Notes under the pieces: generated by a model | Seen by the model: the letters and a program-made list of their open reading frames with translations, nothing else | Database searches by the model: none | Told to the model about the DNA's origin: nothing | Shown here: piece after piece, positions 1-64,000 of the stretch | Position numbering within the stretch: position 1 is the first letter of the stretch | Layout of the letters: each line of letters opens with the position of its first letter | Virus record (IMG/VR): IMGVR_UViG_3300020202_000892 | Span: 1,667-65,666 of that record | Source of the DNA: a virus | DNA length: 64,000 bases | Direction: 5' to 3' (one strand) | Made by a program: the position numbers and the translations under genes

Positions 1-2
1 GG

Positions 3-692
3 ATGGACCCACAGCAGTGGGACGCCATCGCCGCACCGGATCAGCTGGTGCTACCCAACGAGCCGGTCGTGGCCTTCTTCGACGGCTCGAAGAGCGACGA
101 CTCCACCGGCCTGGTCGGCTGCCGCCTGAGCGACGGGCATGTGTTCGTCATCGACTGCTGGGCGAAGCCAGCCGGCGAACGCGGCAAGAACTGGATCGTG
201 CCGCGCCAGGAGGTCGACGAGGCGGTGTCGGCGATGTTCGACGCCTACAAGGTGCTCGCCTTCTTCGCCGACCCCTCAGACACCCGCGATGACACCGGCG
301 AGCGGTTCTGGGAGCCGTTCGTGGACGACTGGCACCAGCGTTACGGCCCGCAGCTCAAGCTCTGGTCGGTGCAGTCCGGCGACCGGAAGCATTCGATCTC
401 CTGGGACATGCGCTCGCGCGAGCACCTGAACCTCTTCACCGGCGCGGCGGAGCGCTTCGTCGCCGAGGTGGCCGCGCAGCGCTTCAGCCACGACGGCGAC
501 ATGAGGTTGAGGCAGCACGTCAGGAACGCGCGCCGTCGGCCCAACGACTACGGCGTCTCACTCGGCAAGGAACACCGCGAGAGCGCCCGCAAGGTCGACC
601 TGGCGGTGTGCGCGGTCGGCGCGCGGATGCTGCGCCGGCTCTACCAGAACAAGGACACGTCCACGAAGCAGCGAAGCGGGAAGGTGTGGTAG
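3..692 (+). CDS. terL: Terminase large subunit, C-terminal nuclease domain (5' truncated by window)
   Basis: FFDGSKSDDSTGLV and KVDLAVCAVGA RNase H-like terminase nuclease motifs; directly upstream of the portal. Confidence 0.93.
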   Translation: MDPQQWDAIAAPDQLVLPNEPVVAFFDGSKSDDSTGLVGCRLSDGHVFVIDCWAKPAGERGKNWIVPRQEVDEAVSAMFDAYKVLAFFADPSDTRDDTGERFWEPFVDDWHQRYGPQLKLWSVQSGDRKHSISWDMRSREHLNLFTGAAERFVAEVAAQRFSHDGDMRLRQHVRNARRRPNDYGVSLGKEHRESARKVDLAVCAVGARMLRRLYQNKDTSTKQRSGKVW

Positions 693-695
693 ATC

Positions 696-2141
696 GTGCT
701 TTCCCCCCAGCAGGCCGTGAAGCTGGTCAAGGATGAGCTCTACCCCGGCTGGGAGTCCGATCGAGACCGGCTGCGCCGCATCGACTGGTGGTACCGCTGG
801 GAGCAGGAGGACGTCCCGATCCCGCGCATGGCCACCTCCGAGCTCAAGCGCCTTGCGCAGCTGAGTCGGGTGCCGTGGCTGAGCCTGGTGGTCACCTCGT
901 GCGCGCAGGCGATGTACGTCGACGGGTTCCGCTCGGAGCTCGACCGCGACGACACGCGGGCCACCCAGGAGCAGCAGTCCTCCCCGCCGTGGCGGACGTG
1001 GTTGGCCAACGGGATGGACCGCAGGCAGATCGCGCTGCACCGCGCCGCGCTGGCCTACGGCTGGAGCTTCGGCAAGGTGCTGCCCGGCGAGGACCCGGTC
1101 ACCGGCCGGTCGATGTCGGTCATCCGCGGCGTGAGCCCGCGCAAGATGTTCGCCCTGTGGGACGACGTCTCCGAGGACGACTGGCCGCAGTACACGATGC
1201 AGATCATCGAGACGGTGAAGAGCGGCGCCATGCTGGTGCGGGTGCTTGACGACACCGCCGAGCACGAGCTGCGCATCGACACCGGCGGCACCGACATCGA
1301 TTACCTCGGACAGCGCGGCGTGCATGACGCAGGCGTGTGCCCGGTGGTCCGCTTCGCCAACATGCTCGACCTGGAGGGTCGCAGCCCGGGTGAGGTCGAG
1401 CCACACATCCCGCTGGCCGCACGGATCAACAAGACCAGCTACGACCGGCTGCTGACCCAGCACTTCGCCTCCTGGCGCGTTCGCTACGTGACCGGCATGG
1501 CCGAGCCGGACACCGAGGAAGACCAGATCCGCACGAAGCTGAAGCTGCGCCAGGACGACCTGCTGATCGCCGAGGACCCCGACACGAAGTTCGGCACGCT
1601 GGAGGCCTCAGACCTGTCCGGGTTCATCGCCTCGCACCGCAACGACGTCGAGACCCTGGCCGCGGTCAGCCAGACCCCCACGCACGAGCTCACCGGGCAG
1701 ATGGCCAACCTCTCGGCGGAGGCCCTGGCGGCCGCGCGGGCGAGCCTGAACCAGAAGGTCACCGAGCGGCAGAAGAGCTTCGGCGCCAGCCACGCGCAGA
1801 TGTTGCGGCTCGCGGTCGCGCTCGAGGGCGACGAGCAGTACTCGACCGACCCGACCGGACGCGTCACCTGGCAGGACATGGAGATCCGTTCCATGAGCCA
1901 GGCCGCGGACGCGCTCGGCAAGATGGCCGAGATGCTGCACGTGCCGGTCACCGCGCTCTGGGCGCTCATCCCCGGCGTGGAGAAGACGGACGTCGCGGAG
2001 TGGATCAAGCTCGCCGAGGAAGGCGACCCGGTCACGAAGATGGTCGAGCGGATGGAGCGCCAGCGCCGGACCGCCGAGATCCGTGCGCGGCAGGCCGCCA
2101 CCCCGCCACCGGAGCCGGCGCGCGATGGCGTCGACGCCTGA
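696..2141 (+). CDS. Portal protein (SPP1 gp6-like, actinophage type)
   Basis: 481 aa after TerL; PVVRFAN...GEVEP...INKT and TWQDMEIRSMSQAADALGK motifs. Confidence 0.92.
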   Translation: MLSPQQAVKLVKDELYPGWESDRDRLRRIDWWYRWEQEDVPIPRMATSELKRLAQLSRVPWLSLVVTSCAQAMYVDGFRSELDRDDTRATQEQQSSPPWRTWLANGMDRRQIALHRAALAYGWSFGKVLPGEDPVTGRSMSVIRGVSPRKMFALWDDVSEDDWPQYTMQIIETVKSGAMLVRVLDDTAEHELRIDTGGTDIDYLGQRGVHDAGVCPVVRFANMLDLEGRSPGEVEPHIPLAARINKTSYDRLLTQHFASWRVRYVTGMAEPDTEEDQIRTKLKLRQDDLLIAEDPDTKFGTLEASDLSGFIASHRNDVETLAAVSQTPTHELTGQMANLSAEALAAARASLNQKVTERQKSFGASHAQMLRLAVALEGDEQYSTDPTGRVTWQDMEIRSMSQAADALGKMAEMLHVPVTALWALIPGVEKTDVAEWIKLAEEGDPVTKMVERMERQRRTAEIRARQAATPPPEPARDGVDA

Positions 2142-3105
2142 GGGCCGCCGCCTCACCGAGGCGCACCGCCAGGCCCAGATGGACGTGCGGGACGAGTTCC
2201 TCACCGAGTTCCTGGTGCTGTGGGCGCTACTGGACACCGCGCGGCTGGATGAGACCGGACCGGGCTGGATCCAGGCCGTGCTGCGTGCAGTCGTCGCCTA
2301 CCGACTGCTTTCGGCCGAAGTGGCGACGCAGTACTACTGGGACTTCAGGGCCGCGGAAGCGCCGGACTCGGCCACCCGGCCCCGGATCCCGGATCTACGC
2401 GATGTTCCACGTGAAACACCGCCCCGGCCGGCCTCCCCACGGCGGGAGCACGCGGGGAGGCCGGCGCGGGAACCTCGTGACCGACGCCGCGCCGGGCGCG
2501 ACCTCGAGCGGGCGATCGAGCGCTCCGGCATCCGCTGGGACTTCGACGAGAGCGCGCTTGCGCGACCGGCACGCCGGGACGTGCGCATCGAGATCCCCGA
2601 CATCAACTGGACGCGGGAGAACCGCGCCACCGAGGTCTCGCTGAACGTCACCGGCCCGATCGGCCAGAAGTCCAGGATCGGCCGCGGGCGCCCGCCGTCG
2701 CAGGCCCGCGACGAGAGCTTCGTGGAGGCCTCGGGCGCCGCGTCGCGTCACGTACTCACGGGCGGGCGCGGGAGCCTGCTCACGCTGCTCAAGGCCGACT
2801 CACAGGTGCAGCGCTGGATTCGGGTGACCGACGGCGACCCGTGTGCGTTCTGCGCCATGTTGGCCGGCCGCGGTCCGGTGTACCTCACCGAGGATTCGGC
2901 GGGGTTCCGGGCACACGATCACTGCGCCTGCACCGCGGAGCCGGTCTATCACCTGGACGCACCCTGGCCCGGCCGTGCACAGGAATTCCACAGGCTGTGG
3001 AGAGAGCACATCTTCAAGCGCTACTCGGGCAAGAAGGCGATCCGGGAGTGGGAGCGGATCTATCGTCAGCTCCAACGTGAGCAGCGCCAGGTCGAGATCG
3101 CCTAG
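2125..3105 (+). CDS. MuF-like minor head / capsid maturation protein
   Basis: Follows portal; RVTDGDPCAFCAMLAGRG...HDHCACTAEP motif; start placed at the ATG overlapping the portal end. Confidence 0.8.
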   Translation: MASTPEGRRLTEAHRQAQMDVRDEFLTEFLVLWALLDTARLDETGPGWIQAVLRAVVAYRLLSAEVATQYYWDFRAAEAPDSATRPRIPDLRDVPRETPPRPASPRREHAGRPAREPRDRRRAGRDLERAIERSGIRWDFDESALARPARRDVRIEIPDINWTRENRATEVSLNVTGPIGQKSRIGRGRPPSQARDESFVEASGAASRHVLTGGRGSLLTLLKADSQVQRWIRVTDGDPCAFCAMLAGRGPVYLTEDSAGFRAHDHCACTAEPVYHLDAPWPGRAQEFHRLWREHIFKRYSGKKAIREWERIYRQLQREQRQVEIA

Positions 3106-3488
3106 CACCACCGTCGGCGCCGACAGAACCAACCTTCACCATCATCGTCACGTTCGACCGTGTCCTCGACGTCGATCTGCGGCACGTCGGAGGCCGGGCT
3201 GGGCGCGGGGGTCGGCTCGGTGGCCGGCGCGACGGTCGGTCGAGGCGTCCAGCTCTCGATGACCACCGGCCGGGTCGGCGCCGGGACAGCCGTCATCGGA
3301 GGCGCGCTCGCGATCATCACGGTCACCAGCGCGAAGGCCCAGACGAAGACGTGCACGCTCCAGCGGACCGGCCGTTCCAGCGCGCGCAGAGGTCGGCCGG
3401 GAGCCGGGCCGCCGAGCCGCTCGAGCCCGGCCAGCAGTAGGCGGCCAGGTAGCGCGACGACCAGCGCCAGCAGCCGCAGCAGGTTCAC
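3102..3488 (-). CDS. Putative antisense-oriented membrane protein with Pro/Thr-rich tail
   Basis: Fills the gap between two + genes; hydrophobic segments LLRLLALVVALPG and VHVFVWAFALVTVMIA; start uncertain. Confidence 0.45.
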   Translation of the reverse strand: MNLLRLLALVVALPGRLLLAGLERLGGPAPGRPLRALERPVRWSVHVFVWAFALVTVMIASAPPMTAVPAPTRPVVIESWTPRPTVAPATEPTPAPSPASDVPQIDVEDTVERDDDGEGWFCRRRRWC

Positions 3489-3513
3489 ATGTCCAGTGTC
3501 GCAGGAGGCGGCC

Positions 3514-3714
3514 ATGGCCAAGCGCCGTAAGCCGATCCGGATCAAGAAGGCCAACCGGGGCAAGCTCCGCAAGGCCGCCGGGACGAAGAAGGGCCAGAAG
3601 ATTCCGGCGAAGAAGCTGCAGAGCCTGGCCAAGTCCAAGAACCCGACCACGCGCAAGCGCGCCCAGTTCGCCCTGAATGCTCGTAAGTGGAGCAAGGGCG
3701 GCAAGAAGAAGTGA
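3514..3714 (+). CDS. Small highly basic protein (66 aa)
   Basis: GGAGG RBS; MAKRRKPIRIKK...RKRAQFALNARKW; Lys/Arg-rich. Confidence 0.75.
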   Translation: MAKRRKPIRIKKANRGKLRKAAGTKKGQKIPAKKLQSLAKSKNPTTRKRAQFALNARKWSKGGKKK

Positions 3715-3805
3715 CTTCCGCCTGACCAGGGCGGTTGCAGCCCCTCGCCGCAACGGCGTGGGGCTGTTCGCACTGCCCCGCAACGGGGTGATCAAGGAGG
3801 CCGCA

Positions 3806-4393
3806 ATGGCTGACGAGCAGGAGAACGAAGACCTCGGAATCAGCGAGGACGAGGCGAAGCAGCTGCTCAGCCCGCCCGCCGACGAGGAGAACGGCGACCA
3901 GGAGCCGGAGAAGTCCGAAACGGACGACCGGGACTGGAGGGCCGAAGCCGAGAAGTGGAAGAAGCTCTCTCGGCAGAACGAGAAGACCGCGGCCGAGCGC
4001 GCCGCAGCACTGAAGAAGTACGAGGACGCGAAGAAGTCCGAGTCGCAGCGCCTGCAAGAGGAGCGCGACTCGCACCGGACTCGCGCCGAGAAGGCCGAGG
4101 CAGCGCTCAAGCGGCGCGAGATCGCCGAGCAGCTCGCCCCGGCCCACGCCACCGTCAAGCAGATCGCGCAGGTGGCCAAGCGCATCTCCGGCGAGGACGA
4201 CGACGCCCTCGAAGCGGACGCCAAGGAGCTGTTCGAGCTGCTCGCGCCCGCTCCGGATTCGGAGCCGAAGCCGGGCGCCAAGACGTCCACTCGGCCGCAG
4301 CCCCGGCTCAAGGGCGGCACGGCGGAGCCGGATGAAGAGCCGGAGGAGACCGACCCGCGCAAGCTCGCGGCGCTGACCCCTCGGCGTCGCTGA
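3806..4393 (+). CDS. Scaffolding protein
   Basis: AAGGAGG RBS; acidic N-terminus, coiled coil (WRAEAEKWKKLSRQNE); immediately before capsid. Confidence 0.85.
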   Translation: MADEQENEDLGISEDEAKQLLSPPADEENGDQEPEKSETDDRDWRAEAEKWKKLSRQNEKTAAERAAALKKYEDAKKSESQRLQEERDSHRTRAEKAEAALKRREIAEQLAPAHATVKQIAQVAKRISGEDDDALEADAKELFELLAPAPDSEPKPGAKTSTRPQPRLKGGTAEPDEEPEETDPRKLAALTPRRR

Positions 4394-4459
4394 CAGATCA
4401 ACCGCACGGTTCCGCCACGGGCCGACTGCGGGCTCCCCACAACCTCGTAGGAGGTCCCC

Positions 4460-5683
4460 GTGGCTAACGAATTCATCAAGGCGGAGAAGATCGCCGCCCA
4501 GGCGCTGGGCATCCTGGAGCGGGAGATCATCCTCCCGGCCCTGGTGTGGCGCAACGCCGGTGGCAGCTTCCAGGGCGCGGCCGGTGACACGATCACCATC
4601 CGCGTGCCGGCGCGCACCACCGCGCGCACCCGGACGCTGCGCGGTCAGCGGCCGCTGGCCTCCGAGGGCAACGGCATCATCACGATGGACGAGCTGTCGG
4701 AGCACTCCGTCGACGTCACGCTCGACACCGACGTCTACTCGGCCGTGCCGATCACGGACGAGAACCTCACGCTCGACATCTCCGACTTCGGTTCTCAGAT
4801 CGCTGAGCCGCAGATCCGGGCGATCGCCGAGGGTGTGGAGAACGCGGTCGTCGCCGAGATGACCGGCGCCACCTACGCCACCACCATCCAGGTGCCGGCC
4901 GCCGACCCCGACCCGTTCGACTACATCGTCGACGCCAGGGTCGCGCTCAACAAGGCGAACGTCCCGCTGACGGAGCGCTACCTCGTTGCGGGCGCCGACT
5001 TCGAGGGGCTCCTGCTCAAGTCCGACGAGCTGCACCAGGTCGACAAGGCCGGGTCCGACTCCGCGCTGCGCGACGCCACCATCGGCCGCCTGGCCGGGTT
5101 CAGCCAGGTCGTCATCTCCAACGCGCTGCCCAGCGACGTCGCGTTCGCGTTCCACCGGACCGCCTACGTGCTGAGCATGCAGGCGCCCGCTATTCCGGCT
5201 GGCGCGAGCTACGGGGCCAGTCGGTCGTTCGCCGGCCTGGCCATGCGGTGGATCAGGGATTACGACTTCCGCAACGTGCAGGACCGGAGCCTGTTCGACG
5301 TCTACATCGGGACCAACGTGGTCGCGGACGGCCCGGGTGCCGCGGAGGTGCAGACCGTCACGATCACCGGCTCCCCGACCGGTGGTCACTTCAACCTGAC
5401 CTTCAAGGACCGGACCACCGACAACCTGGCGCACAATGCCACTGCCGCCGCCGTGCAGACCGCACTGCGCGCGCTGCCCACCGTGGGGGCGAACGGTGTC
5501 ACGGTTACCGGCTCGGGCGGTGGCCCCTACACCGTGACGTTCAACATCCCGGGTCCGGGCGACGTCCCGCAGATGACCGCCACGCACGCCTTCACTGGCG
5601 GCACCAGCCCGAACGTGGCGGTTGCGACCACCACGCCGGGCACCAACGCGCTGGTGCGTGCGGTCAAGCTCGAGCTCGTCTGA
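4460..5683 (+). CDS. Major capsid protein (HK97 fold, P22 coat-like) with an inserted C-proximal beta domain
   Basis: FQGAAGDTITIRVP, FAFHRTAYVL, RDYDFRNVQDRSLFDVYIG motifs; extra EVQTVTITGSPTGG domain. Confidence 0.92.
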   Translation: MANEFIKAEKIAAQALGILEREIILPALVWRNAGGSFQGAAGDTITIRVPARTTARTRTLRGQRPLASEGNGIITMDELSEHSVDVTLDTDVYSAVPITDENLTLDISDFGSQIAEPQIRAIAEGVENAVVAEMTGATYATTIQVPAADPDPFDYIVDARVALNKANVPLTERYLVAGADFEGLLLKSDELHQVDKAGSDSALRDATIGRLAGFSQVVISNALPSDVAFAFHRTAYVLSMQAPAIPAGASYGASRSFAGLAMRWIRDYDFRNVQDRSLFDVYIGTNVVADGPGAAEVQTVTITGSPTGGHFNLTFKDRTTDNLAHNATAAAVQTALRALPTVGANGVTVTGSGGGPYTVTFNIPGPGDVPQMTATHAFTGGTSPNVAVATTTPGTNALVRAVKLELV

Positions 5684-6141
5684 TGGAGCCGCTCGCGAGC
5701 GTCGCGGATCTTGAGGCCAGGCTGGGACGGACGTTCGAAGGTGCGGAGGTCCCTCGGGCCGTCGCACTGCTCGACGACGCCTCGGCATTGGCTCGCGACG
5801 TCGCGGGCACCACCTGGATCGATCCCGGCACCGGTGCACTGCTGCCGGTGCCGGGATCGGTCAGGTGGGCGGTACTGCGGGCGGCCGAACGCGCTGTTCG
5901 CAACCCGGAGGGCTACTCCGCCGAGTCGGCGGGTGACTACTCCTTCCAGCGCACCGGCGTGCAGCCGGGCGTCTACCTCACCGAGGCCGAGGAGCGTGCG
6001 ATCCGCAAGGCCCGCGGCAAGACCGGGCTCTGGACCCAGCAGATCACGCGCGGTGAGAACTACGACGACACCATCTGGTTCATGGACTCGTTCGGCTCCG
6101 AGTGGATCCCGTACGAGGCCCGTTACGGGGACTGCCCGTGA
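5683..6141 (+). CDS. Head-to-tail adaptor
   Basis: LASVADLEARLG...RAVRNPEGYSAESAGDYS motif; TGATG overlap with capsid. Confidence 0.85.
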   Translation: MEPLASVADLEARLGRTFEGAEVPRAVALLDDASALARDVAGTTWIDPGTGALLPVPGSVRWAVLRAAERAVRNPEGYSAESAGDYSFQRTGVQPGVYLTEAEERAIRKARGKTGLWTQQITRGENYDDTIWFMDSFGSEWIPYEARYGDCP

Positions 6142-6491
6142 GCGTGCTACTGGACTACGGCCCGCACACCGTGAAGATCTGGATCGAGGAGGAGACCACC
6201 GACTCGCGCGGGAACGCTGTCCGCCAGCCTCGCCCGGACTCGCCGGTGACCGTGACCGGCTGCCTGATGCTGCCGATGGCCTCTACCCGGGGCGCGTTTC
6301 CGGCGATCGACGTCCGGCAGGGCCAGCGGGTCGATGCCGCCTGGCGGTTCATGGCTCGTGAGGCCCCGCTGGGTTGGTGGGCACGGCTCGAGTTCGAGGG
6401 CAAGGTCATGACCGTCCTCGGCGGTCCGCTGATCTACGGCGCGTCGGCGGCCACCCGGCACATCTCCTGCACCTTGGTAGAGGAGCGCTGA
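6138..6491 (+). CDS. Head-to-tail stopper
   Basis: Synteny; EETTDSRGN and HISCTL motifs; GTGA overlap. Confidence 0.75.
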   Translation: MSVLLDYGPHTVKIWIEEETTDSRGNAVRQPRPDSPVTVTGCLMLPMASTRGAFPAIDVRQGQRVDAAWRFMAREAPLGWWARLEFEGKVMTVLGGPLIYGASAATRHISCTLVEER

Positions 6492-6492
6492 C

Positions 6493-6783
6493 GTGGCCGA
6501 GATCTACCTGACCGACAGGGAGATGAACTACCTCATCTCCCACATGTCCGGGGTGCGCTCGGTGATCCGGCGAACCGCGTATGCCGGAGCGGCACGGGCC
6601 GAGGCCGTCCTCGCCGCGCACCGGTACCAGGGCCATGCCCGGATCACGGTCACGAGCGGCGACGTGGACTACTTCGTCAATCTCGACGACACCCGCGGCC
6701 AGAGTGCCGCTGCGGCCATCGAGTACGGCCGCCGCCGCGGTGGAGTGACTTCCGGCATCCACGCCCTGCGGAGCGCCTTCTGA
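6493..6783 (+). CDS. Head-tail/neck protein (DUF5403-like)
   Basis: Synteny; DYFVNLDD...AAAIEYG motif. Confidence 0.7.
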   Translation: MAEIYLTDREMNYLISHMSGVRSVIRRTAYAGAARAEAVLAAHRYQGHARITVTSGDVDYFVNLDDTRGQSAAAAIEYGRRRGGVTSGIHALRSAF

Positions 6784-7214
6784 TGCCCCGCTTCAGCGTG
6801 GACTACCTCGACGTCCTGCTCGAGCTGCTGCGCCTGGATCTGACGTTCCCCGACGTCACGGTGATGTCCCGGATCCCCGACCACATCACCGAGTACCTGC
6901 CGCTCGTCGTGATCCGCCGCGTCGGCGGGAGCTCTGACTACCCGGACTTCTTCGACGTCCCCTGGATCAACGTGCAGTGCTGGTGCGACGGACAGGGCCC
7001 CTCGGGTGACCCGTTCCGCGATGCCGGCGACCTCGCCGACGACGTGCGCCGGGTGCTCTGGGAGGCCTGGAAGAACCAGCGGGTCGTGCCAGCCCTCGGC
7101 TGGATCGGCTGGATCCGCGAGTCCTCCGCGCCGCAGGAGGTCTCCGACGTCGACCGGCCCTTCCTCGGTCGCTACGCGGCCACCTACGAGCTGCGGGTCC
7201 GACCCGCCGCTTGA
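6783..7214 (+). CDS. Tail terminator
   Basis: Synteny; LPLVVIRRVGG...INVQCW motif. Confidence 0.8.
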   Translation: MPRFSVDYLDVLLELLRLDLTFPDVTVMSRIPDHITEYLPLVVIRRVGGSSDYPDFFDVPWINVQCWCDGQGPSGDPFRDAGDLADDVRRVLWEAWKNQRVVPALGWIGWIRESSAPQEVSDVDRPFLGRYAATYELRVRPAA

Positions 7215-7272
7215 GTCCCGCACGACCTGCCACGGGTCGCCTGCGGTCGTTCCCCACACCTAGGAGGTATCC

Positions 7273-7818
7273 GTGGCACTGATCGACTCTGCCGTGCTCA
7301 TCCCGGGCACCGGGCGGCTCTACACCGCCCCGTCCGAGACTGCGATCCCGGCCAACCTCACCGCGCCCCCCGCACCCTGGGAAGACCTCGGCCACACCAG
7401 CCGGGAGGACGGTCTCACGATCACCCGTGATGGCGGGGACAGTGAGACCGTCGGAACCTGGCAGAACCCGGTGCTCCGCGAGCGGCGCGAGCCGACCACG
7501 TTCGCCATCACCGCGTTCCTGCACCAGGTCACCAACGAAGTGCTCGAGATGTTCTTCGGCCCGGGAGACGTGGACACGGCCGACCGATTCGGTGTCACGT
7601 CCTCGACGGCGACCATCGAGCGCGCGCTCTACGTCAGGATCATCGACGGCACCAACGAAGTCGGCTTGTACGTGCCGAAGGTCTCGATCTCCTCGGACGA
7701 CGACATCGAGGTCGACGTCGAGAACTTCCTGGCCTTCCCCGTGCGGATGACCGTCCTGCAGGTGACCGGCTCCAACCTGATGGAGTGGATCGGCCCCGAG
7801 CTGGGCCTCGCCCCGTGA
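7273..7818 (+). CDS. Major tail protein
   Basis: AGGAGG RBS; WEDLGHTSREDGLTITRDGGD motif. Confidence 0.88.
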   Translation: MALIDSAVLIPGTGRLYTAPSETAIPANLTAPPAPWEDLGHTSREDGLTITRDGGDSETVGTWQNPVLRERREPTTFAITAFLHQVTNEVLEMFFGPGDVDTADRFGVTSSTATIERALYVRIIDGTNEVGLYVPKVSISSDDDIEVDVENFLAFPVRMTVLQVTGSNLMEWIGPELGLAP

Positions 7819-7820
7819 TC

Positions 7821-7873
7821 GATCGGCGGGCGGCCTACCCCCGAACCGGGCCGCCCGCCGATCTTCTCTTGTT
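7821..7873 (+). terminator. Intrinsic terminator after major tail gene
   Basis: 15-bp stem GATCGGCGGGCGGCC / GGCCGCCCGCCGATC followed by TTCTCTTGTT. Confidence 0.75.
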
Positions 7874-7900
7874 CTGGTTCGGGGAGAGGTTCGGGAGAAC

Positions 7901-8377
7901 ATGACTACTCGCACCACCAAGGGGCCGGTGAAGGCGCCCAGCAAGACCGCCGAGGTCCTGTCCATCGTCGACCAGCTCGGCGAGGACGCCGAGCAGCTGG
8001 AGACGCCCACCGAGTACCCGCCCGGCACGCCGGAGTTCAAGGTGATGCTGGCCATCCGGCCCCGCACCCGCCGCGCCGAGTTCAAGCGGCTGCTCGCCGA
8101 GATCACCGAGCGCAGCGGCGTTGCCCGCGAGCAACAGAAGCAGATGGCCCAGCTCAAGGACCGGCCGGACGACGAGCGCGGTGCCGCGCTGTTCCGGCTC
8201 TCCGCCGCTCTGGACGAGGTGCTCGAGGTCGTCGAGTCCGCGTTGCGTCTGGTCGCGGTGGACGTCGAGAAGTTCGACGCCTGGGCGGCCGATGTCGCCG
8301 ACGAAGACCTGCAGATCACCTGGGCCGTCTACCAGACCCGGTCTCAGCCGGGGGAAGCGCCCAGCTCGACGAGCTGA
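7901..8377 (+). CDS. Tail assembly chaperone (short form)
   Basis: Between major tail and tape measure; ends QPGEAPSSTS just after a slippery site. Confidence 0.88.
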   Translation: MTTRTTKGPVKAPSKTAEVLSIVDQLGEDAEQLETPTEYPPGTPEFKVMLAIRPRTRRAEFKRLLAEITERSGVAREQQKQMAQLKDRPDDERGAALFRLSAALDEVLEVVESALRLVAVDVEKFDAWAADVADEDLQITWAVYQTRSQPGEAPSSTS

Positions 8378-8739
8378 TCGAGGAGCACGGGCGGGCGATC
8401 TTGTTCGATCTCCAGGAACGCGGAGTTGATCTCCGTGACCTGTGGCGGCCGAACAGCGGGGTCACGCCTCGTTACGTGCTCTGGCTCGTCGGGCAGCTTC
8501 CCCAGTCCTCCGCCTTCGCCGCCTCGCTGCGCGGCGGGTCGGAGTTCCGGCCGTGGACGGTCGAGGCGCACGTCCTGGCGTTGATCGCCAACCTGCTGCA
8601 GGCGGCGAACCGGCAGCGCGCCGGCAAGCGCAGTAGCCAACCCATCGTCAAGCCGCCGAAGTCGCAGCAACAGCAGAAGCCGCGCGTGCTGCCGGTCGCC
8701 GAGATCATGCGTCGCCAGGCGCACGGAAGCACAACTTGA
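7901..8739 (+). CDS. Tail assembly chaperone, frameshifted long form
   Basis: Fusion through the -1 slip at about 8355; C-terminal part DLQERGVDLRDLW...LVGQLPQSSAF. Confidence 0.82.
8349..8356 (+). promoter_or_regulatory. -1 programmed frameshift site CGGGGGAA
   Basis: L5-type slippery sequence; the -1 frame is open (GGSAQLDELIEEHG...) into the 8401..8739 ORF. Confidence 0.85.
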
Positions 8740-8760
8740 TCACTAGCCGGGAGGTGACGC

Positions 8761-11700
8761 GTGACCGGTCCCGGCGGTGATGAGGTTGGCAGGGTCAGCA
8801 TTCGAGTGGTGCCCGATACGTCGGGATTCCGTCAGCGACTGGAGCGCGCTCTCGAGTCTGCCGAGTCCGGCCTCGAGGTCACGATCCCGGTCGACTTCGA
8901 CGTCGACACTGCGGGCCTGCGCAGCCAGCTCGAGGCGCTGGAGCTCTCGCAGATCACCATCCCGGTCGACCTCGACCTGCAGACCGCCACCTTCCGCGCT
9001 CAGCTTGAGGCGCTGGACAACAGCCGCGTCACCATCCCGGTCGACCTCGACCTGCGCGACGAGGCGCGGATCAACGCGGTGCTCGCTCGGCTGGCCCGGC
9101 GCACCATCAACATCACCGCCCGGTTGCACGGGGTGAACCAGGCGATCGCCCGGCTCACCGCGCTGGATGCGGTCGTGCGCCGGCTCGACGGCCGCCGGAT
9201 CAACATCAACATTGATCTGGATGCCGGGGCCGCTACGGCACAGCTCGCTGCGCTCAACGCGGCGATGGCCGCCACCTCGGGCAACGCGGTGGCGATGGGT
9301 GCGGTCACCCGCAGCTCGATGGGCGGGATGACCGGCGCCATCATGACGGCCGTCGGGGCGATGTTGCTGCTGCCGCCGATCGCGGCCGCCATCGCCGTGG
9401 CCGGAGCTGGGATCACCGCGGCCTGGGGGGCGGTCTCGACCGCGATCTTGGCCCTCCCGCCCGCGCTGCTCCTGCTCATTGGCCCGATCGCCGCCGTGGC
9501 GACTGGTCTGGACGGGATCAAGGCTGCCGCGAAGACGATCAAGCCCGAGTTCGACGCGATGCAGAAGGCCGTTTCGGCGACCTTCGAGCAGCGTATGATC
9601 CCGATCTTCGAGCGGCTGACCCAGACCTTCCCGCGACTGACCAACGGGATGCGGGGGACGGCGGTCTCGCTCTCCGACATCGCGCTGCGGATGACGGAGA
9701 TGCTCACCTCGGCGGCGGGGCTCGAGCGGATCGACCTGGTCTTCGCCAACATCAACAGGACGTTGGGTGACCTGTCGCCCGGCGTCTCCGCGCTCGTCGA
9801 CTCGATCTTGATCCTGGGGTCGCAGTCGTCGATCTTCGACGTGTTGTCCGGCACGATCAACACCTTCGCCACCGCGTTTCGGCAGATGGTCATCGACGTC
9901 AGCGGCGCGGGTGGCACTCTCGATGCGGCGATGCGGGGGCTGCAGGGCACGCTGCAGGCGCTGGCGCTGGGCTTCGTCGACCTGGTGCGCAACGGCTTGG
10001 AGGTCTTCGCTGCTGCCGCGCCGGGCGTGAACGCTCTGATCACCGAGATGACCGGGTTCTTCAACCGGTTCAACTGGACCAGCCTGGGCGCGTCGGTCGG
10101 AGGCGTGTTCCAGGGACTGGCGACCGCCATTGCGGGCGTGCCGGTGGGCACCATCCGCGACATCGAAGCCGCGTTCGCCGGCCTCAGCCAGGTCTTCCAG
10201 AGCGCCGACTTCCAGGCGCAGATCCAGACCATGATCGGGGCCATCCCCGAGGCGATCACCATGATCGGCGACCTGACCAGGGTGTTCGGTCAGGTCGGCG
10301 CAGGCGTGGCCACCGCCATCGATGCCTACGGCCGAGTGCGGGACGCCCTTGGTCAGGTCGACTCTGCAGTGCGTACCGTGCTGCCCAGCTTCGATCTGTT
10401 CGGCACGATCATCCGGGCCATCCCGGGCGTGAACCTCGCTCCGTTGCTCAGCGATGTGGCCGCCAAGTACAACGAGCTCACCGGCACGGTCACGACGGGC
10501 TCCGAGCAGGCCGGGGCCGCCGCAGCCGCGGGTATGCAGGGCGTCGGTGACGACGCTTTCAACGCCGCCCAGAGCGCCATGGCCCCGGTCCCCGGCGCCG
10601 TCGAACAGGGGCTCGCCCCGGTGGGGCCCGCTGTCACGCAAGGGCTTACCCCGGCTGCTCAGGCGCTGGCCACTGCGCTGAGCCAGATGCCGCCGGTGAT
10701 CCAGGAGGGCTTCGCCGGTCTGGCTCCGGCCGCCGCAGCCGGGATGGCGGTGCTGTCCTCGGCGATCATCGACGGTGGCGCGGACATGCAGGCCGGGTTG
10801 TCCTCGACCTTCGGGATCTTGGCCACCACTGCCACCGACGGGATGACCGGCCTGAACGCGGCCGTGACCGCAGGGTTCGCCCTGATGTCGGCCGCGGTCA
10901 CCACGGGGATGGCCGGTACCACGCTCGCGATCGCCACCGGGACGGCCCAGTGGACGGTCGCGATCATGACCGGGATGACCGCCATCACCTCGGTGATCAC
11001 CGCGCAGAGTGCACAGTGGACAGTCGCGATGACCACCGCGATGACCGCGCTGGCCACGACGATCAGCACCGGCTTCCAGATGCTCGCGGTGCAGGCCACC
11101 GTCGGCATGCAGGCGGTCACCCTGGCGATCTCGGCCGAGACGGCGAACTGGGTCGTGGCCCTCATGACCGCCAACACCGCGATGTTGGCCACCGTGACCG
11201 CTGGCTTCGCGCTGCTCGGTGCGGCCGCCACCACGGGGATGGCCGCCGTGACCCTGGCCATCGCCGTCGGCACGGCGCAGTGGGCCGTCGCGGTGATGAC
11301 CGGGATGACCGCGCTGCAGCTGGTGGTGACCGCCGGATTCCTTCAGCTGGCCGTGGCGGCGACCGCGGGCATGCTGCAGGTGCAGCTCGCGATCACCGCG
11401 GGCGTGCTCGGTTGGCAGTTGGCGATCCAGCAGGGCTTCCTGCTGATGATCACGACCATGCAGCTCGGGTTCCTGCAGATGTCGGCGATCGCGACCCAGG
11501 GCATGCTGCTCTTCTCGCAGGCGATCTTGAACGGGTTCGCGCTCGTCGTACCCGCGGTGCAGCAGGGCATGCTCTTGATCGTCCTCGCGGTGCAGCAAGG
11601 CTTCCTCCAGATCGTCGCAGCGGTGACCGCCGGCATGGCCCAGGTGACGGCCGCGCTGCAGCTGAACTGGGTCGTCGCCGTGGCTGCGACCACCACCGCG

Positions 11701-12393
11701 ATGGCTCAGATGGTCGCCGTGGTGACTGCAGGCATGGCCCAGATGGTCGCGGCCAGCACTCAGGGCTGGGCCCAGATGACCGCCTCTGCAGTACAGGGCA
11801 CCCAGCAGATGGTCGCTGCGGTGACCAACGGCGCGAACCAAATGGTGGCCGCGCTGCAGTCTGCGATCTCGCGCTGCGTCGCGATCTTGAACGCCGCGGT
11901 GGGCCAGTTCCGTCAGGCCGGCGTGAACATGGGTGCTGCACTCGCTGCCGGCCTGGAGAGCCAGGTGGGCCGCGTACAGGCGGCCGCCAACCGGCTCGCC
12001 CAGGCTGCTGCAGCTGCAACTCGAGCGGCGGCAGGGATCCGCTCGCCCTCTCGGGTGTTCATCCAGCTCGGTGAGTACCTCGGCGAGGGGCTCGCAGTCG
12101 GTATGCGCAACTCCGAGACCGAGGTGGAGCGGGCCGCGCGCTCGATGCTCGACACCGTGGTCTCCGGCGTGTCAGGGATCGAGGACGTGTTCACCGGTGA
12201 CTCCTGGGCCGCCGACCTGAGCGCGCGAGCGAACGCCGAACTGGCGCAGTACGACGTCGATCCGGCCACCGCCGGTGCTGCGCAACGCGCTGTCGAGATC
12301 GTGCAGAACTTCAACGTGCCGAGCGCGGAGCGGGCCAGTGACAAGGCCGCGCACCAGATGCGCCGGCTGGAGCGGCTGGGGCTGTTCGCATGA
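8761..12393 (+). CDS. Tape measure protein (1210 aa)
   Basis: EVGRVSIRVVPDTSGF N-terminus; Ala/Gly/Thr-rich with 11/22-residue periodicity; IRSPSRVF C-terminal motif. Confidence 0.96.
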   Translation: MTGPGGDEVGRVSIRVVPDTSGFRQRLERALESAESGLEVTIPVDFDVDTAGLRSQLEALELSQITIPVDLDLQTATFRAQLEALDNSRVTIPVDLDLRDEARINAVLARLARRTINITARLHGVNQAIARLTALDAVVRRLDGRRININIDLDAGAATAQLAALNAAMAATSGNAVAMGAVTRSSMGGMTGAIMTAVGAMLLLPPIAAAIAVAGAGITAAWGAVSTAILALPPALLLLIGPIAAVATGLDGIKAAAKTIKPEFDAMQKAVSATFEQRMIPIFERLTQTFPRLTNGMRGTAVSLSDIALRMTEMLTSAAGLERIDLVFANINRTLGDLSPGVSALVDSILILGSQSSIFDVLSGTINTFATAFRQMVIDVSGAGGTLDAAMRGLQGTLQALALGFVDLVRNGLEVFAAAAPGVNALITEMTGFFNRFNWTSLGASVGGVFQGLATAIAGVPVGTIRDIEAAFAGLSQVFQSADFQAQIQTMIGAIPEAITMIGDLTRVFGQVGAGVATAIDAYGRVRDALGQVDSAVRTVLPSFDLFGTIIRAIPGVNLAPLLSDVAAKYNELTGTVTTGSEQAGAAAAAGMQGVGDDAFNAAQSAMAPVPGAVEQGLAPVGPAVTQGLTPAAQALATALSQMPPVIQEGFAGLAPAAAAGMAVLSSAIIDGGADMQAGLSSTFGILATTATDGMTGLNAAVTAGFALMSAAVTTGMAGTTLAIATGTAQWTVAIMTGMTAITSVITAQSAQWTVAMTTAMTALATTISTGFQMLAVQATVGMQAVTLAISAETANWVVALMTANTAMLATVTAGFALLGAAATTGMAAVTLAIAVGTAQWAVAVMTGMTALQLVVTAGFLQLAVAATAGMLQVQLAITAGVLGWQLAIQQGFLLMITTMQLGFLQMSAIATQGMLLFSQAILNGFALVVPAVQQGMLLIVLAVQQGFLQIVAAVTAGMAQVTAALQLNWVVAVAATTTAMAQMVAVVTAGMAQMVAASTQGWAQMTASAVQGTQQMVAAVTNGANQMVAALQSAISRCVAILNAAVGQFRQAGVNMGAALAAGLESQVGRVQAAANRLAQAAAAATRAAAGIRSPSRVFIQLGEYLGEGLAVGMRNSETEVERAARSMLDTVVSGVSGIEDVFTGDSWAADLSARANAELAQYDVDPATAGAAQRAVEIVQNFNVPSAERASDKAAHQMRRLERLGLFA

Positions 12394-13220
12394 CCGAGGC
12401 GCTCACGATCAACGGGGTGTCACTGGACACCTACGCGCTCATGCTCGGTGACATCTCTGGCCTGATGATGGTGCCGCAGCGACGCGGCGACAACGTCACG
12501 GTGCCCAACAGACACGGCCGGATCCGCACGCTGGGCAAGAAGTTCGAGGCCAACGAGCTGACGTTGCCGTTGCGGATCTGGGGCTCGAACCCGGACGGCT
12601 CGATCCCCAGCGGCAGCAACGAGCAGCTCGAGTTCTTCAAGCGCCGCGACGAGCTACTTCAGCTGCTCTATTCCGACCCGATGCTGATCAAGTACACCCG
12701 GCCGAACGGGCACACCGTGCAGACGCGCGGCGAGGTGCTCGACGTCCTGGACTTCACCAGGCGCTACACCGAGCCGACCGCGCAGGTGAACGTCGCGATC
12801 GAGATCTACGACGCGTTCTGGGAGGACGAGGACACCGTCAGCCAGAACGTCGGCGGGGTGACCGGCACCATCACCCCGCTGACCGCTTTCGTCGGCGGCA
12901 CCGCCCCGACCTCGGACCTCATCATCACGGTGTTCGGGCCCTGCAACAACCCGATGTTCGCGCTCGGGAACACCTGGGTGAAGTACAGCGGGGTGATCGC
13001 CGCCGGGCGCCAGCTCACCATCGACACCGGCGAGTGGCAGGTCGGCCCCGGCTCCGGCACAGCGTGGGTCCCTGAAATCCGCCTTGTCGAGCAGGGCCAG
13101 CCGGGCGCGTGGTTCGAGATCGACCCGGCCATCGTCCCGTTCCAGGTCACCTTCACCCACACCACGGGCGGGAGCGCCTCGGCCTCGATCGCCGGCAGAA
13201 GGAAGTACCTCAGCCCTTAG
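12390..13220 (+). CDS. Minor tail protein (distal tail, Dit-like)
   Basis: Immediately after TMP; RRGDNVTVPNRHG motif. Confidence 0.8.
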   Translation: MTEALTINGVSLDTYALMLGDISGLMMVPQRRGDNVTVPNRHGRIRTLGKKFEANELTLPLRIWGSNPDGSIPSGSNEQLEFFKRRDELLQLLYSDPMLIKYTRPNGHTVQTRGEVLDVLDFTRRYTEPTAQVNVAIEIYDAFWEDEDTVSQNVGGVTGTITPLTAFVGGTAPTSDLIITVFGPCNNPMFALGNTWVKYSGVIAAGRQLTIDTGEWQVGPGSGTAWVPEIRLVEQGQPGAWFEIDPAIVPFQVTFTHTTGGSASASIAGRRKYLSP

Positions 13221-13411
13221 TGAGGCGCGGCGTCGAGCGTGACGCGTCCGTCAGGCCGTAGCGCTCCACAGCGCAGCGGTGGCGGCGTACACGGGCACGC
13301 CTGCCATGGCCGATTGCAGCAGCTACAGCGTTGCTCCCCGAACTCGTCCTCGACGGATGTTCGCCCGCACGCTGGGCAGAAGCGCCACGTCCCCACCTCG
13401 TACGGGTCCAT
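13217..13411 (-). CDS. Small Cys-rich (zinc-finger-like) protein, antisense within the tail module
   Basis: MDPYEVGTWRFCPACG...CSCCNRPWQACPC; GGGGAG upstream; fills the intergenic gap. Confidence 0.6.
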   Translation of the reverse strand: MDPYEVGTWRFCPACGRTSVEDEFGEQRCSCCNRPWQACPCTPPPLRCGALRPDGRVTLDAAPH

Positions 13412-13450
13412 ACCCCGAGTCTCCCCGATCTCCGCTCCCCAGGAGGAACT

Positions 13451-14014
13451 GTGCACGGAACCGATGTCGCGCGTGGCGGTGAGCCGGGGCGCCCGATCGT
13501 CCACCGCATCGTCGGGCCGAAGGACGCCGCCCTGGAGCGCGCGCAGGCCGACGGGCTGCAGGTGCTCACTGGCCGCTACAGCGTCGAGAAGTACGACGCG
13601 GCCTCCGGCGACCTGTACGAGGTCATCACGCTGCCGCCGAACCTGTTCCTCACCGCGGGCATCACCAAGCTGTGGAACCTCGTCGCCGGGGTCAGCTCGA
13701 CCCACCTGGACGCGACGAACACCCGCCTCGCGGTTGGCGACTCATCCACCGCAGCAGCGGCCGGGCAGACCGACCTGCTGGGCACGAACACCTTTCGCAA
13801 GCTCGTGTCCGGTGCGCCGGTGATCAGCACCAACCAGATCACCTTCAGCTCGTCGTTCGCCACCGGTGAGGCCAACTTCGCCTGGTTGGAGGTCGGGGTC
13901 GGGGACGCAGCGTCGGGCCAACTCATCTCGCGGACCGCGATCAACTCGCCTGGCTTGGGCACCAAGGTCAACACCGCGGTGTGGGTGCTCAACTGGACGC
14001 TCAGCATTTCGTAG
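13451..14014 (+). CDS. Minor tail / virion structural protein
   Basis: AGGAGG RBS; NLFLTAGITKLW...ATGEANFAWLEVGV...TKVNTAVWVL. Confidence 0.75.
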   Translation: MHGTDVARGGEPGRPIVHRIVGPKDAALERAQADGLQVLTGRYSVEKYDAASGDLYEVITLPPNLFLTAGITKLWNLVAGVSSTHLDATNTRLAVGDSSTAAAAGQTDLLGTNTFRKLVSGAPVISTNQITFSSSFATGEANFAWLEVGVGDAASGQLISRTAINSPGLGTKVNTAVWVLNWTLSIS

Positions 14015-14056
14015 TTGATCTTCGTCATAACTCTGTATAACGAGGGGCGGTAGTCA

Positions 14057-17000
14057 GTGGCGACGTTCGGCAAGACCACGGACGGCGCCAGTATCTCCGG
14101 ATCCAGTGCGAACCGGGTCTGGGTCTCGGCGGGGACGCCTGCTGAGACAGGCACCGTGCAGACCGGCCACGTTCGGCTGCTGGTGCAGGCCGGCCTCCCC
14201 GCGGCCTTCAACACGCGATTTGTGATCTACGCGGATAGCGCTGGCTCGCCGGGCGCGCTACTGGCCCAGTCGGACGTCCTCTCCATCCCGACGAGCGCGA
14301 CCACTGAGTCCGAGCGGGTCTACACCTTCTCCGGTGGCCAGCAGATCACGGTCAACTCGGGCACGCAGTACTGGATCGGCCTCGCGTGGGACGACCCGGA
14401 CCCTGGCGGCACGCTGCAGATCCAGATCTCCCGGGACAACACGGCCACCAGCCGCTACGAGCAGACCGCCACGGCCGGTCCGACGCCGCCCAACCCCTAC
14501 GGCTCCCCGACCGCGAACAACACCGGGCCGATCGATGCCTACGTGACGTTCTCGACCGGCCCCACGGTCGTTGGCGGCAGCGACTCGGCCACCGGCAGCA
14601 GCGGCACCGCCAGCACCACGGCCACGCTCACCCCGAGCGCCGACACCGCCACCGGCGCGGAATCCGGCGCGCTCACGCTGCCCGGCAGCGACTCCGGCAC
14701 CGGTGCGGAGACCGGCTTCGTCGCCGAAGAGAAGCTCGGTGGCGACACCGGCGCGGGCGCCGAGACTTATGACAGCTCCGCTACCGTCACCTCGGGCGAG
14801 GCGGCCGGGGGACAAGAGCTGGGCAACACCTCGGCCGCCCTCGACCCGCCGACGACCGAGACCGGTGCGGGTGCCGAAGAGGGTCACATCGCGATCCCGG
14901 GCGCAGACTCGGCCGCTGGCACCGACGCGCACGCCCCGCCGACCCTGGTCACGGTCACCACCGGCGACGGTGGCACCGGCGCTGAGGGCGGCTACGTCGA
15001 GACGTTGTTCGGCGACCTGATCATCAGCCTGAAGGCGATCGACCCGGACACCGGCGAGCTGGTCGAGCTGCCGGATTACGAGGCGCTGGACTTCAGCCGC
15101 GAACGCAACTCCAAGGGCGCGATCCGGTTCCAGTACCCGATCGATGGCAAGAGCTTCGACCTGCTCCGCTCGACGATCACGGCGGATCGGGACCTGGAGT
15201 TCGAGCTGTGGACCAACGGCACGCAGGTGGGCGCGATGCGCGGCCTGCTGCAGGAGGCCTCCGGGGATGACGTCGTCGCCGACGACGATGGCGAGGACGG
15301 CAGCTGGCAGTTCGCGGGCTCGTTCCTGGAGGTCTACGCCGACGAGGCGGTGGTGTTCCCGCAGGACCGCGGGACGCTGATCACCGACCCGGACACCGGC
15401 AAGCAGACCTGGTCGAACGCCAAGCGCGAGCTGATCGTCTACGCCGACACCCCCGGCGAGTTGATGCTGCTCCTGCTCGACCAGGCCCAGGACCGCGGTG
15501 CGCTGGTCGACGTCGTCGCCGACTTCACCACCACGCACGACAGCAACGGCGTGGCCTGGGAAGGCGTGCTCACCGCCAAGTTCAGCCCGGGCTCGACCTA
15601 CGCCCAGATCCTGGACCGGCTGGTCAAGCTGCACCTGGTCGAGTGGGCCCTCGTCTGGGACTCCACGCTGCAGCAGAAGACGTTCAAGCTCTGGAACCCC
15701 GAGGGGCGCGGCGCCGACCTGACCGTCGGTCCGCGGCCGGTCGTGCTGCGCCGGGGCCGCAACCTCCTGGACGCGCCACGGAAGTGGTCGGTGCGCGACT
15801 CGGTCACCACGCTGCTCGCCGGAGGGGCGGAAGGCCTCTACGACGACGAGACCGACCCCACCGCGCTGGCCCGCCGCGACCGGCGCATCGAGTCCTACGT
15901 CTCGCTGAACAACATCACCGACGAGGAAGCCTTGCTGGGCTTCGCGCAGGCCGAACTGGCGACCGTGACGCCGGGCCTGCAGTCGGTCGAGCACGGCATC
16001 GGCATGCTCCCGGGCGAGCCGCGGCCGATCGTGGCCTTCGACATCGGCGACTGGGTCTACAGCCAGTCCGGGGTCGAGCCGGAGCGGCTGCGTGTGGTGC
16101 AGTGGACGCTGAGCGTCGACATCAACCGGTCGTTGTCCGGCACGGTCTCGCTCAACACCACCGTCCAGGACGAGATCGAGCGGTTGCGTGAGCAGCTGGA
16201 CGCGATCTCCTCCGGCGAGGTGGCAACGGGCGCCAGCGAGCCGGGAGCCGACACCGAAGACCTCACCCCGCCCGCCGCACCCGAGGGCGTGGTCGCCTCC
16301 TCGATCGCCTACCAGGATCCCGTGCAGGGTCTGGGCCAGACGCTGGCGTTCGTGACCGTCGGCTGGCAGCCGGTCACGGTCAATGCGGACGGCTCGGACT
16401 CGCCGCTGGTGCAGTGCGCCGTCTTCGTCAAGGACAAGCTCGAGGACGAGATCGCGAACCCGCCCGGCCCGGACGACCCGACGCTCGACCCGGCGACCTG
16501 GCTGTGGGAGGACTGCCCGCGGATCGTGCAGGACTTCGCCGCCCCGCTGCGCGCGCTCTGGGTCGCGGCCGGCTCACCCGCGGACCGGATCGCCTGGCTG
16601 ACCGCCTACATCGCCGAGGAGTCGCAGACCCCCACCGCGGCCGACGACGTCGCCGGCTACCGGGTGCGTTACGCCTACCTGGGCCTGTCGCAGGTCGGCG
16701 GCCTGCCCTCCAGTGATCCCTTTCCCGACGACGAGCGCTTCTACTACGAGGCCACGCCGCCGGAGGGCACCAGCTCCAACTCCTACAGCTTCGGCGGGGT
16801 CGAGGGCGGCAGTCGACTGCGGATCGAGGTCTGCGCGTTCGACCGGACCGGCAACCAGGGCCCGTGGACGACCATCGCGCACGACTCGAGCAACGACGCC
16901 ACCCCGCCGCCGGTGCCGAGCACGCCGACGATCAAGACCTGGTTCCGCACGCTCGACGTGACCTGGGACGGCCTCGGGTCCGAGGGCGAGGTCATGCCCT

Positions 17001-18778
17001 TCGACTTCTTCGCCGTGCGGGTGTGGATCGGCCAGGGCGCCGACATGACGCTGCCCACCACCGAGCCGCAGTACGCGACCCCGTTCGACCCACTGGAGAC
17101 CGGCCCGCAGTTCGTCGGCACGCTGAGCGCGTCGGGCACCTGGAACGTGCCGGATCTGCCCTACGGCGTCGGGTACTACGCCGTCTTGCAGTCGATCGAC
17201 TACGCCGGCAACCCGAGTACGCGCTCCGCCGTGGCCGGGCCGGTGACCGCAGAGCAGTTGTTCAGCGACGACCTGCGCGACTTCATCATCAATCACCCGG
17301 ACATGATCGATTCGTCGGTCATCCGAACGGCGCACATCGCCAACGCGCAGATCATCAACGCCCTGATCGCCGACGCCACGATCCAGGCGGCGAAGATCGG
17401 CACGGTCAGCGCCGGGTCGATCGTGACCGGCACGATGACCGCCACCATCACGGTGTCGGGCTCGCTGTGGACCTCGCTCGACAGCAACGCCACCCGGCTC
17501 GGCTTCTCGGCTGCCGGGCTGCAGCTGTTCAAGACCAACAGCCCGAGCGCGGGATCTACGCTGGTCGGCGAGTGGAAGACCAGCGACGGTTCGATGCTGG
17601 TCACCGGCACCTATCGCTCCGCGGTGTCGGGCGAGCGGGTCCACATCGACCCGGACGGCAGCTTCCGGCTCTACCCGACGTCGGGCACGAACTACAGCCA
17701 GATCTCCAACGTGGCCGGCGAGGCGATCTGGCGCGGCCCGCTGGACGGCAGCCAGCGCTCCGGCCGGGTGAACGTGAACACGCTCGGGGTCGGTCTGAAC
17801 TTCTCGGCTGAGGCGAACCTGCTGGAGAACATCAGGGCGGAGTTCCTGGTGCTCGACCGGCAGACCAGAATGACGGCGCCGTTCCAGAACTTCCAGGTGG
17901 ACAACCGGTTCACCTCGCCGGTCGGCGGCAACCGGCGCATCCAGTTCTCCTGGCTCGACTCCGACGGCGACTTCGTATCCAACTCCGGCCTGAGCTACGG
18001 CATCTCCAGCTCGGGCTCCTGGGGCGGCTTCTACGGCAACGACACCGGATGGGCCCTGAAGGCGATCGGGCCCGAGGGCAGCGGCGATGACGGCCGGTTC
18101 GTGGTCACCACGGGCTCGCTGGCCAACTACGGTGTCGGCCTCGCCACGTTCTGGGAGGTCCCCTCCTCCGCTGATGTGAAGGAGGACATCGAGGACGCCC
18201 GCGCGGTGCTCGATCCGATGGAGACGGTCAGGAACGCCCGCGCGCGCAAGTACCGCTACCAGTGGCGACCGCAGAACGACACCCCGAACATCGGGATCAT
18301 CGCCGAAGAGCTGCCCGAGGTACTGCAACGCAAGGTCATCGAGGACGACGGCACCGAGACCACCACGGTCGACATCGGGTCGCTCGCTGGCGTGGTGTGG
18401 GGAACGCTCAACCAGATCCTCGATCAGGAGATCGTGTCGACCAGTGCGATCGCAGTGCTCGACGCCAGCGGCTTCTTCCCGCCGAACATCTTCCCGGCCG
18501 ACGCCACCGTCGAGGTGCCGGTTACCTGGGAGTCGACGCCGCCCGCCGCCCCTACCGGTGGTTTCGTGCAGGTGCACTCGTCGTTCGTCTGGGCCAGCCG
18601 CGTCACCGCGTGGATCAAGACCGGCTCGACGACGGAGACCGGCTGCACGGTGGTGTTCAAGAACATCAGCGGCAGCGCATTCCCCACCAGCCCGTCGAAC
18701 GACAACACCCGAGTGAGCGCGACCGCGATCGGTCTCGGCCTCTACACCCCGCCCTACGTCCCGCCGGAGGAACCGTGA
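14057..18778 (+). CDS. Large multidomain minor tail protein (hub, FN3-like region, spike, S74 intramolecular chaperone)
   Basis: 1573 aa; siphovirus minor-tail core; PPAAPEG/PPPVPSTP FN3-like starts; SSADVKEDI...KYRY...IGIIAEEL S74 motif. Confidence 0.82.
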   Translation: MATFGKTTDGASISGSSANRVWVSAGTPAETGTVQTGHVRLLVQAGLPAAFNTRFVIYADSAGSPGALLAQSDVLSIPTSATTESERVYTFSGGQQITVNSGTQYWIGLAWDDPDPGGTLQIQISRDNTATSRYEQTATAGPTPPNPYGSPTANNTGPIDAYVTFSTGPTVVGGSDSATGSSGTASTTATLTPSADTATGAESGALTLPGSDSGTGAETGFVAEEKLGGDTGAGAETYDSSATVTSGEAAGGQELGNTSAALDPPTTETGAGAEEGHIAIPGADSAAGTDAHAPPTLVTVTTGDGGTGAEGGYVETLFGDLIISLKAIDPDTGELVELPDYEALDFSRERNSKGAIRFQYPIDGKSFDLLRSTITADRDLEFELWTNGTQVGAMRGLLQEASGDDVVADDDGEDGSWQFAGSFLEVYADEAVVFPQDRGTLITDPDTGKQTWSNAKRELIVYADTPGELMLLLLDQAQDRGALVDVVADFTTTHDSNGVAWEGVLTAKFSPGSTYAQILDRLVKLHLVEWALVWDSTLQQKTFKLWNPEGRGADLTVGPRPVVLRRGRNLLDAPRKWSVRDSVTTLLAGGAEGLYDDETDPTALARRDRRIESYVSLNNITDEEALLGFAQAELATVTPGLQSVEHGIGMLPGEPRPIVAFDIGDWVYSQSGVEPERLRVVQWTLSVDINRSLSGTVSLNTTVQDEIERLREQLDAISSGEVATGASEPGADTEDLTPPAAPEGVVASSIAYQDPVQGLGQTLAFVTVGWQPVTVNADGSDSPLVQCAVFVKDKLEDEIANPPGPDDPTLDPATWLWEDCPRIVQDFAAPLRALWVAAGSPADRIAWLTAYIAEESQTPTAADDVAGYRVRYAYLGLSQVGGLPSSDPFPDDERFYYEATPPEGTSSNSYSFGGVEGGSRLRIEVCAFDRTGNQGPWTTIAHDSSNDATPPPVPSTPTIKTWFRTLDVTWDGLGSEGEVMPFDFFAVRVWIGQGADMTLPTTEPQYATPFDPLETGPQFVGTLSASGTWNVPDLPYGVGYYAVLQSIDYAGNPSTRSAVAGPVTAEQLFSDDLRDFIINHPDMIDSSVIRTAHIANAQIINALIADATIQAAKIGTVSAGSIVTGTMTATITVSGSLWTSLDSNATRLGFSAAGLQLFKTNSPSAGSTLVGEWKTSDGSMLVTGTYRSAVSGERVHIDPDGSFRLYPTSGTNYSQISNVAGEAIWRGPLDGSQRSGRVNVNTLGVGLNFSAEANLLENIRAEFLVLDRQTRMTAPFQNFQVDNRFTSPVGGNRRIQFSWLDSDGDFVSNSGLSYGISSSGSWGGFYGNDTGWALKAIGPEGSGDDGRFVVTTGSLANYGVGLATFWEVPSSADVKEDIEDARAVLDPMETVRNARARKYRYQWRPQNDTPNIGIIAEELPEVLQRKVIEDDGTETTTVDIGSLAGVVWGTLNQILDQEIVSTSAIAVLDASGFFPPNIFPADATVEVPVTWESTPPAAPTGGFVQVHSSFVWASRVTAWIKTGSTTETGCTVVFKNISGSAFPTSPSNDNTRVSATAIGLGLYTPPYVPPEEP

Positions 18779-19023
18779 CCGAACAGAGCGACACCGAGCC
18801 GAAGATCGATCTGGGCGAGATCCTCGCGGAGATGGACGAACTCGGTCGCGCGAAGTTCGACGCCGCGCTGGAGCGGGTGAAGTCGCGCAAGCTCGCCGAG
18901 GTGAACCAGGCGTTGCAGGCCCGGATCCGCGAGCTGGAGGGCCAGGCACAGCTCAACGGCGTTGCCACGCGCATGGCCGCTGAACTCGCCAAGCACGATC
19001 GCCCGGCAGTCGACCGTGGCTGA
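18775..19023 (+). CDS. Hypothetical coiled-coil protein
   Basis: GTGA overlap with the tail gene; helical sequence. Confidence 0.65.
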   Translation: MTEQSDTEPKIDLGEILAEMDELGRAKFDAALERVKSRKLAEVNQALQARIRELEGQAQLNGVATRMAAELAKHDRPAVDRG

Positions 19024-19366
19024 TGACCCGTTCGTCTCCGACGAGGAGATGCCCTACCGGCACAACCCCATCCGCAACCTGCCGTGGCTGGACACCAAGA
19101 CCGAGCTCGAGGTGTTCCAGCACCGGGCCGGGCAGTCGATCCGGCTCGCCGAGTGGTGCGAGGGGGAGGTCGCCTTCACCGACCAGCTCGTGGTGCGGGT
19201 GCCGGGCACGCCGCCCTCGATCGCGCGGCTGGGCGACTTCGTGGTGACCGACGGCGAGCGGTACTGGGTGGAGCCGGCTGACGGCTTCTTCCTGCGCTAC
19301 TGGCCGACGGGCCGCGACCCGGGCTGGTCGCACCGCTGCTACATGAACTGGGAGGAGCAGTCGTGA
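19016..19366 (+). CDS. Hypothetical protein (GDFVV-type beta domain)
   Basis: Coupled overlaps; ARLGDFVVTDGERYWVEPADGFFLRY. Confidence 0.6.
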   Translation: MADDPFVSDEEMPYRHNPIRNLPWLDTKTELEVFQHRAGQSIRLAEWCEGEVAFTDQLVVRVPGTPPSIARLGDFVVTDGERYWVEPADGFFLRYWPTGRDPGWSHRCYMNWEEQS

Positions 19367-19725
19367 CGACCCCGCTGGGCACCGACACCGTGCACTACAC
19401 CTGGCGGATCGAGGCGGGCGAGCGCGAGCGGCTCCAGATCCCGATCTTCGGTGCGGACGGCACCACGCCGCAGGACGTCACCGACTACACGGTCGACGCG
19501 AAGATCAGGACGGAGCAGGGCGGCGAGGTGCTCTACACCTTTCCGGCCGAGCACATCGAGATCACCGACAACGTCATCGAACTGCGGATCCCTGGCCCGA
19601 CCTCTGCCGCCTGGACCTGGACGGTCGGCTGGTGGCGAGTCGTGATCACCGCCCCGGAGCCCGACCCCACTGATCCGGACTCCAGCCGGGTCGTGCAAGG
19701 CGCCTTCATCGTCGACCCCGACTGA
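19363..19725 (+). CDS. Virion/baseplate accessory protein
   Basis: DAKIRTEQGGEVLYTF and SRVVQGAFIVDP, resembling BppU N-terminal-like proteins. Confidence 0.6.
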   Translation: MTTPLGTDTVHYTWRIEAGERERLQIPIFGADGTTPQDVTDYTVDAKIRTEQGGEVLYTFPAEHIEITDNVIELRIPGPTSAAWTWTVGWWRVVITAPEPDPTDPDSSRVVQGAFIVDPD

Positions 19726-19752
19726 TCCCCCGACTGATTCCCGGAGCTCCCC

Positions 19753-20163
19753 ATGGCACTGTCTCTCGCCACCACGGCGCGCAACGCGATGTGCGACGCG
19801 CTGGTCGACCTGATCGACGCCGGTGCGGCCGCAGGCACCATCCAGATCCGCACCGGCACCCGCCCGGCCAACCCCAACACCGCGGCGACCGGCACCCTGC
19901 TGGCCACCGTGACGCTGATCGACCCGGCCTTCGGCTCGGCGGCCTCCGGCGTGGCCACGCTGAGCGACCCTGTCGCGGTCACCGCGGTGGCGACCGGCAC
20001 GGCGACGTGGTTCCGTGCACTGGACTCCAACAGCAATGCCGTGATGGACGGCGATGTGACGGCGACCGGCGGTGGCGGCGACCTGACGCTGGCCACCACG
20101 TCGATCACCTCGGGGCTCTCGGTGGACATCACCGGCGGCACGGTCACGGTGCCCGTTTCCTGA
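19753..20163 (+). CDS. Virion structural protein (minor tail)
   Basis: ARNAMCDALVDLID...TGTATWFRA...DLTLATTSITSG motif typical of actinophage tail regions. Confidence 0.7.
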   Translation: MALSLATTARNAMCDALVDLIDAGAAAGTIQIRTGTRPANPNTAATGTLLATVTLIDPAFGSAASGVATLSDPVAVTAVATGTATWFRALDSNSNAVMDGDVTATGGGGDLTLATTSITSGLSVDITGGTVTVPVS

Positions 20164-20208
20164 GGCCACCAGGCAACCAACCGCGGGCCGACGAGCGAGG
20201 GGTGAGGC

Positions 20209-22497
20209 GTGAGCTTCCCGACCCGGAGCCAGTTCACGACCTCCAGCCAGCCCTCGCTCACCTCGCCGACCAACACCTACACGTTCGGCGTGGCGTGCGT
20301 GGCCGGGAACTTGATCGCCATCTGCCTGGCGGGCGACAAGAACACCGGCACGATCAGCGTCACCGACAACATAGGCACCAACGGCGGGTTGAACCCGTGG
20401 ATCATCGAGGTGTCGGTTCCGGGCACCTCGGTTTCCACCTACGTCGCCTGGAAGGTCGCCGTCGGCGGCGAGACGGTCGTCACCGTCACCACCTCGGCCA
20501 ACTCGACCACCGGTAACACCGGCTACGGCGAGGAGCAGGTCGACGACGGGGCGGGCGCCTGGACGGTGGTCGCGAAGGCGGTCCCGGCCTACAGCGACAC
20601 CTCCGTCACGTCCACGAGTTCCGGCACGACCGACACCGCCGACTACGACGGGCGGGCGCTGGCCGTGGGCGCCATCGACTCGATGTCCAACCTCACCTCC
20701 GACACCGGGCCGACCTTCACCAACTTCACCCGGATCAACGTCCCTACCCGCCCGTCCGGCTCCGGCGGCGGGAACGCTGGATGCTACGTCGGCGAGGCGA
20801 ACCTGGCGGCCGGAGCCACCACGTCCACCACGTTCGCCACCAACGGCGGCAGTGACCAGCTGTTCGCTGCCATCGCCGCGTTCGGGCGCGTGGAGGCATC
20901 GTCCACCACCGGCTCGCTCTCAGCCACCGCGCCGAAGCCGACGAGCGCAATCAGCGGTACGGTCAGGGCGACCGGCGCGATGGATACCGCCTCACCACGG
21001 CCCACCACGTCGGTTGCAGGGACGGTGACGGCGACTGCGGCCATCGCGGGTACCACCCCCCGGCCCGCGGCCGCAGTCACCGGCACCGTTGGCCACGTCG
21101 CCACGCTCTCGGCCACCGCACCGATGCCGACCGGCTCGATCGTCGGCGACGTCCGCGCGACCGGGGCGCTCGCCGGGGTGTCGCCGAAGCCGACCGCAGC
21201 GCTGACCGGCACCGCCGAGGCGCCGCCGTTGCCCAGCGAGGTGCTCGACCTGTCCTACTGGCATCTCACCACGCCGGAGGACAGCGGCGAGGGGGACGCC
21301 GAGCAGATCGATCAACCCGAGTTGGCCACCTACTCCTCGGCGAACTTCTACGTCGACGAGCAGGGCCGGGTCGTCTGCCGCGCGCCGGTGAACGGATTCA
21401 CCACCTCCGGCGCCAGCGGCGCGACCCGCATGGAGCTGCGGCAGCGGCGCAAGGGCACCTACGCACTGGCCGCCATCGACCCGCACGCGGCCGGGCGCTG
21501 GCAGATGACCGGCACCTCCTATGTGGACGCCACCTCCATCACCGGCGGGTCGGCGCCGCGCAAGGAGGGGATCTTCGCCCAGATCCACGGAGCCGGCGAC
21601 TCGCCGATCCCGCTGATCCTGGCAGCGGAGTACCACGTCGCCACCCCGCGCGTGCGGATCTACAAGAACGGCCCCGGGTTCGACAACCCGGTCACGGGCA
21701 TCGACCCGGACACGCCGATCAGTTATCGGATCCGCATCGAGAACGACCGGCTGAAGCTCTGGGTGATCGCCGGACTGCACACCGACCTGCCGCCGATCAC
21801 CAGCACCGCCCCCTACGACTGGCCGATCTCGGACTTCACCGATGACAGCGGCTGGTACTACAAGGATGGTGCCTACAACAAGACGCTGGTCACGAGCGGG
21901 TCGAGCGGCGAGTTCATCTCGAAGATCGCTCACCTGGAGATCCTCGAGCCGGCCGACGCCGACCCGTCCGTTGCCTCTGGCCCACTCGTTGCGATCACCC
22001 CGAAGCCGACCGCGGTGTTCGCAGCGACGATCACCGACGCCGCCCAGTTCTCGGGCACGACACCGTCGCCGAGTGCGAGCTTGAGCGGCACAGTGGTCGC
22101 GGCAGGCACGCTGTCGGCCACCACCCCGCGAGTCACCGGCGCCATCGACGCCACCGGCGAAGCGCGCGGACCGCTGGCTGCGGTCACACCGTCGCCGAGC
22201 ATCGCGCTGAGCGGCACGGTGACCGCGGGAGGAACGCTTTCCGGAGCTCTGCCGCTCCCGGTCGCAGCGCTCGCCGGGGACGTCGCCACGTTGACCGGGG
22301 TGCTCGCTGCCGTCACGCCACTGCCTCGCGCCGCGCTTCACGGCCAGGCAGGGGGCGACGGCTCCATCGAAGCGGGAACACCGACGCACGTTTCCGCTGT
22401 GCGGGTCGGCTCGTTGACGCGTGAGAGGGGGCCGCAGGCGGGCGTGCCACGAAAGGTGGTGACGGCCGGTGCGGGATCGCCAAGAGCAACCGACTGA
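20209..22497 (+). CDS. Tail fibre/spike-like protein with internal polysaccharide lyase family 7 (alginate lyase-like) domain
   Basis: LDLSYWHLTTP, RMELRQ, AQIHG and YYKDGAYNK match the PL7 motifs; flanked by GxLxAxxPxPxxxxxG repeats. Confidence 0.8.
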   Translation: MSFPTRSQFTTSSQPSLTSPTNTYTFGVACVAGNLIAICLAGDKNTGTISVTDNIGTNGGLNPWIIEVSVPGTSVSTYVAWKVAVGGETVVTVTTSANSTTGNTGYGEEQVDDGAGAWTVVAKAVPAYSDTSVTSTSSGTTDTADYDGRALAVGAIDSMSNLTSDTGPTFTNFTRINVPTRPSGSGGGNAGCYVGEANLAAGATTSTTFATNGGSDQLFAAIAAFGRVEASSTTGSLSATAPKPTSAISGTVRATGAMDTASPRPTTSVAGTVTATAAIAGTTPRPAAAVTGTVGHVATLSATAPMPTGSIVGDVRATGALAGVSPKPTAALTGTAEAPPLPSEVLDLSYWHLTTPEDSGEGDAEQIDQPELATYSSANFYVDEQGRVVCRAPVNGFTTSGASGATRMELRQRRKGTYALAAIDPHAAGRWQMTGTSYVDATSITGGSAPRKEGIFAQIHGAGDSPIPLILAAEYHVATPRVRIYKNGPGFDNPVTGIDPDTPISYRIRIENDRLKLWVIAGLHTDLPPITSTAPYDWPISDFTDDSGWYYKDGAYNKTLVTSGSSGEFISKIAHLEILEPADADPSVASGPLVAITPKPTAVFAATITDAAQFSGTTPSPSASLSGTVVAAGTLSATTPRVTGAIDATGEARGPLAAVTPSPSIALSGTVTAGGTLSGALPLPVAALAGDVATLTGVLAAVTPLPRAALHGQAGGDGSIEAGTPTHVSAVRVGSLTRERGPQAGVPRKVVTAGAGSPRATD

Positions 22498-22558
22498 CCC
22501 CCGACCTGGAGGACTGATCCCTGCGTGCACGTGACCGGCCGAGCGTGGGGGGTCGTCC

Positions 22559-22849
22559 ATGTCCGTCGAGCTGATCTCGGCGATCTTCACCGGGTTGACC
22601 GGCCTGCTGGCCGCCGTCGCCGCCGTGCTCGCCAATCGCGCGCGCCGGGTGAGCGAGGACGGCCGGTACTACCGCCGCCAGGCCCGCGACCTGCAGCGCA
22701 AGCTCCTGGCTGCGCTTGGGCACATCAACCTGCTCGAGGAGCACCTGATCCACGCACGCCGCCCTGTTCCCGCACGTCCCGAGATCCTGGAGTCGGACGA
22801 CGACGATGACGGGACACCACAGCCTGCGGGTGCCCATGCCGCCACATGA
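22559..22849 (+). CDS. Membrane protein (single N-terminal TM plus coiled coil)
   Basis: ISAIFTGLTGLLAAVAAVL hydrophobic helix. Confidence 0.7.
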   Translation: MSVELISAIFTGLTGLLAAVAAVLANRARRVSEDGRYYRRQARDLQRKLLAALGHINLLEEHLIHARRPVPARPEILESDDDDDGTPQPAGAHAAT

Positions 22850-22868
22850 GTCGATCTTGAGTGACGGT

Positions 22869-23654
22869 ATGCACCGTCGCGACGACAAGCCGGCCGCGCG
22901 CTGGCCGGTCGCTGCTGTCGCCCTGCTCGGCATCGTCGCAGTGGTCATCGGCATCTTCGCCACCAGCGGCGCCGGCCAGGTCGAAGACCAGCGGGACACT
23001 GCGGTCGAGCAGGTGCGTGACCTCGGGCGCGACGTGGCGGCGGCGTGCGCGCGCGGGGAGGTCATCCAGTCCCCCGACGGCCGGAATCTGTGCGCGCGGG
23101 CCGCCGAGGCGCAGTCCGACCCGATCCCTGGCGCCGTGCAGGGTGAACCCGGTCGGCCGCCGACGCTCGAGGAGATCGAGGCCGCGGTGGCCGCCTACCT
23201 GGCGCGCAACCCGCCGCCGGCCGGGCGCCCTCCCACCACGGAAGAGGTAGCTGCTGCCGTCGCGGAGTACCTCACAGCCAACCCGCCAGAGCCCGGCCGA
23301 CCGCCGACCGCCGAGGAGATCTCCAACGCGGTCACGGCCTACTTCGCCGCCAACCCGGTGCGCGACGGCGAGGACGGGCAGGACGGCAGGGACGGTGTGG
23401 ACGGCAAGGATGGCGAACCGGGCCGTCCACCGACCCAGGAGGAGATCGACGCGGCCGTCGCGGCCTACCTCGCCGAGAACCCGCCGCCGCCCGGCCCGAC
23501 GTGCCCGCCCGGTTCCACGCTGCGGCCGGTGTTGTTCGCCAGCGGGGAGCGCGGCCTCGGCTGCGTGACCGAAGAGACCCCGCCGACGACGGAGGCCCCA
23601 CCGCCGACGACCGACGCAGAGGAACCCGACGGGGGACTGCTCGATGGTGGATGA
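22869..23654 (+). CDS. Membrane-anchored repeat protein
   Basis: N-terminal TM; four GRPPTxEExxxAVxxYxxxNP repeats; short GXY run. Confidence 0.7.
   Translation: MHRRDDKPAARWPVAAVALLGIVAVVIGIFATSGAGQVEDQRDTAVEQVRDLGRDVAAACARGEVIQSPDGRNLCARAAEAQSDPIPGAVQGEPGRPPTLEEIEAAVAAYLARNPPPAGRPPTTEEVAAAVAEYLTANPPEPGRPPTAEEISNAVTAYFAANPVRDGEDGQDGRDGVDGKDGEPGRPPTQEEIDAAVAAYLAENPPPPGPTCPPGSTLRPVLFASGERGLGCVTEETPPTTEAPPPTTDAEEPDGGLLDGG
23146..23500 (+). repeat. Imperfect tandem coding repeats (GRPPTxEEI...NPP) with an intervening GxD run
   Basis: Visible in translation and in DNA (ccgccgac...gaggagatc...gcctacct...aacccgcc). Confidence 0.8.
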
Positions 23655-24003
23655 CCGCTCGCCGATGCTGCAGATGGACGGGATCCGCATCGCCACGCTG
23701 GCCGTGCTGTCCCTGGTCACCATCACCGTGGTCGCCCTGGGCGTGTTCCTGGTGACCTACGTGCAGGACCAGCGACTGATCAACGAGTGCTATCAGCGCC
23801 AGATCGTCGCGCTCACCGACTGGGCCGACAACGCGGTGCAGGCCGGCAAGGCCGACCGACAGGCGCAGCGAGAGCTGTTGCTGGCCCGCGCCAACACGCC
23901 CGAAGACCGCCAGGCCGTGCTCGATCGCTACCTGGCGCAGCTCGACGAGGCCGATCGCACCCGGCGCTCGGCCCCGGTCCCCGAACAACGATGTGCTCGC
24001 TGA
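23644..24003 (+). CDS. Membrane protein
   Basis: IATLAVLSLVTITVVALGVFLV TM followed by a helical region with two Cys. Confidence 0.7.
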   Translation: MVDDRSPMLQMDGIRIATLAVLSLVTITVVALGVFLVTYVQDQRLINECYQRQIVALTDWADNAVQAGKADRQAQRELLLARANTPEDRQAVLDRYLAQLDEADRTRRSAPVPEQRCAR

Positions 24004-24041
24004 GGCGTCTCTCCCAGAGGGGGACGTCGTTAAGGAGAGGC

Positions 24042-24674
24042 ATGAAGAAGATCGCTCTGACCGTCGGCGCTGTGCTGGCGCTGTCCCTCGGGACGGCACC
24101 GCTCGCGTTCGCGGACGAACGCGACTGCACCCGCGCACAGCGTGAGGTGGCCCGTGTCGAGCTCCGACTGGCCGGGTTGGTCACCGAGGAGCGCAACGCC
24201 GAGCGCGCTGCTCTCGAGGCCGCACAGGCCGCGCTGAACACCGCGCAGGACGCCCTGCGCAACGCCGCCCCGGGCGTCGACCTGGGCCCGCTGCGGGCCC
24301 AGGTCGACACCGCTCGGGAGGCACGCGACGCCGCACGCGAGGTGCTGAACACCGACTCGCGCCGGCTGGTGGACGTGCGCGCCGATCTCACGGCCGCCAT
24401 CGCGGTCCGGGACAAGGCGTGCGGCGACACCCCGCCGACGACCGCGCCCACCACGACGCCTGCGCCGACCACCACCCCCGCGCCGGCCGATGACGTCGAC
24501 TGCGCCGAGGTCTCGGACGCGCGCGCTCAGCAGATCCTGGACGCCGACAAGAGCGACCCGCACAACCTCGACGACGACAACGACGGGGTCGCCTGCGAGG
24601 AGGACGTCACGGTCGTGCGCGATCGGGTGGTCGTTCCCCAGGGCGGTGTGCAGACCGACGGCGGGGTGGAGTGA
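24042..24674 (+). CDS. Secreted protein with Excalibur-like Ca-binding domain and C-terminal PxGGVxT sorting-like motif
   Basis: AAGGAGAGG RBS; signal peptide MKKIALTVGAVLALSLGTAPLAFA; DVDC...DPHNLDDDNDGVACE; ends VPQGGVQTDGGVE. Confidence 0.8.
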   Translation: MKKIALTVGAVLALSLGTAPLAFADERDCTRAQREVARVELRLAGLVTEERNAERAALEAAQAALNTAQDALRNAAPGVDLGPLRAQVDTAREARDAAREVLNTDSRRLVDVRADLTAAIAVRDKACGDTPPTTAPTTTPAPTTTPAPADDVDCAEVSDARAQQILDADKSDPHNLDDDNDGVACEEDVTVVRDRVVVPQGGVQTDGGVE

Positions 24675-25324
24675 CCTCTCGCAAACTGCTCGTTCTCGTG
24701 CTCGGTGCCGTGCTCGCACTCAGCGGGTGCGGCACCGAGTTCGTGGAGGGCCAGACCACCCAGCCACGGCCCACGCACGAGCCGGACGCTGAGCTCGACC
24801 CCGTCACGGTGGTCAACCCGACCGCGGTCGGCATCCCGAAGCTCGGCGCGTGGTCCACGCTGATCCCGCTCGGCCTCACCGAGCATGACTGTCCGGCCGA
24901 CACGCCGTGCCTGCAGCCGCCCCCGGCCGACCAGCCGATGCAGGCGGGGTGGTACGCCGGTGCGGATCCGCGCATCCCTGAGGGCGACGGCGACGAGTAC
25001 CAGCCGGGTGAGCCCGGTCCCGCGGTCATCGCCGGGCACGTCAACGGCTCCGGGGGCCAGGACGGGATCTTCGCCAAGCTGCACGAGCTCGCGCCTGGTG
25101 ACCAGATCGTGGTTGAGCGCAACGACGAGTCCACCCCGCAACCCCCGTTGACGTTCGTGGTCGACGCGGTGGCCAGCTTCCCGAAGAACCAGTTCCCCAC
25201 CGAGGACGTGTACGGGTCCACCGACACCCCGGAGCTGCGCCTGATCACCTGCGGCGGCGAGTTCGACCGCGGGGCCGGGCACTACCGGGACAACGTCGTG
25301 GTCTGGGCGTCGCTGGTCTCGTGA
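24671..25324 (+). CDS. Class F sortase (lipoprotein signal)
   Basis: LALSGC lipobox; PGEPGPAVIAGHV and LRLITCGGEFD...HYRDNVVV catalytic His/Cys motifs. Confidence 0.9.
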   Translation: MTSRKLLVLVLGAVLALSGCGTEFVEGQTTQPRPTHEPDAELDPVTVVNPTAVGIPKLGAWSTLIPLGLTEHDCPADTPCLQPPPADQPMQAGWYAGADPRIPEGDGDEYQPGEPGPAVIAGHVNGSGGQDGIFAKLHELAPGDQIVVERNDESTPQPPLTFVVDAVASFPKNQFPTEDVYGSTDTPELRLITCGGEFDRGAGHYRDNVVVWASLVS

Positions 25325-25482
25325 ACTGGCGCTGGGGTTGGCGGTGCGTGAGCTGTCACCACCGCAAGGACGCGCACTGGCTGCACAAGGGCCCCTGCCT
25401 GGTCTGCTACTGCCCGCGCTACTGCCCGCCGTGGTGGGTGTTGGTGAAGAACGCGATCCGGAGGTGGTGGCGTGCTGCCTGA
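25321..25482 (+). CDS. Small Cys/His/Trp-rich protein (53 aa, not in ORF track)
   Basis: GTGA overlap with sortase stop; CVSCHH...H...CLVCYC. Confidence 0.6.
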   Translation: MNWRWGWRCVSCHHRKDAHWLHKGPCLVCYCPRYCPPWWVLVKNAIRRWWRAA

Positions 25483-25714
25483 GGCCGAGGTCTACCGGCG
25501 GTGGCTGGTCTTCGCCGCGCTGCTGCCCTACGCGGTGCACCACGACCATCGGGCCGAGCGTGAGGCCTACGAGCGCCGGATGTCACAGGAGCGCGCGGCA
25601 CGCCTGCTGAACCGCATCCCGGTCCAGCGCGCACCCATCGAACCCCGGCGGGCCCTGAGCGGCCTGCCGTCCCGTCCGAACACCGCTCGGGGGATGAGGA
25701 GCAGGCGCCCATGA
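25472..25714 (+). CDS. Hypothetical protein
   Basis: Coupled overlaps on both sides. Confidence 0.5.
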   Translation: MLPEAEVYRRWLVFAALLPYAVHHDHRAEREAYERRMSQERAARLLNRIPVQRAPIEPRRALSGLPSRPNTARGMRSRRP

Positions 25715-26109
25715 CCTGGATCGACGACTACCTGCCGGTCAGCCGCGGGGAGCTGAATCGCCGCCTGAAGAGCCTCTGGGACTACGCCCTGTCCCAGACG
25801 GAGCACATCACGAAGATCGGAGAGACCGCCATGGCACGTGTAGACGAGGTGGTGGCCCGCCTCGGCGCGGCTACCGACGAGATCGCGCGCGACCTGGACG
25901 CGCTGCGTCAGGAAGTCGCCGGACTCGACGAGTCGGTCGCGGCGAAGTTCGAGCCGCTGGTGAACCGACTCGAGCAGATGGGGCAGGACCCGCAGAACCC
26001 GGTGCCGGACGCGCCGGTCGACGGCGACGCGGGTGCCGGCACCGACGGCGAGGGCCCCGAGGTCGTCAACCCGACCCCGGACGCGCAGGACAACCCCGAC
26101 AACCGCTGA
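25711..26109 (+). CDS. Hypothetical protein (possible internal start MARVDEVV)
   Basis: ATGA overlap; coiled coil and acidic tail. Confidence 0.6.
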   Translation: MTWIDDYLPVSRGELNRRLKSLWDYALSQTEHITKIGETAMARVDEVVARLGAATDEIARDLDALRQEVAGLDESVAAKFEPLVNRLEQMGQDPQNPVPDAPVDGDAGAGTDGEGPEVVNPTPDAQDNPDNR

Positions 26110-26178
26110 CACATCCGATCTGGGGCGTCCCGCCGTTGCTCCCCAGCGGCGGGGCGTCCCTCCTTCACGAGGGGAGCC

Positions 26179-26448
26179 GTGGAGTTGGGCGACTGGTACC
26201 AGGACCGCGACGGCAACTGGCAGTACGACGAGGGCGCACCCACGCCCAGCACCGAGGCGACCCAGATCCGGCCCCGCACCCGGGCCGTGCTGGACGCGAT
26301 CCACGGCGACGCGCCGACCCCGCCGGACGTGCCGCGAGCCGGCGACATCGGAGACTGGATCGACCCCAACGCACCGGACCCCACGCCGCCCGAGGTGACC
26401 GATCCGCAGGATCCGAGCTACGTGCACCCCTGGTTCGGTGACCGGTGA
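26179..26448 (+). CDS. Hypothetical acidic Pro-rich protein
   Basis: GGGGAG RBS; overlaps endolysin start. Confidence 0.55.
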   Translation: MELGDWYQDRDGNWQYDEGAPTPSTEATQIRPRTRAVLDAIHGDAPTPPDVPRAGDIGDWIDPNAPDPTPPEVTDPQDPSYVHPWFGDR

Positions 26449-27233
26449 GCCTGCTGCGGAAGTACGAGCCGGCGACCCGGGCCACTGGCGGCCCCGCGCC
26501 GGGCGCGAAGGCGCTGATGGCCTGGTTCCTGGGTAACTTCGCTCACCAGGGCGGCACCAACCTCGGCATCTACAACAACCGCACGGTGCGCGGCGGCTCG
26601 ACCAAGAGCCTGCACGCGGAGGGGCGCGCCTGCGACTTCGGCATCCGCCCACACGGCGCGGAGTACGGCACGCTGCTGGCCGAGCGACTGCGCTCCGTCT
26701 CGGGTGAGCTGGGCATCCAGCTGATCATCTGGAACCGGCGCATCTGGTCGGGTGCCTACCCCGACGCGGGCTGGCGCCGCTACACCGGGACGAACCCGCA
26801 TCTGGATCACCTGCATGTCGAGCTGACCCGAGAGGCAGCTGCGAGCCTGACCCCACAGCACATCCAGGCCGTGCTGTCGCCGCCGCGTCACCCCCGCGGC
26901 CCTGCACCCGTTGTGCAGGCGAAGGCTCCCCCGCCCCCCGTCTCGAAGGACACCTGCATGATCATCAAGGCGCAGCCCGACAAGTCCAAGCCGGAGTACG
27001 TCGCCGCCCTGCTGACCGGCTTCAACTTCGTCGGCCTCGGCCGCACCGAGACGCCAAGCGATCAGCAGGCCAAGGACATGGGCCTGCCCGTGCTCTGGGT
27101 CGAGTACGCCACGTACCAGGAATTCGACCGGCGCAGCCACGTGATGCTCGGCGACGGGGCGCCTCGGGTCAATCGGCTCGGCGACCAGTCGGCCGCCGCG
27201 ACGAGCCCCCCAAACTCCCCCAGCCCGTCATAG
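26445..27233 (+). CDS. Endolysin, M15-like Zn peptidase domain
   Basis: IYNNRTVRGGS.KSLHAEGRACDF and HLDHLHVE (SxH...D / HxH) motifs; next to holin. Confidence 0.82.
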   Translation: MSLLRKYEPATRATGGPAPGAKALMAWFLGNFAHQGGTNLGIYNNRTVRGGSTKSLHAEGRACDFGIRPHGAEYGTLLAERLRSVSGELGIQLIIWNRRIWSGAYPDAGWRRYTGTNPHLDHLHVELTREAAASLTPQHIQAVLSPPRHPRGPAPVVQAKAPPPPVSKDTCMIIKAQPDKSKPEYVAALLTGFNFVGLGRTETPSDQQAKDMGLPVLWVEYATYQEFDRRSHVMLGDGAPRVNRLGDQSAAATSPPNSPSPS

Positions 27234-27262
27234 CGGCGGGCGCGCTCCCTGAGGAGGACTCC

Positions 27263-27553
27263 ATGACCGAGTCGAGCTACGACCCCCCGGTCGACCCCAA
27301 CCCGGGCGTACCCGACCACGCCGCGCCCGCGGTGAAGACGGAGGGACTCTCGCCCAAGGCGCTGGCCTCCTCGGCCGTCGGGCTGGGCGTCGGCATCCTG
27401 ATCGCCGTGCTGAACGCGGTGCAGGACAACGACCTGCTCGGCACGCTGCCCCCGGCGCTGCAGGTGATCCTGCTCGCCGCCATTCCCCCGGTGCTGACGT
27501 TCCTGGCCGCCTACGGCGCGTCCCCCGGCAACGTCACCGTGAAGAGGAGCTGA
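27263..27553 (+). CDS. Holin
   Basis: GAGGAGG RBS; two TM helices; SPK-start and basic C-terminus; follows endolysin. Confidence 0.8.
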   Translation: MTESSYDPPVDPNPGVPDHAAPAVKTEGLSPKALASSAVGLGVGILIAVLNAVQDNDLLGTLPPALQVILLAAIPPVLTFLAAYGASPGNVTVKRS

Positions 27554-27555
27554 CC

Positions 27556-27720
27556 ATGTTCGCTGTCGCCTCGGCGATTGCCGCGCTGCTGTGCTTCCTG
27601 CTGGCGTTCATCCTTGGCCTCGCAGGTACGGAGATCGGTGTCGACCTGGTCACGCTCGGGTTCGTGTTCGTGGCCACGTGGATGCTGGTGACCAGCCTGC
27701 CCGCCCGAGCTGTCAGGTGA
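27556..27720 (+). CDS. Small two-TM membrane protein (54 aa)
   Basis: GAGGAG RBS; fully hydrophobic MFAVASAIAALLCFLLAFILG... Confidence 0.65.
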   Translation: MFAVASAIAALLCFLLAFILGLAGTEIGVDLVTLGFVFVATWMLVTSLPARAVR

Positions 27721-27780
27721 TCTTCACTTTGCCCCGCACCGTCAGGTAGGCTCGACCCCAATCGAGTGTCCTCTCGGTTC

Positions 27781-27820
27781 GAACAGGCCCCCTCCGCTCC
27801 GGCGTTGAGGGGGCCTGTTC
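27781..27820. terminator. Hairpin terminator between convergent late and early operons
   Basis: GAACAGGCCCCCTC / GAGGGGGCCTGTTC inverted repeat. Confidence 0.75.
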
Positions 27821-27993
27821 GTCATGTCCGGAAGTTGACCGCGCGCCCGGACCGATGTCAGCTGCCGGTGCGCCGCGCTACCCCGAGCTCGCCTGGCCGG
27901 GCTCACTCGGATCGGTCGACGCCCCCTCGGACCCCGGCGGCGCCGCTCGCTGACTGCAGCACTCCGACGCGGCCCTCAGAACGCACGTGCCGG

Positions 27994-28221
27994 TCAGCGT
28001 AGCCGGAAGCGCCGCACGCCGTCCTCACGCACGGTGCCGTCCCACTCGTAGATCAGCGGGGCGGGTAGTTCGAGCGACGCGTGGGGGTGCTTGTAGAGCT
28101 CCATGGATTCGAGCAGCGTTGGCCCCACCGGCAGGCGGAGGATTTTCGGCATCGTCCCGTCGGGGACGGCGAGCAGGGTGCCGTCCTTGATGCCACCGAT
28201 CAGCTCGATAGTGATGCTCAC
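27994..28221 (-). CDS. Hypothetical protein
   Basis: IELIGGIKDG motif; coupled overlap. Confidence 0.6.
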   Translation of the reverse strand: MSITIELIGGIKDGTLLAVPDGTMPKILRLPVGPTLLESMELYKHPHASLELPAPLIYEWDGTVREDGVRRFRLR

Positions 28222-28454
28222 CGGATCGACCTGGCCACGTAGCGGGCGCTCATCGCCGCGGTGTAGAGCGTGCAGCCGACCGAGCCGTGACAGATCGTCG
28301 CCTGGCAGTGACCGGACAGGTCGGGCGTGTGCTCGCGGATCATCCGGTCGATGTTCTCCAGCGGGCTGAAACGCTGCAGGGTTCTCACGATCATGAGCAT
28401 GTCCGCGGCGTCCACTGGAGACCTCTCCGTCGAGTTATCTGACGATCGTCGCAC
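28218..28454 (-). CDS. Hypothetical protein
   Basis: ORF track; start uncertain; H...C...C...C motif. Confidence 0.45.
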   Translation of the reverse strand: MRRSSDNSTERSPVDAADMLMIVRTLQRFSPLENIDRMIREHTPDLSGHCQATICHGSVGCTLYTAAMSARYVARSIR

Positions 28455-28484
28455 AGGTGGCAGCGCGTTACACCCGTGTCGCGC

Positions 28485-30050
28485 TCAGCTCTTGCCCAGT
28501 GCCCAGCGCAGCGCGCCGGTGGTCGCGTCGACGAGGTCGTCGTTGATCCGCGGACTCGGGAACATGACCATTTCGCGCTCCAGCTCCACGAACTCCTTGG
28601 CATGGAAGACGCGGTCGGTCTCGTACCACTGTAGTGCCTGCTCGACCCGGGCCTGCTTCGAGCTCGATGCCCAGTCGGTGATCAGATCCAGCCCGCGCGG
28701 CAGCCGAGCGTGTGACGGGTTGAGCATCTCCTTCCACAGGTCGCCGCCGTTGTTCACCTCGACGATGACCGTGCGCAGCGTCGGCTTGCGCGCGTGCAGG
28801 CGGTGGATCCGCTGGCGCAGCTGCTCGGCCGAGATCCGGAAGGCCTGCGCATACTCGATCACTGCGCGCTGCCGAGCCGGGTCGCGGCCGACGATGACCA
28901 TCGCCGTGCGGTCCGACGTCGCCTTCTTCGTGACCGCGCCGTCGATGAACAGGCAGTGCTCCCAGATCCCGCCGAAGCTCTCCGACGTCCGTCGCTTGAA
29001 CATGTCCTCCCTCCAGAAGCTGCCGGCGTCCTCGCCGAACGGTGAGGGGTCGAGCAGGTAGTTGAGCTGGAACTCGCGTGGCGTCTCATCCTTGGCGTTG
29101 CGGCGCAGGTTCTCGCCGAGGTGGGTCTCGGTCAGCGGCCAGCGCTCCGGCCACAGCGAGCGCTCCTCGCCGGTGTCCGGGTCGATCCGGATCCCGGGGA
29201 ACAGCCGCACCGTGATCTCGTTGTTCGCTACCCAGTCGATGTGGCGCCGTCCGCGGCCATGCTCGGCGACCCGGTGCATCACCGAGTCGTAGGAGGTAGT
29301 GGTGCCGGCTAGGAGGAACGCGGCGTGCGGGGCACCCATCGGGAGCACCGCCGCCTTGATCGCCGTCTCGATCTTGGACTTCTCCTTCTCCGGCAGCACC
29401 TCTTCGAGCGGCTCGATGTCGTCGCACACGAGCATGTCTGGGCGCGCGGAGCCGGACTTCTTGCCCAGCGTGTTCGAGCCCAGGCCCGCGGCGGCGATCG
29501 TCGCCCCGCCCCGGACCACCAACCGGTTGGTGTCGGAGGAGCCCGCGCGGCGGGCCGGTCGCAGGTGCGCGTAGTCCTGCAACAGCAGGTCGTTCTCGGC
29601 CAGCTCCCGGCGCAGGTTGGCCAACTGGTCGCGTGCCATGTTGTCGTTGTAGCTGAAGGCCATGAAGTACTCGCGGTGCCCGTGCGCCAGCGCCCACAGC
29701 GGCAGAATGAGGAAGCACCACGAGCTCTTCCCGACGCCGCGCGGCCCGACCCACGCCTCTCGCCAGCGCACCGGCTCGATCCAGTGCTTGCCGGCGCGCG
29801 ACAGCGCCAGGTGCATCTCGTTGAAGGTGGCCAGCGGTGGCGTGGTGCCCTGCAGCTTCAGGTGGTCCGAGAGGTAGACGATCGCGAAGTTCAGTGGCGA
29901 CTTGCGTGTGGACCGCTTGCGGTAGTCCGCCGAGGTGTCGACCAAGCGCGACCAGAGCGGCGAGACTTCCTTGCGGAACCATGGATTCCACGGACCCCGC
30001 GGTGCGCGCACCGTCGGCCGTGGTGGCGGGGGGACCAGCGCGAGGGTCAC
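28485..30050 (-). CDS. Second terminase large subunit-like protein (ATPase plus RNase H nuclease)
   Basis: Walker A GPRGVGKS, RPDMLVCDDIE Walker B, nuclease FIDGA..SDRTA, VEVNNGG, SKQAR, NDDLVDA; start set at the GTGA overlap. Confidence 0.88.
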   Translation of the reverse strand: MTLALVPPPPRPTVRAPRGPWNPWFRKEVSPLWSRLVDTSADYRKRSTRKSPLNFAIVYLSDHLKLQGTTPPLATFNEMHLALSRAGKHWIEPVRWREAWVGPRGVGKSSWCFLILPLWALAHGHREYFMAFSYNDNMARDQLANLRRELAENDLLLQDYAHLRPARRAGSSDTNRLVVRGGATIAAAGLGSNTLGKKSGSARPDMLVCDDIEPLEEVLPEKEKSKIETAIKAAVLPMGAPHAAFLLAGTTTSYDSVMHRVAEHGRGRRHIDWVANNEITVRLFPGIRIDPDTGEERSLWPERWPLTETHLGENLRRNAKDETPREFQLNYLLDPSPFGEDAGSFWREDMFKRRTSESFGGIWEHCLFIDGAVTKKATSDRTAMVIVGRDPARQRAVIEYAQAFRISAEQLRQRIHRLHARKPTLRTVIVEVNNGGDLWKEMLNPSHARLPRGLDLITDWASSSKQARVEQALQWYETDRVFHAKEFVELEREMVMFPSPRINDDLVDATTGALRWALGKS

Positions 30051-30226
30051 GTCTCCCGCCTCCACTCACTCTCGGATCGTTCGTATAGCCGGTACAGCGA
30101 CGGGTTCTCGTATGGGCAGGTGAGCAGCCTGCGTCGCGCCTCCTGCTCGTTGGAGGTCTCGCACCACACTCGGCCATCAGCCCCGGAGACCCGCCACCAT
30201 CGGCCGGGCACCCACTCCGCGGTCAT
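30047..30226 (-). CDS. Hypothetical protein
   Basis: ATGA overlap; WWRVSGADGRVWCETSNEQEA. Confidence 0.6.
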   Translation of the reverse strand: MTAEWVPGRWWRVSGADGRVWCETSNEQEARRRLLTCPYENPSLYRLYERSESEWRRET

Positions 30227-30579
30227 GCCGGCACGTCCCAGGTGTGCTGGCAGAACACGCACTCGCGCCGGTAGTGCTCGGCGGCCCCGGCCGCGCTCCG
30301 CCAGGTGAAGACCTCGTCCACGCTGCCGTCCGGGTGCTCGATCACCTTGACCGGCGTCGGGGGCTTCGCCGGGACGAGATCGAGCGAGTGGTGGCCCATG
30401 CCCCGGCACGACGGGCAGATCACCATCGGGTCAGCAGGCTCGATCCCGAGTGGCTGGGTGAACGGTGCGGGCTTCAGCTCGTCGGCGACGGCTCGCCGCT
30501 CTGCTCGCCACTCCCAGATCGCGCCCACGGCGAACAGGGTCAGGATGATGGCCAGCGTGACGATCTCGGCCGCGCTCAT
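30223..30579 (-). CDS. Membrane-anchored zinc-ribbon protein
   Basis: N-terminal TM; CPSC ... RECVFCQHTW. Confidence 0.65.
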   Translation of the reverse strand: MSAAEIVTLAIILTLFAVGAIWEWRAERRAVADELKPAPFTQPLGIEPADPMVICPSCRGMGHHSLDLVPAKPPTPVKVIEHPDGSVDEVFTWRSAAGAAEHYRRECVFCQHTWDVPA

Positions 30580-30887
30580 GATCGCACCCCGTCCGCCCAC
30601 CACTGCACGTCCTGTCGCTGCAGCGTCGGGAATCTCGACGGCTCGGCCTCCAGCTGCACCACGACCTCGTCCTCGCCGGTGATGCGCTCAGGCCCGATCT
30701 CGACGAGGCCCCAGTAGTGGATCTGTCGGTCCGCGCGGAAGACCGCGATCCAGCCCGGCACGAGCACGTGATTCGGGTCGATGCCGTGATGCCGTAGCCA
30801 GGCGCACCACTTCTCACGCTGGCCCAGGGAGGACCCGAACCAGGTGCGCCAGTCGATGACGAACAGCTCGTTCCAGTCACCCCTCAC
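30576..30887 (-). CDS. Hypothetical protein
   Basis: Coupled overlaps; CAWLRHHGIDP motif. Confidence 0.6.
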   Translation of the reverse strand: MRGDWNELFVIDWRTWFGSSLGQREKWCAWLRHHGIDPNHVLVPGWIAVFRADRQIHYWGLVEIGPERITGEDEVVVQLEAEPSRFPTLQRQDVQWWADGVRS

Positions 30888-31096
30888 GGAGACCGCCTCC
30901 CGCGGATGTAGCGCCAGTACGCAGCCCGGCGGCTCCTGGCCTCGGCCCGCACGCATTCGACGACCCGCTCGAGCCACGTCGGCGCGTCACCGCGGATCGG
31001 GACGTCGCGGCGGGCCAGCAGTTCGCCGACGCAGACTGCCAGGTACAGCGCGACCACGCCGAGCACGCAGGTTGCCGCGACCAGGAGCCAGATCAC
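30884..31096 (-). CDS. Small membrane protein
   Basis: N-terminal TM; overlaps neighbours. Confidence 0.6.
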   Translation of the reverse strand: MIWLLVAATCVLGVVALYLAVCVGELLARRDVPIRGDAPTWLERVVECVRAEARSRRAAYWRYIRGRRSP

Positions 31097-32007
31097 GACG
31101 CCTTCGCCGCCTCGCGCTCCTTGCGCGTCTTGGAGTACGGCGTCACCACCGGGTTGTCCTCCGAGACCGGCTCGCCGTCCTGCTCGCGGGCGATCTTGAG
31201 CCTGGGGATCTGGTCGGAGGACTGCAGACCGCCCTTCGGCAGCTGCACGCGGTACACCGGGATGTGCTGCACCCAGTCGTTCCAGGTGCGTACCAGTAGG
31301 TAGAAGTACTCGTTGCGGTTCACCCGCAGGTCTTCGCGCCGACGGCGGATCACCCAGTTGCGCAGCGCGGCGATCGCGTCGCCCTCCTGCAGGCCGTAGC
31401 CCAGCCGCAGCTTCTCGAAGAACTCGTTGATCACGAAGGCGTCCGAGTCGCGCGATGCGATCACGTGCACCGCACCCACCACAGCCGGCGAGATGGGCAC
31501 CAGCTTCATCATGGAGTCGCCCACCGTGGTGCCGCGATCAATCAGCGCGGTGTTCTCCGGTCGCTGGTAGTAGGCCAACAGCTCCGAGTGCGACAGCCGG
31601 AACTTGGTGTCCAGCATGTTGCGCAGGTCGTAGCGCACGAGCATGTTCGTCACCGCGGCGGCCCTCGGCGGGTTGGGCACCTCGTACATCGTGAACACGT
31701 CGGACGCCGTGCGCTTCTTGCCGACATCCATGTACGGCTGCGACTCATCAGCCAGGTTCGTGACCAGCACAAACTTCTGCGTGGTCTTGCTCAGCACTAC
31801 TGCCTGCAGCCGATTCTGACCGTCCAACAGCCGACCAGTCACGCCCACTCGGATCGGATCGCCGACGAAGCGCCACTTCCCGGCCTCCATCTGCCGGCGG
31901 TAGAGCTCGACCAACGAGAAGTCCATCTTGCGGTTGCGCTCGTTGTGCTCCAACAGCTCCAGAGCGCGCTCCGGGCCGATCTTAACGACCTCAATCTTCG
32001 GGTCCAT
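31093..32007 (-). CDS. ParB-like / DGQHR-domain protein
   Basis: GDPIRV...LLDGQNRLQAVV ParB/Srx-type core; GAGAGGAC RBS. Confidence 0.75.
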   Translation of the reverse strand: MDPKIEVVKIGPERALELLEHNERNRKMDFSLVELYRRQMEAGKWRFVGDPIRVGVTGRLLDGQNRLQAVVLSKTTQKFVLVTNLADESQPYMDVGKKRTASDVFTMYEVPNPPRAAAVTNMLVRYDLRNMLDTKFRLSHSELLAYYQRPENTALIDRGTTVGDSMMKLVPISPAVVGAVHVIASRDSDAFVINEFFEKLRLGYGLQEGDAIAALRNWVIRRRREDLRVNRNEYFYLLVRTWNDWVQHIPVYRVQLPKGGLQSSDQIPRLKIAREQDGEPVSEDNPVVTPYSKTRKEREAAKAS

Positions 32008-32022
32008 GATCTTGTCCTCTCG

Positions 32023-32370
32023 TCAGGTCTTCTGCACTCGTAGTGGGGGTGGCTTGGGGAAGCGGTAGGGCCAGTGCGGACCGGGCACGTAACCGGTACC
32101 GCCACAGGGGATGCACGGCCGTGGCTCCCAGCTGTCCTCCGCCCCGTCATAGCGGTCGGACGGGTCGAGCTTGCCCGTGCCCTCGCACACCGGGCAAACA
32201 TCCGGCGGCGCGAACGGGCATTCGTAGCTATAGGTGTCCTCACCAAGCCATTGGCCGCCAACCAGCCGCACCGACTCGTGGCGCAGCTGGCGCTCCCAGT
32301 AGCCGCACTTGCCGCGCACGATCGTGAGCAGCGAAGTGCGGTAGAGGAAGTCGTCCAACAGCCCGCTCAT
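32023..32370 (-). CDS. Protein with DnaJ-type CxxCxGxG motifs
   Basis: CPVCEGTG and CIPCGGTG. Confidence 0.65.
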   Translation of the reverse strand: MSGLLDDFLYRTSLLTIVRGKCGYWERQLRHESVRLVGGQWLGEDTYSYECPFAPPDVCPVCEGTGKLDPSDRYDGAEDSWEPRPCIPCGGTGYVPGPHWPYRFPKPPPLRVQKT

Positions 32371-32455
32371 GGCGACCTGCACAGCGAGATGCGCTCGGCG
32401 AAGCGTGCGAACACCCGGTCGGGTACGACGTAGAGCCGTGAGGGGCCGAGGTGGA

Positions 32456-32833
32456 TCATGGCCCGGCGATCTCCTTCTCGATGCGCGCCACGACGTCGGC
32501 CAGCTCTAGCGCGTAGCGGTCGCTCACGCTGTCGTCTGCCTTCACGAACTGGCGCGCCGCGGTCAGCAGCTCGTTTCGCTGGCGCTCCATGTCGGCCTTC
32601 GCCTTGGCCTCGTACCGCTGCAGCCGCTCCAGCAACGCCTTCCGCTGCTCGCGTGCCTTCTCGGTGACCTCCGTGGTCACCGTCTCCAGGCTCCGGATCA
32701 GGCCGGCCATGTAGGTGAGATGCACGGCGGCCCGCTCCTTGAGTCCGGCCTCGTGACCACGCTGCACGTCGCACAGCTCCTCGGCCAGCTTCATGGCCTG
32801 GTCGGCGGCCTCTTCCAGCCAGCCGGTCACCAT
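32456..32833 (-). CDS. Hypothetical coiled-coil protein
   Basis: ORF track; helical heptads. Confidence 0.6.
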   Translation of the reverse strand: MVTGWLEEAADQAMKLAEELCDVQRGHEAGLKERAAVHLTYMAGLIRSLETVTTEVTEKAREQRKALLERLQRYEAKAKADMERQRNELLTAARQFVKADDSVSDRYALELADVVARIEKEIAGP

Positions 32834-33231
32834 GCCCCCGGGTACGCACCAACGCCGCCCAGCGCCATCCGCGCCTTCGAGATGTTGAGCAGCATCGTGG
32901 TGCCGCTCTCCAGACTGACGAATCCCTCGTCGATGCCCTCCTGCACCCGGTCGCGCAACTGGGTCAGGTGCTCCAGCTCCTCGGCGCGCAGCTTCTCGCG
33001 CTCGGTCATCTGGCGCTGCAGATGCTCGGACGAGGGCTGCGGGTGGAACTGCAGGGGCGGGCCGGTCACCCGCAGCTCGCCAGCCCGAGAGGGGACCCCC
33101 ATCGGCTCCTTCAGCCGCGGCTTGTCCTCCACCGGGTCCTCGTCGGCGAGCGTGCGCGACGGGGGTGGTTCGAGCAGCTCCGCCTTCGCCTCCCGGTACT
33201 CCTCGTCGTCCCTAGTCCATGAGTCCGTCAT
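32827..33231 (-). CDS. Hypothetical protein
   Basis: ORF track; GGAGAG RBS. Confidence 0.55.
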   Translation of the reverse strand: MTDSWTRDDEEYREAKAELLEPPPSRTLADEDPVEDKPRLKEPMGVPSRAGELRVTGPPLQFHPQPSSEHLQRQMTEREKLRAEELEHLTQLRDRVQEGIDEGFVSLESGTTMLLNISKARMALGGVGAYPGAW

Positions 33232-33730
33232 TACTCTCCATCTCCTCCATCTCCTGCTCGTGCTGGGTGACCCGGCGCAGCTCCTCCAGGATCGCCATAT
33301 CCGGGTGCGCGGTCTCGGCGACCGAGAACTCCGTCTTGTTGGTCGGCGCCACCGCGGCGTTGGTCAGCCGGGAGATCTCCTTCGACAGCGACAGCAGCAG
33401 CTTCATGCCGACGTCGAACGGGATCTCCGCGCGCTCCACCGCGGCCCGGGTGGACTCCTGATAGTGCTCGAGCTTGCCGAGCTGGGTGAGGCGCACGTGC
33501 TCGGCGGCGTAGATGTCGAGCACCTTCTCCTGGCGCCGGACGTCGTTGACCCACTTCACGATCGTGACGTGCGAGACGTAGATCTTGCGCTCGGCCTGCC
33601 ACTTCTTCGAGATCGACCGCGAACCCATATCCTGGGTGTCCATCAGCTGCCAGGCCTCGACTGCCAGCTCCGCTCGCTCCTCGGCCGTGAGCGAGCCGCG
33701 CTTGAGGCGCTCTCCGTCGCTCACAGTCAC
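33212..33730 (-). CDS. Terminase small subunit-like HTH protein
   Basis: ERAELAVEAWQL...SRSIS...VSHVTIVKWV HTH, then RLTQLGKLE...LLSLSKEISRL, a TerS-like layout. Confidence 0.5.
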   Translation of the reverse strand: MTVSDGERLKRGSLTAEERAELAVEAWQLMDTQDMGSRSISKKWQAERKIYVSHVTIVKWVNDVRRQEKVLDIYAAEHVRLTQLGKLEHYQESTRAAVERAEIPFDVGMKLLLSLSKEISRLTNAAVAPTNKTEFSVAETAHPDMAILEELRRVTQHEQEMEEMESNDGLMD

Positions 33731-33790
33731 CGAAAACCTCGATCATCATCGCTGTAAGTTAACGGGTCTGAGCCCGTGTGCGGTCCGTGA

Positions 33791-33931
33791 TCAGCGCAGG
33801 TAGACCGCGTAGAACAGGGTCAGCCCGGTGGTCAGGTGGCCCAGGGACGTCCTGCGGTGGTGGCGGCCGCGGTAGCCCCACCTGCGCCACCCGGTGCGGA
33901 GCTCGATGCGGGTGCCGTCGAGAAGGGTCAT
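33791..33931 (-). CDS. Small hypothetical protein
   Basis: GGGAGGG RBS; fills gap. Confidence 0.45.
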   Translation of the reverse strand: MTLLDGTRIELRTGWRRWGYRGRHHRRTSLGHLTTGLTLFYAVYLR

Positions 33932-34254
33932 CAGTCCCTCCCCGGCGTGGCCAGCGGCGCGTTGGCCGCCTGCAGCCGCTCCAGCAACGCCTTGGCGTCG
34001 GCCTCGCGCTTCGCCTTGCGCTCCGGCGTCAGCTCGGTCACCCGGACGTCGATGTCAACCTCGAACTCGCGACCGTCGCGCACCACGGTGAACGGCCAGT
34101 CGCCCTCGTCGTCCTCGTCGTCGCCAGCCCAGGTGTAGCCGTACAGGCCAGACGAGCCGTAGCCGATGCGACCGACGACCTCGGTGTCGATCGCGTTGAC
34201 GAAGTCGCTCTCGACGTCGTGCTCGGTGAAGGCGGGCTTCTCGGCGGGGCTCAT
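33931..34254 (-). CDS. Hypothetical protein
   Basis: ATGA overlap; acidic. Confidence 0.6.
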   Translation of the reverse strand: MSPAEKPAFTEHDVESDFVNAIDTEVVGRIGYGSSGLYGYTWAGDDEDDEGDWPFTVVRDGREFEVDIDVRVTELTPERKAKREADAKALLERLQAANAPLATPGRD

Positions 34255-34460
34255 TCCGCGTACGCCTTCGCCAGGTCGCCCAGCGCCTCGCGCAGGTCCT
34301 CGGGAAGCAGCAGCTCGACCATGTACGGCTCGTCCTGGCACAGCTTCACCCAGGCCTGCGCGACACGCGCACCGGCGTCGAGCTTGGCCGCGCCATCGCG
34401 CAGGTGGGCAGCGGGGCGGGGCGGGTTGCGGCGCTGGGGGGCGGCCTTCGGTTCGGTCAT
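34251..34460 (-). CDS. Hypothetical protein
   Basis: GAGAGG RBS; coupled overlaps. Confidence 0.6.
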   Translation of the reverse strand: MTEPKAAPQRRNPPRPAAHLRDGAAKLDAGARVAQAWVKLCQDEPYMVELLLPEDLREALGDLAKAYAE

Positions 34461-34798
34461 CGGTTCCTCTCTCGGGGAGCGGGCGGCACCGTCGGGTCGC
34501 CACCGTCATCGTCTTCCAGATCCCAGCCACCCTCGCCATCGGCGCGGATCTGCTGATTCATGCGCTTGGTCTCGAGGTCGTGCTGGTGTTCTTGCTCGGT
34601 CAGGTAGGCGATCACGGTCGGGACGCCGAACACGACGCACCCGACCAGCGGCGCCACCCACGGGCCGCCCAGCCCCAGGATCGAGATCGCGCCGATGGAG
34701 CTGACCATGAAGCCGAGGTAGAAGAACCAGCGGATGAACTGCTGGCCGATCGACCTCGCGCGGCACATCGGGCAGATCCTGGAGCTGAGCTTGGCCAT
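34457..34798 (-). CDS. Two-TM membrane protein with CPMC motif
   Basis: ICPMCR followed by two hydrophobic helices. Confidence 0.65.
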   Translation of the reverse strand: MAKLSSRICPMCRARSIGQQFIRWFFYLGFMVSSIGAISILGLGGPWVAPLVGCVVFGVPTVIAYLTEQEHQHDLETKRMNQQIRADGEGGWDLEDDDGGDPTVPPAPRERNR

Positions 34799-34804
34799 GG
34801 ACGA

Positions 34805-35089
34805 TCAGCCCTCCACAGTCGGCATGCGGTGGTGGTCCGGCTCGACGTCAAGCCGGACGCGGCCGTTCTCCGGCACCGCGGCGACGCGCTCGATGAGCAC
34901 CTCGCTCGGGTCGACGCTGTGCAGCTCCAGCAGCTCGCGGGCGTGCCGGCGCAGCTGCCGGATGGCGGAGGCCGCCTTCGCGTCGCTGCGATCGAGCGAG
35001 TTGGCCGCGTCCCAGCAGGCAGCGGCCACCGTCTCCGCGGTGCCGTCGCTCTTGGCGACAGCCAGATCGGTGGCCCTGGTGATGGCCAT
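34805..35089 (-). CDS. Hypothetical protein
   Basis: Preceded by the CGAGAGGACAC motif. Confidence 0.6.
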   Translation of the reverse strand: MAITRATDLAVAKSDGTAETVAAACWDAANSLDRSDAKAASAIRQLRRHARELLELHSVDPSEVLIERVAAVPENGRVRLDVEPDHHRMPTVEG

Positions 35090-35117
35090 GATCAGTGTCC
35101 TCTCGTGTGTTGTGGAA

Positions 35118-35459
35118 TCAGCCGCGTTCGGGCGGCTCGTCTCGATCCTGGCGTTCCTGCTCGTCACGCTGGATGTCCTCGTGCAGCCGGCGCAGACCCT
35201 CATGTCCGTGCCCGCGGTCGCGCCAGCCCTCTTCCTCGTCGAGCTCTCGGGCCAGCGCCTCGACCTCCGTCTCGCTCATCCTCGGCGCCATCAGTACGCG
35301 GGTGGCCAGCGCCAGCAGCGCGCCGAGCAGGCCGATCGCACCGCCGACCAGCCCCCACAACGGAGACCGGCCGCTGAGCACGTACAGCACGCCCAGGATG
35401 GCGGAGGGGACGAGTGTGGCGACGACGAAGGGCGCCAGCGTGCGGAGAGCTCGACTCAC
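35118..35459 (-). CDS. Two-TM membrane protein
   Basis: Two hydrophobic helices; GAGGAGGG RBS. Confidence 0.65.
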   Translation of the reverse strand: MSRALRTLAPFVVATLVPSAILGVLYVLSGRSPLWGLVGGAIGLLGALLALATRVLMAPRMSETEVEALARELDEEEGWRDRGHGHEGLRRLHEDIQRDEQERQDRDEPPERG

Positions 35460-35731
35460 GTGCCCTCCTCTCGGCGACGGTCCCGGACCGCCGGACGGTG
35501 CGTGCGCAGCCGGACCCGCTTCGAGCCGTAGCGGTGGAACGCGTTGTAGAGCTGGGAGCGCGCTCGGATGCCCGACACCTTCTGCAGGTCGGCCGGGTCG
35601 GCACGCTCAGCGTCGTAGAGCTCGGTCATGAACTTGTCGCGCTCCTCGACGGCCTTCGCGTACTTCTCGACCTCCGCACACCGGCGCTCCAGCTCCGCGC
35701 GGTCCTCGTCCGACATCGTCACGTGAGTCAT
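35456..35731 (-). CDS. Small HTH-like DNA-binding protein
   Basis: DPADLQKVSGIRARSQLYN helix-turn-helix-like segment. Confidence 0.5.
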   Translation of the reverse strand: MTHVTMSDEDRAELERRCAEVEKYAKAVEERDKFMTELYDAERADPADLQKVSGIRARSQLYNAFHRYGSKRVRLRTHRPAVRDRRREEGT

Positions 35732-35772
35732 CGTAGCCTGTCCCATACACTGAACACTAGTGGGTGGGTGGA

Positions 35773-36033
35773 TCATCCTGCGCGCCTGGTCAGGGACCTC
35801 GCGAGAGAGCGGCCGCCGAGGTACCCCAGACGCCACCCCTCGTTCACCGCGTGCGCCCGGTCGCGGGCGTCCAGCTTGAACCGGATCTCACGGACGTGGC
35901 GCTTCACGGTCTCCTCGGCGATGTGCAGCAAGCGGCCGATCTCGGCGTTGGTGCGACCCTGCGCGACCAGGTCGAGCACGTCGCACTGGCGCGCGGTGAG
36001 CTGGTCGGGGCGCCGAGCGGTGTAGCGAGCCAT
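35773..36033 (-). CDS. LuxR-family HTH protein
   Basis: LTARQCDVLDLVAQGRTNAEIGRLLHIAEETVKRHV...KLDARDRAHAV. Confidence 0.92.
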   Translation of the reverse strand: MARYTARRPDQLTARQCDVLDLVAQGRTNAEIGRLLHIAEETVKRHVREIRFKLDARDRAHAVNEGWRLGYLGGRSLARSLTRRAG

Positions 36034-36609
36034 CTACGCTTCCTCACCCAGCAGCGCCCGCCCGATGGCCTCGACCTCGTCCGCGGGCAGTTGTGTCGCG
36101 GCGCCGCAGACCGCTTCGAGGTGACGTGCAAGCGCCTCGCGTCCACGCGACCAGGCCACGTCTGCGGCACGACCAAGCCGGGCCGGCCAGTCGATCGGGG
36201 CGGGCTCGTCGTACACGGAGTCCTCCGGGGAGTTCCAATCCTCGGCCCACAGTCGGGACACGTAGGCACGCTCATCGCTCACCCGCCCTCCGTCCTCGTC
36301 CGCGTGCGCGCGGGCCAGCGCGTCGAGCAGCCGCGCGCCCTCCGGCGGTGGCGCGGAGAAGTTCCGCGTCCGCCACCACCGCACCACGGCCTCGGCCGCC
36401 TCGTCCCGGGCGCGGAGCCGCTCGTTCTCGGCGGTCAGCTTCACCACGTCGTCCGTGAGCTGCTGGTCGGACGCCCACAGCGCCCGCAGCTCCCCGACCA
36501 CGGCCGCGGCCATCTCGTTGGACAGTGAGCAGATCCGGGCCGGGTCCTGCAGCGCGTCCGCGAGCCTGGCCTCGGCCCGGGCGAGAGCCGAGGTCATGTC
36601 CGGGGTCAT
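36034..36609 (-). CDS. Hypothetical protein
   Basis: ATGA overlap with upstream gene. Confidence 0.55.
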   Translation of the reverse strand: MTPDMTSALARAEARLADALQDPARICSLSNEMAAAVVGELRALWASDQQLTDDVVKLTAENERLRARDEAAEAVVRWWRTRNFSAPPPEGARLLDALARAHADEDGGRVSDERAYVSRLWAEDWNSPEDSVYDEPAPIDWPARLGRAADVAWSRGREALARHLEAVCGAATQLPADEVEAIGRALLGEEA

Positions 36610-36899
36610 CGGTCGAGCGCCTTCCGTGCGATCGCGAACGTCCGGCACGGGTCCGGGTAGCCGTCCGCGTCGCACTGTGCGCAGTACGGCGGACCGGCCG
36701 GGTCGTCGTCCACGATCTGGTGCATGTCGCGGATCTCCGTGAGCGCTGCCCGCAGCTGTCGCACCTCGGCCGCGAGCAAACGGTGTACCTCGTCCGACCG
36801 CTCCGGCGTCAGCGCCTCGTCCACGTTCACGACTCCTCCTCGATCGGCCGGACCACCTCGGCCCGGACGTGCAGCAGCAGCGCGCCGATGTCGATGCAC
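36606..36899 (-). CDS. Hypothetical protein (H...CAQC...PC.T motif); start probably about 36830
   Basis: MHQIV...CAQCDADGYPDPCRTF. Confidence 0.55.
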   Translation of the reverse strand: MHRHRRAAAARPGRGGPADRGGVVNVDEALTPERSDEVHRLLAAEVRQLRAALTEIRDMHQIVDDDPAGPPYCAQCDADGYPDPCRTFAIARKALDR

Positions 36900-37075
36900 G
36901 GGATGTCGTCGTCCATGCGCGTCTTCGGATCGGCGGGCAGGTAACCGCCATGCGAGGCGTCGTAGGTCCAGACCTCCCCGGCGCGCGGGCCGTCGACCAC
37001 CACGACGTCGGCGAGCTCCTCGGCCAGCGTCTCGGCCACGGGCTCGCCGGGCGGGGGCTCGGTGGGGTCGATCAC
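36827..37075 (-). CDS. Hypothetical protein
   Basis: GTGA overlap; GGAGG RBS. Confidence 0.55.
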   Translation of the reverse strand: MIDPTEPPPGEPVAETLAEELADVVVVDGPRAGEVWTYDASHGGYLPADPKTRMDDDIPCIDIGALLLHVRAEVVRPIEEES

Positions 37076-37287
37076 GAACCAGCCTCCTGGATCACCACGA
37101 GCTCGGCGGGGTCCTCCCAGTACCGCTGCCCGTCGTCCCACGCGATCATGACGTCGCTGTAAGGGTCGATGGGTCCGCCGTGCGCCTCGTTGCGCTCCTC
37201 GTCGGTCGGCTCGACCACCTCGCCGTGGATGTCGTCCAGGGCGACGTTCTCCTCCGCGTAGGTCACCTTGTCACCGATCTTCATCAC
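37072..37287 (-). CDS. Hypothetical SH3-like beta protein
   Basis: KIGDKV...HGEVVE...VMIAWDDG...ELVVI. Confidence 0.6.
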   Translation of the reverse strand: MMKIGDKVTYAEENVALDDIHGEVVEPTDEERNEAHGGPIDPYSDVMIAWDDGQRYWEDPAELVVIQEAGS

Positions 37288-37655
37288 GCCGCTCCCGTCA
37301 GGGCCAGGGTGTTCACCAGGGCGTTCGCCTGGTCGACAGCAGCCAGGATCTTCTCCGGGTCGCTCTCGCCACGCACCCGGGCCACCTCGATCTTCTGGAT
37401 CTGCTCGAAGTGGCGGCCGGATCGGCGCACCTTGCGCACCGACACCACCACGTGCTCACCGGGGCTGTAGACCCCGTAGCCGTAGTCGCGGCCGTCGGAG
37501 CCGATGTGTACCTCCCACACGGGGGTGACCTTCGCCAGAGCGCGCTTGCGACGACCATCGCCACCCATCTCTCTCGCGTGGAGGCCGAGGCCGAACCCGG
37601 CCATCGCGCACATCGCCAACGCGCAGATCATCAACACGAAGGGGATCTCGATCAT
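37284..37655 (-). CDS. Membrane-anchored hypothetical protein
   Basis: N-terminal TM. Confidence 0.6.
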   Translation of the reverse strand: MIEIPFVLMICALAMCAMAGFGLGLHAREMGGDGRRKRALAKVTPVWEVHIGSDGRDYGYGVYSPGEHVVVSVRKVRRSGRHFEQIQKIEVARVRGESDPEKILAAVDQANALVNTLALTGAA

Positions 37656-37924
37656 GACAACCGACTCATTTCGCTGAGTAACTTGCTGACGGATCCGAAC
37701 AGCTCCTGCAGCGTGGCAAGCACGGCGTCGCGCTCGGCTAGCAGCTTCGCGGCGTCGGCCTCGACGTCGGCCACCAGGGCGCGGAGCTCGCGGATCGTGC
37801 GCTCCTGCGACTCCACCTCGTCGGCGAGCTCGTTGATCCAGTCGGCGGCGATGTGGTCGCCGATCTCGTTAGCCTCGGTCGCCGCCGCATACGCGCGCGC
37901 CTTGACCAGGTCGACGACCGTCAT
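37652..37924 (-). CDS. Coiled-coil hypothetical protein
   Basis: GAGAGGACAC RBS motif. Confidence 0.6.
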   Translation of the reverse strand: MTVVDLVKARAYAAATEANEIGDHIAADWINELADEVESQERTIRELRALVADVEADAAKLLAERDAVLATLQELFGSVSKLLSEMSRLS

Positions 37925-37935
37925 GACGTGTCCTC

Positions 37936-38133
37936 TCAGTGCCACGGGCTGGGGCACGTGCCGTTGCGGACGGTCAGGCCGCAGGTCTTGCCGTTGCCGA
38001 GCACAACCGCGCAATCCCTCGGAGCGGCCTCGGGATTGGCGGCCAGCTCGGCGTTGATCCGCCGCTGGCAGGAGCACTGGCCGCGGTGGCCACAGATGTT
38101 CTTGCCGTTGCGCTTGGGCTGTCGGTAGGCCAT
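37936..38133 (-). CDS. Small Cys/His-rich protein
   Basis: CGHRGQCSC...C...CG...CP..WH; downstream of a consensus promoter. Confidence 0.6.
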   Translation of the reverse strand: MAYRQPKRNGKNICGHRGQCSCQRRINAELAANPEAAPRDCAVVLGNGKTCGLTVRNGTCPSPWH

Positions 38134-38162
38134 CTGGTGTCCTCTCGTCTCGCTGTCAGTGT

Positions 38163-38193
38163 CCAGAGTAATGAACACAGGACACTGCGTCAA
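38163..38193 (-). promoter_or_regulatory. Sigma70/HrdB-type promoter with AGTGTCC-N15-GGACACT inverted repeat
   Basis: Minus strand reads TTGACG-17 nt-TACTCT. Confidence 0.75.
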
Positions 38194-38424
38194 CTGGGCG
38201 GGGGCTTCGGGTTGGTCGGGGGCCGGGTCGTCTTGGCCGGCATCTCCTGCTCGTCGTCGGGCATGGTCACCTCCCCCGGTCCGCCCGCTCGCGCTCCTCG
38301 TCCTCGCTCAGCGCGCCGGAGTCCGGGTCCGTCTCGACCCGTCCGCGCGAGCCCGGGATACGAGCTCGCTCGGCCCGGGTGCGCTCCACTGCGGCGTGCA
38401 CCTTGGCCATCAGCTCCTCGTCGG

Positions 38425-38601
38425 TCACCGGCGCCGCCTCCCCCTCGAGCGCCAGTTCACCGGGCCCGGCAGGTCGACGCTGTGCCGGCGCGTGCGCGGG
38501 TTCCAGGACCAGCGCCCGACCTTCAGGCCCCAGCTCACGCCGTTCTGCGTGGCGGTCACCCGCAGCGGGCCGAGCCGGAGGTTCTTGCGGAAGTGGAACA
38601 T
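38425..38601 (-). CDS. DUF4236-like small basic protein
   Basis: MFHFRKNLRLGPLRVTATQNGVSWGLKVG...VDLPG. Confidence 0.7.
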   Translation of the reverse strand: MFHFRKNLRLGPLRVTATQNGVSWGLKVGRWSWNPRTRRHSVDLPGPVNWRSRGRRRR

Positions 38602-38604
38602 GGC

Positions 38605-38790
38605 TCAGTCCCCCGCCAGGCCTTCGAGGATCTCCTTCGCGCGCGGGTCGGTGCTGTTGAGCAGCTGACCCGACGTCCTCAGGAACAGCTCGTGGTCCTC
38701 GCTCCCCCGGCGCAGCGCCAGCTCGGCCTGCGCGCCGAGGTTGCCCCCGATCTCGCGAGCGGCCTTGTACGCCCTGTCCTTCTTGCTCAT
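38605..38790 (-). CDS. Hypothetical protein
   Basis: GAGGGG RBS. Confidence 0.55.
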   Translation of the reverse strand: MSKKDRAYKAAREIGGNLGAQAELALRRGSEDHELFLRTSGQLLNSTDPRAKEILEGLAGD

Positions 38791-38939
38791 CCCCTCGTCC
38801 TCTCCTTGTCGCGCTCGTTGGCCAGTGCCTCGCAGAAGTCGGCCACCCGGGGCGCCTTGCCCCAGACCCACAGCTGCGTCGGCACGCCGCCCGGGACGTT
38901 GTCCCAGACCCAGGCCACGAGCTTCTCCAGTCGCGTCAT
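38787..38939 (-). CDS. Hypothetical protein
   Basis: GAGAGGG RBS; overlap. Confidence 0.5.
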   Translation of the reverse strand: MTRLEKLVAWVWDNVPGGVPTQLWVWGKAPRVADFCEALANERDKERTRG

Positions 38940-39057
38940 CCCTCTCCGTCCTCTCGATCCGCTTCCTCGACCGCGGTGATCTGCTGGCGCATCCGGACCC
39001 ACTCGATCGGGTCCTCGGCCCGAAGCCGCTCCAGCTCCGCGGCCAGCTCCTGGCGGG

Positions 39058-39279
39058 TCACGTGGTCCCCTCGCGCTCGATCTCCATGCCGACCTCGATG
39101 GCCACCCGCAGCAGCGCCTCCAGCTCCGACGGGGTGACCTTCACCTGCGCGCTCTGCGGAGTGCCGTCGACGTTGACGAACCGGTGCGCTGGCATCCGCT
39201 CGCCGAACGCGTAGGCCAGCTCGCCCGCGGTGTCGGCCACCAGCTCGTTGATCTGCTCCTGCGTCGCGCTCACCGCCAT
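39058..39279 (-). CDS. Hypothetical protein
   Basis: GAGGAGG RBS. Confidence 0.6.
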   Translation of the reverse strand: MAVSATQEQINELVADTAGELAYAFGERMPAHRFVNVDGTPQSAQVKVTPSELEALLRVAIEVGMEIEREGTT

Positions 39280-39641
39280 GCCTCCTCGTCTGCACCGACG
39301 CGCTCGAACACCCGCCGGGCCAGCGCCTGCACATCGATCCCCACCGCGCCGTAATCGGCCAGGTAGGCCAGTAAGGCATGTGAGATCTGGTCGGCCGGTT
39401 CGGTCTCGATCTCGCGGCGCAGCCGGTTGGCCGGAGCCAGCGTGACCTCGCCCCAGCGCGCGGACGCAGCCGTGAAAGCGTCGACCAGGTCCGCGTACGG
39501 GCCGGTCTCGCCGGACTCGTCGCGGACGTACCAGCGGCTGCCCTCCTCGCAGATCACGTGCGTGTTGGCCTCGTTCGTCCAGAGCGCGCCGTAGAAGCCG
39601 GTCGGGTCCTCGGGAGTCTCGATCTTCTGCAGCTCGATCAT
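39270..39641 (-). CDS. Hypothetical protein
   Basis: First gene after the duplicated promoter cassette. Confidence 0.6.
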   Translation of the reverse strand: MIELQKIETPEDPTGFYGALWTNEANTHVICEEGSRWYVRDESGETGPYADLVDAFTAASARWGEVTLAPANRLRREIETEPADQISHALLAYLADYGAVGIDVQALARRVFERVGADEEAWR

Positions 39642-39673
39642 GGCTCGATGTCCTCTCGTCTCGCTGTCAGTGT

Positions 39674-39704
39674 CCAGTGTACTGCAGATAGGACACTAGC
39701 GCAA
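39674..39704 (-). promoter_or_regulatory. Promoter, near-duplicate of the 38163 cassette
   Basis: Minus strand reads TTGCGC-17 nt-TACACT; same AGTGTCC-N15-GGACACT and leader. Confidence 0.75.
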
Positions 39705-39746
39705 GGACGGCGTTCAGCGGCGCGTCGGATTCCAGGAACGGAACGC

Positions 39747-40028
39747 TCACTGGATCTCCACGAAACGGACCTTGCCGAGGTGGATCAGCACACTCGGTGT
39801 GCCGTCCTCGCGGGCGATCGTGAACATCTGGCCCTCCGGCGAGTTCCACGCCTCTCCGATGCCGCGACGAATCTGACCGATCATGGCCTCTGGGAAGGTC
39901 ACGCCGACGTCGCCGCCGCCGTCGAAGTGGAAGACGACGCGGCGCATTCCTGGCTTCGGAGGCTCCTGGATCGGCGCGGGCCCGCGGCGGATGCTCATCG
40001 GGCGGGGGCGCTCGCGGTCGGGGCTCAT
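39747..40028 (-). CDS. Hypothetical protein
   Basis: ORF track; ATGA overlap. Confidence 0.55.
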   Translation of the reverse strand: MSPDRERPRPMSIRRGPAPIQEPPKPGMRRVVFHFDGGGDVGVTFPEAMIGQIRRGIGEAWNSPEGQMFTIAREDGTPSVLIHLGKVRFVEIQ

Positions 40029-40303
40029 GACGCTGCCCTTCGGGTCGGGGTGGTGCCGACGACGGCGGGGAGGACCCCGAGCGCCTTGGCCAACTTCTCG
40101 CGCGTGGCCTTGCTCAGCGGTACGTCCTGGATCATGCCGAGCACGGTCCCGACCGCGTCATCGAGCGAGACCATCGGCTCGATGATGTCGATGTCGCGGA
40201 ACTGCTCGGCGACCGTGCCGTCGGGCTCGACGACGAACACCGGGCCACGGTCGCCGAACTGCGCGTAGAGCTCCACGTCGGTCGCTCGGACCTCCCAGCT
40301 CAT
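40025..40303 (-). CDS. Hypothetical protein
   Basis: GAGGAGAG RBS. Confidence 0.55.
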   Translation of the reverse strand: MSWEVRATDVELYAQFGDRGPVFVVEPDGTVAEQFRDIDIIEPMVSLDDAVGTVLGMIQDVPLSKATREKLAKALGVLPAVVGTTPTRRAAS

Positions 40304-40569
40304 GACCACTTCTCTCCTCGGTCGGACGGGCTCTCGATGGGATCGGGGAAAGGCTGGCGGATGTCGCGACCGGGGAAGCAGGCCTCGCAGAGCTCGAGCC
40401 GGCGCGCATCCCCCGCCTTGCCGAACGTGCTCATGAACCCGGCGAGGTAGCCCTCCGCCCCGCAGGCCGCGGTCCAGTCGGTGAAGGCCACACCGTGCTG
40501 GTTGGCCCACTTCGAGAACGAGGTCACGCGGTGGCAGGGGTAGCCCGCGATCGGGGTCAGGGCGCTCAC
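40300..40569 (-). CDS. Small Cys/His protein
   Basis: CHRV...ACG...CEACFP; GTGA overlap. Confidence 0.55.
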   Translation of the reverse strand: MSALTPIAGYPCHRVTSFSKWANQHGVAFTDWTAACGAEGYLAGFMSTFGKAGDARRLELCEACFPGRDIRQPFPDPIESPSDRGEKWS

Positions 40570-40832
40570 CGGGCACCGGCCTGGCGGCGGAACTGCCGCG
40601 CGCGGTCCATGTCGCGACCGGCGGCCATGTTCGCGGCGTACACGAAGATCTCCGGCACCAGGTCGCCCGCCGACTTCGCGGCATCGGAGAACATCCGGGC
40701 GCGCATCTCGTGCAGGTCGGCGAGCCTGGTGCAGCGCAGCCGCTCGGCCTTCGCCGGGCTCGACGGCATGACGATGGCCTCCGCAATCGCGATCGTCACC
40801 TGGTCCACGGTCTCCAGCTTCGTCGTCTCCAT
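40566..40832 (-). CDS. Hypothetical protein
   Basis: Downstream of a consensus promoter; GGAGGG RBS. Confidence 0.6.
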   Translation of the reverse strand: METTKLETVDQVTIAIAEAIVMPSSPAKAERLRCTRLADLHEMRARMFSDAAKSAGDLVPEIFVYAANMAAGRDMDRARQFRRQAGAR

Positions 40833-40861
40833 CGCCTCGTCCCTCCGTCGCTGTCCTCTGT

Positions 40862-40890
40862 ACAGTACACCCTACAGTGCCGGGTCGCAA
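40862..40890 (-). promoter_or_regulatory. Sigma70-type promoter
   Basis: Minus strand reads TTGCGA-17 nt-TACTGT. Confidence 0.65.
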
Positions 40891-41178
40891 GAGGGGCCGC
40901 ACCCGCTCCCCAGCGGCGCGGCCCCTCGCCGTGGCGGCCTACTTCTTCGGGCCCTGATGCTTCGCGTCGCGCTGACGTCCCGCGTCAGCCCTCGTCGGGA
41001 CCGGTGGGTGCTTGTCCGCCAGCTTCTGGTTGTACGTCCGGGTGTCCTTGGCCATGGTCACCTCCCTCACGTGTCGCATCGATCCATCGCAGCTCGCGGG
41101 CCCAGCCGGTGTCGATCAGGATCTGCTCGGCCTCCCAGTCGAGATCGAGCAGCTCCCACCAACTGGGCCGGCGAGCAT

Positions 41179-41352
41179 TCACCAGGGCACCGCAGAGACC
41201 ATCACGACGGCACCCGCGCCGATGAGCAGGAACTGCAGGCAACCGGCGTGCTCGTTCTCCGACTTGGCCAGCGTGGCCAGCAGCGCGCCGATGATGACCA
41301 TCAGCGCGCCGACGCAGAACGCGACCAGCCGGAAGATGTCGACGGTGATCAT
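41179..41352 (-). CDS. Small two-TM membrane protein
   Basis: MITVDIFRLVAFCVGALMVIIGALLA...; ATGA overlap. Confidence 0.55.
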   Translation of the reverse strand: MITVDIFRLVAFCVGALMVIIGALLATLAKSENEHAGCLQFLLIGAGAVVMVSAVPW

Positions 41353-41477
41353 TCAGCCTCGAGCTCCTTGAGCACAGCCTTCGTGCCGACGTAGTCCTCG
41401 CCGGAGTGGAAGCCGTGCCACACCTTGTCCAGGGGCCAGTCAAAGTCGAGCGGCACCCTCTTGATCTCGCGTCCCAT
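41349..41477 (-). CDS. Small hypothetical protein
   Basis: MGREIKRVPLDFDWPLDKVWHG; CGAGAGGACAC upstream. Confidence 0.55.
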   Translation of the reverse strand: MGREIKRVPLDFDWPLDKVWHGFHSGEDYVGTKAVLKELEAE

Positions 41478-41711
41478 GATCTTGTTCAGTGTCCTCTCGG
41501 GGTGGGGCTCAGCTCTTGCGCTTCAGCTCGCGGTCCTGGTGGCGGGCGGCCATCTTCGCCTCCTCGGCCGCCTTCTTGCGTGCCTCTTCGATCATCTTCT
41601 CGGCCAGCGCGAGCTGCTCGTCGCCGATCTCGTCGTTCGCCACGGTGTCCTTTCGTTGGTGCTCCCGCCGAGCCGCGTGTGGGGAGACAGCGGCCCGGCG
41701 GGAAGCCTGGG

Positions 41712-42077
41712 TCAGACCTGGTCGTGCTCGGTGACCGCGCCGTCGGTGGCGGCCTCGATGACCTCCCACAACTGGGCGGGGGTCATGACGCCGGTCGAGT
41801 AGAAGACCTTCGCGGCCTCGTAGATGTCGAACCCGAGGAGCTCGGCTGCGACCGCGTGGACTTCACGACCGTCGACGAGGTCGGAGGCGTACGCCACCCC
41901 GTCGTACCCGTTGTTCCAGTGCAACTGCAGCCCCTCGTCCACGACGGTGTGGCCGGCGAGGCAGAACGTGGTCCTGCAGCCGGGCAGCTGCTGTGCGTAG
42001 GTGCCCATATAGAGGGTCTCGGGCTCGGCCTCGATCTGCTTCATGACCCGGCGGATCCGGGCGATGTCGTAGGGCAT
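41712..42077 (-). CDS. Hypothetical protein (C.T..CLAGH motif)
   Basis: CGAGAGGACAC leader; first gene after a leftward promoter. Confidence 0.7.
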   Translation of the reverse strand: MPYDIARIRRVMKQIEAEPETLYMGTYAQQLPGCRTTFCLAGHTVVDEGLQLHWNNGYDGVAYASDLVDGREVHAVAAELLGFDIYEAAKVFYSTGVMTPAQLWEVIEAATDGAVTEHDQV

Positions 42078-42114
42078 CTTCGGTGTCCTCTCGTCGGTGC
42101 TCATAACCTCGTTG

Positions 42115-42149
42115 TGGACAAAGGTACCGATTGCGCGTACATTCGTCAA
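42115..42149. promoter_or_regulatory. Overlapping divergent promoters
   Basis: Leftward TTGACG-17-TACCTT (42149-42121); rightward TGGACA-17-TACATT (42115-42143) just before a leaderless GTG. Confidence 0.65.
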
Positions 42150-42151
42150 CT

Positions 42152-42370
42152 GTGAAGGCAAGAGACATCGGAGCGAACATCCGGAGGGAGCTGTTCCGGC
42201 AGGAGCAGACCGCCGTGTGGCTCGCGGAGCGACTGCAGTATCCCGGTGGCGCGCGAGCACTACGACGGCGGCTCCGGGGCGAGGTCGAGTTCACCGGCAC
42301 CGAGCTGGTGGACGTGGCCCGCGTGCTGGGTGTCTCCGTCGACCACCTGACCCGAGAGGACGAGAAGTGA
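42152..42370 (+). CDS. Cro/XRE-family HTH protein
   Basis: IGANIRREL...TAVWLAERL...ALRRRLRGEVEFTGTELVDVARVLGVSV. Confidence 0.8.
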   Translation: MKARDIGANIRRELFRQEQTAVWLAERLQYPGGARALRRRLRGEVEFTGTELVDVARVLGVSVDHLTREDEK

Positions 42371-42669
42371 GCAAGCTCTACCGCAAGAAGCCGGTCGTGA
42401 TCCAGGCCGTGCAGTTCCTGCCGAACGACGAGGTCGCGCTGAACGGGCTGCTGGCCTGGCTGGGCGAGCTGGGCGCGCACTACGCGCTCACCGACCCGAT
42501 GGACACCTGGGAGCTGGAGATCCGCACCCTCGAGGACGGTCACGACGGGCGGGCCAAGCACGTGGCCAGCGCCGGTGACTGGATCATCCGCGGCGTGACC
42601 GGCGAGGTCTACGCCTGCAAGCCGGACATCTTCGAGGCCACGTACGAGAAGGTCGAGGACACGCAGTGA
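42367..42669 (+). CDS. Conserved phage protein (KKPVVIQAVQ...GDWII...CKPDIF family)
   Basis: Family signature recognisable; function unknown. Confidence 0.75.
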   Translation: MSKLYRKKPVVIQAVQFLPNDEVALNGLLAWLGELGAHYALTDPMDTWELEIRTLEDGHDGRAKHVASAGDWIIRGVTGEVYACKPDIFEATYEKVEDTQ

Positions 42670-42935
42670 TCAAGGACAAGACCGTGGCGGAGCCGGAGAC
42701 CTTCGATCTCGTGCTGCCGGATGAGCCACCGGTGGGATCGGTGGTCATCGACCACTACGGCCGCGCGTGGCAGCGGCTGGCCGGGTCGCTCTTCGGCGCG
42801 CACTGGCACGTGACCGGGAAGCTGACCTCGTTCATCCCGGACCTGGCCGACGCGCCGCTGCTGCGCTGGGGCCACCTGCTCCTGCAGCGTGGCCCGGTGA
42901 CGCTGGTCTTCACCCCCGAGAAGGGCGGGGCCTGA
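42666..42935 (+). CDS. Hypothetical protein
   Basis: EPPVGSVVID..GRAWQR motif; overlaps. Confidence 0.6.
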   Translation: MIKDKTVAEPETFDLVLPDEPPVGSVVIDHYGRAWQRLAGSLFGAHWHVTGKLTSFIPDLADAPLLRWGHLLLQRGPVTLVFTPEKGGA

Positions 42936-43201
42936 TGCCGATGTACGAGCACCAGGGCGTGAAGGTGACGCTGGTCGTCGAGGTCGACGGTCACCGGCTC
43001 GCTTTCGAGCAGACCGGCAAGGCCACCGGCGCGCGCTACCACGGCGCCGACCCGCAGCACGGTTACGACGTCACCGACACGCTGGAGTACTGCATCCGGG
43101 ATGCCGTCACCCAGGCTGCTGACCGCGTGGTTGGGCGAGCGCGAACGTTCCTGGCTCGCGCCTACCCGATCTGTACCGACAACCGAGAGGACACGAAGTG
43201 A
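42935..43201 (+). CDS. Hypothetical protein
   Basis: TGATG overlap. Confidence 0.55.
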   Translation: MPMYEHQGVKVTLVVEVDGHRLAFEQTGKATGARYHGADPQHGYDVTDTLEYCIRDAVTQAADRVVGRARTFLARAYPICTDNREDTK

Positions 43202-44058
43202 AGAGGATCGCCGAGTTCTGGGGCGTGGCGCTGGTCGTCGCCCTGATGTTCATCGCCGGCTGCGCGAACATGCAGACCGAGGCCGACGAGCAGGGCCTGC
43301 GCTACAGCGGTGGGTGGCTGTTCGCCGAGGCCCCCGCGTTCATGGAATGCCAGGCCCCGTCACGTCAGAGCTATGGCGCCGACGCGGGCGACAACACCTA
43401 CGTCTACCCGGCCGGCCAGCGCACCCTGAAGTTCTCGGCCGACCCCGGCAGCGACGCCCCTCCGATCACCGTCTCGGCCCCCTCGCCGGGTGGAGGTCAA
43501 CCCATCGTGCTCACCGTGTCCGGGGTTGTGACCTTCACTCCGAACTTCGGCGACTGCGCGACGTTCCAGCAGTTCCACGAGCAGATCGGCCGCAAGTTCA
43601 GCGCGTGGACCCCGGAGGGCTGGACGAACTTGATCAGGACCTACATCAAGGACCCGACCGACCGCGCGGCCGACAACGAGGCGCTGCGGTTCGACTGGGT
43701 GACCCTGGCCAGCAACGCCGACGCGAAGGCCCAGTGGGAGCGCGCGGTGGCCGACACGCTGCCCTCGATGATCCGCCAGCTCGCGGGGGGCGACTACTTC
43801 ATGATCAACGGCGTGCTGCTGCAGCGACCGGAGCTCCCCGCCGACGTCACCGCGGCGATCCAGCGCACCGAGGCCGCGCGCCAGGAGGCCCAGACCGCTG
43901 AGCAGGTGCGTCGGGCTGCCGAGACATTCCCCGGCGGGGTGGCGGCCTACCAGGCGTTCCAGCAGCAGCAGGCGATCAACGACGCGATCCGCAGCGGCAA
44001 TGTCAAGGTGCTCCCCGTCCCGCAGGGCTCGCCGATCATCGTGAACCCGGGGGGCTGA
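43198..44058 (+). CDS. SPFH/band-7 domain membrane (lipo)protein
   Basis: TM with IAGC lipobox-like site; VSGVVTF, LQRPELPADVTAAIQRTEAARQ coiled coil. Confidence 0.72.
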   Translation: MKRIAEFWGVALVVALMFIAGCANMQTEADEQGLRYSGGWLFAEAPAFMECQAPSRQSYGADAGDNTYVYPAGQRTLKFSADPGSDAPPITVSAPSPGGGQPIVLTVSGVVTFTPNFGDCATFQQFHEQIGRKFSAWTPEGWTNLIRTYIKDPTDRAADNEALRFDWVTLASNADAKAQWERAVADTLPSMIRQLAGGDYFMINGVLLQRPELPADVTAAIQRTEAARQEAQTAEQVRRAAETFPGGVAAYQAFQQQQAINDAIRSGNVKVLPVPQGSPIIVNPGG

Positions 44059-44060
44059 TC

Positions 44061-44345
44061 ATGAGCAGCATGACGCTGGTGCTCCTCGCGCTGGCCCTCG
44101 CGATCGGGAGCATGATCATCAACACGGTGCAAGCCTACGTCGAGCGTCGGGCCATGAAGGTGTTCACCGAGGCACTGGAGCTGATGGTCCCGGTGATGGA
44201 GGACGTCCGCCGGATCGAACCTCACCTCGACGAGTCGGTGGAGCTGGCCATGATCCGGACGGCCGAGCTGCTGCCCACCGCGCGCCGGATGGCCAACGGC
44301 TACGTCACGCCGTTCGGCCTCTTCCCGCGCCGAAAGGGGAGCTGA
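44061..44345 (+). CDS. Membrane-anchored hypothetical protein
   Basis: N-terminal TM. Confidence 0.6.
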   Translation: MSSMTLVLLALALAIGSMIINTVQAYVERRAMKVFTEALELMVPVMEDVRRIEPHLDESVELAMIRTAELLPTARRMANGYVTPFGLFPRRKGS

Positions 44346-44346
44346 G

Positions 44347-44646
44347 ATGCACGGAGTCACCCCTGAGCCGCCACCCGGCTCCGAGCACTACCGCGAGGGC
44401 TGGCGAGACGGGTACGAGCAGAAGGGCCTGGACATGGCCGCGCTCGCCGAGGCGATGAACGTCCCGGCGGCGGGCTGGTCGGGCGCCTGGGCCGAGCTGA
44501 CCGGCTACGTGGACGGCGCGCGCCTCGAAGGCGGGACCATCGACCCCGCCGCGCTGGCCGAGTACCTCGTCGAGCTGAAGCGCAAGGCGCTGGCCCCGGT
44601 CCGCGAGTGGATGCAGTCGGTCGTCGACGAGAGGCGGGAGAGCTGA
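44347..44646 (+). CDS. Hypothetical protein
   Basis: YREGWRDGYEQ motif. Confidence 0.6.
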   Translation: MHGVTPEPPPGSEHYREGWRDGYEQKGLDMAALAEAMNVPAAGWSGAWAELTGYVDGARLEGGTIDPAALAEYLVELKRKALAPVREWMQSVVDERRES

Positions 44647-44647
44647 G

Positions 44648-44971
44648 ATGCGCGTACTGGCGATGGTCCTCATCGTGCTCGCGGTCATCGTCGTCCTCGT
44701 CGGTCTCGCCGCCTTGATCTGGGGCGGGCTGCGATCCTGGCGCACCCGGCGAGCACAGCGCACCGACCGAAGGGTGGCTTGGACGCCCTACTGCACGCCA
44801 GTCGGCACCCGCCTGGAGATCGGCGTGGAGCGGCGCACCGAGGACGATCGGGAGCTGGGCAAGGTCCACATGCACACCGTGCCGGCCTGGATCGAGCTGG
44901 AGGTGCTCGTCGCGATGAATGACGCCGAGCAGCGTGCGCGGCAGTACAACGAGGCGAAGGTGGGGATGTGA
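44648..44971 (+). CDS. Membrane-anchored hypothetical protein
   Basis: N-terminal TM. Confidence 0.6.
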   Translation: MRVLAMVLIVLAVIVVLVGLAALIWGGLRSWRTRRAQRTDRRVAWTPYCTPVGTRLEIGVERRTEDDRELGKVHMHTVPAWIELEVLVAMNDAEQRARQYNEAKVGM

Positions 44972-45477
44972 TGGACGCGGACGAGATTTACGCCGAGGAC
45001 GTGAACTGGCGGGCGACCGCAGGGGAGCTGCAGCGCGAGGTGACCCGGCTCGCGAACGAGCTGCGTCTACTGAAGGTGCGGTCGGAGTACACCGAACGGA
45101 ACCACCAGCAGCTGTGCAAGGCGCTGGAGCCGCTGTGCCCGTGCGACTACAACCCGGAGACCACTGACGGGCCGCAGCAGGACTGCCCACTGCACGGTGA
45201 CGGCATCACGTTCGTCGGTCAGCACCGAGCGCTACAGAGCGAGAACATCGAGCTACGTCGTGAGCTCGAAGCGCGTCGGGCCACCGTCACCACCGGCGGG
45301 CCGGGCGTGCCGTTCACCGAGACATGGGAGAACGGCCCGAACTCGCGCCCGCCGACCGCCCCGCCGGAGCCCGTGGTCGTGCAGCTGCCAACCCCCGACA
45401 AGGGGGCGACGAAATGCAACTGCGGCGGGGTCCTGAGCCACGCCGAGAACTGTCCGGAGTGGGTGCTGCCGCACTAG
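44968..45477 (+). CDS. Coiled-coil protein with Cys/His motifs
   Basis: CPC...DCPLHGD and CNCG..HAENC. Confidence 0.6.
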   Translation: MMDADEIYAEDVNWRATAGELQREVTRLANELRLLKVRSEYTERNHQQLCKALEPLCPCDYNPETTDGPQQDCPLHGDGITFVGQHRALQSENIELRRELEARRATVTTGGPGVPFTETWENGPNSRPPTAPPEPVVVQLPTPDKGATKCNCGGVLSHAENCPEWVLPH

Positions 45478-45487
45478 CTCGGCGCGT

Positions 45488-45525
45488 GACGAAGGCCCCG
45501 GGTCGCGAGATCCGGGGCCTTCGTC
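45488..45525. terminator. Bidirectional terminator between convergent operons
   Basis: GACGAAGGCCCCGG / CCGGGGCCTTCGTC. Confidence 0.8.
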
Positions 45526-45562
45526 GTTGGTGCCCTACGGAGGGCTCCTGTCGCCAGCGGGG

Positions 45563-46048
45563 TCAGGCTATCGTCCGCACCCGGATCCGGGCGCCGGGGG
45601 TCTCGTCGAGCTCGGCCTCGCGCTTGCTGCCGACCCATCGCACCACCTGTGCGTCGTCGGCCCACACGATCGTGGTGAGCGAGTCCCACACCGCGCGCTC
45701 GAGCTTGTCCCCGTCGGGCTTGCGGGTGTGCGGGTCGGTGCGGCCCTTGGGCGCGGACTTGCGCCGAGGCATCACGAAGTCGATCTCCACGTGCACGGGC
45801 GCGGTGGTCGGACCCCGGTCCCACACCTGGCCGATCTCGTCCCGCACGTAGGCCTGCCACGCGCGCTGGTTCTTGCTGTTGGTCGGGATCGCCACCGCTC
45901 GGCCGGTCTTGTTGTGTCTGACCGCGATCAGGCTGCCCTTGGTGGTCGGGGTGCCCGGAACGAACACGTCCAGGTCCCAGGCCGGCTGTGTCGGCTCGGC
46001 GGGGGTCCACTCCGTGGGGCCGCACCCCAGATCCAGCGGCGTGGTCAT
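45563..46048 (-). CDS. rusA: RusA-like Holliday junction resolvase
   Basis: VPGTPTTKGS, KPDGDKLERAVWDSL, WADDAQVV. Confidence 0.88.
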   Translation of the reverse strand: MTTPLDLGCGPTEWTPAEPTQPAWDLDVFVPGTPTTKGSLIAVRHNKTGRAVAIPTNSKNQRAWQAYVRDEIGQVWDRGPTTAPVHVEIDFVMPRRKSAPKGRTDPHTRKPDGDKLERAVWDSLTTIVWADDAQVVRWVGSKREAELDETPGARIRVRTIA

Positions 46049-46227
46049 GACGCCTTCCGTTCCGCGCGCTCGGCGCGTAGTCGTTGCCAGTGGTCGGTGA
46101 GCCGGGCTCGTTCGACCGCGTCGCGGTGACGGCGCTGTACCTCGCGCCAGCGCTGGCGGGCCACCACCTGATCAGCCGGGCAGGTGCAGCCGTAGCCGAC
46201 CGGCCAGCTGCAACGCTCGCAGATCAC
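46045..46227 (-). CDS. Small zinc-finger-like protein
   Basis: CERC..PVGYGCTC. Confidence 0.55.
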   Translation of the reverse strand: MICERCSWPVGYGCTCPADQVVARQRWREVQRRHRDAVERARLTDHWQRLRAERAERKAS

Positions 46228-46571
46228 GGCTCGATCATCTCCAGCCGCACCGACTCGGTGGTCTTGGTGAAGCGCTCGGCCAGCTCGGGCTCCTTGGCCT
46301 TGAGCGCCGTGGTGTCGATCCGGCGCGTGGTGACCGTGCGGACCCGCACCAGGAGCTGGCCGTCGACCGCGCCGAACTCGGCGTTGCGCTCGGCGACGTA
46401 CCCGACGATCTCGTCGCGGGTCTCCTTGAGCCGCTCGGCGATGTCGCGCTCCATCTCCTTGAGCTTGCGGTAGCGCGCGACCCGGTCGGCGATCGGGTAG
46501 ACGTCGACCGTCGCGGCGGTCTCCTCGGCGTTCTCGACGTTCTCCGGGGCATCCAGCTTGCCCAGCGTCAT
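46224..46571 (-). CDS. Recombination-associated coiled-coil protein
   Basis: RRIDTTALKAKEPELAERFTKTT motif, like YqaJ C-terminal regions. Confidence 0.6.
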   Translation of the reverse strand: MTLGKLDAPENVENAEETAATVDVYPIADRVARYRKLKEMERDIAERLKETRDEIVGYVAERNAEFGAVDGQLLVRVRTVTTRRIDTTALKAKEPELAERFTKTTESVRLEMIEP

Positions 46572-47329
46572 GACGGTTCCTTCCCGGGGCACAGGCCGTC
46601 GGCCTCGGCGCCCTTGAACTCGCAGAAGTAGCAGGCGCCGCCCGGGGTGGCCGGGACGCGCAGCGGGTGCACGCCCAGCTGCACGAACTCCTGCACCTGG
46701 CGCATGCGCTTGAGCGCGCGCAGCGCGGCGTCCAGGTCGAACGGCTCGGACCAGATATGCAGGTCGCTCAGGCGCTTGGACCGGCCGAAGAAGCCGATCC
46801 CGACCTTGTTGACCTTGTAACCGAGACGCAGATACCCGAGGCCGTAGCAGTGCGCCTGGGTGCGGTAGGTCTCGCTCGGGCCCTCGGTCGTGTACTTGCG
46901 GTACTGCGTCTCGCCGAGGATCTTCCAGTCCAACACCGTGCCGGTCGGCTCGTGGAAGCAGTCGCACGACCCACTCAGCCCGAAGCCGACGTCGACCCGG
47001 CGCTCCAGGTGCCACGGCGGCGCGGTGCCGGCCTGACGAGCGAGGTTGTTGGCGTGGGTGAAGGCGTCCGCCAGCCAGGCGTGCGTGGCCGTGCCGATGA
47101 TCGAGGGCCACGGGTCGTGCAGGTCGCGAGAGCGCTCGACGGCCGGGGACATCTTGTAGGCCAGCTGGCGCGCGCACGGGGTGCCGACCTCGGAGGGGCC
47201 CACGGCGCGCTGCAGGTTGCGGGGGGCGTTGGTCGCGAAGTTGCGGATCGTGTGGATGATCTCGGCGCGCAACCCGGTCTGATCCGGGTGCTGCACCTGC
47301 TTGGGGGGCGGCAGGCTACCGAGCGCCAT
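46568..47329 (-). CDS. Cas4-like PD-(D/E)xK exonuclease
   Basis: SEVGTPCARQ, GTATH, GSCD, VLDWK, QAHCY, CYFC...C. Confidence 0.85.
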   Translation of the reverse strand: MALGSLPPPKQVQHPDQTGLRAEIIHTIRNFATNAPRNLQRAVGPSEVGTPCARQLAYKMSPAVERSRDLHDPWPSIIGTATHAWLADAFTHANNLARQAGTAPPWHLERRVDVGFGLSGSCDCFHEPTGTVLDWKILGETQYRKYTTEGPSETYRTQAHCYGLGYLRLGYKVNKVGIGFFGRSKRLSDLHIWSEPFDLDAALRALKRMRQVQEFVQLGVHPLRVPATPGGACYFCEFKGAEADGLCPGKEPS

Positions 47330-47561
47330 CGAGGTCCCCGATCTGAGTGGAGAGGGCGCCCAGCGCGTCGTAGAGCTCGTTCGACTGCAGCCGCACCGTG
47401 TGGCGCGGGGCCGGCGGCATCTCCACCCACGCCGACCGCACGTCGTCGGCCAGCCCGTACAGCCGACGCACCTCGGCGGCGAGCGCGGCCGTCACCGGGT
47501 CGCCTTCCATGGTGTTCGCGATCTGCAGCGCCCACCTCACGCTGATTCCGGCGGCCATCAC
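47316..47561 (-). CDS. Hypothetical protein
   Basis: ORF track; overlaps. Confidence 0.5.
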   Translation of the reverse strand: MMAAGISVRWALQIANTMEGDPVTAALAAEVRRLYGLADDVRSAWVEMPPAPRHTVRLQSNELYDALGALSTQIGDLDGAR

Positions 47562-47743
47562 GCGCTCCGGATCGGCGCGACCAGCTCGTCGAGCGCGCCC
47601 GCCTTCACCGCGGTGACGAACTCACGCAGCTCCGCGCCGGTGACGGCCACGTTGACGTGCCGGTTGATCGTGCTGTGGATCCGGAACCAGTCGGCGCCGA
47701 TGGGCACGATCTCGACGAACGTGGGTTCGCTGTGGATCTTCAT
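47558..47743 (-). CDS. DUF397-like small protein
   Basis: FVEI...FRIHST...ELREFVTAVKAGALD. Confidence 0.55.
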   Translation of the reverse strand: MKIHSEPTFVEIVPIGADWFRIHSTINRHVNVAVTGAELREFVTAVKAGALDELVAPIRSA

Positions 47744-47805
47744 GTGTCCTCCCGGACGGAGGAGGCCCGGTAGCCGAGAGGGGACGCGGCTACCGGGCCT
47801 CTGGC

Positions 47806-48501
47806 TCACTTCAGGGCGGCGATCGCAGCCTCGAGGTCGGCATCGGACATCGCGGGCTGCGCGGGAGCGGCGTTCCCACCCGTATCCGAACCGCCCTGGG
47901 CGGCCAGTGCCGCCGCGAGCTGGGCCTGCAGCGCCTCAATCGCGGCGTTGCCGTTGGTGACCGGGTTGGTGACCTTCTGCGCGAGCGGCTGAGCCTGCAC
48001 CGCCCGCGCACCACCCTGCAGCGCGGCCAGCGCGGCGGCCATCGGGTCGACGGTCGGCGCACCGGCGGTGGCGACCTGCTCGGCCTCGTGCTTCGCGCGC
48101 TCCTGGTCGACGCGGGTGGGGTACTTCGCATCCCAGGCGCCGGCCAACTGCAGCGCCGGGCCCTCCAGCGGGACGAGCACGTAGTAGGAGTTGCCCGCGG
48201 CCGAGCTTGTCGCCTGGATCATCACCGGGAGCCGAGTCGGCTCGGTCCCGTCGGTGGGCACGTGCTCCTTGATCGCGTCGACCATCGCCCCGCCACCCCA
48301 GATCACCGAGATGTGCACGGTGTCGGCCAGCAGGTCGACCACGTCGACGATCACGACGTCCTTGGGGTTGGGGAAGCGCTGGGTCGTGAAGTTGGCGCGG
48401 AACTCGCGCGGGACCACGATCAGCGGCTTGCCCGCGTTGACTCGCGGGTCGAACGAAGAGGCCTTGCCCTTCGCCTTGAGCGTGTAGGTGCCGAGTGCCA
48501 T
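47806..48501 (-). CDS. Probable ssDNA-binding/recombination protein
   Basis: Beta-rich N-terminus and flexible tail; located between exonuclease and helicase. Confidence 0.5.
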   Translation of the reverse strand: MALGTYTLKAKGKASSFDPRVNAGKPLIVVPREFRANFTTQRFPNPKDVVIVDVVDLLADTVHISVIWGGGAMVDAIKEHVPTDGTEPTRLPVMIQATSSAAGNSYYVLVPLEGPALQLAGAWDAKYPTRVDQERAKHEAEQVATAGAPTVDPMAAALAALQGGARAVQAQPLAQKVTNPVTNGNAAIEALQAQLAAALAAQGGSDTGGNAAPAQPAMSDADLEAAIAALK

Positions 48502-48595
48502 CTGGCCCTCTCCCGTCTCTTGTGGATCTCTCTCGCGTCTCTGTCACTCTGACCACAGTCTCTACGACTGCGACGTATGTATCTTACCACGGTTG

Positions 48596-50866
48596 TCACG
48601 CAGACGGTACCGTCACCTGCTGCATCACCCACGCTCCGAGGCCGTCCACATTGGTCTGGTACTGCCCGACGGTGATCACATCGGCGACGTAGCCCGCAGT
48701 GGCGTCATCCGGGATCTCGTGGTGTGGATCGACCCGGCGAGCGACCGCGCGAGCCGGTGCCCCGGGGGCGGACTCCTTGCGTCGCCACGAGGCGTTCGGG
48801 TCGATCAGGTTGACCGCGCCGGATTCATCGGCGGCGCGCTGAACGATCAGCCGATACGCGTCGTCCTCGCTGCGCAGCACGCCGGAGATCGTGTCCACCA
48901 CGCCGGTCTTGGCCACCTGGATCACCGGCTGCCACGCAGTACCGCCGTCCGGGGCTGGCACCGCGACGGCGACCAGCAACGCGGCCACCTCGGCCTTCGA
49001 GGCCCGGAACAGGCTCGCCCCGTTGCCGGAATCGGCCCCGGAGTGCACCGGCAGCCACAGGTGCCCGGCGCCGGAGCGGAAGCACCAGCCGTGCCGCGCG
49101 GGGTGGCTCGGGCGGCGCGAGCGCGGCCCGCCGCGGACCTTGAGCCCCTGCACCTCACCAGGGGCCGGCGGCGTGTAGTGCTCGCCCTCCTCGCCGAACA
49201 GCTCCCCGCGCACCGTGCCGACGTAGCCGGTCACCATCGCGCGCGCGACCTCACCCTCGGGCTCCTCGCGTAGCGCGGTCAGGGCGTCGCGCATCCCGTC
49301 CTTGAGCACCTCGAGCCGGCCAAGGACCAGCCGCGCCGCGGCGACCTCCTCGGCCAGATGCGACTCGGTGGCCGAGAGCTCGTCGAGCGGCTGCTCCTGG
49401 GTGGCCTGCAGACCTCGGTCGACGGCCGTGGTGGTGTGGTCGAAGACCTGCGGGAGCAGCGGCTCGGCGCGCTGCACGAACTCGTCCAGGCCAGGCAGCT
49501 TCTTGACCAGTGCCTCGGCCGTGAGGCGCATCTGCTCGACGGCGCGCTCGGCGCGCTCCTGGGTGGTGCGGGCGTGGGCGACGTGCGCCGTGATCCGGTC
49601 CAGACGGCCTTGGCGGGCGCGCGCGGTGCGGTCGAGCAGCTCGACGAGGTTCTCGTCCCGGCTCGCGGTGAGCACCTCGTGGTCGGTCAGCGCCTCGATC
49701 CCGACCAGCGTGTGCCCGTCGGAGGCGCCCGCGACGTCGAGCACGATCGCGTGGTCCTTGCCCGGGGCCGGGCGCAGCGCGCGACCGATCGCCTGCCGGA
49801 AGAAGATGCGGCTCTTGGTGGGCCGGGCCAGCACCACCGTGTCGATCTCCGGGATGTCGAAGCCCTCGCCGATGATGCCCACGTTGGACAGCCAGCGGAT
49901 CTCGTCGTTGCGGAAGGCTTTGATCACCTTGTCCCGCTCCGGGGTGGCCATCGTGCCGTCCACGTGCCCGCAACGCTCACCCATCGCGGTGACCCGCTCG
50001 GCCAGGTAGCGCGAGCTGGCCACGGTCGGTGCGAAGATCGCGCCCTTGCGCCCGGCGAGCTCGGTGGCGATCGCCTCGGCCACGATGTCGAACGCGCCGG
50101 AACGCTCCATCGCCGCGGCCAGGTCGGCCTCCCGGAAGTCGACCGCGCCCGAGCGCATCGAGGTGGGCACCTCCGACAGGTCCAGCCCGTCCACGATCAG
50201 GTGCCGCAATTGCGGCGGGACGAGGTAGCCCGCACCGGGCGCGCACTCCTTCTCGCCACCGGCGCCGTCGTCTGCGTGCGTGATCAACCACGAGATGTCG
50301 ATTGAAGCGACGATCGCCTCGAAGATGTCGGAGAAGTCGCGGTGGTCCTCGCGGAACGGGGTCGCGGTCACCCCCAGCGTGCGAATGCCGGAGAACGCGC
50401 CCAGCGCGGTGAGCACGCGCTTGAACATGTCCGCGGCGAAGTGGTGCGCCTCGTCGCAGATGATCAGGCTGGGGTCCGGGAAGACGGCCATCGTCGAGCG
50501 CGAGGCCAGGGTCTGCACGGTGGACACCAGCACGTCGGCCCGGCGCCAGGTGGCCAGCGCCTTGGCGCGGCGCGTAGATCGTTCCGGACCCGGGGAGCCG
50601 ATCACCGTCGCCACGCGGAGATCGGGGTTCGCCCGGGAGAAGTGCCCGGCGGCCTGGGTGACCAGCTCGCGGCGGTGCGCCAGCAGCACGACCGGCCCGG
50701 CGTCGCGGTGGTGGGACAGGTGCCGGCGCGCGACGTCGCCGAAGATCACGCTCTTCCCGGCCCCGGTGGCCGCGGAGATCGCGGGGCGCATCATCCCGGC
50801 GTCCCACGCGGAGAAGATCGCCTCGACGGTGCGCAGCTGGTAGGGCCGCAGGGTAGGTGCGGTCAT
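48596..50866 (-). CDS. SF2 DEAD/DEAH-box helicase with long C-terminal extension
   Basis: LRPYQ, ATGAGKS, DEAHH, VTATPFR, GEGFDIP, QAIGRALR. Confidence 0.92.
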   Translation of the reverse strand: MTAPTLRPYQLRTVEAIFSAWDAGMMRPAISAATGAGKSVIFGDVARRHLSHHRDAGPVVLLAHRRELVTQAAGHFSRANPDLRVATVIGSPGPERSTRRAKALATWRRADVLVSTVQTLASRSTMAVFPDPSLIICDEAHHFAADMFKRVLTALGAFSGIRTLGVTATPFREDHRDFSDIFEAIVASIDISWLITHADDGAGGEKECAPGAGYLVPPQLRHLIVDGLDLSEVPTSMRSGAVDFREADLAAAMERSGAFDIVAEAIATELAGRKGAIFAPTVASSRYLAERVTAMGERCGHVDGTMATPERDKVIKAFRNDEIRWLSNVGIIGEGFDIPEIDTVVLARPTKSRIFFRQAIGRALRPAPGKDHAIVLDVAGASDGHTLVGIEALTDHEVLTASRDENLVELLDRTARARQGRLDRITAHVAHARTTQERAERAVEQMRLTAEALVKKLPGLDEFVQRAEPLLPQVFDHTTTAVDRGLQATQEQPLDELSATESHLAEEVAAARLVLGRLEVLKDGMRDALTALREEPEGEVARAMVTGYVGTVRGELFGEEGEHYTPPAPGEVQGLKVRGGPRSRRPSHPARHGWCFRSGAGHLWLPVHSGADSGNGASLFRASKAEVAALLVAVAVPAPDGGTAWQPVIQVAKTGVVDTISGVLRSEDDAYRLIVQRAADESGAVNLIDPNASWRRKESAPGAPARAVARRVDPHHEIPDDATAGYVADVITVGQYQTNVDGLGAWVMQQVTVPSA

Positions 50867-51006
50867 CGGTCGACCGGCTGCCACTCGTGACCGTCCCAGC
50901 GCCAGATCCGACCCCTCCAGCGCCGGAGAGCTCCGTCGGATCGGATCACCGCGAAGTCGTGCGGTGGGATGTCGTGGGGCGGGCGTTCGTCATCGGGGGC
51001 CGTCAT
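50863..51006 (-). CDS. Small hypothetical protein (47 aa)
   Basis: AGGAGG RBS; ATGA overlap with helicase start. Confidence 0.55.
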   Translation of the reverse strand: MTAPDDERPPHDIPPHDFAVIRSDGALRRWRGRIWRWDGHEWQPVDR

Positions 51007-51069
51007 CGGCCGTCTCCTCCTGCAGAGGGTGGTCTCGTCTCACTGGTGCCAGTCGTGGCATTCGTCCAC

Positions 51070-51099
51070 ATGGTAGCATCTGACCGCAACGAGGCGCAA
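51070..51099 (-). promoter_or_regulatory. Leftward promoter for the helicase operon
   Basis: Minus strand reads TTGCGC-18 nt-TACCAT. Confidence 0.55.
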
Positions 51100-51122
51100 A
51101 GAGCGGACAAACTGGAGGTAGG

Positions 51123-51323
51123 ATGCCCGTCATGGAGGCAGTCATGGAGCGGTGGATGGGCCGGAACGAGGCGGCGGCGTACCTCAAGGTCAGCGTTCGG
51201 ACGTTCGACCGGCTGGTGCGCGAGGGCAAGGTCCACAAGTTCTCGGCGACGGGCCGGCGGCAGGCACTGTTCGACCGCCAGCAGCTCGACGCCTACGTGC
51301 AGAGCCAGAGGCAGAAGCCATGA
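51123..51323 (+). CDS. Excisionase-like (HTH_17) DNA-binding protein
   Basis: WMGRNEAAAYLKVSVRTFDRLVREG...FDRQQLDAYV. Confidence 0.85.
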   Translation: MPVMEAVMERWMGRNEAAAYLKVSVRTFDRLVREGKVHKFSATGRRQALFDRQQLDAYVQSQRQKP

Positions 51324-51628
51324 CCGAGCTGTCGCCCACCCAGGTCGCGCTGCGCGAGCTCACGATGCTCACGAAGTGCTATTGCGACGGAGAGCATCCG
51401 CGGCTGGGGCACAACTGCAGCTTCCGGCCCGACGTCCTGACGCTGGTGACCAACATCGGCAACGTGCTCAAGCTCTGCGATGAGCGCAGCGGGCTGTGGG
51501 ACGACGGTCGCATCCCGGCCGAGGACGTCCGGCGCACGCTGCTGGGGCTGTCCACAGGAGACGGCGGCGCAACCGATGACCCGCCGTGGAGTAACGAGGA
51601 GGGGGAGGGGCCTTCCATGCCGGGATAG
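51320..51628 (+). CDS. Hypothetical protein
   Basis: ATGA overlap; CYC...HNC motif. Confidence 0.6.
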   Translation: MTELSPTQVALRELTMLTKCYCDGEHPRLGHNCSFRPDVLTLVTNIGNVLKLCDERSGLWDDGRIPAEDVRRTLLGLSTGDGGATDDPPWSNEEGEGPSMPG

Positions 51629-51776
51629 GCTCACCGACACCTCACGCCGCGACGCTCCCCAACGTCCCGCGGCGGGGGTGCTGCCGACCTCCAGACGTGA
51701 GACGGCCGGATCCGGGTGCTGGCAACACCTGGTCGGATCCGGCCGTCGACGCCTCAGCAGAAAGCGCAGGTACAGC

Positions 51777-54700
51777 ATGTCATACCCCGACCCGTCGCAC
51801 GACGAGGTCCCGCAACACGTCACTCCGTTCAGCCCTCTGGCTTCGGAGAAGTTCCGCCGCTCCGGTCTGGACGAGGACTTCGTTCGGTCCATGGGAGTGC
51901 GCCCGGTCCTGACCCCCGACGACCTCCCCGAGGGGATCCGGGGGGAGAACTACGCGCCCGTGCCGGGGGTGCTGTTCCCGTGGTCGGACGGCCCCGACTC
52001 GGAGAAGGTCTGGCAGTACCGACCCGACAAGCCGGTGGAGGAGGGGCTCAAGTACGTCTTCCCCAAGGGCCGCCACCAGCCGTTCGGACTGGTTCGCCCG
52101 GCCAGCCGGTACCCGCAGCGCATCGCGATCGTCGAGGGCACGTTGCAGAGCCTGGTCATGGCGCGCTACGCGCCGGATGACGTGGCGGTCTACGCCATCC
52201 CCGGCTGCTGGGGTTGGTCACACGAGGAGAAGCCGGCATCGGGCCTGGGCGTGGTCGACGGGTCGGACGTGTACGTCTTCCTGGACGCGGATGCCGGCAC
52301 GAAGATCGACGTCTACACCGCGGGGGCCGAGCTGGAGAAGGCGTTGCGCGCACGCGGCGCGGCGGATGTCTGGTTCGCCCGGCTGCCGGTGCGCGGGTCC
52401 AACGGGGTCGACGACTTCCTCGGCTCGGTGGAACCGGAGGGGCGGGCGAAGGCGGTCGGCGCGCTGCTGGAAGGTGCGAAGCACAAGCCGGCCGACGCGA
52501 AGCCGAAGGGCAAGACGCGTCGGGGGAACGACCTGTTCCCGACCAACGACACCATCCTCGCCACCACCTGGGCCGACCAGAACCGCGACGTGTTCCGGTG
52601 GCTGGCCGACGACGAGGGGTGGATGCGGTTCCGGTTGGGTCGGTGGGAGGAGACCGGGCCGAGCGTGGTCGGCTCCTCGGTGGGCGTGTTCCTGGCCGGA
52701 GTCGCCGAGGCCTACCAGGCCGAGGGTGATGACGACGAGGTCAAGACGTTGCTCTCGCAGAGCAAGCTCGCCGCGGTGCGCGCACGGGCCAGCGCCTACG
52801 ACGCGATCCACGTGCAGCGCGCCCAGCTCGACCGGCACCCGCGGCTGTGGAACGCAGGTAACGGGGTGATCGACCTCGAGTCCGGCGGGTTCTTCGAGCA
52901 CGACCCGAACCTGATGATGACCACCGGTTCGGATGTGCCCTACCTGCCGGACGCGGCGTGCCCACGGTTCGACGAGTTCTTCGCCGACATCCTCCCCGAC
53001 GAGGAGGTGCGCGCGTTCCTGCTGCGGCTGTTCGGCGTGGCGATGTTCGGCGAGGTGCGCGGGGACGCGCAGATCTTCCCGGTGCTCATCGGCGAGGGAC
53101 GCAACGGCAAGGGCGCGCTCGTGCGGATCATGGAGAAGCTGTTCGGTCGGCACGCGGTGAAGGTGTCAGCCTCGGCGCTGCTGGAGCGCAAGTTCGAGGC
53201 GCACTCCCAGGAGGTGATCAAGCTCCGCGGGAAGCGCCTGGCGACGGCCGAGGAGACCTCGCAGAACGCCCGCTGGGACACCGCGCGGATCAAGAGCTGG
53301 ACCGGCGGGGACACGCTGGTCGGCCGGTTCATGATGCAGAACGACGAGGAGTTCGTCCCGTCGCACACCCTGCTGATGTCGACCAACCACCGGCCGAACG
53401 TGTCGATGGACGAGTCGGCGTTCTGGATGCGCTACCGGGAGGTCCCCTTCACCGTCTCCGTCGAGGGGCGCGAGGACCCCACGCTCGAGCCGCACATCAT
53501 CGGCCAGGAGCTGCCCGGGGTGCTCAACCGCCTGTTGGCTGGCGTCCGGGACTACCTGGATCGCGGGCTCGCGGCACCGGCCGCGGTGGTGGTGGCCACC
53601 GAGGAGGCCCGCGCCGAGACCAACCGCCTGGCGATCTTCGCCGAGGAGATGCTGGTCGTCACGAACGACGAGAACGACCGCGTCCTGCACGCCGACATGC
53701 GCGACCGCGCCGAGAAGTGGTGGTCACAGCACGTGAGGAACGAGCCGTTCCCGTCGGACCGCGGACGGGGCAAGTTCGTCCCGCTGCTGCGCTCCGCGCT
53801 CGGTCTCGTCGAGGGCGTCGTGGGCAACCCGCGGCCCATCGGGAAGGGCAGCGGGCAGCGCACCACGTGGGTCGGGGTGCGGTGGCTCGGGGACGGCGGA
53901 GGGGGCTCCAGGGGGTCTGCCCCATTGCTTCCGCTCAATAGGGCAGACCTGGCCCCGGCGGCCCCTGCACCGGCCGAAGGTCACGAGAAGGTCACGGAGG
54001 CGCCGGAGGGGGGTCTGCCCCATTCCGACGGGGGGTCTGCCCTAAAGTCTGCCCCATCAAATGATCTTGACGATGACAACATCGCAGGTCAAGAGGTGGT
54101 TTCTGAACGGTCTGCCCCATCTGCCCCAAGAAAGGTCCTTGTCTCGCATATAGGAAGAGATGAAGAGGGGTACTTGAACGGTTCAGAAGGTGATGTGTGT
54201 GTCGTAGGGGCGAGTACAGATAGGGCAATAGGGCAGACGGCCCCCCATGGGGCAGCCCCGGCGGCGCTCGGCGACCCCGTCGTCTTCGACCTGGAGACCG
54301 CCGACGCCGAGCACCTGTACGACCACCCGGACCCCCGCGGGTTCGTCAGGATCGCCGGTCGGACCACCCCTGACGGAGTGGTCGTCGACGCCGGTCCGGA
54401 CGCCGTCATCGAGGCGGTGCTCTCGTCACGCCGCGTGATCGGGCACAACGTCGTGCACTTCGACCTGCCCGCGCTGGCTCGAGTCGACGGGAGGGTCGAC
54501 GTGCTCACGATGACGCGCGATCGCCGCGTGCTCGACACCATGATCACCGAGTCGGTGCTGCACCCGATCCTGAACGACAAGTCGGCGGGCGCGGTCGCGA
54601 AGGCCGCGAAGTGGTTCAAGCTCGACGCGGTGTGCGAGCGTCGTGGCATCGGCGGGAAGGTCGACGAGATCGCTCGGCTGGCGAAGCTGCACGGCGGGTT

Positions 54701-56066
54701 CGATCAGATCCCGGTCGACGACCCGGACTACCGGACCTACGTCGCGGGGGACGTCGGAGCCGCCCGGATGCTCGCCGCCCTGCAGGCCTCCGAGATTGCC
54801 GCGCTTCCGCAGGCGCAGCAGGACTACCTCTGGCGCGAGCACCGTGTGCACGCGATCGCGGCGACCATGGGAGCGCAGGGCTTCCTCGTGGATCAGGAGC
54901 TGCTGCAGCGTCGGTTCTGGACCGGCTACAACCGCAAGAACGACCTGAGCCGCGCGCTGATCGCCCGCTACGGCATCCCGACCGTGAAGGCCGACGGCAA
55001 GCGCGCGGAGTCCCCAGCGGCCACCAAGGGCGGCAAGGAGGCCATCCTGGCCGCGTTCGCCTCGCTCGGGGTGGACGTCGACACGATGGAGCGCACGCCC
55101 AAGGGCGCGATCGCGTTCGGCAAGGTGCCGATGGAGAATCTCGCCGAGGCCTACGCCGAGCACGCATGCGCCGAGGAGATCACCGCGCTGGCCGAGCTGG
55201 TGGCCGACGTGAACGGGGTGCGCACCGTCTACGGCACGGCTCTGGAGGCGCTGCGGGCCGACGGCCGGGTGCACCCGGAGGTGGCGACCCTGCAGGCGTC
55301 CGGCCGGTGGTCGGTGCGCAAGCCGGGGCTGACCGTGTTCGGGAAGCGCAACGGGCGCCATGTTGAGCGTGCGGTCTTCCGGGCCGCGGAGGGCAACGCG
55401 CTGTTCGCGATCGACCTGTCCCAGATCGACGCGCGGGCGATCGCGGTGCACTCCCAAGATCACGACTACCTGGACCTGTTCCTGCCCGGCCGCGACGCGC
55501 ACGAGATCGTGGCCCGGATGGTGTGGGGTGACGCGGTCTACGACTCCGACCGCAAGCGCTACCGGCAGGAGATCAAGGCGATCACCCACGGGCTCCCGTA
55601 CGGCATGGGGGTGCCGAAGCTGGCCGCGCACGCGAAGGTGTCCGAGGAGCTCGCACGCCGGGTGGTCGACACGATGAACGAGCGCTTCCCCCGGCTGCAG
55701 GCTTGGAAGGACGAGGTCCGCGAGGAGGTGCGCGCCGGCAAGCCGCTGGACAACGGGTTCGGCCGGGTCATGCTCGCCGACCCGGATCGGGCTTACACCC
55801 AGGCGCCCGCGCTGATGGGCCAGGGCACCGCTCGAGACCTGATGATGGAGGCGTTGCTGCGGCTGCCCGACTTCGCCGTGCGGATGCTGCGCGCCCAGGT
55901 GCACGACGAGGCCGTGTTCGAGGTCCCGCTCGTGCTGGCCGACCAGATCGTCCCGAGGATCGAGCAGGCGTTCAACTTCGAGTGGGCGCCCCCCGGCGCC
56001 TCGCGTCCGGTGCAGATCGTGGCGGAGGCGGGCAAGCTGGGGGTCTCGTGGGCCGAGTGCTACTAG
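51777..56066 (+). CDS. Primase (Toprim)-SF3/D5 helicase-family A DNA polymerase fusion
   Basis: Toprim IVEG...LDAD; Walker A GEGRNGKG; exonuclease VFDLET, GHNVVHFD; Pol motifs DLSQIDAR, RQEIKAITHGLPYG, QVHDE in one ORF. Confidence 0.92.
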   Translation: MSYPDPSHDEVPQHVTPFSPLASEKFRRSGLDEDFVRSMGVRPVLTPDDLPEGIRGENYAPVPGVLFPWSDGPDSEKVWQYRPDKPVEEGLKYVFPKGRHQPFGLVRPASRYPQRIAIVEGTLQSLVMARYAPDDVAVYAIPGCWGWSHEEKPASGLGVVDGSDVYVFLDADAGTKIDVYTAGAELEKALRARGAADVWFARLPVRGSNGVDDFLGSVEPEGRAKAVGALLEGAKHKPADAKPKGKTRRGNDLFPTNDTILATTWADQNRDVFRWLADDEGWMRFRLGRWEETGPSVVGSSVGVFLAGVAEAYQAEGDDDEVKTLLSQSKLAAVRARASAYDAIHVQRAQLDRHPRLWNAGNGVIDLESGGFFEHDPNLMMTTGSDVPYLPDAACPRFDEFFADILPDEEVRAFLLRLFGVAMFGEVRGDAQIFPVLIGEGRNGKGALVRIMEKLFGRHAVKVSASALLERKFEAHSQEVIKLRGKRLATAEETSQNARWDTARIKSWTGGDTLVGRFMMQNDEEFVPSHTLLMSTNHRPNVSMDESAFWMRYREVPFTVSVEGREDPTLEPHIIGQELPGVLNRLLAGVRDYLDRGLAAPAAVVVATEEARAETNRLAIFAEEMLVVTNDENDRVLHADMRDRAEKWWSQHVRNEPFPSDRGRGKFVPLLRSALGLVEGVVGNPRPIGKGSGQRTTWVGVRWLGDGGGGSRGSAPLLPLNRADLAPAAPAPAEGHEKVTEAPEGGLPHSDGGSALKSAPSNDLDDDNIAGQEVVSERSAPSAPRKVLVSHIGRDEEGYLNGSEGDVCVVGASTDRAIGQTAPHGAAPAALGDPVVFDLETADAEHLYDHPDPRGFVRIAGRTTPDGVVVDAGPDAVIEAVLSSRRVIGHNVVHFDLPALARVDGRVDVLTMTRDRRVLDTMITESVLHPILNDKSAGAVAKAAKWFKLDAVCERRGIGGKVDEIARLAKLHGGFDQIPVDDPDYRTYVAGDVGAARMLAALQASEIAALPQAQQDYLWREHRVHAIAATMGAQGFLVDQELLQRRFWTGYNRKNDLSRALIARYGIPTVKADGKRAESPAATKGGKEAILAAFASLGVDVDTMERTPKGAIAFGKVPMENLAEAYAEHACAEEITALAELVADVNGVRTVYGTALEALRADGRVHPEVATLQASGRWSVRKPGLTVFGKRNGRHVERAVFRAAEGNALFAIDLSQIDARAIAVHSQDHDYLDLFLPGRDAHEIVARMVWGDAVYDSDRKRYRQEIKAITHGLPYGMGVPKLAAHAKVSEELARRVVDTMNERFPRLQAWKDEVREEVRAGKPLDNGFGRVMLADPDRAYTQAPALMGQGTARDLMMEALLRLPDFAVRMLRAQVHDEAVFEVPLVLADQIVPRIEQAFNFEWAPPGASRPVQIVAEAGKLGVSWAECY
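53914..54255. repeat. Iteron-like repeat cluster (TCTGCCCYA core), putative replication origin
   Basis: About 9 direct and inverted copies in a visibly AT-richer segment of the helicase-polymerase linker. Confidence 0.65.
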
Positions 56067-56081
56067 TGTTACCCTGATCAT

Positions 56082-56303
56082 GTGGCACACGTGGTCGACG
56101 AGGGGCTCGGCAACTCCCGGCGGGTTCCGTGGGAGGACTACACCGACGGGCGGGTCTGGGAGCTGGTCGCGGGCGAGGACTACGACCAGGACGACGAGCA
56201 CGCGCGCCGTGCCGCGAAGGCCTGGGCGTATCGCCGTGGAGCGGAGTTCCGTACCTCGGTACCCTCGCCCGGCCGGCTGCGCGTGCAGTTCGTTCCCCGC
56301 TGA
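56082..56303 (+). CDS. Hypothetical protein
   Basis: PWEDYTDGRVWELVAGEDY motif. Confidence 0.65.
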   Translation: MAHVVDEGLGNSRRVPWEDYTDGRVWELVAGEDYDQDDEHARRAAKAWAYRRGAEFRTSVPSPGRLRVQFVPR

Positions 56304-56312
56304 AGTCGGGGG

Positions 56313-56342
56313 TTGCGGGGGGACGGCGTAGCGCGCTACAGT
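56313..56342 (+). promoter_or_regulatory. Promoter for the ncRNA-Ro60 operon
   Basis: TTGCGG-18 nt-TACAGT. Confidence 0.6.
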
Positions 56343-56518
56343 AGTTGCAATGCCGCAAGGCAGAATCGCCCGGGAGCTGGCCTCGCCCGGGACAGACGGA
56401 GCAGATGGCTGACGGTCGGGAACAGAGGGCCTCGTGGTGGGGGCCCGCGGGAACGACCGGGAGGAGCGGGTGCCAGGTCACGGCTCACCACCGTGGACGG
56501 TGCCCTCCTCCTCCGAAC

Positions 56519-56589
56519 GCCCCGCTGGTGTAGCGGTAGCACGCCTGCCCCTCAAGCAGGTGGCACGGGTTCAACTCCCGTGCGGGGTA
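56519..56589 (+). tRNA. tRNA-Glu (CTC)
   Basis: Acceptor GCCCCGC/GCGGGGT, D GTGT..GCAC, anticodon arm CCTGC-CCCTCAA-GCAGG, T arm ACGGG-TTCAACT-CCCGT; CCA not encoded. Confidence 0.88.
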
Positions 56590-56742
56590 CGAGGATGGGC
56601 CGGAGGAGCTCGGTTAACTGTTAATCCATGTGTCGCTGGTTCGAGTCCAGTCGGTGCTCCGTAGCCATTCGGACGCGCTGTAGCTCAGTTGGTAGAGCAA
56701 TGGCCCGCAAGGGTATCCGGATCCGCAACACGCCCGACCCCT
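56590..56742 (+). ncRNA. Y-RNA-like unit 1 with circularly permuted tRNA module (Asn-GTT-like loop)
   Basis: Closing stem GGATGGGC/GCCCGACC; T arm, loop-closed acceptor stem, then D arm GCTCAGTTGGTAGAGC. Confidence 0.7.
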
Positions 56743-56859
56743 ATAACTGGATATCGAAGGACGGGCCGATCGCCATCGGTTATCCGCTGCCAGGGCTTCG
56801 GCCCATTGTTCTGGGGTTCTAGCGGGCCCCGCCCGGTGGTGCAGCGCCACGCCCGTCCT
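56743..56859 (+). ncRNA. Y-RNA-like unit 2
   Basis: Stem AGGACGGGC/GCCCGTCCT; shared ATAAC..ATATCGAAG leader and TCGGTT; GGGC-TTCG-GCCC hairpin. Confidence 0.6.
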
Positions 56860-56860
56860 C

Positions 56861-56965
56861 CAACTACATAACGAACGGGCCGGATGTCATCGGTTCTCGG
56901 CTGGAAGGCCCGAAAGGGCTTGCCGTTTCGATCACGGCGCCCGGTGTCAGCAACACGCCCGTTCG
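56861..56965 (+). ncRNA. Y-RNA-like unit 3 (contains a T arm)
   Basis: Stem CGAACGGGC/GCCCGTTCG; T arm GCCGT-TTCGATC-ACGGC; GCCC-GAAA-GGGC hairpin. Confidence 0.62.
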
Positions 56966-56967
56966 CC

Positions 56968-57120
56968 ATAACTCGATATCGAAGGACGGGCCGGAGGGTA
57001 GTTCGGTTACCCCTTGAGGAGGGCGTAGTTCGGGTTCGAATCCCGGTCCCCGACCCAACGTGTCGGGGATGGTGTAACGGCAGCACGCGCAAACCCCGGA
57101 CCCCACAACACGCCCGTCCT
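56968..57120 (+). ncRNA. Y-RNA-like unit 4 with circularly permuted tRNA module
   Basis: Stem AGGACGGGC/GCCCGTCCT; T loop TTCGAAT; acceptor TCCCCGAC-CCAACGT-GTCGGGGA; D arm TGGTGTAACGGCAGCAC. Confidence 0.72.
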
Positions 57121-57124
57121 GTTC

Positions 57125-57200
57125 GCCTCGCTGGTCCAACGGATCACGACGCATCCCTACGGAGGATGAGATCCGGGTTCAACTCCTGGGCGGGGCACCA
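57125..57200 (+). tRNA. tRNA-Arg (ACG)
   Basis: Acceptor GCCTCGC/GCGGGGC, anticodon arm CATCC-CTACGGA-GGATG, T arm CCGGG-TTCAACT-CCTGG, encoded ACCA. Confidence 0.9.
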
Positions 57201-57269
57201 GGCCCCTGGGGGTGCGCCGGTGATGCCGAGCGTTACGCACTCGCCCGGCAGGTAGCCGCCCCAGGGGCC
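57201..57269 (+). ncRNA. Unassigned structured RNA element
   Basis: 11-bp stem GGCCCCTGGGG/CCCCAGGGGCC enclosing GTGCG/CGCAC. Confidence 0.4.
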
Positions 57270-57274
57270 TGCTG

Positions 57275-57401
57275 ATAACTCGATAATGAAGAGTGGGCCG
57301 GAGACGGTCGGTTATCCTCACTCGAAATGAGGGTCGCCCGGTTCGATTCCGGGGTCGCCTGGTTGGCAGTCCTTTTCCGGCAGTCACAACACGCCCATTC
57401 T
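57275..57401 (+). ncRNA. Y-RNA-like unit 5 (anticodon arm CGA plus T arm, no D arm)
   Basis: Stem AGAGTGGGC/GCCCATTCT; CCTCA-CTCGAAA-TGAGG; CCCGG-TTCGATT-CCGGG. Confidence 0.68.
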
Positions 57402-57405
57402 GCTT

Positions 57406-57484
57406 ACAACCGAATATCGAAGACGGGCCGGATGCGATCGGTTCTCCTCTAACAGATCCCCGGTCGCAACTAACACGCCCGTCT
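57406..57484 (+). ncRNA. Y-RNA-like unit 6 (minimal)
   Basis: Stem AGACGGGC/GCCCGTCT; ATATCGAAG, CCGGA..TCGGTT and AACAC motifs retained. Confidence 0.58.
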
Positions 57485-57510
57485 CCTACAACGAGAGGAC
57501 GCTTTTCACC

Positions 57511-59139
57511 ATGTCGAACGACCCGCTCACGCTCGTCTCCACGCGGCGCACGCCGCAGAGCGAGCCGGACCCCGCGGTCGCCGACCGGCAGAAGCGCAAC
57601 GCCGCCGGTGGGTACGCGTTCAAGGCCTCCGACGAGGTCAGCATCCACCGCTTCCTGACGCTCGGCACGACCGGTGGCACGTACTACACCGGCGAGGCGG
57701 ACCTCACCAAGGCCAACGCGGAGGTGGTCCTCGCGGCCGCCCGTGAGCGTGGCGAGTGGCTGGTCGAGCGCGTGGTCGAGGTGTCGGTCGCCGGTCGGGC
57801 CCCGAAGCAGAACCCCGGGATCTTCGCGCTCGCCGCGGTCGCCGGGGTGGGCGACGAGCCCGCCCGCAAGGCCGCGCTGGCCGCGCTCGGGCGGGTCTGC
57901 CGTACCGGCACGACGCTCTTCCTGTTCGCCCGCTACGTGGAGCAGTTCCGCGGGTGGGGGCGCGGGTTGCGGCGTGCGGTCGGCGCCTGGTACCTCGACC
58001 GCCCGGTCGACGACGTGGCCTACCAGGCCGTGAAGTACCGCCAGCGCGAGGGCTGGAGCCACCGCGATCTGCTGCGGCTGGCGCACCCGGAGCCGGATGC
58101 GGACGACGAGGCTCGGCGCGCGCTCTTCCGGTGGATCGTGGACGGCGAGCTGCGCGACGAAGCGCCGGTACTCGTGCACGCGTTCCACGAGGCGCAGACC
58201 GCCGACCGCGAGTCACTGGTCTCGCTCGTGGCCGACCACGCACTGAGCTGGGAGATGCTGCCGGACGCGTCCCGTACCCCCGAGGTGTGGCGCGCGCTGC
58301 TCATCAAGGGGATGCCGCTGGGTGCGTTGCTCCGGCAGCTTCCGACGCTGACCCGCCTCGGCGTGCTCGACGACACGGACATGCAGCTGACCGTTCGCCA
58401 GCAGCTCAGCGACCCGAAGAAGCTGCACAAGGCCCGGGTGCACCCGGTCAACGTGCTGGTGGCACAGAAGACCTACGCGTCCGGGCGCAGCATGCGGGGC
58501 GACTCGACCTGGACCCCGAAGCGCAAGATCATCGACGCCCTCGACGCCGCGTTCTACGCCGCGTACGGCGCGGTGGAGCCCGCGAACAAGCGGACGCTGA
58601 TCGCTCTGGATGTGTCCGGGTCGATGGGGTCGCCAGTGTCCGGGATGCCGCTGAGCGTCCGGGAGGCGGCTGCGGCGATCTCGTTGGTCACCCTGGCCAC
58701 CGAGCCCGCGTGCGACATCGTCGGGTTCACTGGTGGGGGGCTCTGGCGGCGAGCCAGTGCGTCGGTCGGTGAGGCGATCAGTGAGCTGACGATCTCGCCC
58801 CGGCAGCGGCTGGACGACGTGGTCCGCTACACGTCCAACCTGCCGTTCGGCTCGACCGACTGCGCGCTTCCGATGATCTGGGCCGAGCGGAACGGCCGGG
58901 ACTACGACACCATCATCGTGATCACGGATAACGAGACGTGGGCGGGCAACACCCATCCCCACCAGGCGTTGGAGGCCTACCGGCGCAAGGTCGGGCACGA
59001 CGTCCGGCAGATCGTGATCGGGATGACCGCCAACGACGTGTCGATCGCCGACCCGAACGACCCGCTCACGCTGGACGTTGCCGGCTTCGACTCGGCCGTG
59101 CCGAACCTCGTTGCCGACTTCTCCCGCGGGACGGTCTGA
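57511..59139 (+). CDS. rsr: Ro60/Rsr (TROVE plus vWA) RNA-binding protein
   Basis: NAAGGYAF...RFLTLGTTGGTYY N-terminus; MIDAS ALDVSGSM; TDCALPM; IVITDNETW; LDVAGFDS. Confidence 0.95.
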   Translation: MSNDPLTLVSTRRTPQSEPDPAVADRQKRNAAGGYAFKASDEVSIHRFLTLGTTGGTYYTGEADLTKANAEVVLAAARERGEWLVERVVEVSVAGRAPKQNPGIFALAAVAGVGDEPARKAALAALGRVCRTGTTLFLFARYVEQFRGWGRGLRRAVGAWYLDRPVDDVAYQAVKYRQREGWSHRDLLRLAHPEPDADDEARRALFRWIVDGELRDEAPVLVHAFHEAQTADRESLVSLVADHALSWEMLPDASRTPEVWRALLIKGMPLGALLRQLPTLTRLGVLDDTDMQLTVRQQLSDPKKLHKARVHPVNVLVAQKTYASGRSMRGDSTWTPKRKIIDALDAAFYAAYGAVEPANKRTLIALDVSGSMGSPVSGMPLSVREAAAAISLVTLATEPACDIVGFTGGGLWRRASASVGEAISELTISPRQRLDDVVRYTSNLPFGSTDCALPMIWAERNGRDYDTIIVITDNETWAGNTHPHQALEAYRRKVGHDVRQIVIGMTANDVSIADPNDPLTLDVAGFDSAVPNLVADFSRGTV

Positions 59140-59148
59140 GCGAGGTCC

Positions 59149-59382
59149 ATGATGGACGCGCGAGCGATGCGCGCCCGGGAGGAGCACCGGCTGGCCGGCG
59201 AGTCCGAGCGACTTGCCGGCCAGCACCGTGCGCAGCGAGACCACCTGATCCGCGAGCTGCGCGCCGAGGGGTGGAGCTACACCCGGATCTCGCACGCCGT
59301 GGGTTGCGGGTGGGAGCTCGTCCGCGCGGTGTGCAAGAACCGGGTCGGTCCCGGCACCCGCAGTCGACATCGGGAGGGCTGA
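59149..59382 (+). CDS. Small HTH protein
   Basis: RDHLIRELRAEGWSYTRISHAVGCGWELVRAV. Confidence 0.75.
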   Translation: MMDARAMRAREEHRLAGESERLAGQHRAQRDHLIRELRAEGWSYTRISHAVGCGWELVRAVCKNRVGPGTRSRHREG

Positions 59383-59568
59383 GCCTGGGCACTGCGCGTC
59401 AACCCTGGGTCCAATCTGGGGAAGGGCGGTCATGATCCCGCCTGACTGGGGGAGCCGTACCTGCGCGCAGTGCCCTTCCCCCGGCTTCCGTGCTGTTCAG
59501 GCAGGTCACGGATATCATCTCGGCACGCGCCGGACGCTCCCCACGTTCCCCGGTGCGTGGAGGTGTGC

Positions 59569-60324
59569 TTGCCCGTGTCCACCGCGCTCGCAGAACCGCC
59601 CCGCACCACCCCTTCCGAGCATCGTTGCCTGCTCTGCCCGCCGCTGCGCCCGCGCCGTCCCGACGCCGGCTATCGCACCTGCAGCGGATGCCTCGACCGC
59701 GTCCGCGAGCGGCTCACCGAGGTGGGCGCCCGTTACGCCGTGCTCGACCCGCGCCCGGGGGCCCAGGGCGACGACGGAGGACCACGGCCACCCGGCTTCG
59801 GCTCCCGGTCCCCGGCTTCCGACCACGTGATCGCGGTGATGGACTGGCGCTCGAACCGGACCGCCCGCGTCTGGCGCGGTGTCGACGGCCGGATCCACCA
59901 GGAGTCCGATCGGCCGGCGCTGTCGGTGCTCGCAGAGCTGTTCACCCTCGCCCGACACGTCGCCGACGCGCGCGGCATGGATGGCCCGGCGCGCCTGACC
60001 GTCGCCGACATCGCCCGGTGGCTCGACGGTCAGCTGGACTGGGTGACCCGACAGAGCGGTGTGACCGCGTTCGATCGTGTGCTGCGCGAGCTCGTCTCCC
60101 AGCTGCGCCCACTGACCGGCGAGCCGCGCCCCAAGCGCGTCGGTCTGTGCCCGAACACCATCGACGAGGGTGAGACCACCCGGGAGTGCCGCACGCCGCT
60201 CTACGCGCCGCTCAAGGGCGACGAGATCCGGTGCTGGGCATGCGGTCGGCGGTGGCCGCGGGAGGAGTGGCTAAACCTCGGCCGCACGCTTCCGCCTCCG
60301 CCCCGGCGGCAGGTGGCCTCGTGA
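59569..60324 (+). CDS. Zinc-ribbon-containing protein (possible transcription regulator); start approximate
   Basis: CLLC...CSGC at N-terminus, CP...C..PL...IRCWACG at C-terminus; GGAGG RBS. Confidence 0.65.
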   Translation: MPVSTALAEPPRTTPSEHRCLLCPPLRPRRPDAGYRTCSGCLDRVRERLTEVGARYAVLDPRPGAQGDDGGPRPPGFGSRSPASDHVIAVMDWRSNRTARVWRGVDGRIHQESDRPALSVLAELFTLARHVADARGMDGPARLTVADIARWLDGQLDWVTRQSGVTAFDRVLRELVSQLRPLTGEPRPKRVGLCPNTIDEGETTRECRTPLYAPLKGDEIRCWACGRRWPREEWLNLGRTLPPPPRRQVAS

Positions 60325-60427
60325 GCAGCGGCCTGGCGGTACCGCGCCCGGATGGCGGGTGGACGGTCTACCTGTTCGAGAACGGGTTGCTCGTCCGCGT
60401 GCTGGACGTGGACCCCTGAGCGCGCCC

Positions 60428-60610
60428 GTGGACGAGCGGACGCCGGTGTGGGTCACCTCCGACATGGCCGCGTACTGGCTACGGACGACCTACCACGTGG
60501 AGATCACAGCGGCGGCCGTCCGGAAGTGGGCCGAGCGCGGGTACCTGCGCAGGCGATACGACCTGTGGGAGGTCGTGGAGGTCGCCCGCGAGCGCGGCGT
60601 GATCCAGTAG
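60428..60610 (+). CDS. Small MerR-like HTH protein
   Basis: SDMAAYWL...TAAAVRKWAERGYL...YDLWEV. Confidence 0.65.
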   Translation: MDERTPVWVTSDMAAYWLRTTYHVEITAAAVRKWAERGYLRRRYDLWEVVEVARERGVIQ

Positions 60611-60679
60611 GCTCGTGACGTAGAACGGCCCGGCGGTGCTGCGAACACCCCGGGCCCGGCCAGCTGAGTAGGAGCTGAC

Positions 60680-61135
60680 ATGTCCGACGATACGTGCTGC
60701 GCGCGCCTTCCGGAGGGTGAGACCTGCGGGAGAGCCCCGTTCGACGCGAGTCTGCCGTTCCCGCTGTGCACGAACCACCTGTTCGCCATCCAGCGGTGGG
60801 ACTTCCGGGAGGCCGCCGAGCGCTTCCGCGAGCAGCACCCGCAGCCGGTGGTCGTTCGCCCTGATCGCTCGATCGTCTACTACGTCCGAGTGGGTGACCG
60901 GGTCAAGATCGGTACGACGGTCAAGACGGTTCGCCAGCGATTCCAGGGGCAGCTTCCGCCGGACGCACAGGTGCTCGCTACCGAGCCGGGTTCGTACGAG
61001 GTGGAGCGGCGCCGGCATCGGCAGTTCCGGCACCTGCAGGACGCGAACGAGTGGTTCCACGGTGGACCGGAGCTCTGGGAGCACATCGCACAGCTGCGCG
61101 AGGAGCACGGCACGCCCGATGACCTGGTGGAATAG
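60680..61135 (+). CDS. GIY-YIG superfamily (T5orf172/MUG113-like) protein
   Basis: IVYYVRVGDRVKIGTT...ERRRHRQF...NEWF. Confidence 0.85.
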   Translation: MSDDTCCARLPEGETCGRAPFDASLPFPLCTNHLFAIQRWDFREAAERFREQHPQPVVVRPDRSIVYYVRVGDRVKIGTTVKTVRQRFQGQLPPDAQVLATEPGSYEVERRRHRQFRHLQDANEWFHGGPELWEHIAQLREEHGTPDDLVE

Positions 61136-61233
61136 CCCGCAACTTGACCATGTCTTCCGGGGCTGTCACACTCCCATCGCAGTCGGCAGAGGTGTCTCTA
61201 CCGGCCGCGATACGCATGATCGTCACCACACAA

Positions 61234-61266
61234 CGAACCCCGCCACCGTGCGAGTGGCGGGGTTCG
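61234..61266. terminator. Bidirectional terminator
   Basis: CGAACCCCGCCAC / GTGGCGGGGTTCG between convergent genes. Confidence 0.75.
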
Positions 61267-61273
61267 CCTGCGT

Positions 61274-61519
61274 TCAGGCCGCGTAGGCCGGCGCCCGGCG
61301 CTCTTCCGGCAGCGTGCCGCCGAGGACCGCCCAGGCGTCACCGCGCTCGAGCGCGTCCGCCAGGCACAGCTCGCGGACCGGGCACTGAGCGCAGACCGCC
61401 TTGGCCTGTGCGGCCTGGCGCTCGTTGCCCTCGCCCTCCCAGACGTCGCCGACCGGGTAGAACAGCTCCGGGTCGACATCGCGGCAGGAGGCGCGCGCAC
61501 GCCAGTCGATCATGGTCAT
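61274..61519 (-). CDS. whiB: WhiB-family transcription factor
   Basis: WRARASC..VDPELFYP, AKAVCAQCPVRELC, GGT.PEERR; four Cys. Confidence 0.95.
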   Translation of the reverse strand: MTMIDWRARASCRDVDPELFYPVGDVWEGEGNERQAAQAKAVCAQCPVRELCLADALERGDAWAVLGGTLPEERRAPAYAA

Positions 61520-61646
61520 AGTGCTCGCCCCCCTTCCGTGAGACGTCGTCGGAGGCCGCGGTGCGACTCCCGGAGTGGTGGAGCGCGGCCGTGGTGATCG
61601 CGCTCGTGGCCGCTGTCCCGATCTTCGTGATCATCTGGTTCTGGTC

Positions 61647-61970
61647 CTAGGCTTCCGGTGCCGTCCGGCCGCCCTTGATCTTGTAGTACGCCGACTTGTT
61701 CACGCCGACGCATCCGCGCATCTGCTCGTGACCCAGCCCGAGCTCGACCCCGCGGTCGATCGTCTTCCGGATCTTCCGGATGACCTGGTCGTAGTTGTGC
61801 CGCCCGGCCGAGGTCATGTAGCCCTTGCGGGCGACGATCTCGGCGCGTTCGGCGCCCAGCTCGGCGAGCTGCTCCAGCACGGTGGCCTGCCGGACGTTGG
61901 GTTGCTCGACCCGCTTCCCGTACTGCTTCGGCCAGCTCTTGCGGGTGCTGGTCGGTGTCCGTGTTTCCAT
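61647..61970 (-). CDS. Probable leaderless transcriptional regulator (C-terminal HTH-like)
   Basis: LGHEQMRGCVGVNKSAYYKIK; ATG 7 nt after the -10 TACACT; palindrome in its own promoter. Confidence 0.6.
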   Translation of the reverse strand: METRTPTSTRKSWPKQYGKRVEQPNVRQATVLEQLAELGAERAEIVARKGYMTSAGRHNYDQVIRKIRKTIDRGVELGLGHEQMRGCVGVNKSAYYKIKGGRTAPEA

Positions 61971-62007
61971 ACCTGCAAGTGTAGTACACCTGCAGGTGTG
62001 TCGTCTA
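61971..62007 (-). promoter_or_regulatory. Promoter/operator with CACCTGCAGGTG palindrome
   Basis: TAGACG-18-TACACT; palindrome at 61987-61998 plus a degenerate copy at 61971-61980. Confidence 0.6.
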
Positions 62008-62026
62008 GGGCTTCCGGGAGGTCGCT

Positions 62027-62179
62027 GTGGTGGTGCTGGGTCTGATCCTGCTCGTCCTCGGCCTGCTGCTGGGGATCTCGCTGCTGTACTACCTCGGCGC
62101 GATCCTGCTCGTGATCGGCGTGATCTTCTTCGCCCTGGGCGCTTCCGGGCGCCCGGTGGGCGGCAGGCAGTGGTACTGA
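62027..62179 (+). CDS. Small two-TM membrane protein (DUF6131-like)
   Basis: VVVLGLILLVLGLLLGIS...GRPVGGRQWY; GGGAGG RBS. Confidence 0.7.
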   Translation: MVVLGLILLVLGLLLGISLLYYLGAILLVIGVIFFALGASGRPVGGRQWY

Positions 62180-62186
62180 GCTTCCG

Positions 62187-62375
62187 GTGATCCGCTGGCT
62201 CCGGCGCTTCCACCTGCTGATGATGTTCGTCTGGCTGGTGCTCGCCGTGCCGGGGATCATCTGGTGGAAAGAATCGATCTTGTTCGTAATCATCCTGTCG
62301 CTGTACGCCAACTTCGCCGGTGAGTTCTCCGCGTACCAGGCCAGCCGCGCCGAGGAGAAGCAGGACGAGGAGTAG
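62187..62375 (+). CDS. Small membrane protein
   Basis: WKESILFVIILSLYANFAGEFSAYQA. Confidence 0.7.
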   Translation: MIRWLRRFHLLMMFVWLVLAVPGIIWWKESILFVIILSLYANFAGEFSAYQASRAEEKQDEE

Positions 62376-62379
62376 GCCC

Positions 62380-62658
62380 GTGGGACGTCTGGACCGCAGC
62401 CCGCGTAAGAACTGGGTCGAGGAGCAGGGCGGCCTTCCGAAGTACATCGAACGGATCGCCGTACACCTGGTCGCCAAGGGCATGAGCCACTCGCACGCGA
62501 TTGCCACCGCGATCAACGCAGCCAAGAAGATGTGCCGGACCGGTGACCTGAACTGGCCCGGTCTGCAGAACGTCAACCCCGGCTCACGGGCGGAGGCCTG
62601 CGCGGCTGTAGCCCGGTGGGAGGCGATGAAGGCCGCCGCCGGCAAGGGCAACGGCTGA
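62380..62658 (+). CDS. Conserved actinophage hypothetical protein
   Basis: NWVEEQGGLPKYIERIA.HL...AIATAIN..KKMC. Confidence 0.7.
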   Translation: MGRLDRSPRKNWVEEQGGLPKYIERIAVHLVAKGMSHSHAIATAINAAKKMCRTGDLNWPGLQNVNPGSRAEACAAVARWEAMKAAAGKGNG

Positions 62659-62667
62659 CACGACGAA

Positions 62668-62694
62668 GCCCCCTACCGGCTTCCGGTAGGGGGC
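62668..62694. terminator. Bidirectional hairpin terminator
   Basis: GCCCCCTACCGG-CTT-CCGGTAGGGGGC. Confidence 0.75.
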
Positions 62695-62711
62695 CGTCGA
62701 CTTCCGGCGGG

Positions 62712-62894
62712 TCAGCGTCGGCTGGGGAACGCCGAGCAGGCGTCGATCTCGTCGTCCGACACGATCGGCTGCGGCTCGCCACCCTCGAACACGTAGGCAC
62801 CAGCCTCCCGGTAGAACCGCTCGGTGAGCTCCGGAGTGTCGGTCCAGCGATCGACCCGCTGCTTGCTCGGCAGGATGATGATCAGGTGGGTCAT
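62712..62894 (-). CDS. Hypothetical early protein
   Basis: CGAGAGGAC leader. Confidence 0.6.
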   Translation of the reverse strand: MTHLIIILPSKQRVDRWTDTPELTERFYREAGAYVFEGGEPQPIVSDDEIDACSAFPSRR

Positions 62895-62920
62895 GGTCGC
62901 GTCCTCTCGTTCGCTGGTGA

Positions 62921-63154
62921 TCAGTTGTCGTCGGGCAGTTCGTCGAACCCGATCCCGAGCTGAGCTGCGAGCTCACGGGCGAGTTCGTCGTCCCGCTCGG
63001 TGAGCGCTTCCTGTAGCTCGTCGATCATGACATCGTCTTCCGTCATGGCCGTGGGGCTGCCGTACCACCCGCGGATCGCGTTGCCGACCCGGGCGACCGG
63101 CACGATCTCTACGTGGCCCTCACGATCCAGGTCGTTGAGTTCGATCATCCTCAT
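62921..63154 (-). CDS. Acidic hypothetical early protein
   Basis: Downstream of an operator-containing promoter. Confidence 0.65.
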   Translation of the reverse strand: MRMIELNDLDREGHVEIVPVARVGNAIRGWYGSPTAMTEDDVMIDELQEALTERDDELARELAAQLGIGFDELPDDN

Positions 63155-63186
63155 GGTCTTTCACCCTCTCGTTCACTGGTGTACTC

Positions 63187-63215
63187 AGGTTAGCGTACCT
63201 GCAGGTGGAGCGCAA
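63187..63215 (-). promoter_or_regulatory. Promoter with ACCTGCAGGT operator in the spacer
   Basis: TTGCGC-17-TAACCT. Confidence 0.75.
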
Positions 63216-63251
63216 CCCCCCGGCTTCCCCGAGGGTCGCGCCCCCCGATGA

Positions 63252-63419
63252 TCAAAGCGTGCGGTCGGCGCACTCTGTGCCGCAGAACAGGTGTGGGTCG
63301 CCGACGACCTCGATCGCCGCGGGCCGGCTGCAGCCCGGTCCATCGCAGGTCTCCGGCTCGGGGTCGGTGTAGGCGCGGTACTGGTAGGCGGGGGCGTCGA
63401 CGTCCATCCCGACGTCCAT
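63252..63419 (-). CDS. Small Cys-containing protein
   Basis: CDGPGC...FCGTEC; CGAGAGGACAC leader. Confidence 0.55.
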   Translation of the reverse strand: MDVGMDVDAPAYQYRAYTDPEPETCDGPGCSRPAAIEVVGDPHLFCGTECADRTL

Positions 63420-63457
63420 CTCGGTGTCCTCTCGTCCGTCCTTGCTGATGGGGCGGA

Positions 63458-63634
63458 TCAGGCCTTCCGGAGGTCCCGGGGGCTCACCACGATGTGGCCG
63501 CCCCGGTCCAGCCGGACGGTCACGAACCCCTGCTGGGTCAGCTCCACCGCCGTCCCGTACTCGGTGGCGTGCGCCCCGCCAGTGATGAACACGCGGGCCG
63601 TGGCTCCAGGGGTGTCGGTGGCGACGATCTCCAT
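63458..63634 (-). CDS. Small SH3-like protein
   Basis: ARVFITGG...YGTAVE...VTVRLDRG..VSPRDL; CGAGAGGACAC leader. Confidence 0.6.
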   Translation of the reverse strand: MEIVATDTPGATARVFITGGAHATEYGTAVELTQQGFVTVRLDRGGHIVVSPRDLRKA

Positions 63635-63664
63635 TGTGGTGTCCTCTCGCTGGGTGATGTACCT

Positions 63665-63693
63665 AGGTTAGCGCACCTGCAGGTGGAGCACAA
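63665..63693 (-). promoter_or_regulatory. Promoter with CACCTGCAGGTG operator
   Basis: TTGTGC-17-TAACCT. Confidence 0.75.
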
Positions 63694-63718
63694 GCCCCAA
63701 CCTACAGGTGCCGGGCGA

Positions 63719-63949
63719 TCAGACCCAGGGGTTGCGGACGATCTTGACCTTGCTGTCTGGTCGCACGGTGACCCAGCTCAGTCCGCCACCGGGTGACCAG
63801 ACGGCCACCTTGACGTAGGCGCTGCGTCCGTCCTCGCCCTTGCGAGTGAGCGGGTTGGGGTAGGTCTCGTACTCCCGCCCGTTGAGCCGGAACGTGACGC
63901 CGCTACCCAGGTTGCGAACCAGGTCTCGCGCGTCGGTGGTCTCGTTCAT
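63719..63949 (-). CDS. Hypothetical early protein
   Basis: CGAGAGGACAC leader; promoter upstream. Confidence 0.65.
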   Translation of the reverse strand: MNETTDARDLVRNLGSGVTFRLNGREYETYPNPLTRKGEDGRSAYVKVAVWSPGGGLSWVTVRPDSKVKIVRNPWV

Positions 63950-63979
63950 CGTGGTGTCCTCTCGCTCGGGGATGCACCT

Positions 63980-64000
63980 AGGTTAGCGCACCTGCAGGTG
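63980..64000 (-). promoter_or_regulatory. Partial promoter with CACCTGCAGGTG operator (cut by window end)
   Basis: Same spacer and -10 TAACCT as the 63665 copy. Confidence 0.7.

Follow-up and report, generated by a model that had tools for sequence, protein, structure and literature searches.

Translational coupling of a class F-type sortase and its dedicated candidate substrate in a soil phage

For a soil phage of ~70 kb with actinobacteria as host group, our analysis supports the presence of a class F-type sortase that is translationally coupled to a dedicated candidate substrate. Sortases are enzymes that attach proteins to the cell wall. Here, the genes of the candidate substrate (ORF A) and of the sortase (ORF B) lie side by side in IMGVR_UViG_3300020202_000892, a record of 69,919 bp, which is 92% complete according to CheckV. 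The window, i.e., the whole stretch of DNA analysed, covers 64,000 nucleotides of this record, and the features given below with window coordinates are located on its plus strand. Both genes are joined by a GTGA start/stop overlap at 24671..24674, which can be read directly from the sequence, as the initial annotation had claimed. An identical 4-nt overlap is found at the phage loci L002 and L003 as well as at the cellular loci L005 and L006.

ORF A and its C-terminal tag

ORF A (24042..24674) encodes 210 amino acids from an ATG at 24042 to a stop codon at 24672-24674. A Shine-Dalgarno-like sequence, AAGGAGAG (24032..24039), was read from the sequence and ends 2 nt before this ATG. The product had been described as a secreted protein with signal peptide, coiled coil, PT linker, Excalibur-like Ca-binding loop and a C-terminal tag. 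All of these elements are present as judged from the translation, an AlphaFold2 (AF2) model and Pfam, the coiled coil in the form of a helical hairpin and the tag as PQGGVQTDGGVE. The Sec signal peptide MKKIALTVGAVLALSLGTAPLAFA (residues 1-24, 24042..24113) was called by inspection of the translation. It consists of MKK, a hydrophobic core and AFA|DE, with the predicted cut after AFA, and this n-h-c pattern is conserved in 32 homologues.

The signal peptide is followed by an antiparallel helical hairpin (approximately residues 25-127, 24114..24422), for which AF2 places helices at residues 22-73, 82-103 and 107-126 with a pLDDT of 93-99. From the model and the cysteine conservation, the hairpin is described as disulfide-stapled, with Cys29 and Cys127 at its ends, the latter being invariant among the homologues. 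A Foldseek search of the ORF A model against the PDB yielded generic coiled-coil hairpins only (E 0.1-1) and no match to AbpA, the streptococcal sortase substrate discussed below. These likenesses, to the colicin R-domain, the SerRS arm, SipB, EnvC and SteB, were not accepted as evidence of function. The query of PHROGs with ORF A returned a weak hit only. A Pro/Thr-rich linker, TPPTTAPTTTPAPTTTPAP (24423..24485), seen in the translation and disordered in the model (pLDDT <50), leads to an Excalibur calcium-binding domain (residues 153-186, 24498..24599) with the sequence DDDNDGVACE. The Pfam match to PF05901 is marginal: it scores 23.0 bits (E 1e-4), the cut-off being 22. AF2 models a small domain at residues 150-188, and both DDDNDGVACE and the cysteines Cys154/Cys185 are conserved in at least 90% of the homologues.

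At the extreme C-terminus, conservation and enrichment point to a candidate sorting motif, P199-Q-G-G-V-Q-T205-D-G-G-V-E210 (24636..24671). The C-terminus of ORF A reads VVVPQGGVQTDGGVE and is disordered in the AF2 model; the candidate tag peptide is VVPQGGVQTDGGVE and the consensus tag VVPSGGVNTGGGPA. Across the 32 homologues, which are 34-85% identical to ORF A, P199, G201, G202 and T205 do not vary, and all 45 metagenomic homologues end in [VIT]P.GGV.TGG followed by 3-4 residues. Of the signal PxGGVxT(D)GG put forward in the initial annotation, the motif as such was retained. The Asp after Thr is instead a variant of the sub-lineage, the residue being a near-invariant Gly in the homologues and the family consensus TGG. 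Within the window, the tag is found on ORF A only, since inspection revealed that four further regex matches are out-of-frame noise ORFs.

The tag differs from classical sorting signals. An LPXTG pentapeptide is absent from ORF A, and within PQGGVQTD only the Thr, in relatives also the next Gly, corresponds to it. The anchor families TIGR01167/PF00746 gave zero NCBIfam or Pfam hits for ORF A. Compared to the partners of cellular class F sortases, ORF A ends only five residues (DGGVE) after Thr205, with neither a hydrophobic segment nor a basic tail, both of which are present in the cellular homologues P0155 and P0157. Due to the missing Leu-Pro, hydrophobic segment and basic tail, the retention of ORF A at the membrane is unexplained, which counts against the main reading given below.

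Nevertheless, the motif recurs where a sorting signal would be expected. A loose form of the tag ends the ORF upstream of a class F-type sortase at 80 of 103 viral and cellular loci, compared to a background of 74 among 5189 other ORFs (1.4%). For the viral loci, an upstream ORF with such a tag is present in at least 23 of 26. Among 79 cellular loci, ~30 combine the motif with a transmembrane (TM) segment and an RRR tail and ~37 have a short tail, both counts being approximate since the tails were classed by eye. The upstream partners at other loci have unrelated bodies and the tag in common. Furthermore, P0157, which carries the full signal, and the tail-less P0158 are homologous from end to end (42% identity, E 3e-28) and align through the tag; both genes lie upstream of, and overlap by 4 nt with, a sortase gene whose product passes the class F cut-off. 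In homologous cellular proteins, the motif thus occupies the position of LPXTG, followed by a TM helix and an RRR tail. PxGGVxT(G/D)GG is therefore very probably the sorting signal of the sortase despite the missing membrane anchor. At the level of sequence, the corresponding proposal of the initial annotation is well supported by the conservation of the tag, its recurrence upstream of class F-type sortases and its LPXTG-equivalent position. An experimental precedent for a functional tail-less signal is known from AbpA, which ends in LPKTS plus AVK, is cut by SrtB between T and S and becomes anchored to the wall (PMC4974636).

The sortase ORF B

ORF B (24671..25324) starts with a GTG at 24671 and encodes 217 amino acids, which Pfam, NCBIfam, the predicted fold and a tree point to as a lipoprotein sortase of class F type. 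The lipobox L-S-G-C with Cys20 (24719..24730) was located in the translation and the alignment of homologues. It is part of LALSGC, and at least 90% of 61 homologues share Gly19 and Cys20. Based on this lipobox, ORF B is a predicted lipoprotein.

The Pfam search that the initial annotation had proposed places Sortase and Excalibur above their cut-offs. Here, ORF B matches Sortase PF04203 (peptidase C60) with 62.5 bits versus a cut-off of 26.6 over residues 110-216. The best NCBIfam match is class_F_sortase NF033748, with 149.9 bits below the cut-off of 166; other members of the phage clade score 136-148 bits and the sortases of the cellular cassettes 188-217 bits. The assignment to class F thus holds for the best family match and the placement in the tree, but not for the curated cut-off, and the term class F-type is used for this reason. 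The AF2 model of ORF B (mean pLDDT 84) displays the eight-stranded beta-barrel fold of sortases. All 50 of the 50 Foldseek matches listed from the PDB are sortases; they belong to classes A, C, D and E, and the best of them has an E value of 3.8e-9. A sequence search of the PDB with two profiles did not find a class F structure and gave weak class C and D hits only.

The GHV and LITC motifs, which had been noted as intact, contain the catalytic residues. His123 (AGHV, 25037..25039) aligns with the sortase GH motif and Cys194 (LITC, 25250..25252) with the Cys of TLxTC in classes C, D and E. Both are conserved in 61 of 61 homologues, in which Thr193 is invariant, too. A catalytic Arg on strand beta8 would be the third catalytic residue of a sortase. 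Asn208 (25292..25294) lies in the column of the catalytic Arg of class E, as judged by hhalign against four class E sortases. In the alignment, Asn is present at this position in 60 of 61 homologues and Arg206, two residues earlier, in 23 of 61. A Y-x-D-N segment is found in 103 of 107 class F-type sortases. Due to the Asn in the column of the catalytic Arg, the chemistry may differ from that of textbook sortases, and this also counts against the main reading.

In filamentous actinomycetes, no other sortase class is as large as class F, which has five genes in S. coelicolor and four in Actinoplanes, and the literature describes no known substrate, structure or phenotype for it (PMC13251363, PMC11231552, PMC5148588). 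The quadruple deletion of the class F sortases in Actinoplanes caused no phenotype (PMC13251363), a further point against the main reading. The sole characterised member is SrtF of Cutibacterium (Propionibacterium) acnes (Di Girolamo et al. 2019, cited in PMC8225981 and PMC13251363), which reportedly uses LPXTG (PMC8225981). The partner tags in the family of ORF B, PxGG[VA]xTG, are different. With the cellular class F enzymes (NF033748, IPR042001), ORF B shares the H...TC core, the Y-x-D-N segment and a tagged upstream partner gene. It differs from them in being phage-encoded, in its score below the cut-off, in extra loops and in being a predicted lipoprotein.

Genome context, distribution and origin of the pair

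The genes for portal, capsid, tape measure and Dit are all located upstream of the pair. Directly 5' of it, the phage encodes a tail protein containing an Alginate_lyase2 domain, and a tail-fibre-like protein (22806..23654; PHROG 18350 tail fibre, E 3e-8). The latter is syntenic in L007, L008, L010 and L011 and is followed by a single-pass membrane protein of 119 aa with a helical ectodomain (23644..24003), described from its translation, a PHROG search and its relatives, and in the close relatives this gene is invariably found just 5' of the cassette. Downstream, 26445..27233 encodes a probable endolysin with a LAS/M15-like N-terminal and a wall-binding C-terminal domain (weak PHROG and Pfam hits). 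Over its C-terminal 111 aa, it shares 56% identity with the Amidase_2 endolysin encoded by a related phage (L002/L008). A holin-like small membrane protein (27263..27553) was recognized by its hydrophobic segments and its place after the lysin in L007 and L008; family searches with this ORF gave no match. The earlier placement of the pair between tail and lysis genes agrees with this tail-fibre match upstream and the lysin-like ORF downstream.

The gene order of fibre, TM protein, ORF A, sortase, small genes, lysin and holin is kept in L007 and L008 and largely in L010 and L011, with protein identities of 35-83% across the related contigs. A scan of viral contigs harboring the upstream membrane protein for cassette-free relatives yielded three contigs, all of which bear the cassette. 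Near-identical copies of the stretch were found by a sequencing-run search in two soil samples from different studies; all matching runs were soil DNA and none was RNA. When 19000-28600 was scanned for promoters and terminators, nothing exceeded the shuffled expectation, and the reading as a single operon is based solely on how closely the genes are spaced. Since a search of the whole record (92% complete) found no integrase or resolvase, a lytic lifestyle is suggested. The missing integrase together with the late-looking operon fits poorly to a classical exclusion by lysogenic conversion, which counts against the main reading as well.

Such pairs are present on ~24 IMG/VR contigs and also in chromosomes of Pseudonocardiaceae. 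Neither megablast (20000-28000) nor tblastn (sortase) against 50,697 phage records gave a match, and PHROGs contain no sortase family; therefore, the pair is absent from these cultured-phage resources. The pair is not peculiar to this phage, given the metagenomic contigs and the chromosomes. The statement of the initial annotation that sortases are rarely described in phages is in line with the 50,697 records, the missing PHROG family and a recent preprint. According to this preprint of October 2026, sortases are undocumented in viruses, and the phage sortases it reports are of class B from huge phages only (bioRxiv 10.64898/2026.10.24.761521). Our literature search did not find a publication on class F sortases in phages.

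In the sortase tree, which was built quickly and rooted by midpoint only, ORF B falls inside a viral clade of seven sequences (SH-aLRT 90). Its sister group (SH-aLRT 86) is made up of the cellular, Excalibur-linked sortases of L005, L006, L100 and L101; those of L005 and L006, the two tested, pass the class F cut-off. The sortase of locus L019 is placed on a separate branch. The cassettes of Pseudonocardia nigra (L005) and Amycolatopsis pittospori (L006) share with the phage pair an Excalibur domain followed by a GGVxTGG tag, the 4-nt overlap and sister sortase clades. Here, the Excalibur region and tag of ORF A are 49% identical over 49 aa to P0158 of P. nigra. In contrast, the cellular proteins have two Excalibur domains, lack the helical hairpin, and one carries the full TM + RRR signal. 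Their surroundings are ordinary chromosomal ones, unrelated to phage genes and without lysis genes nearby. Both the hairpin domain and a separate sortase clade set the phage versions apart. Judged from these sequence comparisons, the cassette stems from Pseudonocardiaceae-like hosts.

Proposed mechanism, alternatives and wider meaning

In the main reading, an ancestor of this soil actinophage lineage would have taken the pair from a Pseudonocardiaceae-like host, and the pair would since have become fixed with the tail-fibre genes on one side and the lysis genes on the other. Via the 4-nt overlap, both proteins would be made together, and they would presumably be exported by the Sec pathway. 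ORF B would be lipidated at Cys20 and reside on the outer face of the host membrane, and the signal peptide would be removed from ORF A. The sortase would then bind the flexible tag P-x-G-G-V-x-T|(G/D)-G-G, and Cys194 together with His123 would cut after Thr205, the predicted cleavage site, resulting in a thioacyl intermediate. From there, ORF A would be passed to an amine, most probably of a peptidoglycan precursor or stem peptide, so that the hairpin and the Excalibur domain would stand on the Pro/Thr stalk, covalently bound to the wall of the infected cell. For the phage, the benefit may lie in surface remodelling, for instance in the exclusion of other phages or the masking of receptors on cells and debris. 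The roles put forward by the initial annotation, superinfection exclusion, receptor masking or lysis control, are speculative. That ORF A and ORF B are a dedicated class F-type substrate-enzyme pair, captured from a host and acting in this way, appears to us on balance probable.

The closest design is found in oral streptococci, where a dedicated sortase adjoins its single substrate, as in ORF A/ORF B. AbpA resembles ORF A in its layout: a signal peptide precedes an extended helical coiled coil, after which come a small globular domain and a flexible C-terminal tag; AbpA has a 3-residue tail, no membrane anchor and a cut between Thr and a non-Gly residue (PMC4974636). The system differs in its class B sortase, its Bacillota host, its LPKTS tag and its cellular nature, and neither sequence nor fold homology between ORF A and AbpA was detected. 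AbpA, the one tail-less substrate proven so far, also bears on an alternative in which ORF A is processed, but joined to itself or to another protein as a ladder or fibre, or released in trimmed form, and not fixed to peptidoglycan. SrtB makes an AbpA ladder and much AbpA is shed (PMC4974636), and ORF A without a membrane anchor would be poorly held near lipid II. Nevertheless, no Lys is invariant among the 32 homologues of ORF A, and a pilin-type Lys acceptor is not evident. The cellular homologues with TM + RRR further resemble ordinary wall-anchored proteins, so that this outcome appears rather unlikely to us.

Less probable still is that the tag serves as a docking peptide and ORF A as a regulator, chaperone or inhibitor of a sortase whose real targets are host surface proteins. 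The Asn in place of the catalytic Arg, the missing anchor, the Asp after Thr and the tight translational coupling would all fit to this. However, His and Cys are invariant and the homologues carry full sorting signals, and unrelated partner bodies with a common tag are the expectation for a sorting signal, not for a specific regulator.

We give the same low probability to a role in lysis, i.e., remodelling, weakening or timing at the wall in a spanin-like or hydrolase-regulating manner. The place just 5' of the endolysin recurs in several phage lineages, the overlapping genes with one lipoprotein recall spanins, and PHROG searches gave weak Rz-like hits for the upstream membrane protein. A two-component spanin consists of a small outer-membrane lipoprotein and an inner-membrane coiled-coil partner and acts in a diderm host. 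Here, an entire sortase domain makes up the lipoprotein, the signal of ORF A is cleavable and ORF A lacks an anchor, and the chromosomal pairs lie away from lysis genes; a two-component spanin was therefore rejected. The probable hosts are monoderm actinomycetes, for which a spanin is unneeded, and the likeness of the coiled coil to EnvC and SteB does not reach significance.

That the pair is passenger DNA without a phage role (a fragment recently acquired from a host, a chimeric assembly or a moron in decay) is very improbable, although the cassette is clearly cellular in origin and the record an uncultivated metagenomic contig. The pair lies inside a phage genome with structural genes on one side and lysis genes on the other. 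At least four related contigs keep the synteny at 35-83% identity; the frames are intact, and neither the catalytic nor the tag residues vary. In addition, the phage versions are distinct in their hairpin domain and clade, and the stretch is present in two soil samples.

The main reading, display of ORF A on the host wall, has a parallel in the sortase B modules of gut huge phages, which likewise have a putative substrate immediately upstream and for which the authors propose the display of phage proteins on the host wall (bioRxiv 10.64898/2026.10.24.761521). These modules are of class B, from phages of >200 kb with Bacillota hosts, and combine an intact His-Cys-Arg centre with PXTG, a hydrophobic segment and a basic tail. 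In contrast, the phage described here is a 70-kb actinophage whose class F-type sortase shows Asn in the Arg column and whose candidate substrate ends in a tail-less tag. Viral sortase-mediated surface remodelling would thus not be limited to the sortase B of gut huge phages, and would extend to soil actinophages of ordinary size, whose class F-type sortases fall into three or more separate lineages of the tree.

As a tentative generalization, which we regard as possible but hold with some doubt, P-x-G-G-[VA]-x-T-G with or without an anchor may be the general signal of class F, read by enzymes with a His-Cys-Asn centre and captured repeatedly by phages for covalent display on the wall. Both the missing tail of the signal and the Asn in place of the Arg would widen the rules of sortase recognition and catalysis and may be of use in sortase-based protein ligation. 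If this generalization is true, a planted phage protein could block later phages or mask the receptors on debris, and the compact phage pair would be a minimal ready-made system for solving the function of class F sortases. For this class, the phage pair and the cellular cassettes provide a concrete candidate signal and a one-to-one pair of enzyme and substrate.

The sortase and its secreted neighbour

ORF A (24042-24674, +) encodes a secreted protein of 210 aa, the candidate substrate of the 217 aa lipoprotein sortase encoded by ORF B (24671-25324, +). The ATG of ORF A is located at 24042, 2 bases past AAGGAGAG, and its TGA at 24672-24674; since the GTG of ORF B starts at 24671, the GTGA overlap of both genes is real. 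The coordinates and every feature listed in the initial annotation hold.

By inspection, the signal peptide of ORF A is MKKIALTVGAVLALSLGTAPLAFA. In an AlphaFold2 model, for which 32 homologues were used as input, residues 22-126 form a helical hairpin (pLDDT 93-99) and residues 150-188 a small domain; the Pro/Thr linker between them and the tail are disordered. Matches of the hairpin in the PDB are generic coiled coils only, and the Excalibur domain is barely above the Pfam cut-off (23.0 vs. 22 bits). Together with the C-terminal tag, which spans P199 to E210, this domain resembles cellular proteins (49% over 49 aa). ORF A of the phage thus has a mosaic make-up, with a phage-type hairpin joined to an Excalibur domain plus tag common to cellular proteins. 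Furthermore, one homologue (P0145) harbors the hairpin and the tag without Excalibur.

ORF B contains the lipobox LSGC and matches the Pfam Sortase family with 62.5 bits. The best NCBIfam match is the class F sortase (149.9 bits), although the curated cut-off of 166 is not reached. Its model has a pLDDT of 84, and all of the 50 PDB matches listed are sortases; a sequence search of the PDB returned no class F structure. Throughout 61 homologues His123 and Thr193-Cys194 are invariant, and no Arg following the TC motif is. Here, an hhalign comparison with four class E sortases from Streptomyces and Amycolatopsis genomes paired the class E pattern TC...H-R-LIVWG with TC...Y-R-D-N-VVVWA of the ORF B type, so that Asn208 (25292-25294) aligns with the catalytic Arg of class E. 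Asn is found at this position in 60 of the 61 homologues, and Y-x-D-N in 103 of 107 viral and cellular class F-type sortases, including cellular members above the NCBIfam cut-off. Another Arg, Arg190 (55/61) or Arg206 (23/61), may reach the active site. Class F-type sortases may use a His-Cys-Asn center.

The C-terminal tag as a probable sorting signal

For ORF A, a search of 5.8 billion proteins revealed 45 homologues, almost exclusively from metagenomes. Every homologue with the phage-type hairpin carries [VIT]P.GGV.TGG at its C-terminus, with GPA, WKK or WRR as the last residues. In the alignment of 32 of these homologues (34-85% identical to ORF A), only one Cys, P199, G201, G202 and T205 are invariant past the signal peptide. 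TDGG is present in the window and in one relative (P0131), and TGG in all others; the shared Asp therefore marks a variant of this sub-lineage rather than an error in sequencing.

The strongest argument for the tag being a sortase signal is the comparison of two cellular Excalibur proteins from the same search, P0158 from Pseudonocardia nigra and P0157 from Amycolatopsis pittospori. Both are encoded directly 5' of a sortase gene, with the same 4-nt overlap and in ordinary chromosomal surroundings, and the adjacent sortases exceed the class F cut-off (188.6 and 191.1 bits, respectively). The proteins are homologous end to end (42% identity, E 3e-28), and the alignment runs through KPVGGVATGG/FPLGGVATGG. 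Beyond the tag, P0158 terminates within 4 residues, and P0157 extends via a linker into a hydrophobic helix and RRRAER. The latter C-terminus reads as a textbook tripartite sorting signal in which GGVATGG replaces LPXTG. P0155 is arranged like P0157.

A profile of 16 sortases detected 30 sortase loci in IMG/VR. In bacterial contigs sampled at one genome per species it detected more than 589, and the best 79 of these, for the most part from Pseudonocardiaceae, were retained. In the viral loci, the ORF terminating at the sortase start almost always closes with [VI]P.G[GA][VA].TG plus 1-9 residues. The full form with TM segment and RRR tail is restricted to one viral contig group (L030-L032), in which (at ~4820-5791 in L030) the protein encoded 5' of the class F-type sortase carries YPVGGVVTGGGG, then a hydrophobic segment and RRRAHRS; thus, full and short signals both occur on viral contigs. 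Among the best 79 cellular loci, the same motif was counted by eye in approximately 30 full signals and 37 short tails, with recurrent endings such as TGFGGTAR, TGDGSLA and TGN. The bodies of the tagged upstream proteins are mutually unrelated, as expected if the tag alone matters. With a loose regular expression, 80 of 103 loci have the tag at the C-terminus of the ORF preceding the sortase; among the remaining six-frame ORFs (≥80 aa), it was matched in 74 of 5189. Within the window, ORF A is the sole tag carrier; the other four matches are, by inspection, out-of-frame noise ORFs.

A tail-less signal has been proven for the AbpA-SrtB pair of oral streptococci, where the T-S bond of LPKTS plus AVK is cleaved and the protein is anchored to the wall; AbpA consists of a coiled coil and a small globular domain (PMC4974636). 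The proposal that the neighbor of the phage sortase is its substrate, and the odd C-terminus its signal, is well supported by the comparative evidence.

Genomic surroundings of the cassette

The full virus record comprises 69,919 bp with a CheckV completeness of 92%; the window covers its bases 1667-65666 and has a G+C content of ~70%. Neither integrase nor resolvase was found in a search of the whole record. Near-identical copies of the stretch carrying the cassette, i.e., the ORF A/ORF B pair, occur in two soil metagenomes of separate studies, and a sequencing-run search returned no RNA runs carrying it.

The first 27.7 kb (+) encode portal, major head protein, tape measure, Dit and large tail proteins. 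After the head and tail genes, a 762-aa tail protein (20209-22497) contains an Alginate_lyase2 domain (Pfam E 2e-20, residues 346-565) with repeats on both sides and is probably a virion depolymerase. It is followed by a tail-fibre-like protein and a 119-aa single-pass membrane protein (23644-24003) with a helical ectodomain and a conserved terminal Cys (…QRCAR), which has only weak Rz-like and membrane-protein matches in PHROG; in close relatives it is always encoded directly 5' of ORF A (55-75% identity). A Cys- and Trp-rich ORF of 53 aa (25321-25482) overlaps the stop of ORF B over 4 nt (25321-25324), is 83 and 80% identical in the viral loci L007 and L008, respectively, has no family match and may belong to the same unit. 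The candidate lysin (26445-27233) has a LAS/M15-like domain at a Pfam E of 0.086 only. Directly beyond the lysis genes, a homologue of the terminase large subunit (28485-30065, −; PHROG 38, E 3e-67) is present on the opposite strand; the portal and head genes lie at the beginning of the window.

L007 and L008 share with the window the succession of fibre, membrane protein, ORF A, sortase, small ORFs, lysin and holin, and L010 and L011 share most of it, with protein identities of 35-83%. In more distant phages, the cassette likewise lies beside a fibre, lysin or holin homologue. The lysin 3' of the cassette is an Amidase_2 enzyme in L002 (9316-10155) and a CHAP enzyme in L003 (9266-10087), and the candidate lysin of the window shares only the C-terminal ~110 aa with that of L002 (56% identity). 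By this comparison, the endolysin swaps catalytic modules between related phages.

Spread and relevance of the sortase

In a quick IQ-TREE analysis of 107 sortase domains, the sortase of the window and six further viral sequences form a clade (SH-aLRT 90) whose sister lineage (86) comprises the Excalibur-linked sortases of cells, L005, L006, L100 and L101. Viral sequences occur at no fewer than three places, and up to ten by parsimony, so that capture took place more than once; with midpoint rooting and many weak deep forks, a direction of transfer is not claimed for every case. L084 (labelled Streptomyces sp. MN03-5084-2B) and L102 (a MAG labelled Brevundimonas) nest among Amycolatopsis and Nakamurella sequences, suggesting mislabelled or contaminated assemblies, or a recent transfer.

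According to reviews, function and structure of class F sortases have not been determined (PMC11231552, PMC8225981). The sole characterized enzyme, from P. acnes, was reported to use LPXTG (PMC8225981), and deletion of four class F genes together in Actinoplanes missouriensis resulted in no phenotype (PMC13251363). A preprint of October 2026, which describes sortase as undocumented in viruses, reports 24 genes for sortase B, with substrates of the classical kind, in gut huge phages (bioRxiv 10.64898/2026.10.24.761521). Our literature search revealed no paper on sortases in actinobacteriophages and none connecting class F sortases with the PxGGVxTG tag or Excalibur proteins.

The benefits to the phage proposed initially, such as superinfection exclusion, receptor masking or lysis control, are guesses. 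The system represents a phage-borne, tail-less form of the sortase-substrate cassette with an enzyme of class F type, and the chief value of the phage pair is to offer a compact model on which the unsolved class F enzymes can be tested.

What the first reader, a model, noticed from the sequence alone, without database searches (positions are those of the whole stretch)
28485..33730. A second, apparently intact terminase (TerL plus TerS-like) on the opposite strand
Seen: besides the canonical TerL next to the portal (1-692), 28485-30050 encodes a full ATPase-nuclease terminase with Walker A GPRGVGKS, Walker B VCDD and acidic nuclease residues. Its nuclease motifs differ from those of TerL1. A TerS-like HTH gene (33212-33730) lies 3 kb upstream in the same leftward operon, and no second portal or capsid is present. 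Inference: either a repurposed terminase (host-DNA cutting or packaging, lateral transduction, a decoy for terminase-sensing defences such as Avs, interference with competitors) or the remnant of a captured element. The TerS call is tentative.
Basis: partly seen in the sequence, partly recalled or inferred. Interest (0 to 1): 0.72.

Follow-up and report, generated by a model that had tools for sequence, protein, structure and literature searches.

The report
Conserved portal-less second terminase module
Besides its normal DNA-packaging enzyme next to the head genes, this uncultured soil actinophage keeps a second complete packaging-type enzyme (small plus large subunit) that related phages also keep; it lacks the tail such enzymes use to dock on the capsid portal, so it probably cuts or moves DNA for a purpose nobody has described.

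Summary
Window 28485-30050(-) encodes an intact 521-aa large terminase (TerL2, phrog_38, E 3e-67). Its ATPase and nuclease residues are invariant across 31 homologues (89-31% identity).

It is not a chimera or a dying remnant. The gene sits at the same place, the 3' end of the non-structural operon converging on the lysis/tail arm, in every one of 14 further contigs/records inspected. dN/dS against the closest homologue is 0.26.

The tentative TerS gene (33212-33730) is now well supported. Its family travels with TerL2 in all seven genomes tested, and its profile hits the annotated TerS of Microbacterium phage OscarSo (54.7 bits).

New findings:
- These orphan terminases lie on one side of a 97%-supported branch, opposite ordinary portal-adjacent terminases (OscarSo, Wentworth).
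- They coexist with unrelated primary terminases and portals: phrog_9/SPP1-like in G000 and G003, phrog_2/portal-MuF in G001 and G002.
- 28 of 30 lack the basic, aromatic-ended C-terminal tail that every verified portal-adjacent member carries.

Best reading: an exapted TerS2-TerL2 holoenzyme acting off the capsid. Its target DNA is unknown. This scan noted the same phenomenon on another genome (e1-3430977). No isolated phage and no paper found here shows it.

The parts
28485..30050 (-). TerL2: orphan large terminase, 521 aa (ASCE ATPase plus RNase H-like nuclease). It ends 13 residues after the last catalytic Asp and so lacks the C-terminal tail.
   Evidence: phrog_38 E 3e-67; invariant motifs in A1; AF2 model and PDB fold hits; tail comparison; dN/dS 0.26
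33212..33730 (-). TerS2: 172-aa small-terminase-type protein with an N-terminal HTH, a long helical hairpin, a linker and an acidic C-terminal helix.
   Evidence: Homologues lie upstream of TerL2 in all 7 genomes tested. The family profile hits OscarSo's annotated TerS at 54.7 bits. 52 of 70 family members hit phrog_645, which occupies the TerS position in G001. AF2 pLDDT 88.5.
30047..30229 (-). 60-aa ORF translationally coupled to TerL2 (GTGA overlap) and to the gene before it (ATGA overlap).
   Evidence: Sequence read directly. Relatives also have a small gene overlapping the TerL2 start by 4 nt.
30223..31096 (-). Three small genes of unknown function (126, 103 and 70 aa) between the ParB-like gene and TerL2.
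   Evidence: Codon-model gene calls. The 70-aa one is conserved in L002. No family hits.
31093..32007 (-). 304-aa phrog_5931 protein, annotated 'ParB-like nuclease domain / DNA-binding protein' in some actinophages. Accessory: seen only here and in L002.
   Evidence: phrog_5931 E 9e-60; tblastn annotations; 54% identical copy in L002; no Pfam hit
32023..32382 (-). 119-aa CxxC zinc-ribbon-like protein, syntenic in L002, L003 and L004.
   Evidence: blastp 42-53%; weak DnaJ_CXXCXGXG and anti-TRAP hits only
32456..33231 (-). Two small genes (125-aa coiled-coil-like and 134 aa) between TerS2 and the CxxC protein, partly conserved in relatives.
27994..28415 (-). The last two genes of the leftward operon. 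The 65-aa gene (28218-28415) is conserved directly downstream of TerL2; the 75-aa gene (27994-28221) follows it.
   Evidence: The 65-aa gene is 41-69% identical in L002-L004 and G002. In L104 and L105 an HNH gene follows it instead.
27780..27821 (.). Perfect 15-bp inverted repeat (12-nt loop) between the convergent lysis arm and the TerL2 operon; a likely bidirectional terminator.
   Evidence: the repeat finder I23; sequence
3..2141 (+). Canonical packaging module, for comparison: the C-terminal 229 aa of TerL1 (3-692) and the SPP1-type portal (696-2141). TerS1 and the TerL1 N-terminus lie just left of the window.
   Evidence: phrog_9, phrog_104, PF05133. Full TerL1 and a weak Terminase_4 hit for TerS1. 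The TerL1 type is the sole TerL in over 1500 isolated actinophage records.

Best explanation
TerS2 (33212-33730) and TerL2 (28485-30050) form a complete, functional terminase holoenzyme that a clade of uncultured actinophages has exapted from an ordinary packaging terminase. That ancestor was of the OscarSo / Wentworth / MiniFlayer family, which works with its own adjacent portal. SHOWN: both genes are intact and conserved. The ATPase and nuclease catalytic residues are invariant. The pair always sits at the 3' end of the non-structural operon. It coexists with a separate portal-adjacent terminase. It is retained even where the whole head module, including the primary terminase and the portal, belongs to unrelated families. 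It lacks the basic, aromatic-ended C-terminal tail found in every verified portal-adjacent member of its family. INFERRED: the TerS2 oligomer binds a specific DNA site through its HTH and recruits TerL2. TerL2 then grips or translocates DNA with its ATPase and cuts it with its RNase H-like nuclease away from the capsid, without docking on a portal. The enzyme would therefore be a site-directed DNA-processing machine and not the phage's packaging motor. The substrate is not known. It could be the phage's own replicating DNA (making ends for recombination-dependent replication or for TerL1), or foreign DNA (host, prophage, satellite or co-infecting phage carrying a cognate pac-like site).
For: (1) Identity and integrity: phrog_38 E 3e-67. 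31 homologues at 89-31% identity keep Walker A P108/R109/K113, Walker B D215/D216, the G254/T255 coupling motif and nuclease D375/E436/D510/D513. TerL fold. Inteins lie exactly in the Walker A and Walker B motifs of six homologues (compare PMC5050341). dN/dS is 0.26 against L104. In the G001/G002 pair, TerL2 dN (0.22) equals the portal's and is below the primary TerL's 0.41. (2) Conserved place: the same junction in L002, L003, L004/G001, L007, L008, L009, G002, G003, L016, L022, L025, L104 and L105. (3) Partner: the P0002 family is present upstream in all 7 genomes tested. It overlaps the TerL2 start in L008, is homologous to OscarSo's annotated TerS at 54.7 bits, and has TerS-like architecture. 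(4) Coexistence with a primary terminase: G000; the 70601-bp contig (P0093 and P0032); G003; G001 and G002 (phrog_2 TerL beside a portal-MuF fusion). (5) Independence from the head module: G000/G003 and G001/G002 have unrelated primary TerL and portal families but the same TerS2-TerL2. (6) One lineage: a 97% SH-aLRT branch separates all 9 verified orphans from all 20 verified portal-adjacent TerLs. Portal-adjacent ones have a Wentworth/Mulchroom-type portal directly downstream. (7) Tail loss: the median tail after the last catalytic Asp is 13 aa in orphans against 26 aa in primaries. Primaries carry a basic stretch ending in S/A-Y-A/V, and 28 of 30 orphans lack it. TerL C-terminal tails bind the portal in lambda, T3, P22 and T4 (PMC5389665; PMC5290284).
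Against: That this family's C-terminal tail is the portal-docking element is an analogy with other phages; an alternative ATPase-portal contact has been proposed for T4 (PMC5389665). Two basal orphan-side proteins (P0068, P0069) keep a 31-aa tail. The tree is midpoint-rooted, and 27 of its 56 rows have unverified context. For the distant orphans (L007-L009, L016, L022, L025) the presence of a separate primary terminase was not checked. A TerS partner is what one expects of a packaging enzyme, and HNH genes next to TerL2 in L104 and L105 are typical of cos-packaging modules (PMC9410871), so a packaging role is not excluded.
Confidence: 0.5

Rival explanations
1. TerS2-TerL2 is a second packaging enzyme that docks on the phage's own portal and gives a second packaging specificity, for example another pac site, host DNA (transduction-like), or a different initiation mode from the TerS1-TerL1 system.
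For: It is a complete TerS plus TerL pair with all motor and nuclease residues. It descends from true packaging terminases. HNH cofactor-type genes sit beside it in L104 and L105 (PMC9410871).
Against: It lacks the C-terminal tail that every verified portal-adjacent relative keeps. It persists with two unrelated portal families, SPP1-like phrog_104 and portal-MuF phrog_2662, which a portal-specific motor would not be expected to tolerate. It lies at the end of the non-structural operon, not with the late genes.
Confidence: 0.25
2. The module lets the phage package its genome into capsids of another co-infecting phage or satellite with a Wentworth/BR/MiniFlayer-type portal (capsid piracy). Conversely, it could sabotage such elements by competing for their capsids.
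For: TerL2's nearest characterised relatives are the terminases of those phages and of the satellites MiniFlayer and MulchRoom (PMC10690885).
Against: The presumed portal-docking tail of that very family is the part that was lost. Identity to those terminases is only 30-35%. No co-occurrence data exist.
Confidence: 0.05
3. Non-functional or selfish remnant of a captured satellite or phage packaging module.
For: It has no portal or capsid of its own, and the family also occurs in satellites.
Against: Catalytic residues are invariant over 89-31% identity. dN/dS is 0.26. Position is fixed in every one of 14 further contigs/records inspected. Codon usage is native. There is no integrase and there are no att-like repeats. 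The gene is translationally coupled into the operon.
Confidence: 0.05
4. Decoy or sponge for terminase-sensing host defences such as Avs.
For: The best PDB fold match is a TerL captured by Avs3 (8dgc_E), so the fold is of the kind Avs proteins recognise.
Against: Avs proteins are activated by TerL, so an extra TerL would trigger them rather than block them (established knowledge of Avs). A decoy needs neither invariant ATPase and nuclease residues nor a conserved TerS partner.
Confidence: 0.03
5. Assembly chimera joining two phages at about 27.8 kb.
For: The contig is metagenomic and linear.
Against: The same junction and gene order occur in independent contigs from at least 8 different samples, including one with terminal repeats. 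GC and codon-position composition are uniform across the junction.
Confidence: 0.01

Closest known systems
Primary TerS-TerL modules of Microbacterium phage OscarSo, Streptomyces phages Wentworth/Dryad/Gibson and Zuko/KimJongPhill, and of the Streptomyces satellites MiniFlayer and MulchRoom (PMC10690885)
   Same: Same TerL family: phrog_38, 30-35% identity over about 90% of the length, identical catalytic motifs. OscarSo's annotated TerS belongs to the P0002/TerS2 family.
   Different: In those phages the terminase is the only one. It sits 2-6 kb from the left genome end and is followed directly by its own portal. It also carries a 24-35-aa basic C-terminal tail ending in S/A-Y-A/V. TerL2 has no adjacent portal, lacks the tail, lies at the end of the non-structural operon and coexists with another terminase.
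TerL1-type actinophage terminase (phrog_9; HK97/Terminase_1-like), the window's own canonical enzyme
   Same: Both are ASCE-ATPase plus RNase H-nuclease terminases encoded in the same genome.
   Different: No detectable pairwise similarity. TerL1 is portal-adjacent, ends in a basic, aromatic C-terminus (...KQRSGKVW) and is the sole TerL in over 1500 isolated actinophage records.
   Same: The same phenomenon as summarised there: a complete TerS plus TerL of an unrelated lineage among non-structural genes, kept by relatives, with the same closest-known phages.
   Different: A different genome; no sequence-word overlap with TerL2. The tail loss, the independence from the head module and the orphan/primary split in the tree are added here.
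Satellite packaging hijack systems (SaPI/PICI TerS, cf-PICI TerS+TerL+HNH)
   Same: An extra terminase component present in one infected cell alongside the helper's terminase (as summarised in PMC10690885).
   Different: Those are encoded by separate mobile elements with their own integration or capsid genes. Here the extra holoenzyme is a fixed part of the phage genome, with no integrase, att sites or capsid genes.
Solved large terminases (PhiV-1 TerL in 8dgc, T4 gp17 3cpe, D6E 5oe8, HK97 6z6d, Sf6 gp2 4idh)
   Same: Overall two-domain fold (Foldseek E 4e-16 to 4e-8).
   Different: Only 9-14% sequence identity. All are portal-docking packaging motors.

Membership tests
Large terminase subunit (TerL) | N-terminal ASCE ATPase with Walker A, Walker B and the coupling (C) motif | tested here: met
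   GPRGVGKS, LVCDD and GTTT; P108, R109, K113, D215, D216, G254 and T255 are invariant in 31 homologues
Large terminase subunit (TerL) | C-terminal RNase H-like nuclease with a catalytic acidic triad | tested here: met
   D375, E436, D510/D513 invariant; Terminase_6C at threshold; fold hits to TerL nucleases
Large terminase subunit (TerL) | Significant match to curated TerL sequence families | tested here: met
   phrog_38 E 3e-67; Pfam PF17289 22.7 bits against a cut-off of 22.6. NCBIfam termin_lrg_T7 reaches only 58 bits against a cut-off of 150.
Large terminase subunit (TerL) | Encoded next to the portal / head-assembly genes | tested here: not met
   No portal within the operon. The nearest portal is about 26 kb away, beside TerL1. 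The same holds in all orphan loci, whereas 20 of 20 primary relatives have a portal directly downstream.
Large terminase subunit (TerL) | C-terminal tail used for portal/procapsid docking (lambda, T3, P22, T4; PMC5389665, PMC5290284) | tested here: not met
   TerL2 ends 13 aa after the last catalytic Asp. Primaries of the same family have a median 26-aa basic tail with a terminal aromatic motif.
Large terminase subunit (TerL) | ATP-driven packaging of DNA into procapsids | not testable with these tools
   Needs biochemistry or genetics.
Small terminase subunit (TerS) | N-terminal HTH DNA-binding domain, then a helical oligomerisation core and a C-terminal TerL-interacting segment | tested here: met
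   AF2 pLDDT 88.5: helices 16-33 and 37-48 (HTH), hairpin 54-123, linker, C-terminal helix 145-167. Architecture only; the oligomeric state was not tested.
Small terminase subunit (TerS) | Sequence homology to an established or annotated TerS | tested here: met
   The A3 profile hits OscarSo gene 4 'terminase small subunit' at 54.7 bits, E 1e-17, nearly full length. 52 of 70 family members hit phrog_645, which occupies the TerS position upstream of the primary TerL in G001. The OscarSo annotation is itself bioinformatic. P0002 alone hits no Pfam or PHROG family.
Small terminase subunit (TerS) | Encoded upstream of, and co-inherited with, its TerL | tested here: met
   Present within 4 kb or less upstream of TerL2 in all 7 genomes tested; overlaps the TerL2 start in L008.
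Small terminase subunit (TerS) | Structural match to solved TerS rings | tested here: inconclusive
   Foldseek found no significant hit. In the VIA wide search the only match covering most of the model is G20c TerS (4xvn_A, Z 6.8, 107 aa, rmsd 7.1), tied with generic helical hairpins.
Phage satellite / cf-PICI packaging module | A separate mobile element with integrase or att sites and its own capsid or redirecting genes | tested here: not met
   No integrase, capsid or portal in the operon. No bracketing repeats. Native codon usage. Fixed position across diverged phages.
Known anti-phage defence systems (PADLOC) | Match to a defence-system protein model | tested here: not met
   No hit for TerL2, TerS2 or their neighbours, apart from coiled-coil noise to ZorA.

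The most novel reading that the evidence does not exclude
A whole clade of uncultured actinophages has turned a terminase into a portal-independent, TerS-guided ATP-dependent endonuclease/translocase. This would be a programmable DNA-cutting machine used during infection against a specific DNA target. The target could be pac-type sites of rival phages, satellites or resident prophages, or the phage's own replication intermediates. It would be the first documented non-packaging job for a complete TerS-TerL holoenzyme.
Probability: 0.3. Interest if true: 0.85.

Novelty: new variant of a known kind. Interest (0 to 1): 0.66.

Why it matters
Terminases are regarded as single-purpose packaging motors, one per phage, tied to their portal. 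Here a complete second TerS-TerL pair is kept under selection across phages that have even swapped their whole head module. It has also shed the segment that relatives appear to use to dock on the portal.

If it acts off the capsid, it shows how a packaging motor can be exapted into a sequence-directed DNA-processing enzyme. That would bear on inter-phage and satellite conflict, on replication-packaging coupling, and on how terminase-sensing defences (Avs) see phages that carry two terminases.

Practically, it warns against typing packaging strategy or counting phages by 'the' terminase gene in metagenomes. It also shows that phrog_645, labelled 'Rnase E', is a small-terminase family.

Tried and rejected
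- **TerL2-TerS2 complex prediction** (A1 + A3): failed twice because the machine was busy, then returned 'no answer' with score 0.00. This is no evidence either way.
- **Foldseek of the TerS2 model against the PDB:** no significant hit. The VIA wide search gave G20c TerS only at Z 6.8, tied with generic hairpins.
- **Megablast of the region against isolated phages:** no match.
- **Single-protein IMG/VR scan:** nothing found. The family alignment was needed.
- **Whole-record search of the JGI/Logan contigs behind L002-L004:** not possible. For the 70601-bp contig, co-occurrence rests on matching contig length.
- **Search for att-like repeats bracketing the module:** none found.
- **PADLOC defence models:** none matched.
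- **An HNH homologue in G000:** none found.
- **dN/dS on the distant pairs:** limited, because synonymous sites saturate at low pS under 92% GC3. Only the closest pair and within-pair comparisons are used.
- **'TerL2 simply evolves faster than TerL1':** rejected. The G001/G002 pair shows the opposite, so the pattern is mosaic exchange.
- **Literature searches for two or second/orphan terminases:** nothing relevant found. The 'terminase-like protein' of cluster C1 mycobacteriophages (PMC5050341) is a different matter.
- **The 24-nt repeat flanking terS2:** not found in relatives.

Full report
**What the window is.** It is bases 1667-65666 of a 69,919-bp linear IMG/VR viral contig, about 92% complete and 69% G+C throughout. 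A codon-model gene map shows a rightward arm: TerS1 candidate, 64-aa gene, TerL1, portal, head, tail, sortase, lysis. It ends at window 27720. A roughly 14-kb leftward operon of about 40 mostly small genes (window 42149 down to 27994) converges on it. A perfect 15-bp hairpin at 27780-27821 lies between the two arms. The right part of the genome carries a helicase, a primase-polymerase fusion, RusA, a Cas4-like exonuclease and a Ro60-type gene. The portal's nearest isolated relatives are Gordonia phages at about 49% identity, so this is an uncultured actinophage.

The ORF 28485-30065(-) is open, and homologues start at the GTG at 30050. It hits phrog_38 'terminase large subunit' at E 3.3e-67 and Pfam Terminase_6C. 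Its AF2 model (pLDDT 88, pTM 0.84) matches only large terminases in the PDB. In an alignment of 31 homologues at 89-31% identity, these residues are invariant:
- Walker A: P108, R109, K113.
- Walker B: D215, D216.
- Coupling motif: G254, T255.
- Nuclease: D375, E436, D510, D513.

Six homologues carry inteins exactly at Walker A (GK|S) or Walker B. These are the classic sites of terminase inteins (PMC5050341).

TerL1 (phrog_9) and TerL2 share no pairwise similarity, so they are two lineages and not duplicates. TerL1 itself is ordinary. Its type is the sole annotated terminase in over 1500 isolated actinophage records, and its family motifs are invariant.

**Not a chimera, remnant or insertion.**
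- TerL2's codon-position GC (0.65/0.48/0.92) equals that of TerL1 and the portal.
- It is chained to its upstream genes by ATGA and GTGA overlaps, with a GGAGG Shine-Dalgarno sequence.
- No att-like repeats bracket it.
- The TerL2 homologue sits in the same place in independent contigs from many samples: at or near the 3' end of a long non-structural operon, followed by one or a few small genes and then the convergent lysis/sortase/tail arm. These contigs are L002, L003 and L004 (59, 58 and 64% identity); L007, L008 and L009 (45, 31 and 36%); G002 and G003; L016, L022 and L025; and L104 and L105 (89 and 76%).
- dN/dS against the closest homologue is 0.26.

**The TerS call.**
- P0002 (172 aa) has homologues 0-4 kb upstream of TerL2 in all seven genomes examined. 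In the most distant one (L008) it overlaps the TerL2 start, the classic TerS-TerL arrangement.
- A profile search found 390 representatives.
- A 70-sequence profile hits the annotated small terminase of Microbacterium phage OscarSo, whose TerL is TerL2's closest isolated relative, at 54.7 bits over nearly its full length.
- 52 of 70 members match phrog_645 (labelled 'Rnase E'). In G001 a phrog_645 protein sits exactly in the TerS position, upstream of the primary TerL and portal.
- The AF2 model (pLDDT 88.5) shows an HTH, a long helical hairpin, a linker and an acidic C-terminal helix.
- Structural searches were inconclusive.

I regard TerS2 as well supported by homology and synteny. Its oligomeric state and DNA binding are untested.

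**Two terminases per genome, in more than one head-module background.** A portal-adjacent primary terminase coexists with TerS2-TerL2 in five genomes:

| Genome | Primary terminase | TerL2 identity to window |
|---|---|---|
| G000 (this contig) | TerL1, phrog_9 | 100% |
| 70,601-bp contig | TerL1 homologue, 90% | 59% |
| G003 | TerL1 homologue, 83% | 45% |
| G001 (complete, 127-bp terminal repeat) | phrog_2 TerL beside a portal-MuF fusion | 64% |
| G002 | phrog_2 TerL beside a portal-MuF fusion | 64% |

G001 and G002 share G000's distal tail genes, lysis genes, small-gene operon and TerS2-TerL2, but they have a completely different head module. So the module travels with the non-structural/lysis junction, not with any particular portal or primary terminase. 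Relative rates differ by pair. TerL2 is more diverged than TerL1 between G000 and G003, but less diverged than the primary TerL between G001 and G002. That indicates mosaic exchange, not decay.

**Origin and the tail.**
- All isolated phages with a full-length TerL2-like gene use it as their only terminase, 2-6 kb from the left end. These include OscarSo, Wentworth, Dryad, Gibson, Zuko, KimJongPhill and the satellites MiniFlayer and MulchRoom (PMC10690885).
- In IMG/VR, most family members at 38% identity or less (22 of 27 loci examined) have a Wentworth/Mulchroom-type portal directly downstream.
- A maximum-likelihood tree puts all 20 verified portal-adjacent proteins on one side of a 97%-supported branch and all 9 verified orphans on the other. 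Three further orphan-side loci checked afterwards also lack a portal.
- Every verified portal-adjacent member (plus five of the six unverified proteins that group with them) carries a 24-35-aa C-terminal tail: a basic stretch ending in S/A-Y-A/V. 28 of 30 orphan-side proteins, including TerL2, stop about 13 residues after the last catalytic Asp.
- TerL C-terminal tails are the portal/procapsid-binding element in lambda, T3, P22 and T4 (PMC5389665). P22 TerL lacking its basic C-terminal residues no longer binds the procapsid portal (PMC5290284).

**Interpretation.** Shown: this is a conserved, selected, catalytically intact TerS2-TerL2 pair. It derives from a packaging terminase, has no portal of its own, lacks the family's C-terminal tail, and is indifferent to which head module the phage uses. 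Inferred (about 50%): it works off the capsid as a TerS2-guided ATP-dependent DNA-cutting or DNA-moving enzyme. PMC5389665 proposes that portal binding restrains the TerL nuclease, so a tail-less TerL would be free to cut. The substrate is unknown.

Rivals:
- A second packaging specificity on the resident portal, about 25%. A TerS partner, and HNH genes beside TerL2 in L104 and L105 (PMC9410871), fit this.
- Capsid piracy, an Avs decoy, a remnant or a chimera, each 5% or less, for the reasons given under those headings.

**Limits.** There are no expression or biochemical data. The tail-portal link is by analogy with other phages. The tree is midpoint-rooted with many unverified leaves. P0068 and P0069 keep a long tail. 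A primary terminase was not verified in the distant orphan contigs. Several near-complete TerL1-bearing relatives (contigs of 64.9-72.3 kb) do not appear among TerL2 hits, so the module may be absent from some relatives; this was not verified.

**Novelty.** This scan already noted the same kind of orphan second terminase in another uncultured high-GC phage (e1-3430977), and my results agree independently. No isolated phage in the 50,697-record collection shows it, and no paper found here describes it. I class it as a new variant of a known kind.

Noticed in passing
window 32618-32641 and 33970-33993: An exact 24-nt direct repeat (CTGCAGCCGCTCCAGCAACGCCTT) lies in two otherwise unrelated genes on either side of terS2. 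Zero copies are expected by chance. It encodes the only shared peptide, KALLERLQ. It is not found in relatives. It may be a recombination boundary or a protein-binding site.
   Followed up: partly
L095:10354-10791 (G001) and alignment A3: phrog_645 is labelled 'Rnase E', but its members are 145-200-aa HTH proteins. One sits in the small-terminase position upstream of the primary TerL and portal in G001, and the family is homologous to OscarSo's annotated TerS. The PHROG label looks wrong.
   Followed up: partly
L104:1988-2305 and L105:11561-11908: In the two closest relatives, a 105-115-aa HNH endonuclease gene follows TerL2 and the conserved 65-aa gene. G000 has no HNH homologue anywhere (tblastn E > 0.06).
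   Followed up: partly
window 31093-32007 (-): A 304-aa phrog_5931 protein, annotated 'ParB-like nuclease domain' or 'DNA binding protein' in some actinophages, lies between TerS2 and TerL2 here and in L002 only. In several isolated phages its homologue sits at the packaging end of the genome. It has no Pfam hit.
   Followed up: partly
G001 (L094-L096) and G002 (L097-L099) compared with G000: Whole head-module swap. G001 and G002 share distal tail, sortase, lysis and early-operon genes with G000, but they use a different TerL (phrog_2), a 931-aa portal-MuF fusion and different capsid genes. This is a clear case of modular mosaicism.
   Followed up: partly
proteins P0091, P0142, P0145, P0171, P0181 (TerL1 family); P0020, P0031, P0038, P0051, P0052, P0055 (TerL2 family): Both terminase families in this phage group include roughly 900-aa members. 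The six TerL2-family ones carry an insert mapped to Walker A K|S or to Walker B; PF14528 (LAGLIDADG) is recorded for four of them (not P0052 or P0055). In the TerL1 family PF14528 is recorded for P0091 and P0145; the other three are listed on length alone (their alignments cover 63% of the query). TerL1-family insertion sites were not mapped.
   Followed up: partly
window 30047-30229 (-): A 60-aa ORF (WWRVSG...CETSNEQEARRRL...) missed by my first gene call. It is coupled by ATGA and GTGA overlaps between the 126-aa gene and TerL2. Relatives also have a small gene overlapping the TerL2 start.
   Followed up: partly
L025:8155-9741: In one distant orphan-side locus, a 528-aa ORF overlaps the start of the TerL2-like gene by 4 nt. 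It was not identified.
   Followed up: no
contigs holding P0110, P0111, P0119, P0144, P0160, P0164 (64.9-72.3 kb): Near-complete relatives with TerL1 at 63-83% identity (81, 83, 78, 73, 67 and 63%) do not appear among the contigs carrying TerL2 homologues, so TerS2-TerL2 may be absent from some close relatives. This was inferred only from contig-length fingerprints.
   Followed up: no

Follow-up and report, generated by a model that had tools for sequence, protein, structure and literature searches.

A fused primase-helicase-polymerase gene of an uncultured soil actinophage with a putative replication origin in its linker-coding DNA

Described systems related to the fused replicase

Fusion of a primase-helicase to a family A DNA polymerase (PolA) has already been named by Kazlauskas et al. 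[quoted passage not shown] Pas55 (∼1415 aa) begins with a DnaG/Toprim-like primase (DUF3854), continues with a helicase, and ends in an exonuclease-PolA module, and the protein described here has the same primase-helicase-polymerase order in a single uninterrupted open reading frame (ORF). The primase and polymerase parts of the two proteins are 39.5% identical, but the middle part of Pas55 contains neither the D5_N nor the DUF5906 domain of Pfam and cannot be aligned with the P4/SaPI-type helicase of the present protein. The two helicase modules therefore do not appear to be homologous: the architecture is shared, whereas the helicase cassette differs. Pas55-type loci also lack the origin-like signature that is seen in the linker DNA of the present locus. 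An identical arrangement of the four Pfam domains is found in WP_181360814 (1446 aa), which is named “phage/plasmid primase, P4 family” in RefSeq and comes from a cultivable carrier, Streptomyces sp. S1D4-14. This protein, however, is ∼31% identical to the present one and is encoded next to ParB on a 99-kb linear plasmid, pS1D4-14.2, rather than on a phage contig; the literature searched contains no discussion of it.

Similar initiator modules are known without an attached polymerase. SaPI5 PriRep5 and SaPI1 Rep (7ola and 7pds; PMC9371898) consist of a primase, a self-loading SF3 helicase of the D5 family, and a C-terminal domain. SaPI Rep proteins bind 6 to 12 iterons that begin right after the helicase coding sequence, directly 3′ of rep, and have opposite orientations on the two sides of an AT-rich center (PMC9371898). 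SaPI origins are noncoding, no polymerase follows them, and a host or helper polymerase is used, whereas the origin-like DNA of the present locus is translated and runs in frame into PolA. The alpha protein of phage P4 also joins a DnaG-type primase to an SF3 helicase of the D5 type within a single polypeptide, which ends in a winged helix that binds the origin (PMC4889955). It differs from the present protein, which likewise matches the P4-family primase model TIGR01613, in having no polymerase. The P4 origin and crr sites are located outside the alpha gene.

Analogies to parts of this organization exist in more distant systems. The sequence-only reading of this DNA had likened the protein to the apicoplast PREX, and the comparison is fair, as one polyprotein unites the apicoplast PolA with a TOPRIM primase, a helicase, and the exonuclease (PMC10201439). 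The PolA of PREX, however, falls into an Aquificae-like cluster, and PREX is eukaryotic, nuclear-encoded, and devoid of an internal origin. Its helicase is Twinkle/DnaB-like (SF4). In T7, gp4 and gp5 (6n9w, 5ikn) offer a primase fold match and a polymerase held on the helicase ring, but the gp4 helicase belongs to SF4. The T7 primase-helicase and the present protein thus differ in their helicase superfamily. The gp4 helicase travels 5′→3′, and T7 polymerase is a separate protein that is bound noncovalently. The origin of phage lambda maps within the gene of its own initiator, O, and is transcribed; it consists of repeats bound by the initiator and, after them, an A+T-rich stretch (PMC5043065). 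Lambda O itself is neither a helicase nor a primase nor a polymerase, and the protein families are unrelated.

Domain organization of the replicase gene

The fused replicase gene occupies positions 51777 to 56066 of the plus strand as an uninterrupted frame of 1,429 codons plus a stop. Upstream, this frame extends to 51480 without a stop, but the 99 codons ahead of the ATG at 51777 are Arg-rich and fall partly within an intergenic stretch. In the alignment, the start position shared with the relatives coincides with ATG 51777, so the coordinates 51777 to 56066 and the length of 1429 aa are correct. Outside the linker, the GC content at third codon positions (GC3) is 0.91 to 0.96. The expectation of a single ORF of ∼1430 aa with Toprim, D5/P4-type SF3 helicase, 3′-5′ exonuclease, and PolA modules in one chain was borne out by profiles and folds. 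This 1429-residue primase-helicase-proofreading polymerase is a genuine single gene of an uncultured soil actinophage. The catalytic motifs of the primase, helicase, exonuclease, and polymerase are all intact, and every core enzymatic step of replication is united in one polypeptide chain. PHROGs labels the N-terminal half as DNA primase and the C-terminal half as DNA polymerase.

The DnaG-type primase catalytic core comprises residues 1 to 245 (51777 to 52511). Its AlphaFold model (aa 1 to 255, pLDDT 91) retrieved in Foldseek searches the RNA-polymerase domains of DnaG (2au3, 5guj, 4edg, and 3b39; probability 1.00, TMq 0.52 to 0.59), as well as T7 gp4, T4 gp61, and Twinkle (probability 1.00, TMq 0.40 to 0.55). 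The Toprim residues E120, D170xD172, and D212-D213 are invariant across the relatives and, together with the DnaG-type fold, place this domain in the primase class; the Pfam match to the Toprim-like DUF3854 is weak. Residues 1 to 60 contain no Cys/His cluster of a zinc-binding domain, and the model opens straight at the catalytic core. As the N-terminal zinc-binding domain is absent, template recognition must differ, or else the helicase or the C-terminal domain may be required for priming.

Residues 246 to 709 (52512 to 53903) form a D5_N collar, an SF3 AAA+ helicase, and a C-terminal domain of the P4-alpha/SaPI PriRep type, the C-terminal domain comprising approximately residues 570 to 709. 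Matches to D5_N (PF08706; 54.7 bits versus a cutoff of 22.4), the SF3 P-loop domain DUF5906 (PF19263; 41.0 versus 27.6), and the NCBIfam model TIGR01613, “phage/plasmid primase, P4 family” (205.7 versus 108.7), all exceed the curated cutoffs and assign the protein to the P4-family primases. The model of this part (pLDDT 88) was aligned by VIA-align with C962R of ASFV (Z = 32.0), SaPI5 PriRep5 (7ola; Z = 30.4 over model residues 1 to 450), and E5 of MPXV and D5 of vaccinia virus (Z ∼27). The alignments span model residues 1 to 464 and thus cover the D5-family fold with its collar and C-terminal domain, the latter having been compared within the complete helicase model. The Walker A residues G444-K445 are conserved, and R552, which we take to be a candidate arginine finger, is invariant across the relatives. 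By analogy with solved relatives, the helicase would be hexameric and unwind DNA in the 3′→5′ direction; a hexamer, in turn, would carry six tethered polymerases.

The proofreading 3′-5′ exonuclease (aa 834 to 1010; 54276 to 54806) matches phrog_17 and phrog_192, and its ExoI (D838/E840), ExoII (N891/D896), and ExoIII (Y988/D992) residues are invariant or nearly so across the relatives. The family A polymerase domain (aa 1011 to 1429; 54807 to 56063) scores 113.4 bits against DNA_pol_A (cutoff, 34.3) and matches the Taq and Klenow polymerases with an E value of 1e-20. In the Taq alignment, motif A (D1213), motif B (R1263/K1267/Y1275), and motif C (H1376-D1377-E1378) align and are conserved in the relatives; with the Exo motifs also intact, this is a proofreading family A polymerase. 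The position of Phe762 is occupied by His1271. The query matches 1,329 Mycobacterium phage records, and the polymerase probably belongs to the actinophage “D29-like” PolA subfamily (PMC10201439). In that reclassification of PolA, actinophage polymerases are entered with “no known partners” (PMC10201439).

An origin-like element in the linker DNA

Between the helicase and the exonuclease, the DNA encoding the linker (aa 710 to 833; 53904 to 54275) contains an element (53914 to 54259) of nine iterons with the consensus GGTCTGCCCCAT. About six of them are in the forward orientation (53914 to 54128) and three are inverted (at 53937, 54226, and 54247). In the 64-kb window, i.e., the whole stretch of DNA analyzed, 8 of the 9 exact TCTGCCCYA sites, counted in both orientations, fall within ∼340 bp of linker DNA. 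The density of 9-mer repeats peaks at this element, where it coincides with the GC minimum of the window: the low-GC core between oppositely oriented iterons (54026 to 54250) includes the lowest-GC 200-bp stretch (53% versus ∼70%), and 100-bp windows in the linker DNA dip to 50 to 54% GC. Because the motif occurs in three codon phases and on either strand, it is translated variously as SAP, LPH, NRAD, GQT, and HGAA; what repeats is therefore the DNA and not the peptide. All 9 CTGCC cores are retained in L075, a contig of 80% identity that comes from another metagenome, against a background linker identity of ∼75%, and a single change affects both arms of the first inverted pair.

SaPI-type origins are defined by 6 to 12 iterons, an AT-rich center, and at least two opposed iterons per side (PMC9371898); the element has nine iterons, with the forward copies preceding the low-GC core and two of the inverted copies following it. 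Because this layout matches that of SaPI rep-ori replicons, the linker-coding DNA is probably a translated replication origin of the phage. The most likely reading, with a probability of roughly 0.6, is that the single gene joins a self-loading initiator-primase-helicase of the P4-alpha/SaPI PriRep kind, through a linker, to an actinophage proofreading PolA, and that the linker DNA serves as the origin.

Alternatively, the repeats and the GC dip could mark a site of regulation or recombination, form an mRNA structure by which translation is slowed between the two halves, or be a functionless remnant of a recently translated spacer. The linker region folds strongly as a single strand (z = −3.7), the paired change on the inverted arms would suit a hairpin no less than a symmetric site for a protein, and L005, the closest IMG/VR relative, has a stronger AT-rich repeat array elsewhere. 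This alternative nevertheless appears unlikely, given the five or six direct and three inverted copies around a low-GC core, as in SaPI and lambda initiator sites, and the placement of the element relative to the homologous helicase, which is exactly that of SaPI origins. The origin-like signature also accompanies the D5-type helicase module and not linkers in general. In counts of loci whose linker DNA ranks within the highest 5% of that locus, the 15 D5-type fused loci (not fully independent, as L009 and L010 are near-duplicates) included 9 with repeats, 11 with inverted repeats, and 10 with a GC dip (0.75 expected for each), whereas the respective numbers for the 29 Pas55-type fused loci were 3, 5, and 1 (expected, 1.45 each). 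One window definition, picked after viewing the present locus, served both the repeat and the GC tests. Among split D5-type loci, 4 of 6 have a GC dip at the gene junction; no origin-like signature was found at the junction of the cultured split relative Mischief19. The iteron words vary by lineage (GTGTTGCCGATATCG in 8 copies in L005 and CCTCGTCAG in 8 copies in L010), while the layout persists, as expected for initiator-origin pairs.

The initiator half consists of a DnaG-type primase core that lacks a zinc finger, the D5_N collar, the SF3 motor, and the C-terminal domain, and the putative origin lies, as in SaPIs, directly 3′ of the sequence coding for that C-terminal domain. Under the origin reading, this domain may bind the iterons, allowing hexamers to load on either side of the low-GC core and travel 3′→5′ along the leading-strand template; the N-terminal primases would then provide primers for extension by the polymerases tethered at the C-terminal end of a presumably uncleaved chain. 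The fusion itself probably arose by translation through the origin spacer that divides primase-helicase and polA in split relatives. There is about an even chance that the gene is a complete replicon, in which initiator, helicase, primase, polymerase, and a working origin recognized by the protein's own C-terminal domain form one unit, the fusion arose and was kept since the rep-polA origin spacer was readable, and this holds generally for D5-type fusions of actinophages and phage-plasmids. If the linker DNA is the origin, this one gene of 4.3 kb would amount to a minimal replicon that is portable among Gram-positive hosts of high GC content, and the same stretch would be a clear case of DNA under two constraints, an open frame on the one hand and initiator sites and low GC on the other. 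The gene also offers a tractable system for origin melting by self-loading helicases and for how an SF3 ring copes with six covalently tethered polymerases.

L005 itself carries, ∼1.8 kb downstream of the gene, this stronger AT-rich repeat array (32% GC, 10 copies), which could be the true origin of L005.

The linker as coding sequence and the spread of the fusion

The linker, read earlier as a low-complexity peptide, is weakly conserved and disordered where modeled, but its DNA is the most unusual part of the gene. The ∼124 residues include no conserved columns in the alignment of relatives, and pLDDT is below 50 from residue 708 up to residue 740, where the model ends, predicting disorder for the modeled portion. 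Amino acid identity to L075 is 0.53 to 0.65, with change spread equally over the three codon positions, and GC3 falls to 0.59 overall and 0.48 in the core, so that position-specific codon bias collapses. The true frame alone is open, the other five having 2 to 8 stops each, and only 1.7% of shuffled versions of the linker DNA remain open. Selection maintains the open linker frame in many lineages.

A poorly conserved linker, disordered where modeled, would be accessible to proteases, and a TTG codon at 54174 is preceded by a GAGGGG word, so the protein might act as a polyprotein from which cleavage or an internal start frees the polymerase, with no six-polymerase replisome. This is improbable: relatives have no conserved Met/Val or Shine-Dalgarno word ahead of ExoI, a promoter scan of the linker DNA found no promoter-like site, and neither Pfam nor PHROGs places a protease domain in the replicase. 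Moreover, selection for an open frame in many lineages would be needless, since split versions exist and work.

In Mischief19, Xkcd426, TP1604, and related cultured Streptomyces phages, primase-helicase and polA are two neighboring genes in this order, and the linker of the present gene resembles noncoding DNA in composition, as would fit a sequencing or assembly error that joined two genes. Such an error can nevertheless be discounted, as the fused frame recurs in L075 and in 48 of 70 IMG/VR loci as well as in phiAsp2 and a finished plasmid of Streptomyces; moreover, shuffled linkers seldom stay open, and the five other frames of the actual linker all have stops.

The PolA fusion had been regarded as uncommon, which applies to cultured phages only: among 2,391 phage records with matches, none covers as much as 80% of the query at one place, and phiAsp2 is, among the matches listed, the only one whose match falls under a single feature. 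The claim of rarity otherwise fails, as the architecture was in print in 2016 (PMC4889955) and is largely widespread in related phages. No purified member of the fused replicase family was found in the literature searched. This family is large and mostly without annotation; in metagenomes, the fused frame is also found in 92 of the 150 nearest polymerase clusters, and one Streptomyces linear plasmid carries the fusion as well.

The single-chain replicase

The replicase gene (51777-56066, plus strand) consists of one reading frame of 1,429 codons, as the sequence-only reading had placed it. The open frame as a whole spans 51480-56066; its initial 99 codons (from 51480) are Arg-rich and run from the end of the overlapping upstream ORF through a hairpin-bearing intergenic stretch, and ATG 51777 coincides in the alignment with the start of the relatives' proteins, which backs this start. 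Profile searches confirmed the predicted primase, D5-type helicase, exonuclease, and PolA parts, whose motifs are conserved. D5_N, DUF5906, and DNA_pol_A scored above the Pfam cut-offs, with a weak match to DUF3854; NCBIfam TIGR01613 ("phage/plasmid primase, P4 family") matched at 205.7 bits (cut-off, 108.7), and the PHROGs labels for the two halves are DNA primase and DNA polymerase. Across 15 to 30 relatives, the conserved catalytic residues comprise Toprim E120, D170xD172, and D212-D213; helicase Walker A G444-K445 and the invariant R552; ExoI D838/E840, ExoII N891/D896, and ExoIII Y988/D992 of the exonuclease; and, in the polymerase (aligned with Taq), motif A D1213, motif B R1263/K1267/Y1275, and motif C H1376-D1377-E1378. 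The presence of primase, helicase, and PolA in a single chain is thereby confirmed. The motif B position of E. coli Pol I Phe762 and Taq Phe667, which governs dideoxynucleotide discrimination, is occupied by His1271 (codon 55587-55589); this His does not vary among the 15 sequences of the family alignment and recurs in the separate PolI of the cultured Streptomyces phage Mischief19.

The model of residues 1-255 (pLDDT 91) matches the RNA-polymerase domains of DnaG from Aquifex, Bacillus, Staphylococcus, and E. coli (probability 1.00, TMq 0.52-0.59), as well as the primase parts of T7 gp4, T4 gp61, and Twinkle (probability 1.00, TMq 0.40-0.55). Because this fold matches DnaG-type domains, the label "Toprim primase" is supported as describing an entire catalytic core; no zinc-binding domain is present ahead of it. 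The model of residues 246-740 (pLDDT 88, with disorder from approximately residue 708) matches ASFV C962R (Z 32.0), SaPI5 PriRep5 (Z 30.4, across model residues 1-450), and mpox E5 and vaccinia D5 (Z of about 27 for both), and the match extends to the C-terminal domains of all four. These proteins are ring helicases whose structures are hexamers or double hexamers.

The source record (69,919 bp, estimated to be 92% complete) is represented here by 64 kb of ∼70% GC that encodes phage portal, major head, tape-measure, and terminase proteins, and the closest cultured relatives of the replicase protein belong to Streptomyces and Actinoplanes phages. Near the replicase, the minus strand carries genes for an SF2 helicase (48596-50884), a Cas4-like exonuclease (46568-47491), and a RusA-like resolvase (45563-46048); a small HTH/excisionase-like gene of 66 codons upstream of the replicase (51123-51323; phrog_66, E value 5e-10) points away from this divergent block, and a Ro60-type gene lies downstream of the replicase. 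The 148-bp gap between the stop of the upstream ORF (51628) and the replicase start contains a strong inverted repeat (51694-51749) with arms of ∼14 bp, GACGGCCGGATCCG...CGGATCCGGCCGTC. It has no T-run behind it and may act on the replicase gene as a regulatory site or attenuator.

Occurrence of the fused architecture

Joining of two genes by a sequencing or assembly error is ruled out: the identical frame is open in L075, an 80%-identical locus from another metagenome; a frame of at least 1,200 codons ending at the polymerase C terminus is found in 48 of the 70 IMG/VR loci collected with the family alignment as the query; and only 1.7% of linker shuffles remain open. The five alternative frames of the linker DNA contain 2 to 8 stops each. 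The architecture had been taken to be uncommon, a view that did not survive a check of its frequency, as the fused form is widespread among uncultured actinophages. Approximately 95 clusters of 1,250 to 1,700 aa share the domain set in a word-indexed search, and 92 of the best 150 clusters at 50% identity, retrieved with the exonuclease-polymerase half, are at least 1,200 aa long with the polymerase at the C terminus. Single annotated fused genes are those of phiAsp2 and one Streptomyces linear plasmid, pS1D4-14.2, whose host, Streptomyces sp. S1D4-14, is cultivable. Some fused proteins have an AEP Prim-Pol head that replaces or precedes the Toprim part, and in others the central part is unrecognised, as it is in Pas55, the published exemplar from Actinoplanes phage phiAsp2 (PMC4889955). 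A metagenome protein of 1,321 aa (P0150) has the reversed order: the exonuclease-PolA is N-terminal, and behind it come an AEP Prim-Pol domain and a weak match to DUF3987 (MCM-like helicase), an alternative joining of the same three activities.

In Mischief19 and similar cultured Streptomyces phages, the two halves are separate adjacent genes, in the same order as in the replicase. A phylogeny built from the polymerase half intermixes fused and stand-alone forms, and at least 23 changes fall on its well-supported branches. These changes are not taken as a count of independent fusions: metagenome proteins classed as "stand-alone" may be incomplete, and domain assignment from one sequence at a time is imperfect (no Toprim was called in the plasmid protein despite its Pfam DUF3854). 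At one related locus (L047:8179), the primase-helicase and polA halves share a frame with one TGA between them, followed by a GAGGAG word and an ATG; the normal start after the TGA led to its being read as an ordinary split, one substitution short of the fused state.

In Pas55, D5_N/DUF5906 is not detectable and the central part fails to align with the replicase studied here, which carries a different helicase cassette within an already known architecture. This cassette and the origin-like element inside the linker distinguish the present member from the published exemplar. When family A polymerases were reclassified in 2023, the actinophage "D29-like" cluster was given "no known partners" (PMC10201439), and a literature search of incomplete coverage found no paper purifying such a fusion or reporting an origin in its linker.

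The origin-like element in the linker DNA

The linker (residues 710-833; 53904-54275) contains an origin-like element at 53914-54259, for which there is good statistical and comparative support. The 64 kb contain nine exact copies of the word TCTGCCCYA, eight of them within 53916-54237, where a ninth local copy carries one mismatch; with up to one mismatch allowed, the entire window holds 22 copies versus 23.7 expected by chance, so the signal lies in their clustering and not in their number. The longer consensus, GGTCTGCCCCAT, is represented by six forward copies (53914-54128) and three inverted ones (53937, 54226, and 54247). The linker DNA has the highest density of repeated 9-mers in the window, and the 200 bp of lowest GC content (53%) are at 54026-54225. 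GC3 drops from 0.91-0.96 in all domains to 0.59 across the linker and 0.48 within the linker core, which has lost the codon-position signature and yet is open. The iterons were rejected as by-products of a peptide repeat, since the word falls in each of the three codon phases and in either orientation (giving SAP, LPH, NRAD, GQT, and HGAA). Compared with L075, the linker peptide is only 53-65% identical, with changes spread evenly across the three codon positions, yet all nine CTGCC cores are retained; both arms of the first inverted pair are altered together (GGTCTG...CAGACC to GGACTG...CAGTCC). A surplus of synonymous-site conservation in the linker was not clear-cut, and conservation is claimed for the iteron cores only, because the rest evolves nearly neutrally. 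A scan of the linker DNA revealed no promoter or terminator.

In a comparison across loci, the 550 bp before ExoI, a test region defined after inspection of the present locus, were ranked against equal-sized places of the same locus, and those in the top 5% were counted. The 15 fused loci with D5-type helicases reached this rank for repeats in 9 cases, inverted repeats in 11, and a GC dip in 10 (0.75 expected for each), L009 and L010 being near-duplicates among the compared loci; for the 29 fused loci of the Pas55 type (L017-L074), the counts were 3, 5, and 1 (1.45 expected for each). Since the Pas55-type loci mostly lack the signal, a disordered linker is by itself insufficient to produce it, and the signature accompanies the P4/SaPI-type helicase. 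Pas55-type linker DNA is devoid of a repeat cluster or GC dip, and the origins of these loci must be elsewhere. The iteron words vary between lineages: GTGTTGCCGATATCG in L005 (eight copies, both orientations) and CCTCGTCAG in L010 (eight copies). Among split loci with D5-type helicases, a GC dip is present at the junction in 4 of 6; the same analysis detected no signature at the Mischief19 gene junction.

A candidate replication module

The Rep proteins of SaPIs, structural relatives of the helicase described here, are self-loading initiator-helicases whose C-terminal winged helix binds 6 to 12 iterons located directly 3' of rep; the origin has an AT-rich centre between oppositely oriented iterons, and the helicases travel 3'->5' (PMC9371898). 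The linker element has the same layout and position, but here it is translated, in frame into polA. In phage lambda, the origin lies within the initiator gene and is activated by transcription through it (PMC5043065). On the basis of this SaPI-like layout at a SaPI-like position and the lambda precedent, the locus can be read as a P4/SaPI-type pri-rep-ori module in which translation continues across the origin spacer into polA. The C-terminal domain of the helicase, at about residues 570-709, would bind the iterons, two hexamers would load around the low-GC core, priming would proceed without a zinc finger, and the tethered polymerases would be put to use.

A hexamer would carry six polymerases, each on a tether of ∼124 residues. 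Such an excess is not far-fetched, because T7 replisomes also keep spare polymerases on the helicase. Alternatively, the 155-kDa chain may be cleaved in the linker, releasing the polymerase from the helicase half. An internal start that would yield a free polymerase was not adopted, as a conserved start is absent and no Shine-Dalgarno word is convincing.

As a caveat to the reading of the linker DNA as an origin, the closest IMG/VR relative (L005, with a 53%-identical replicase) has an AT-rich array at L005:12151-12550 (32% GC in a 71%-GC locus), ∼1.8 kb 3' of the fused gene. This array holds ten copies of ACTAATTAG and is even stronger than the linker signal; it may represent another origin-like element or be of an entirely different nature.
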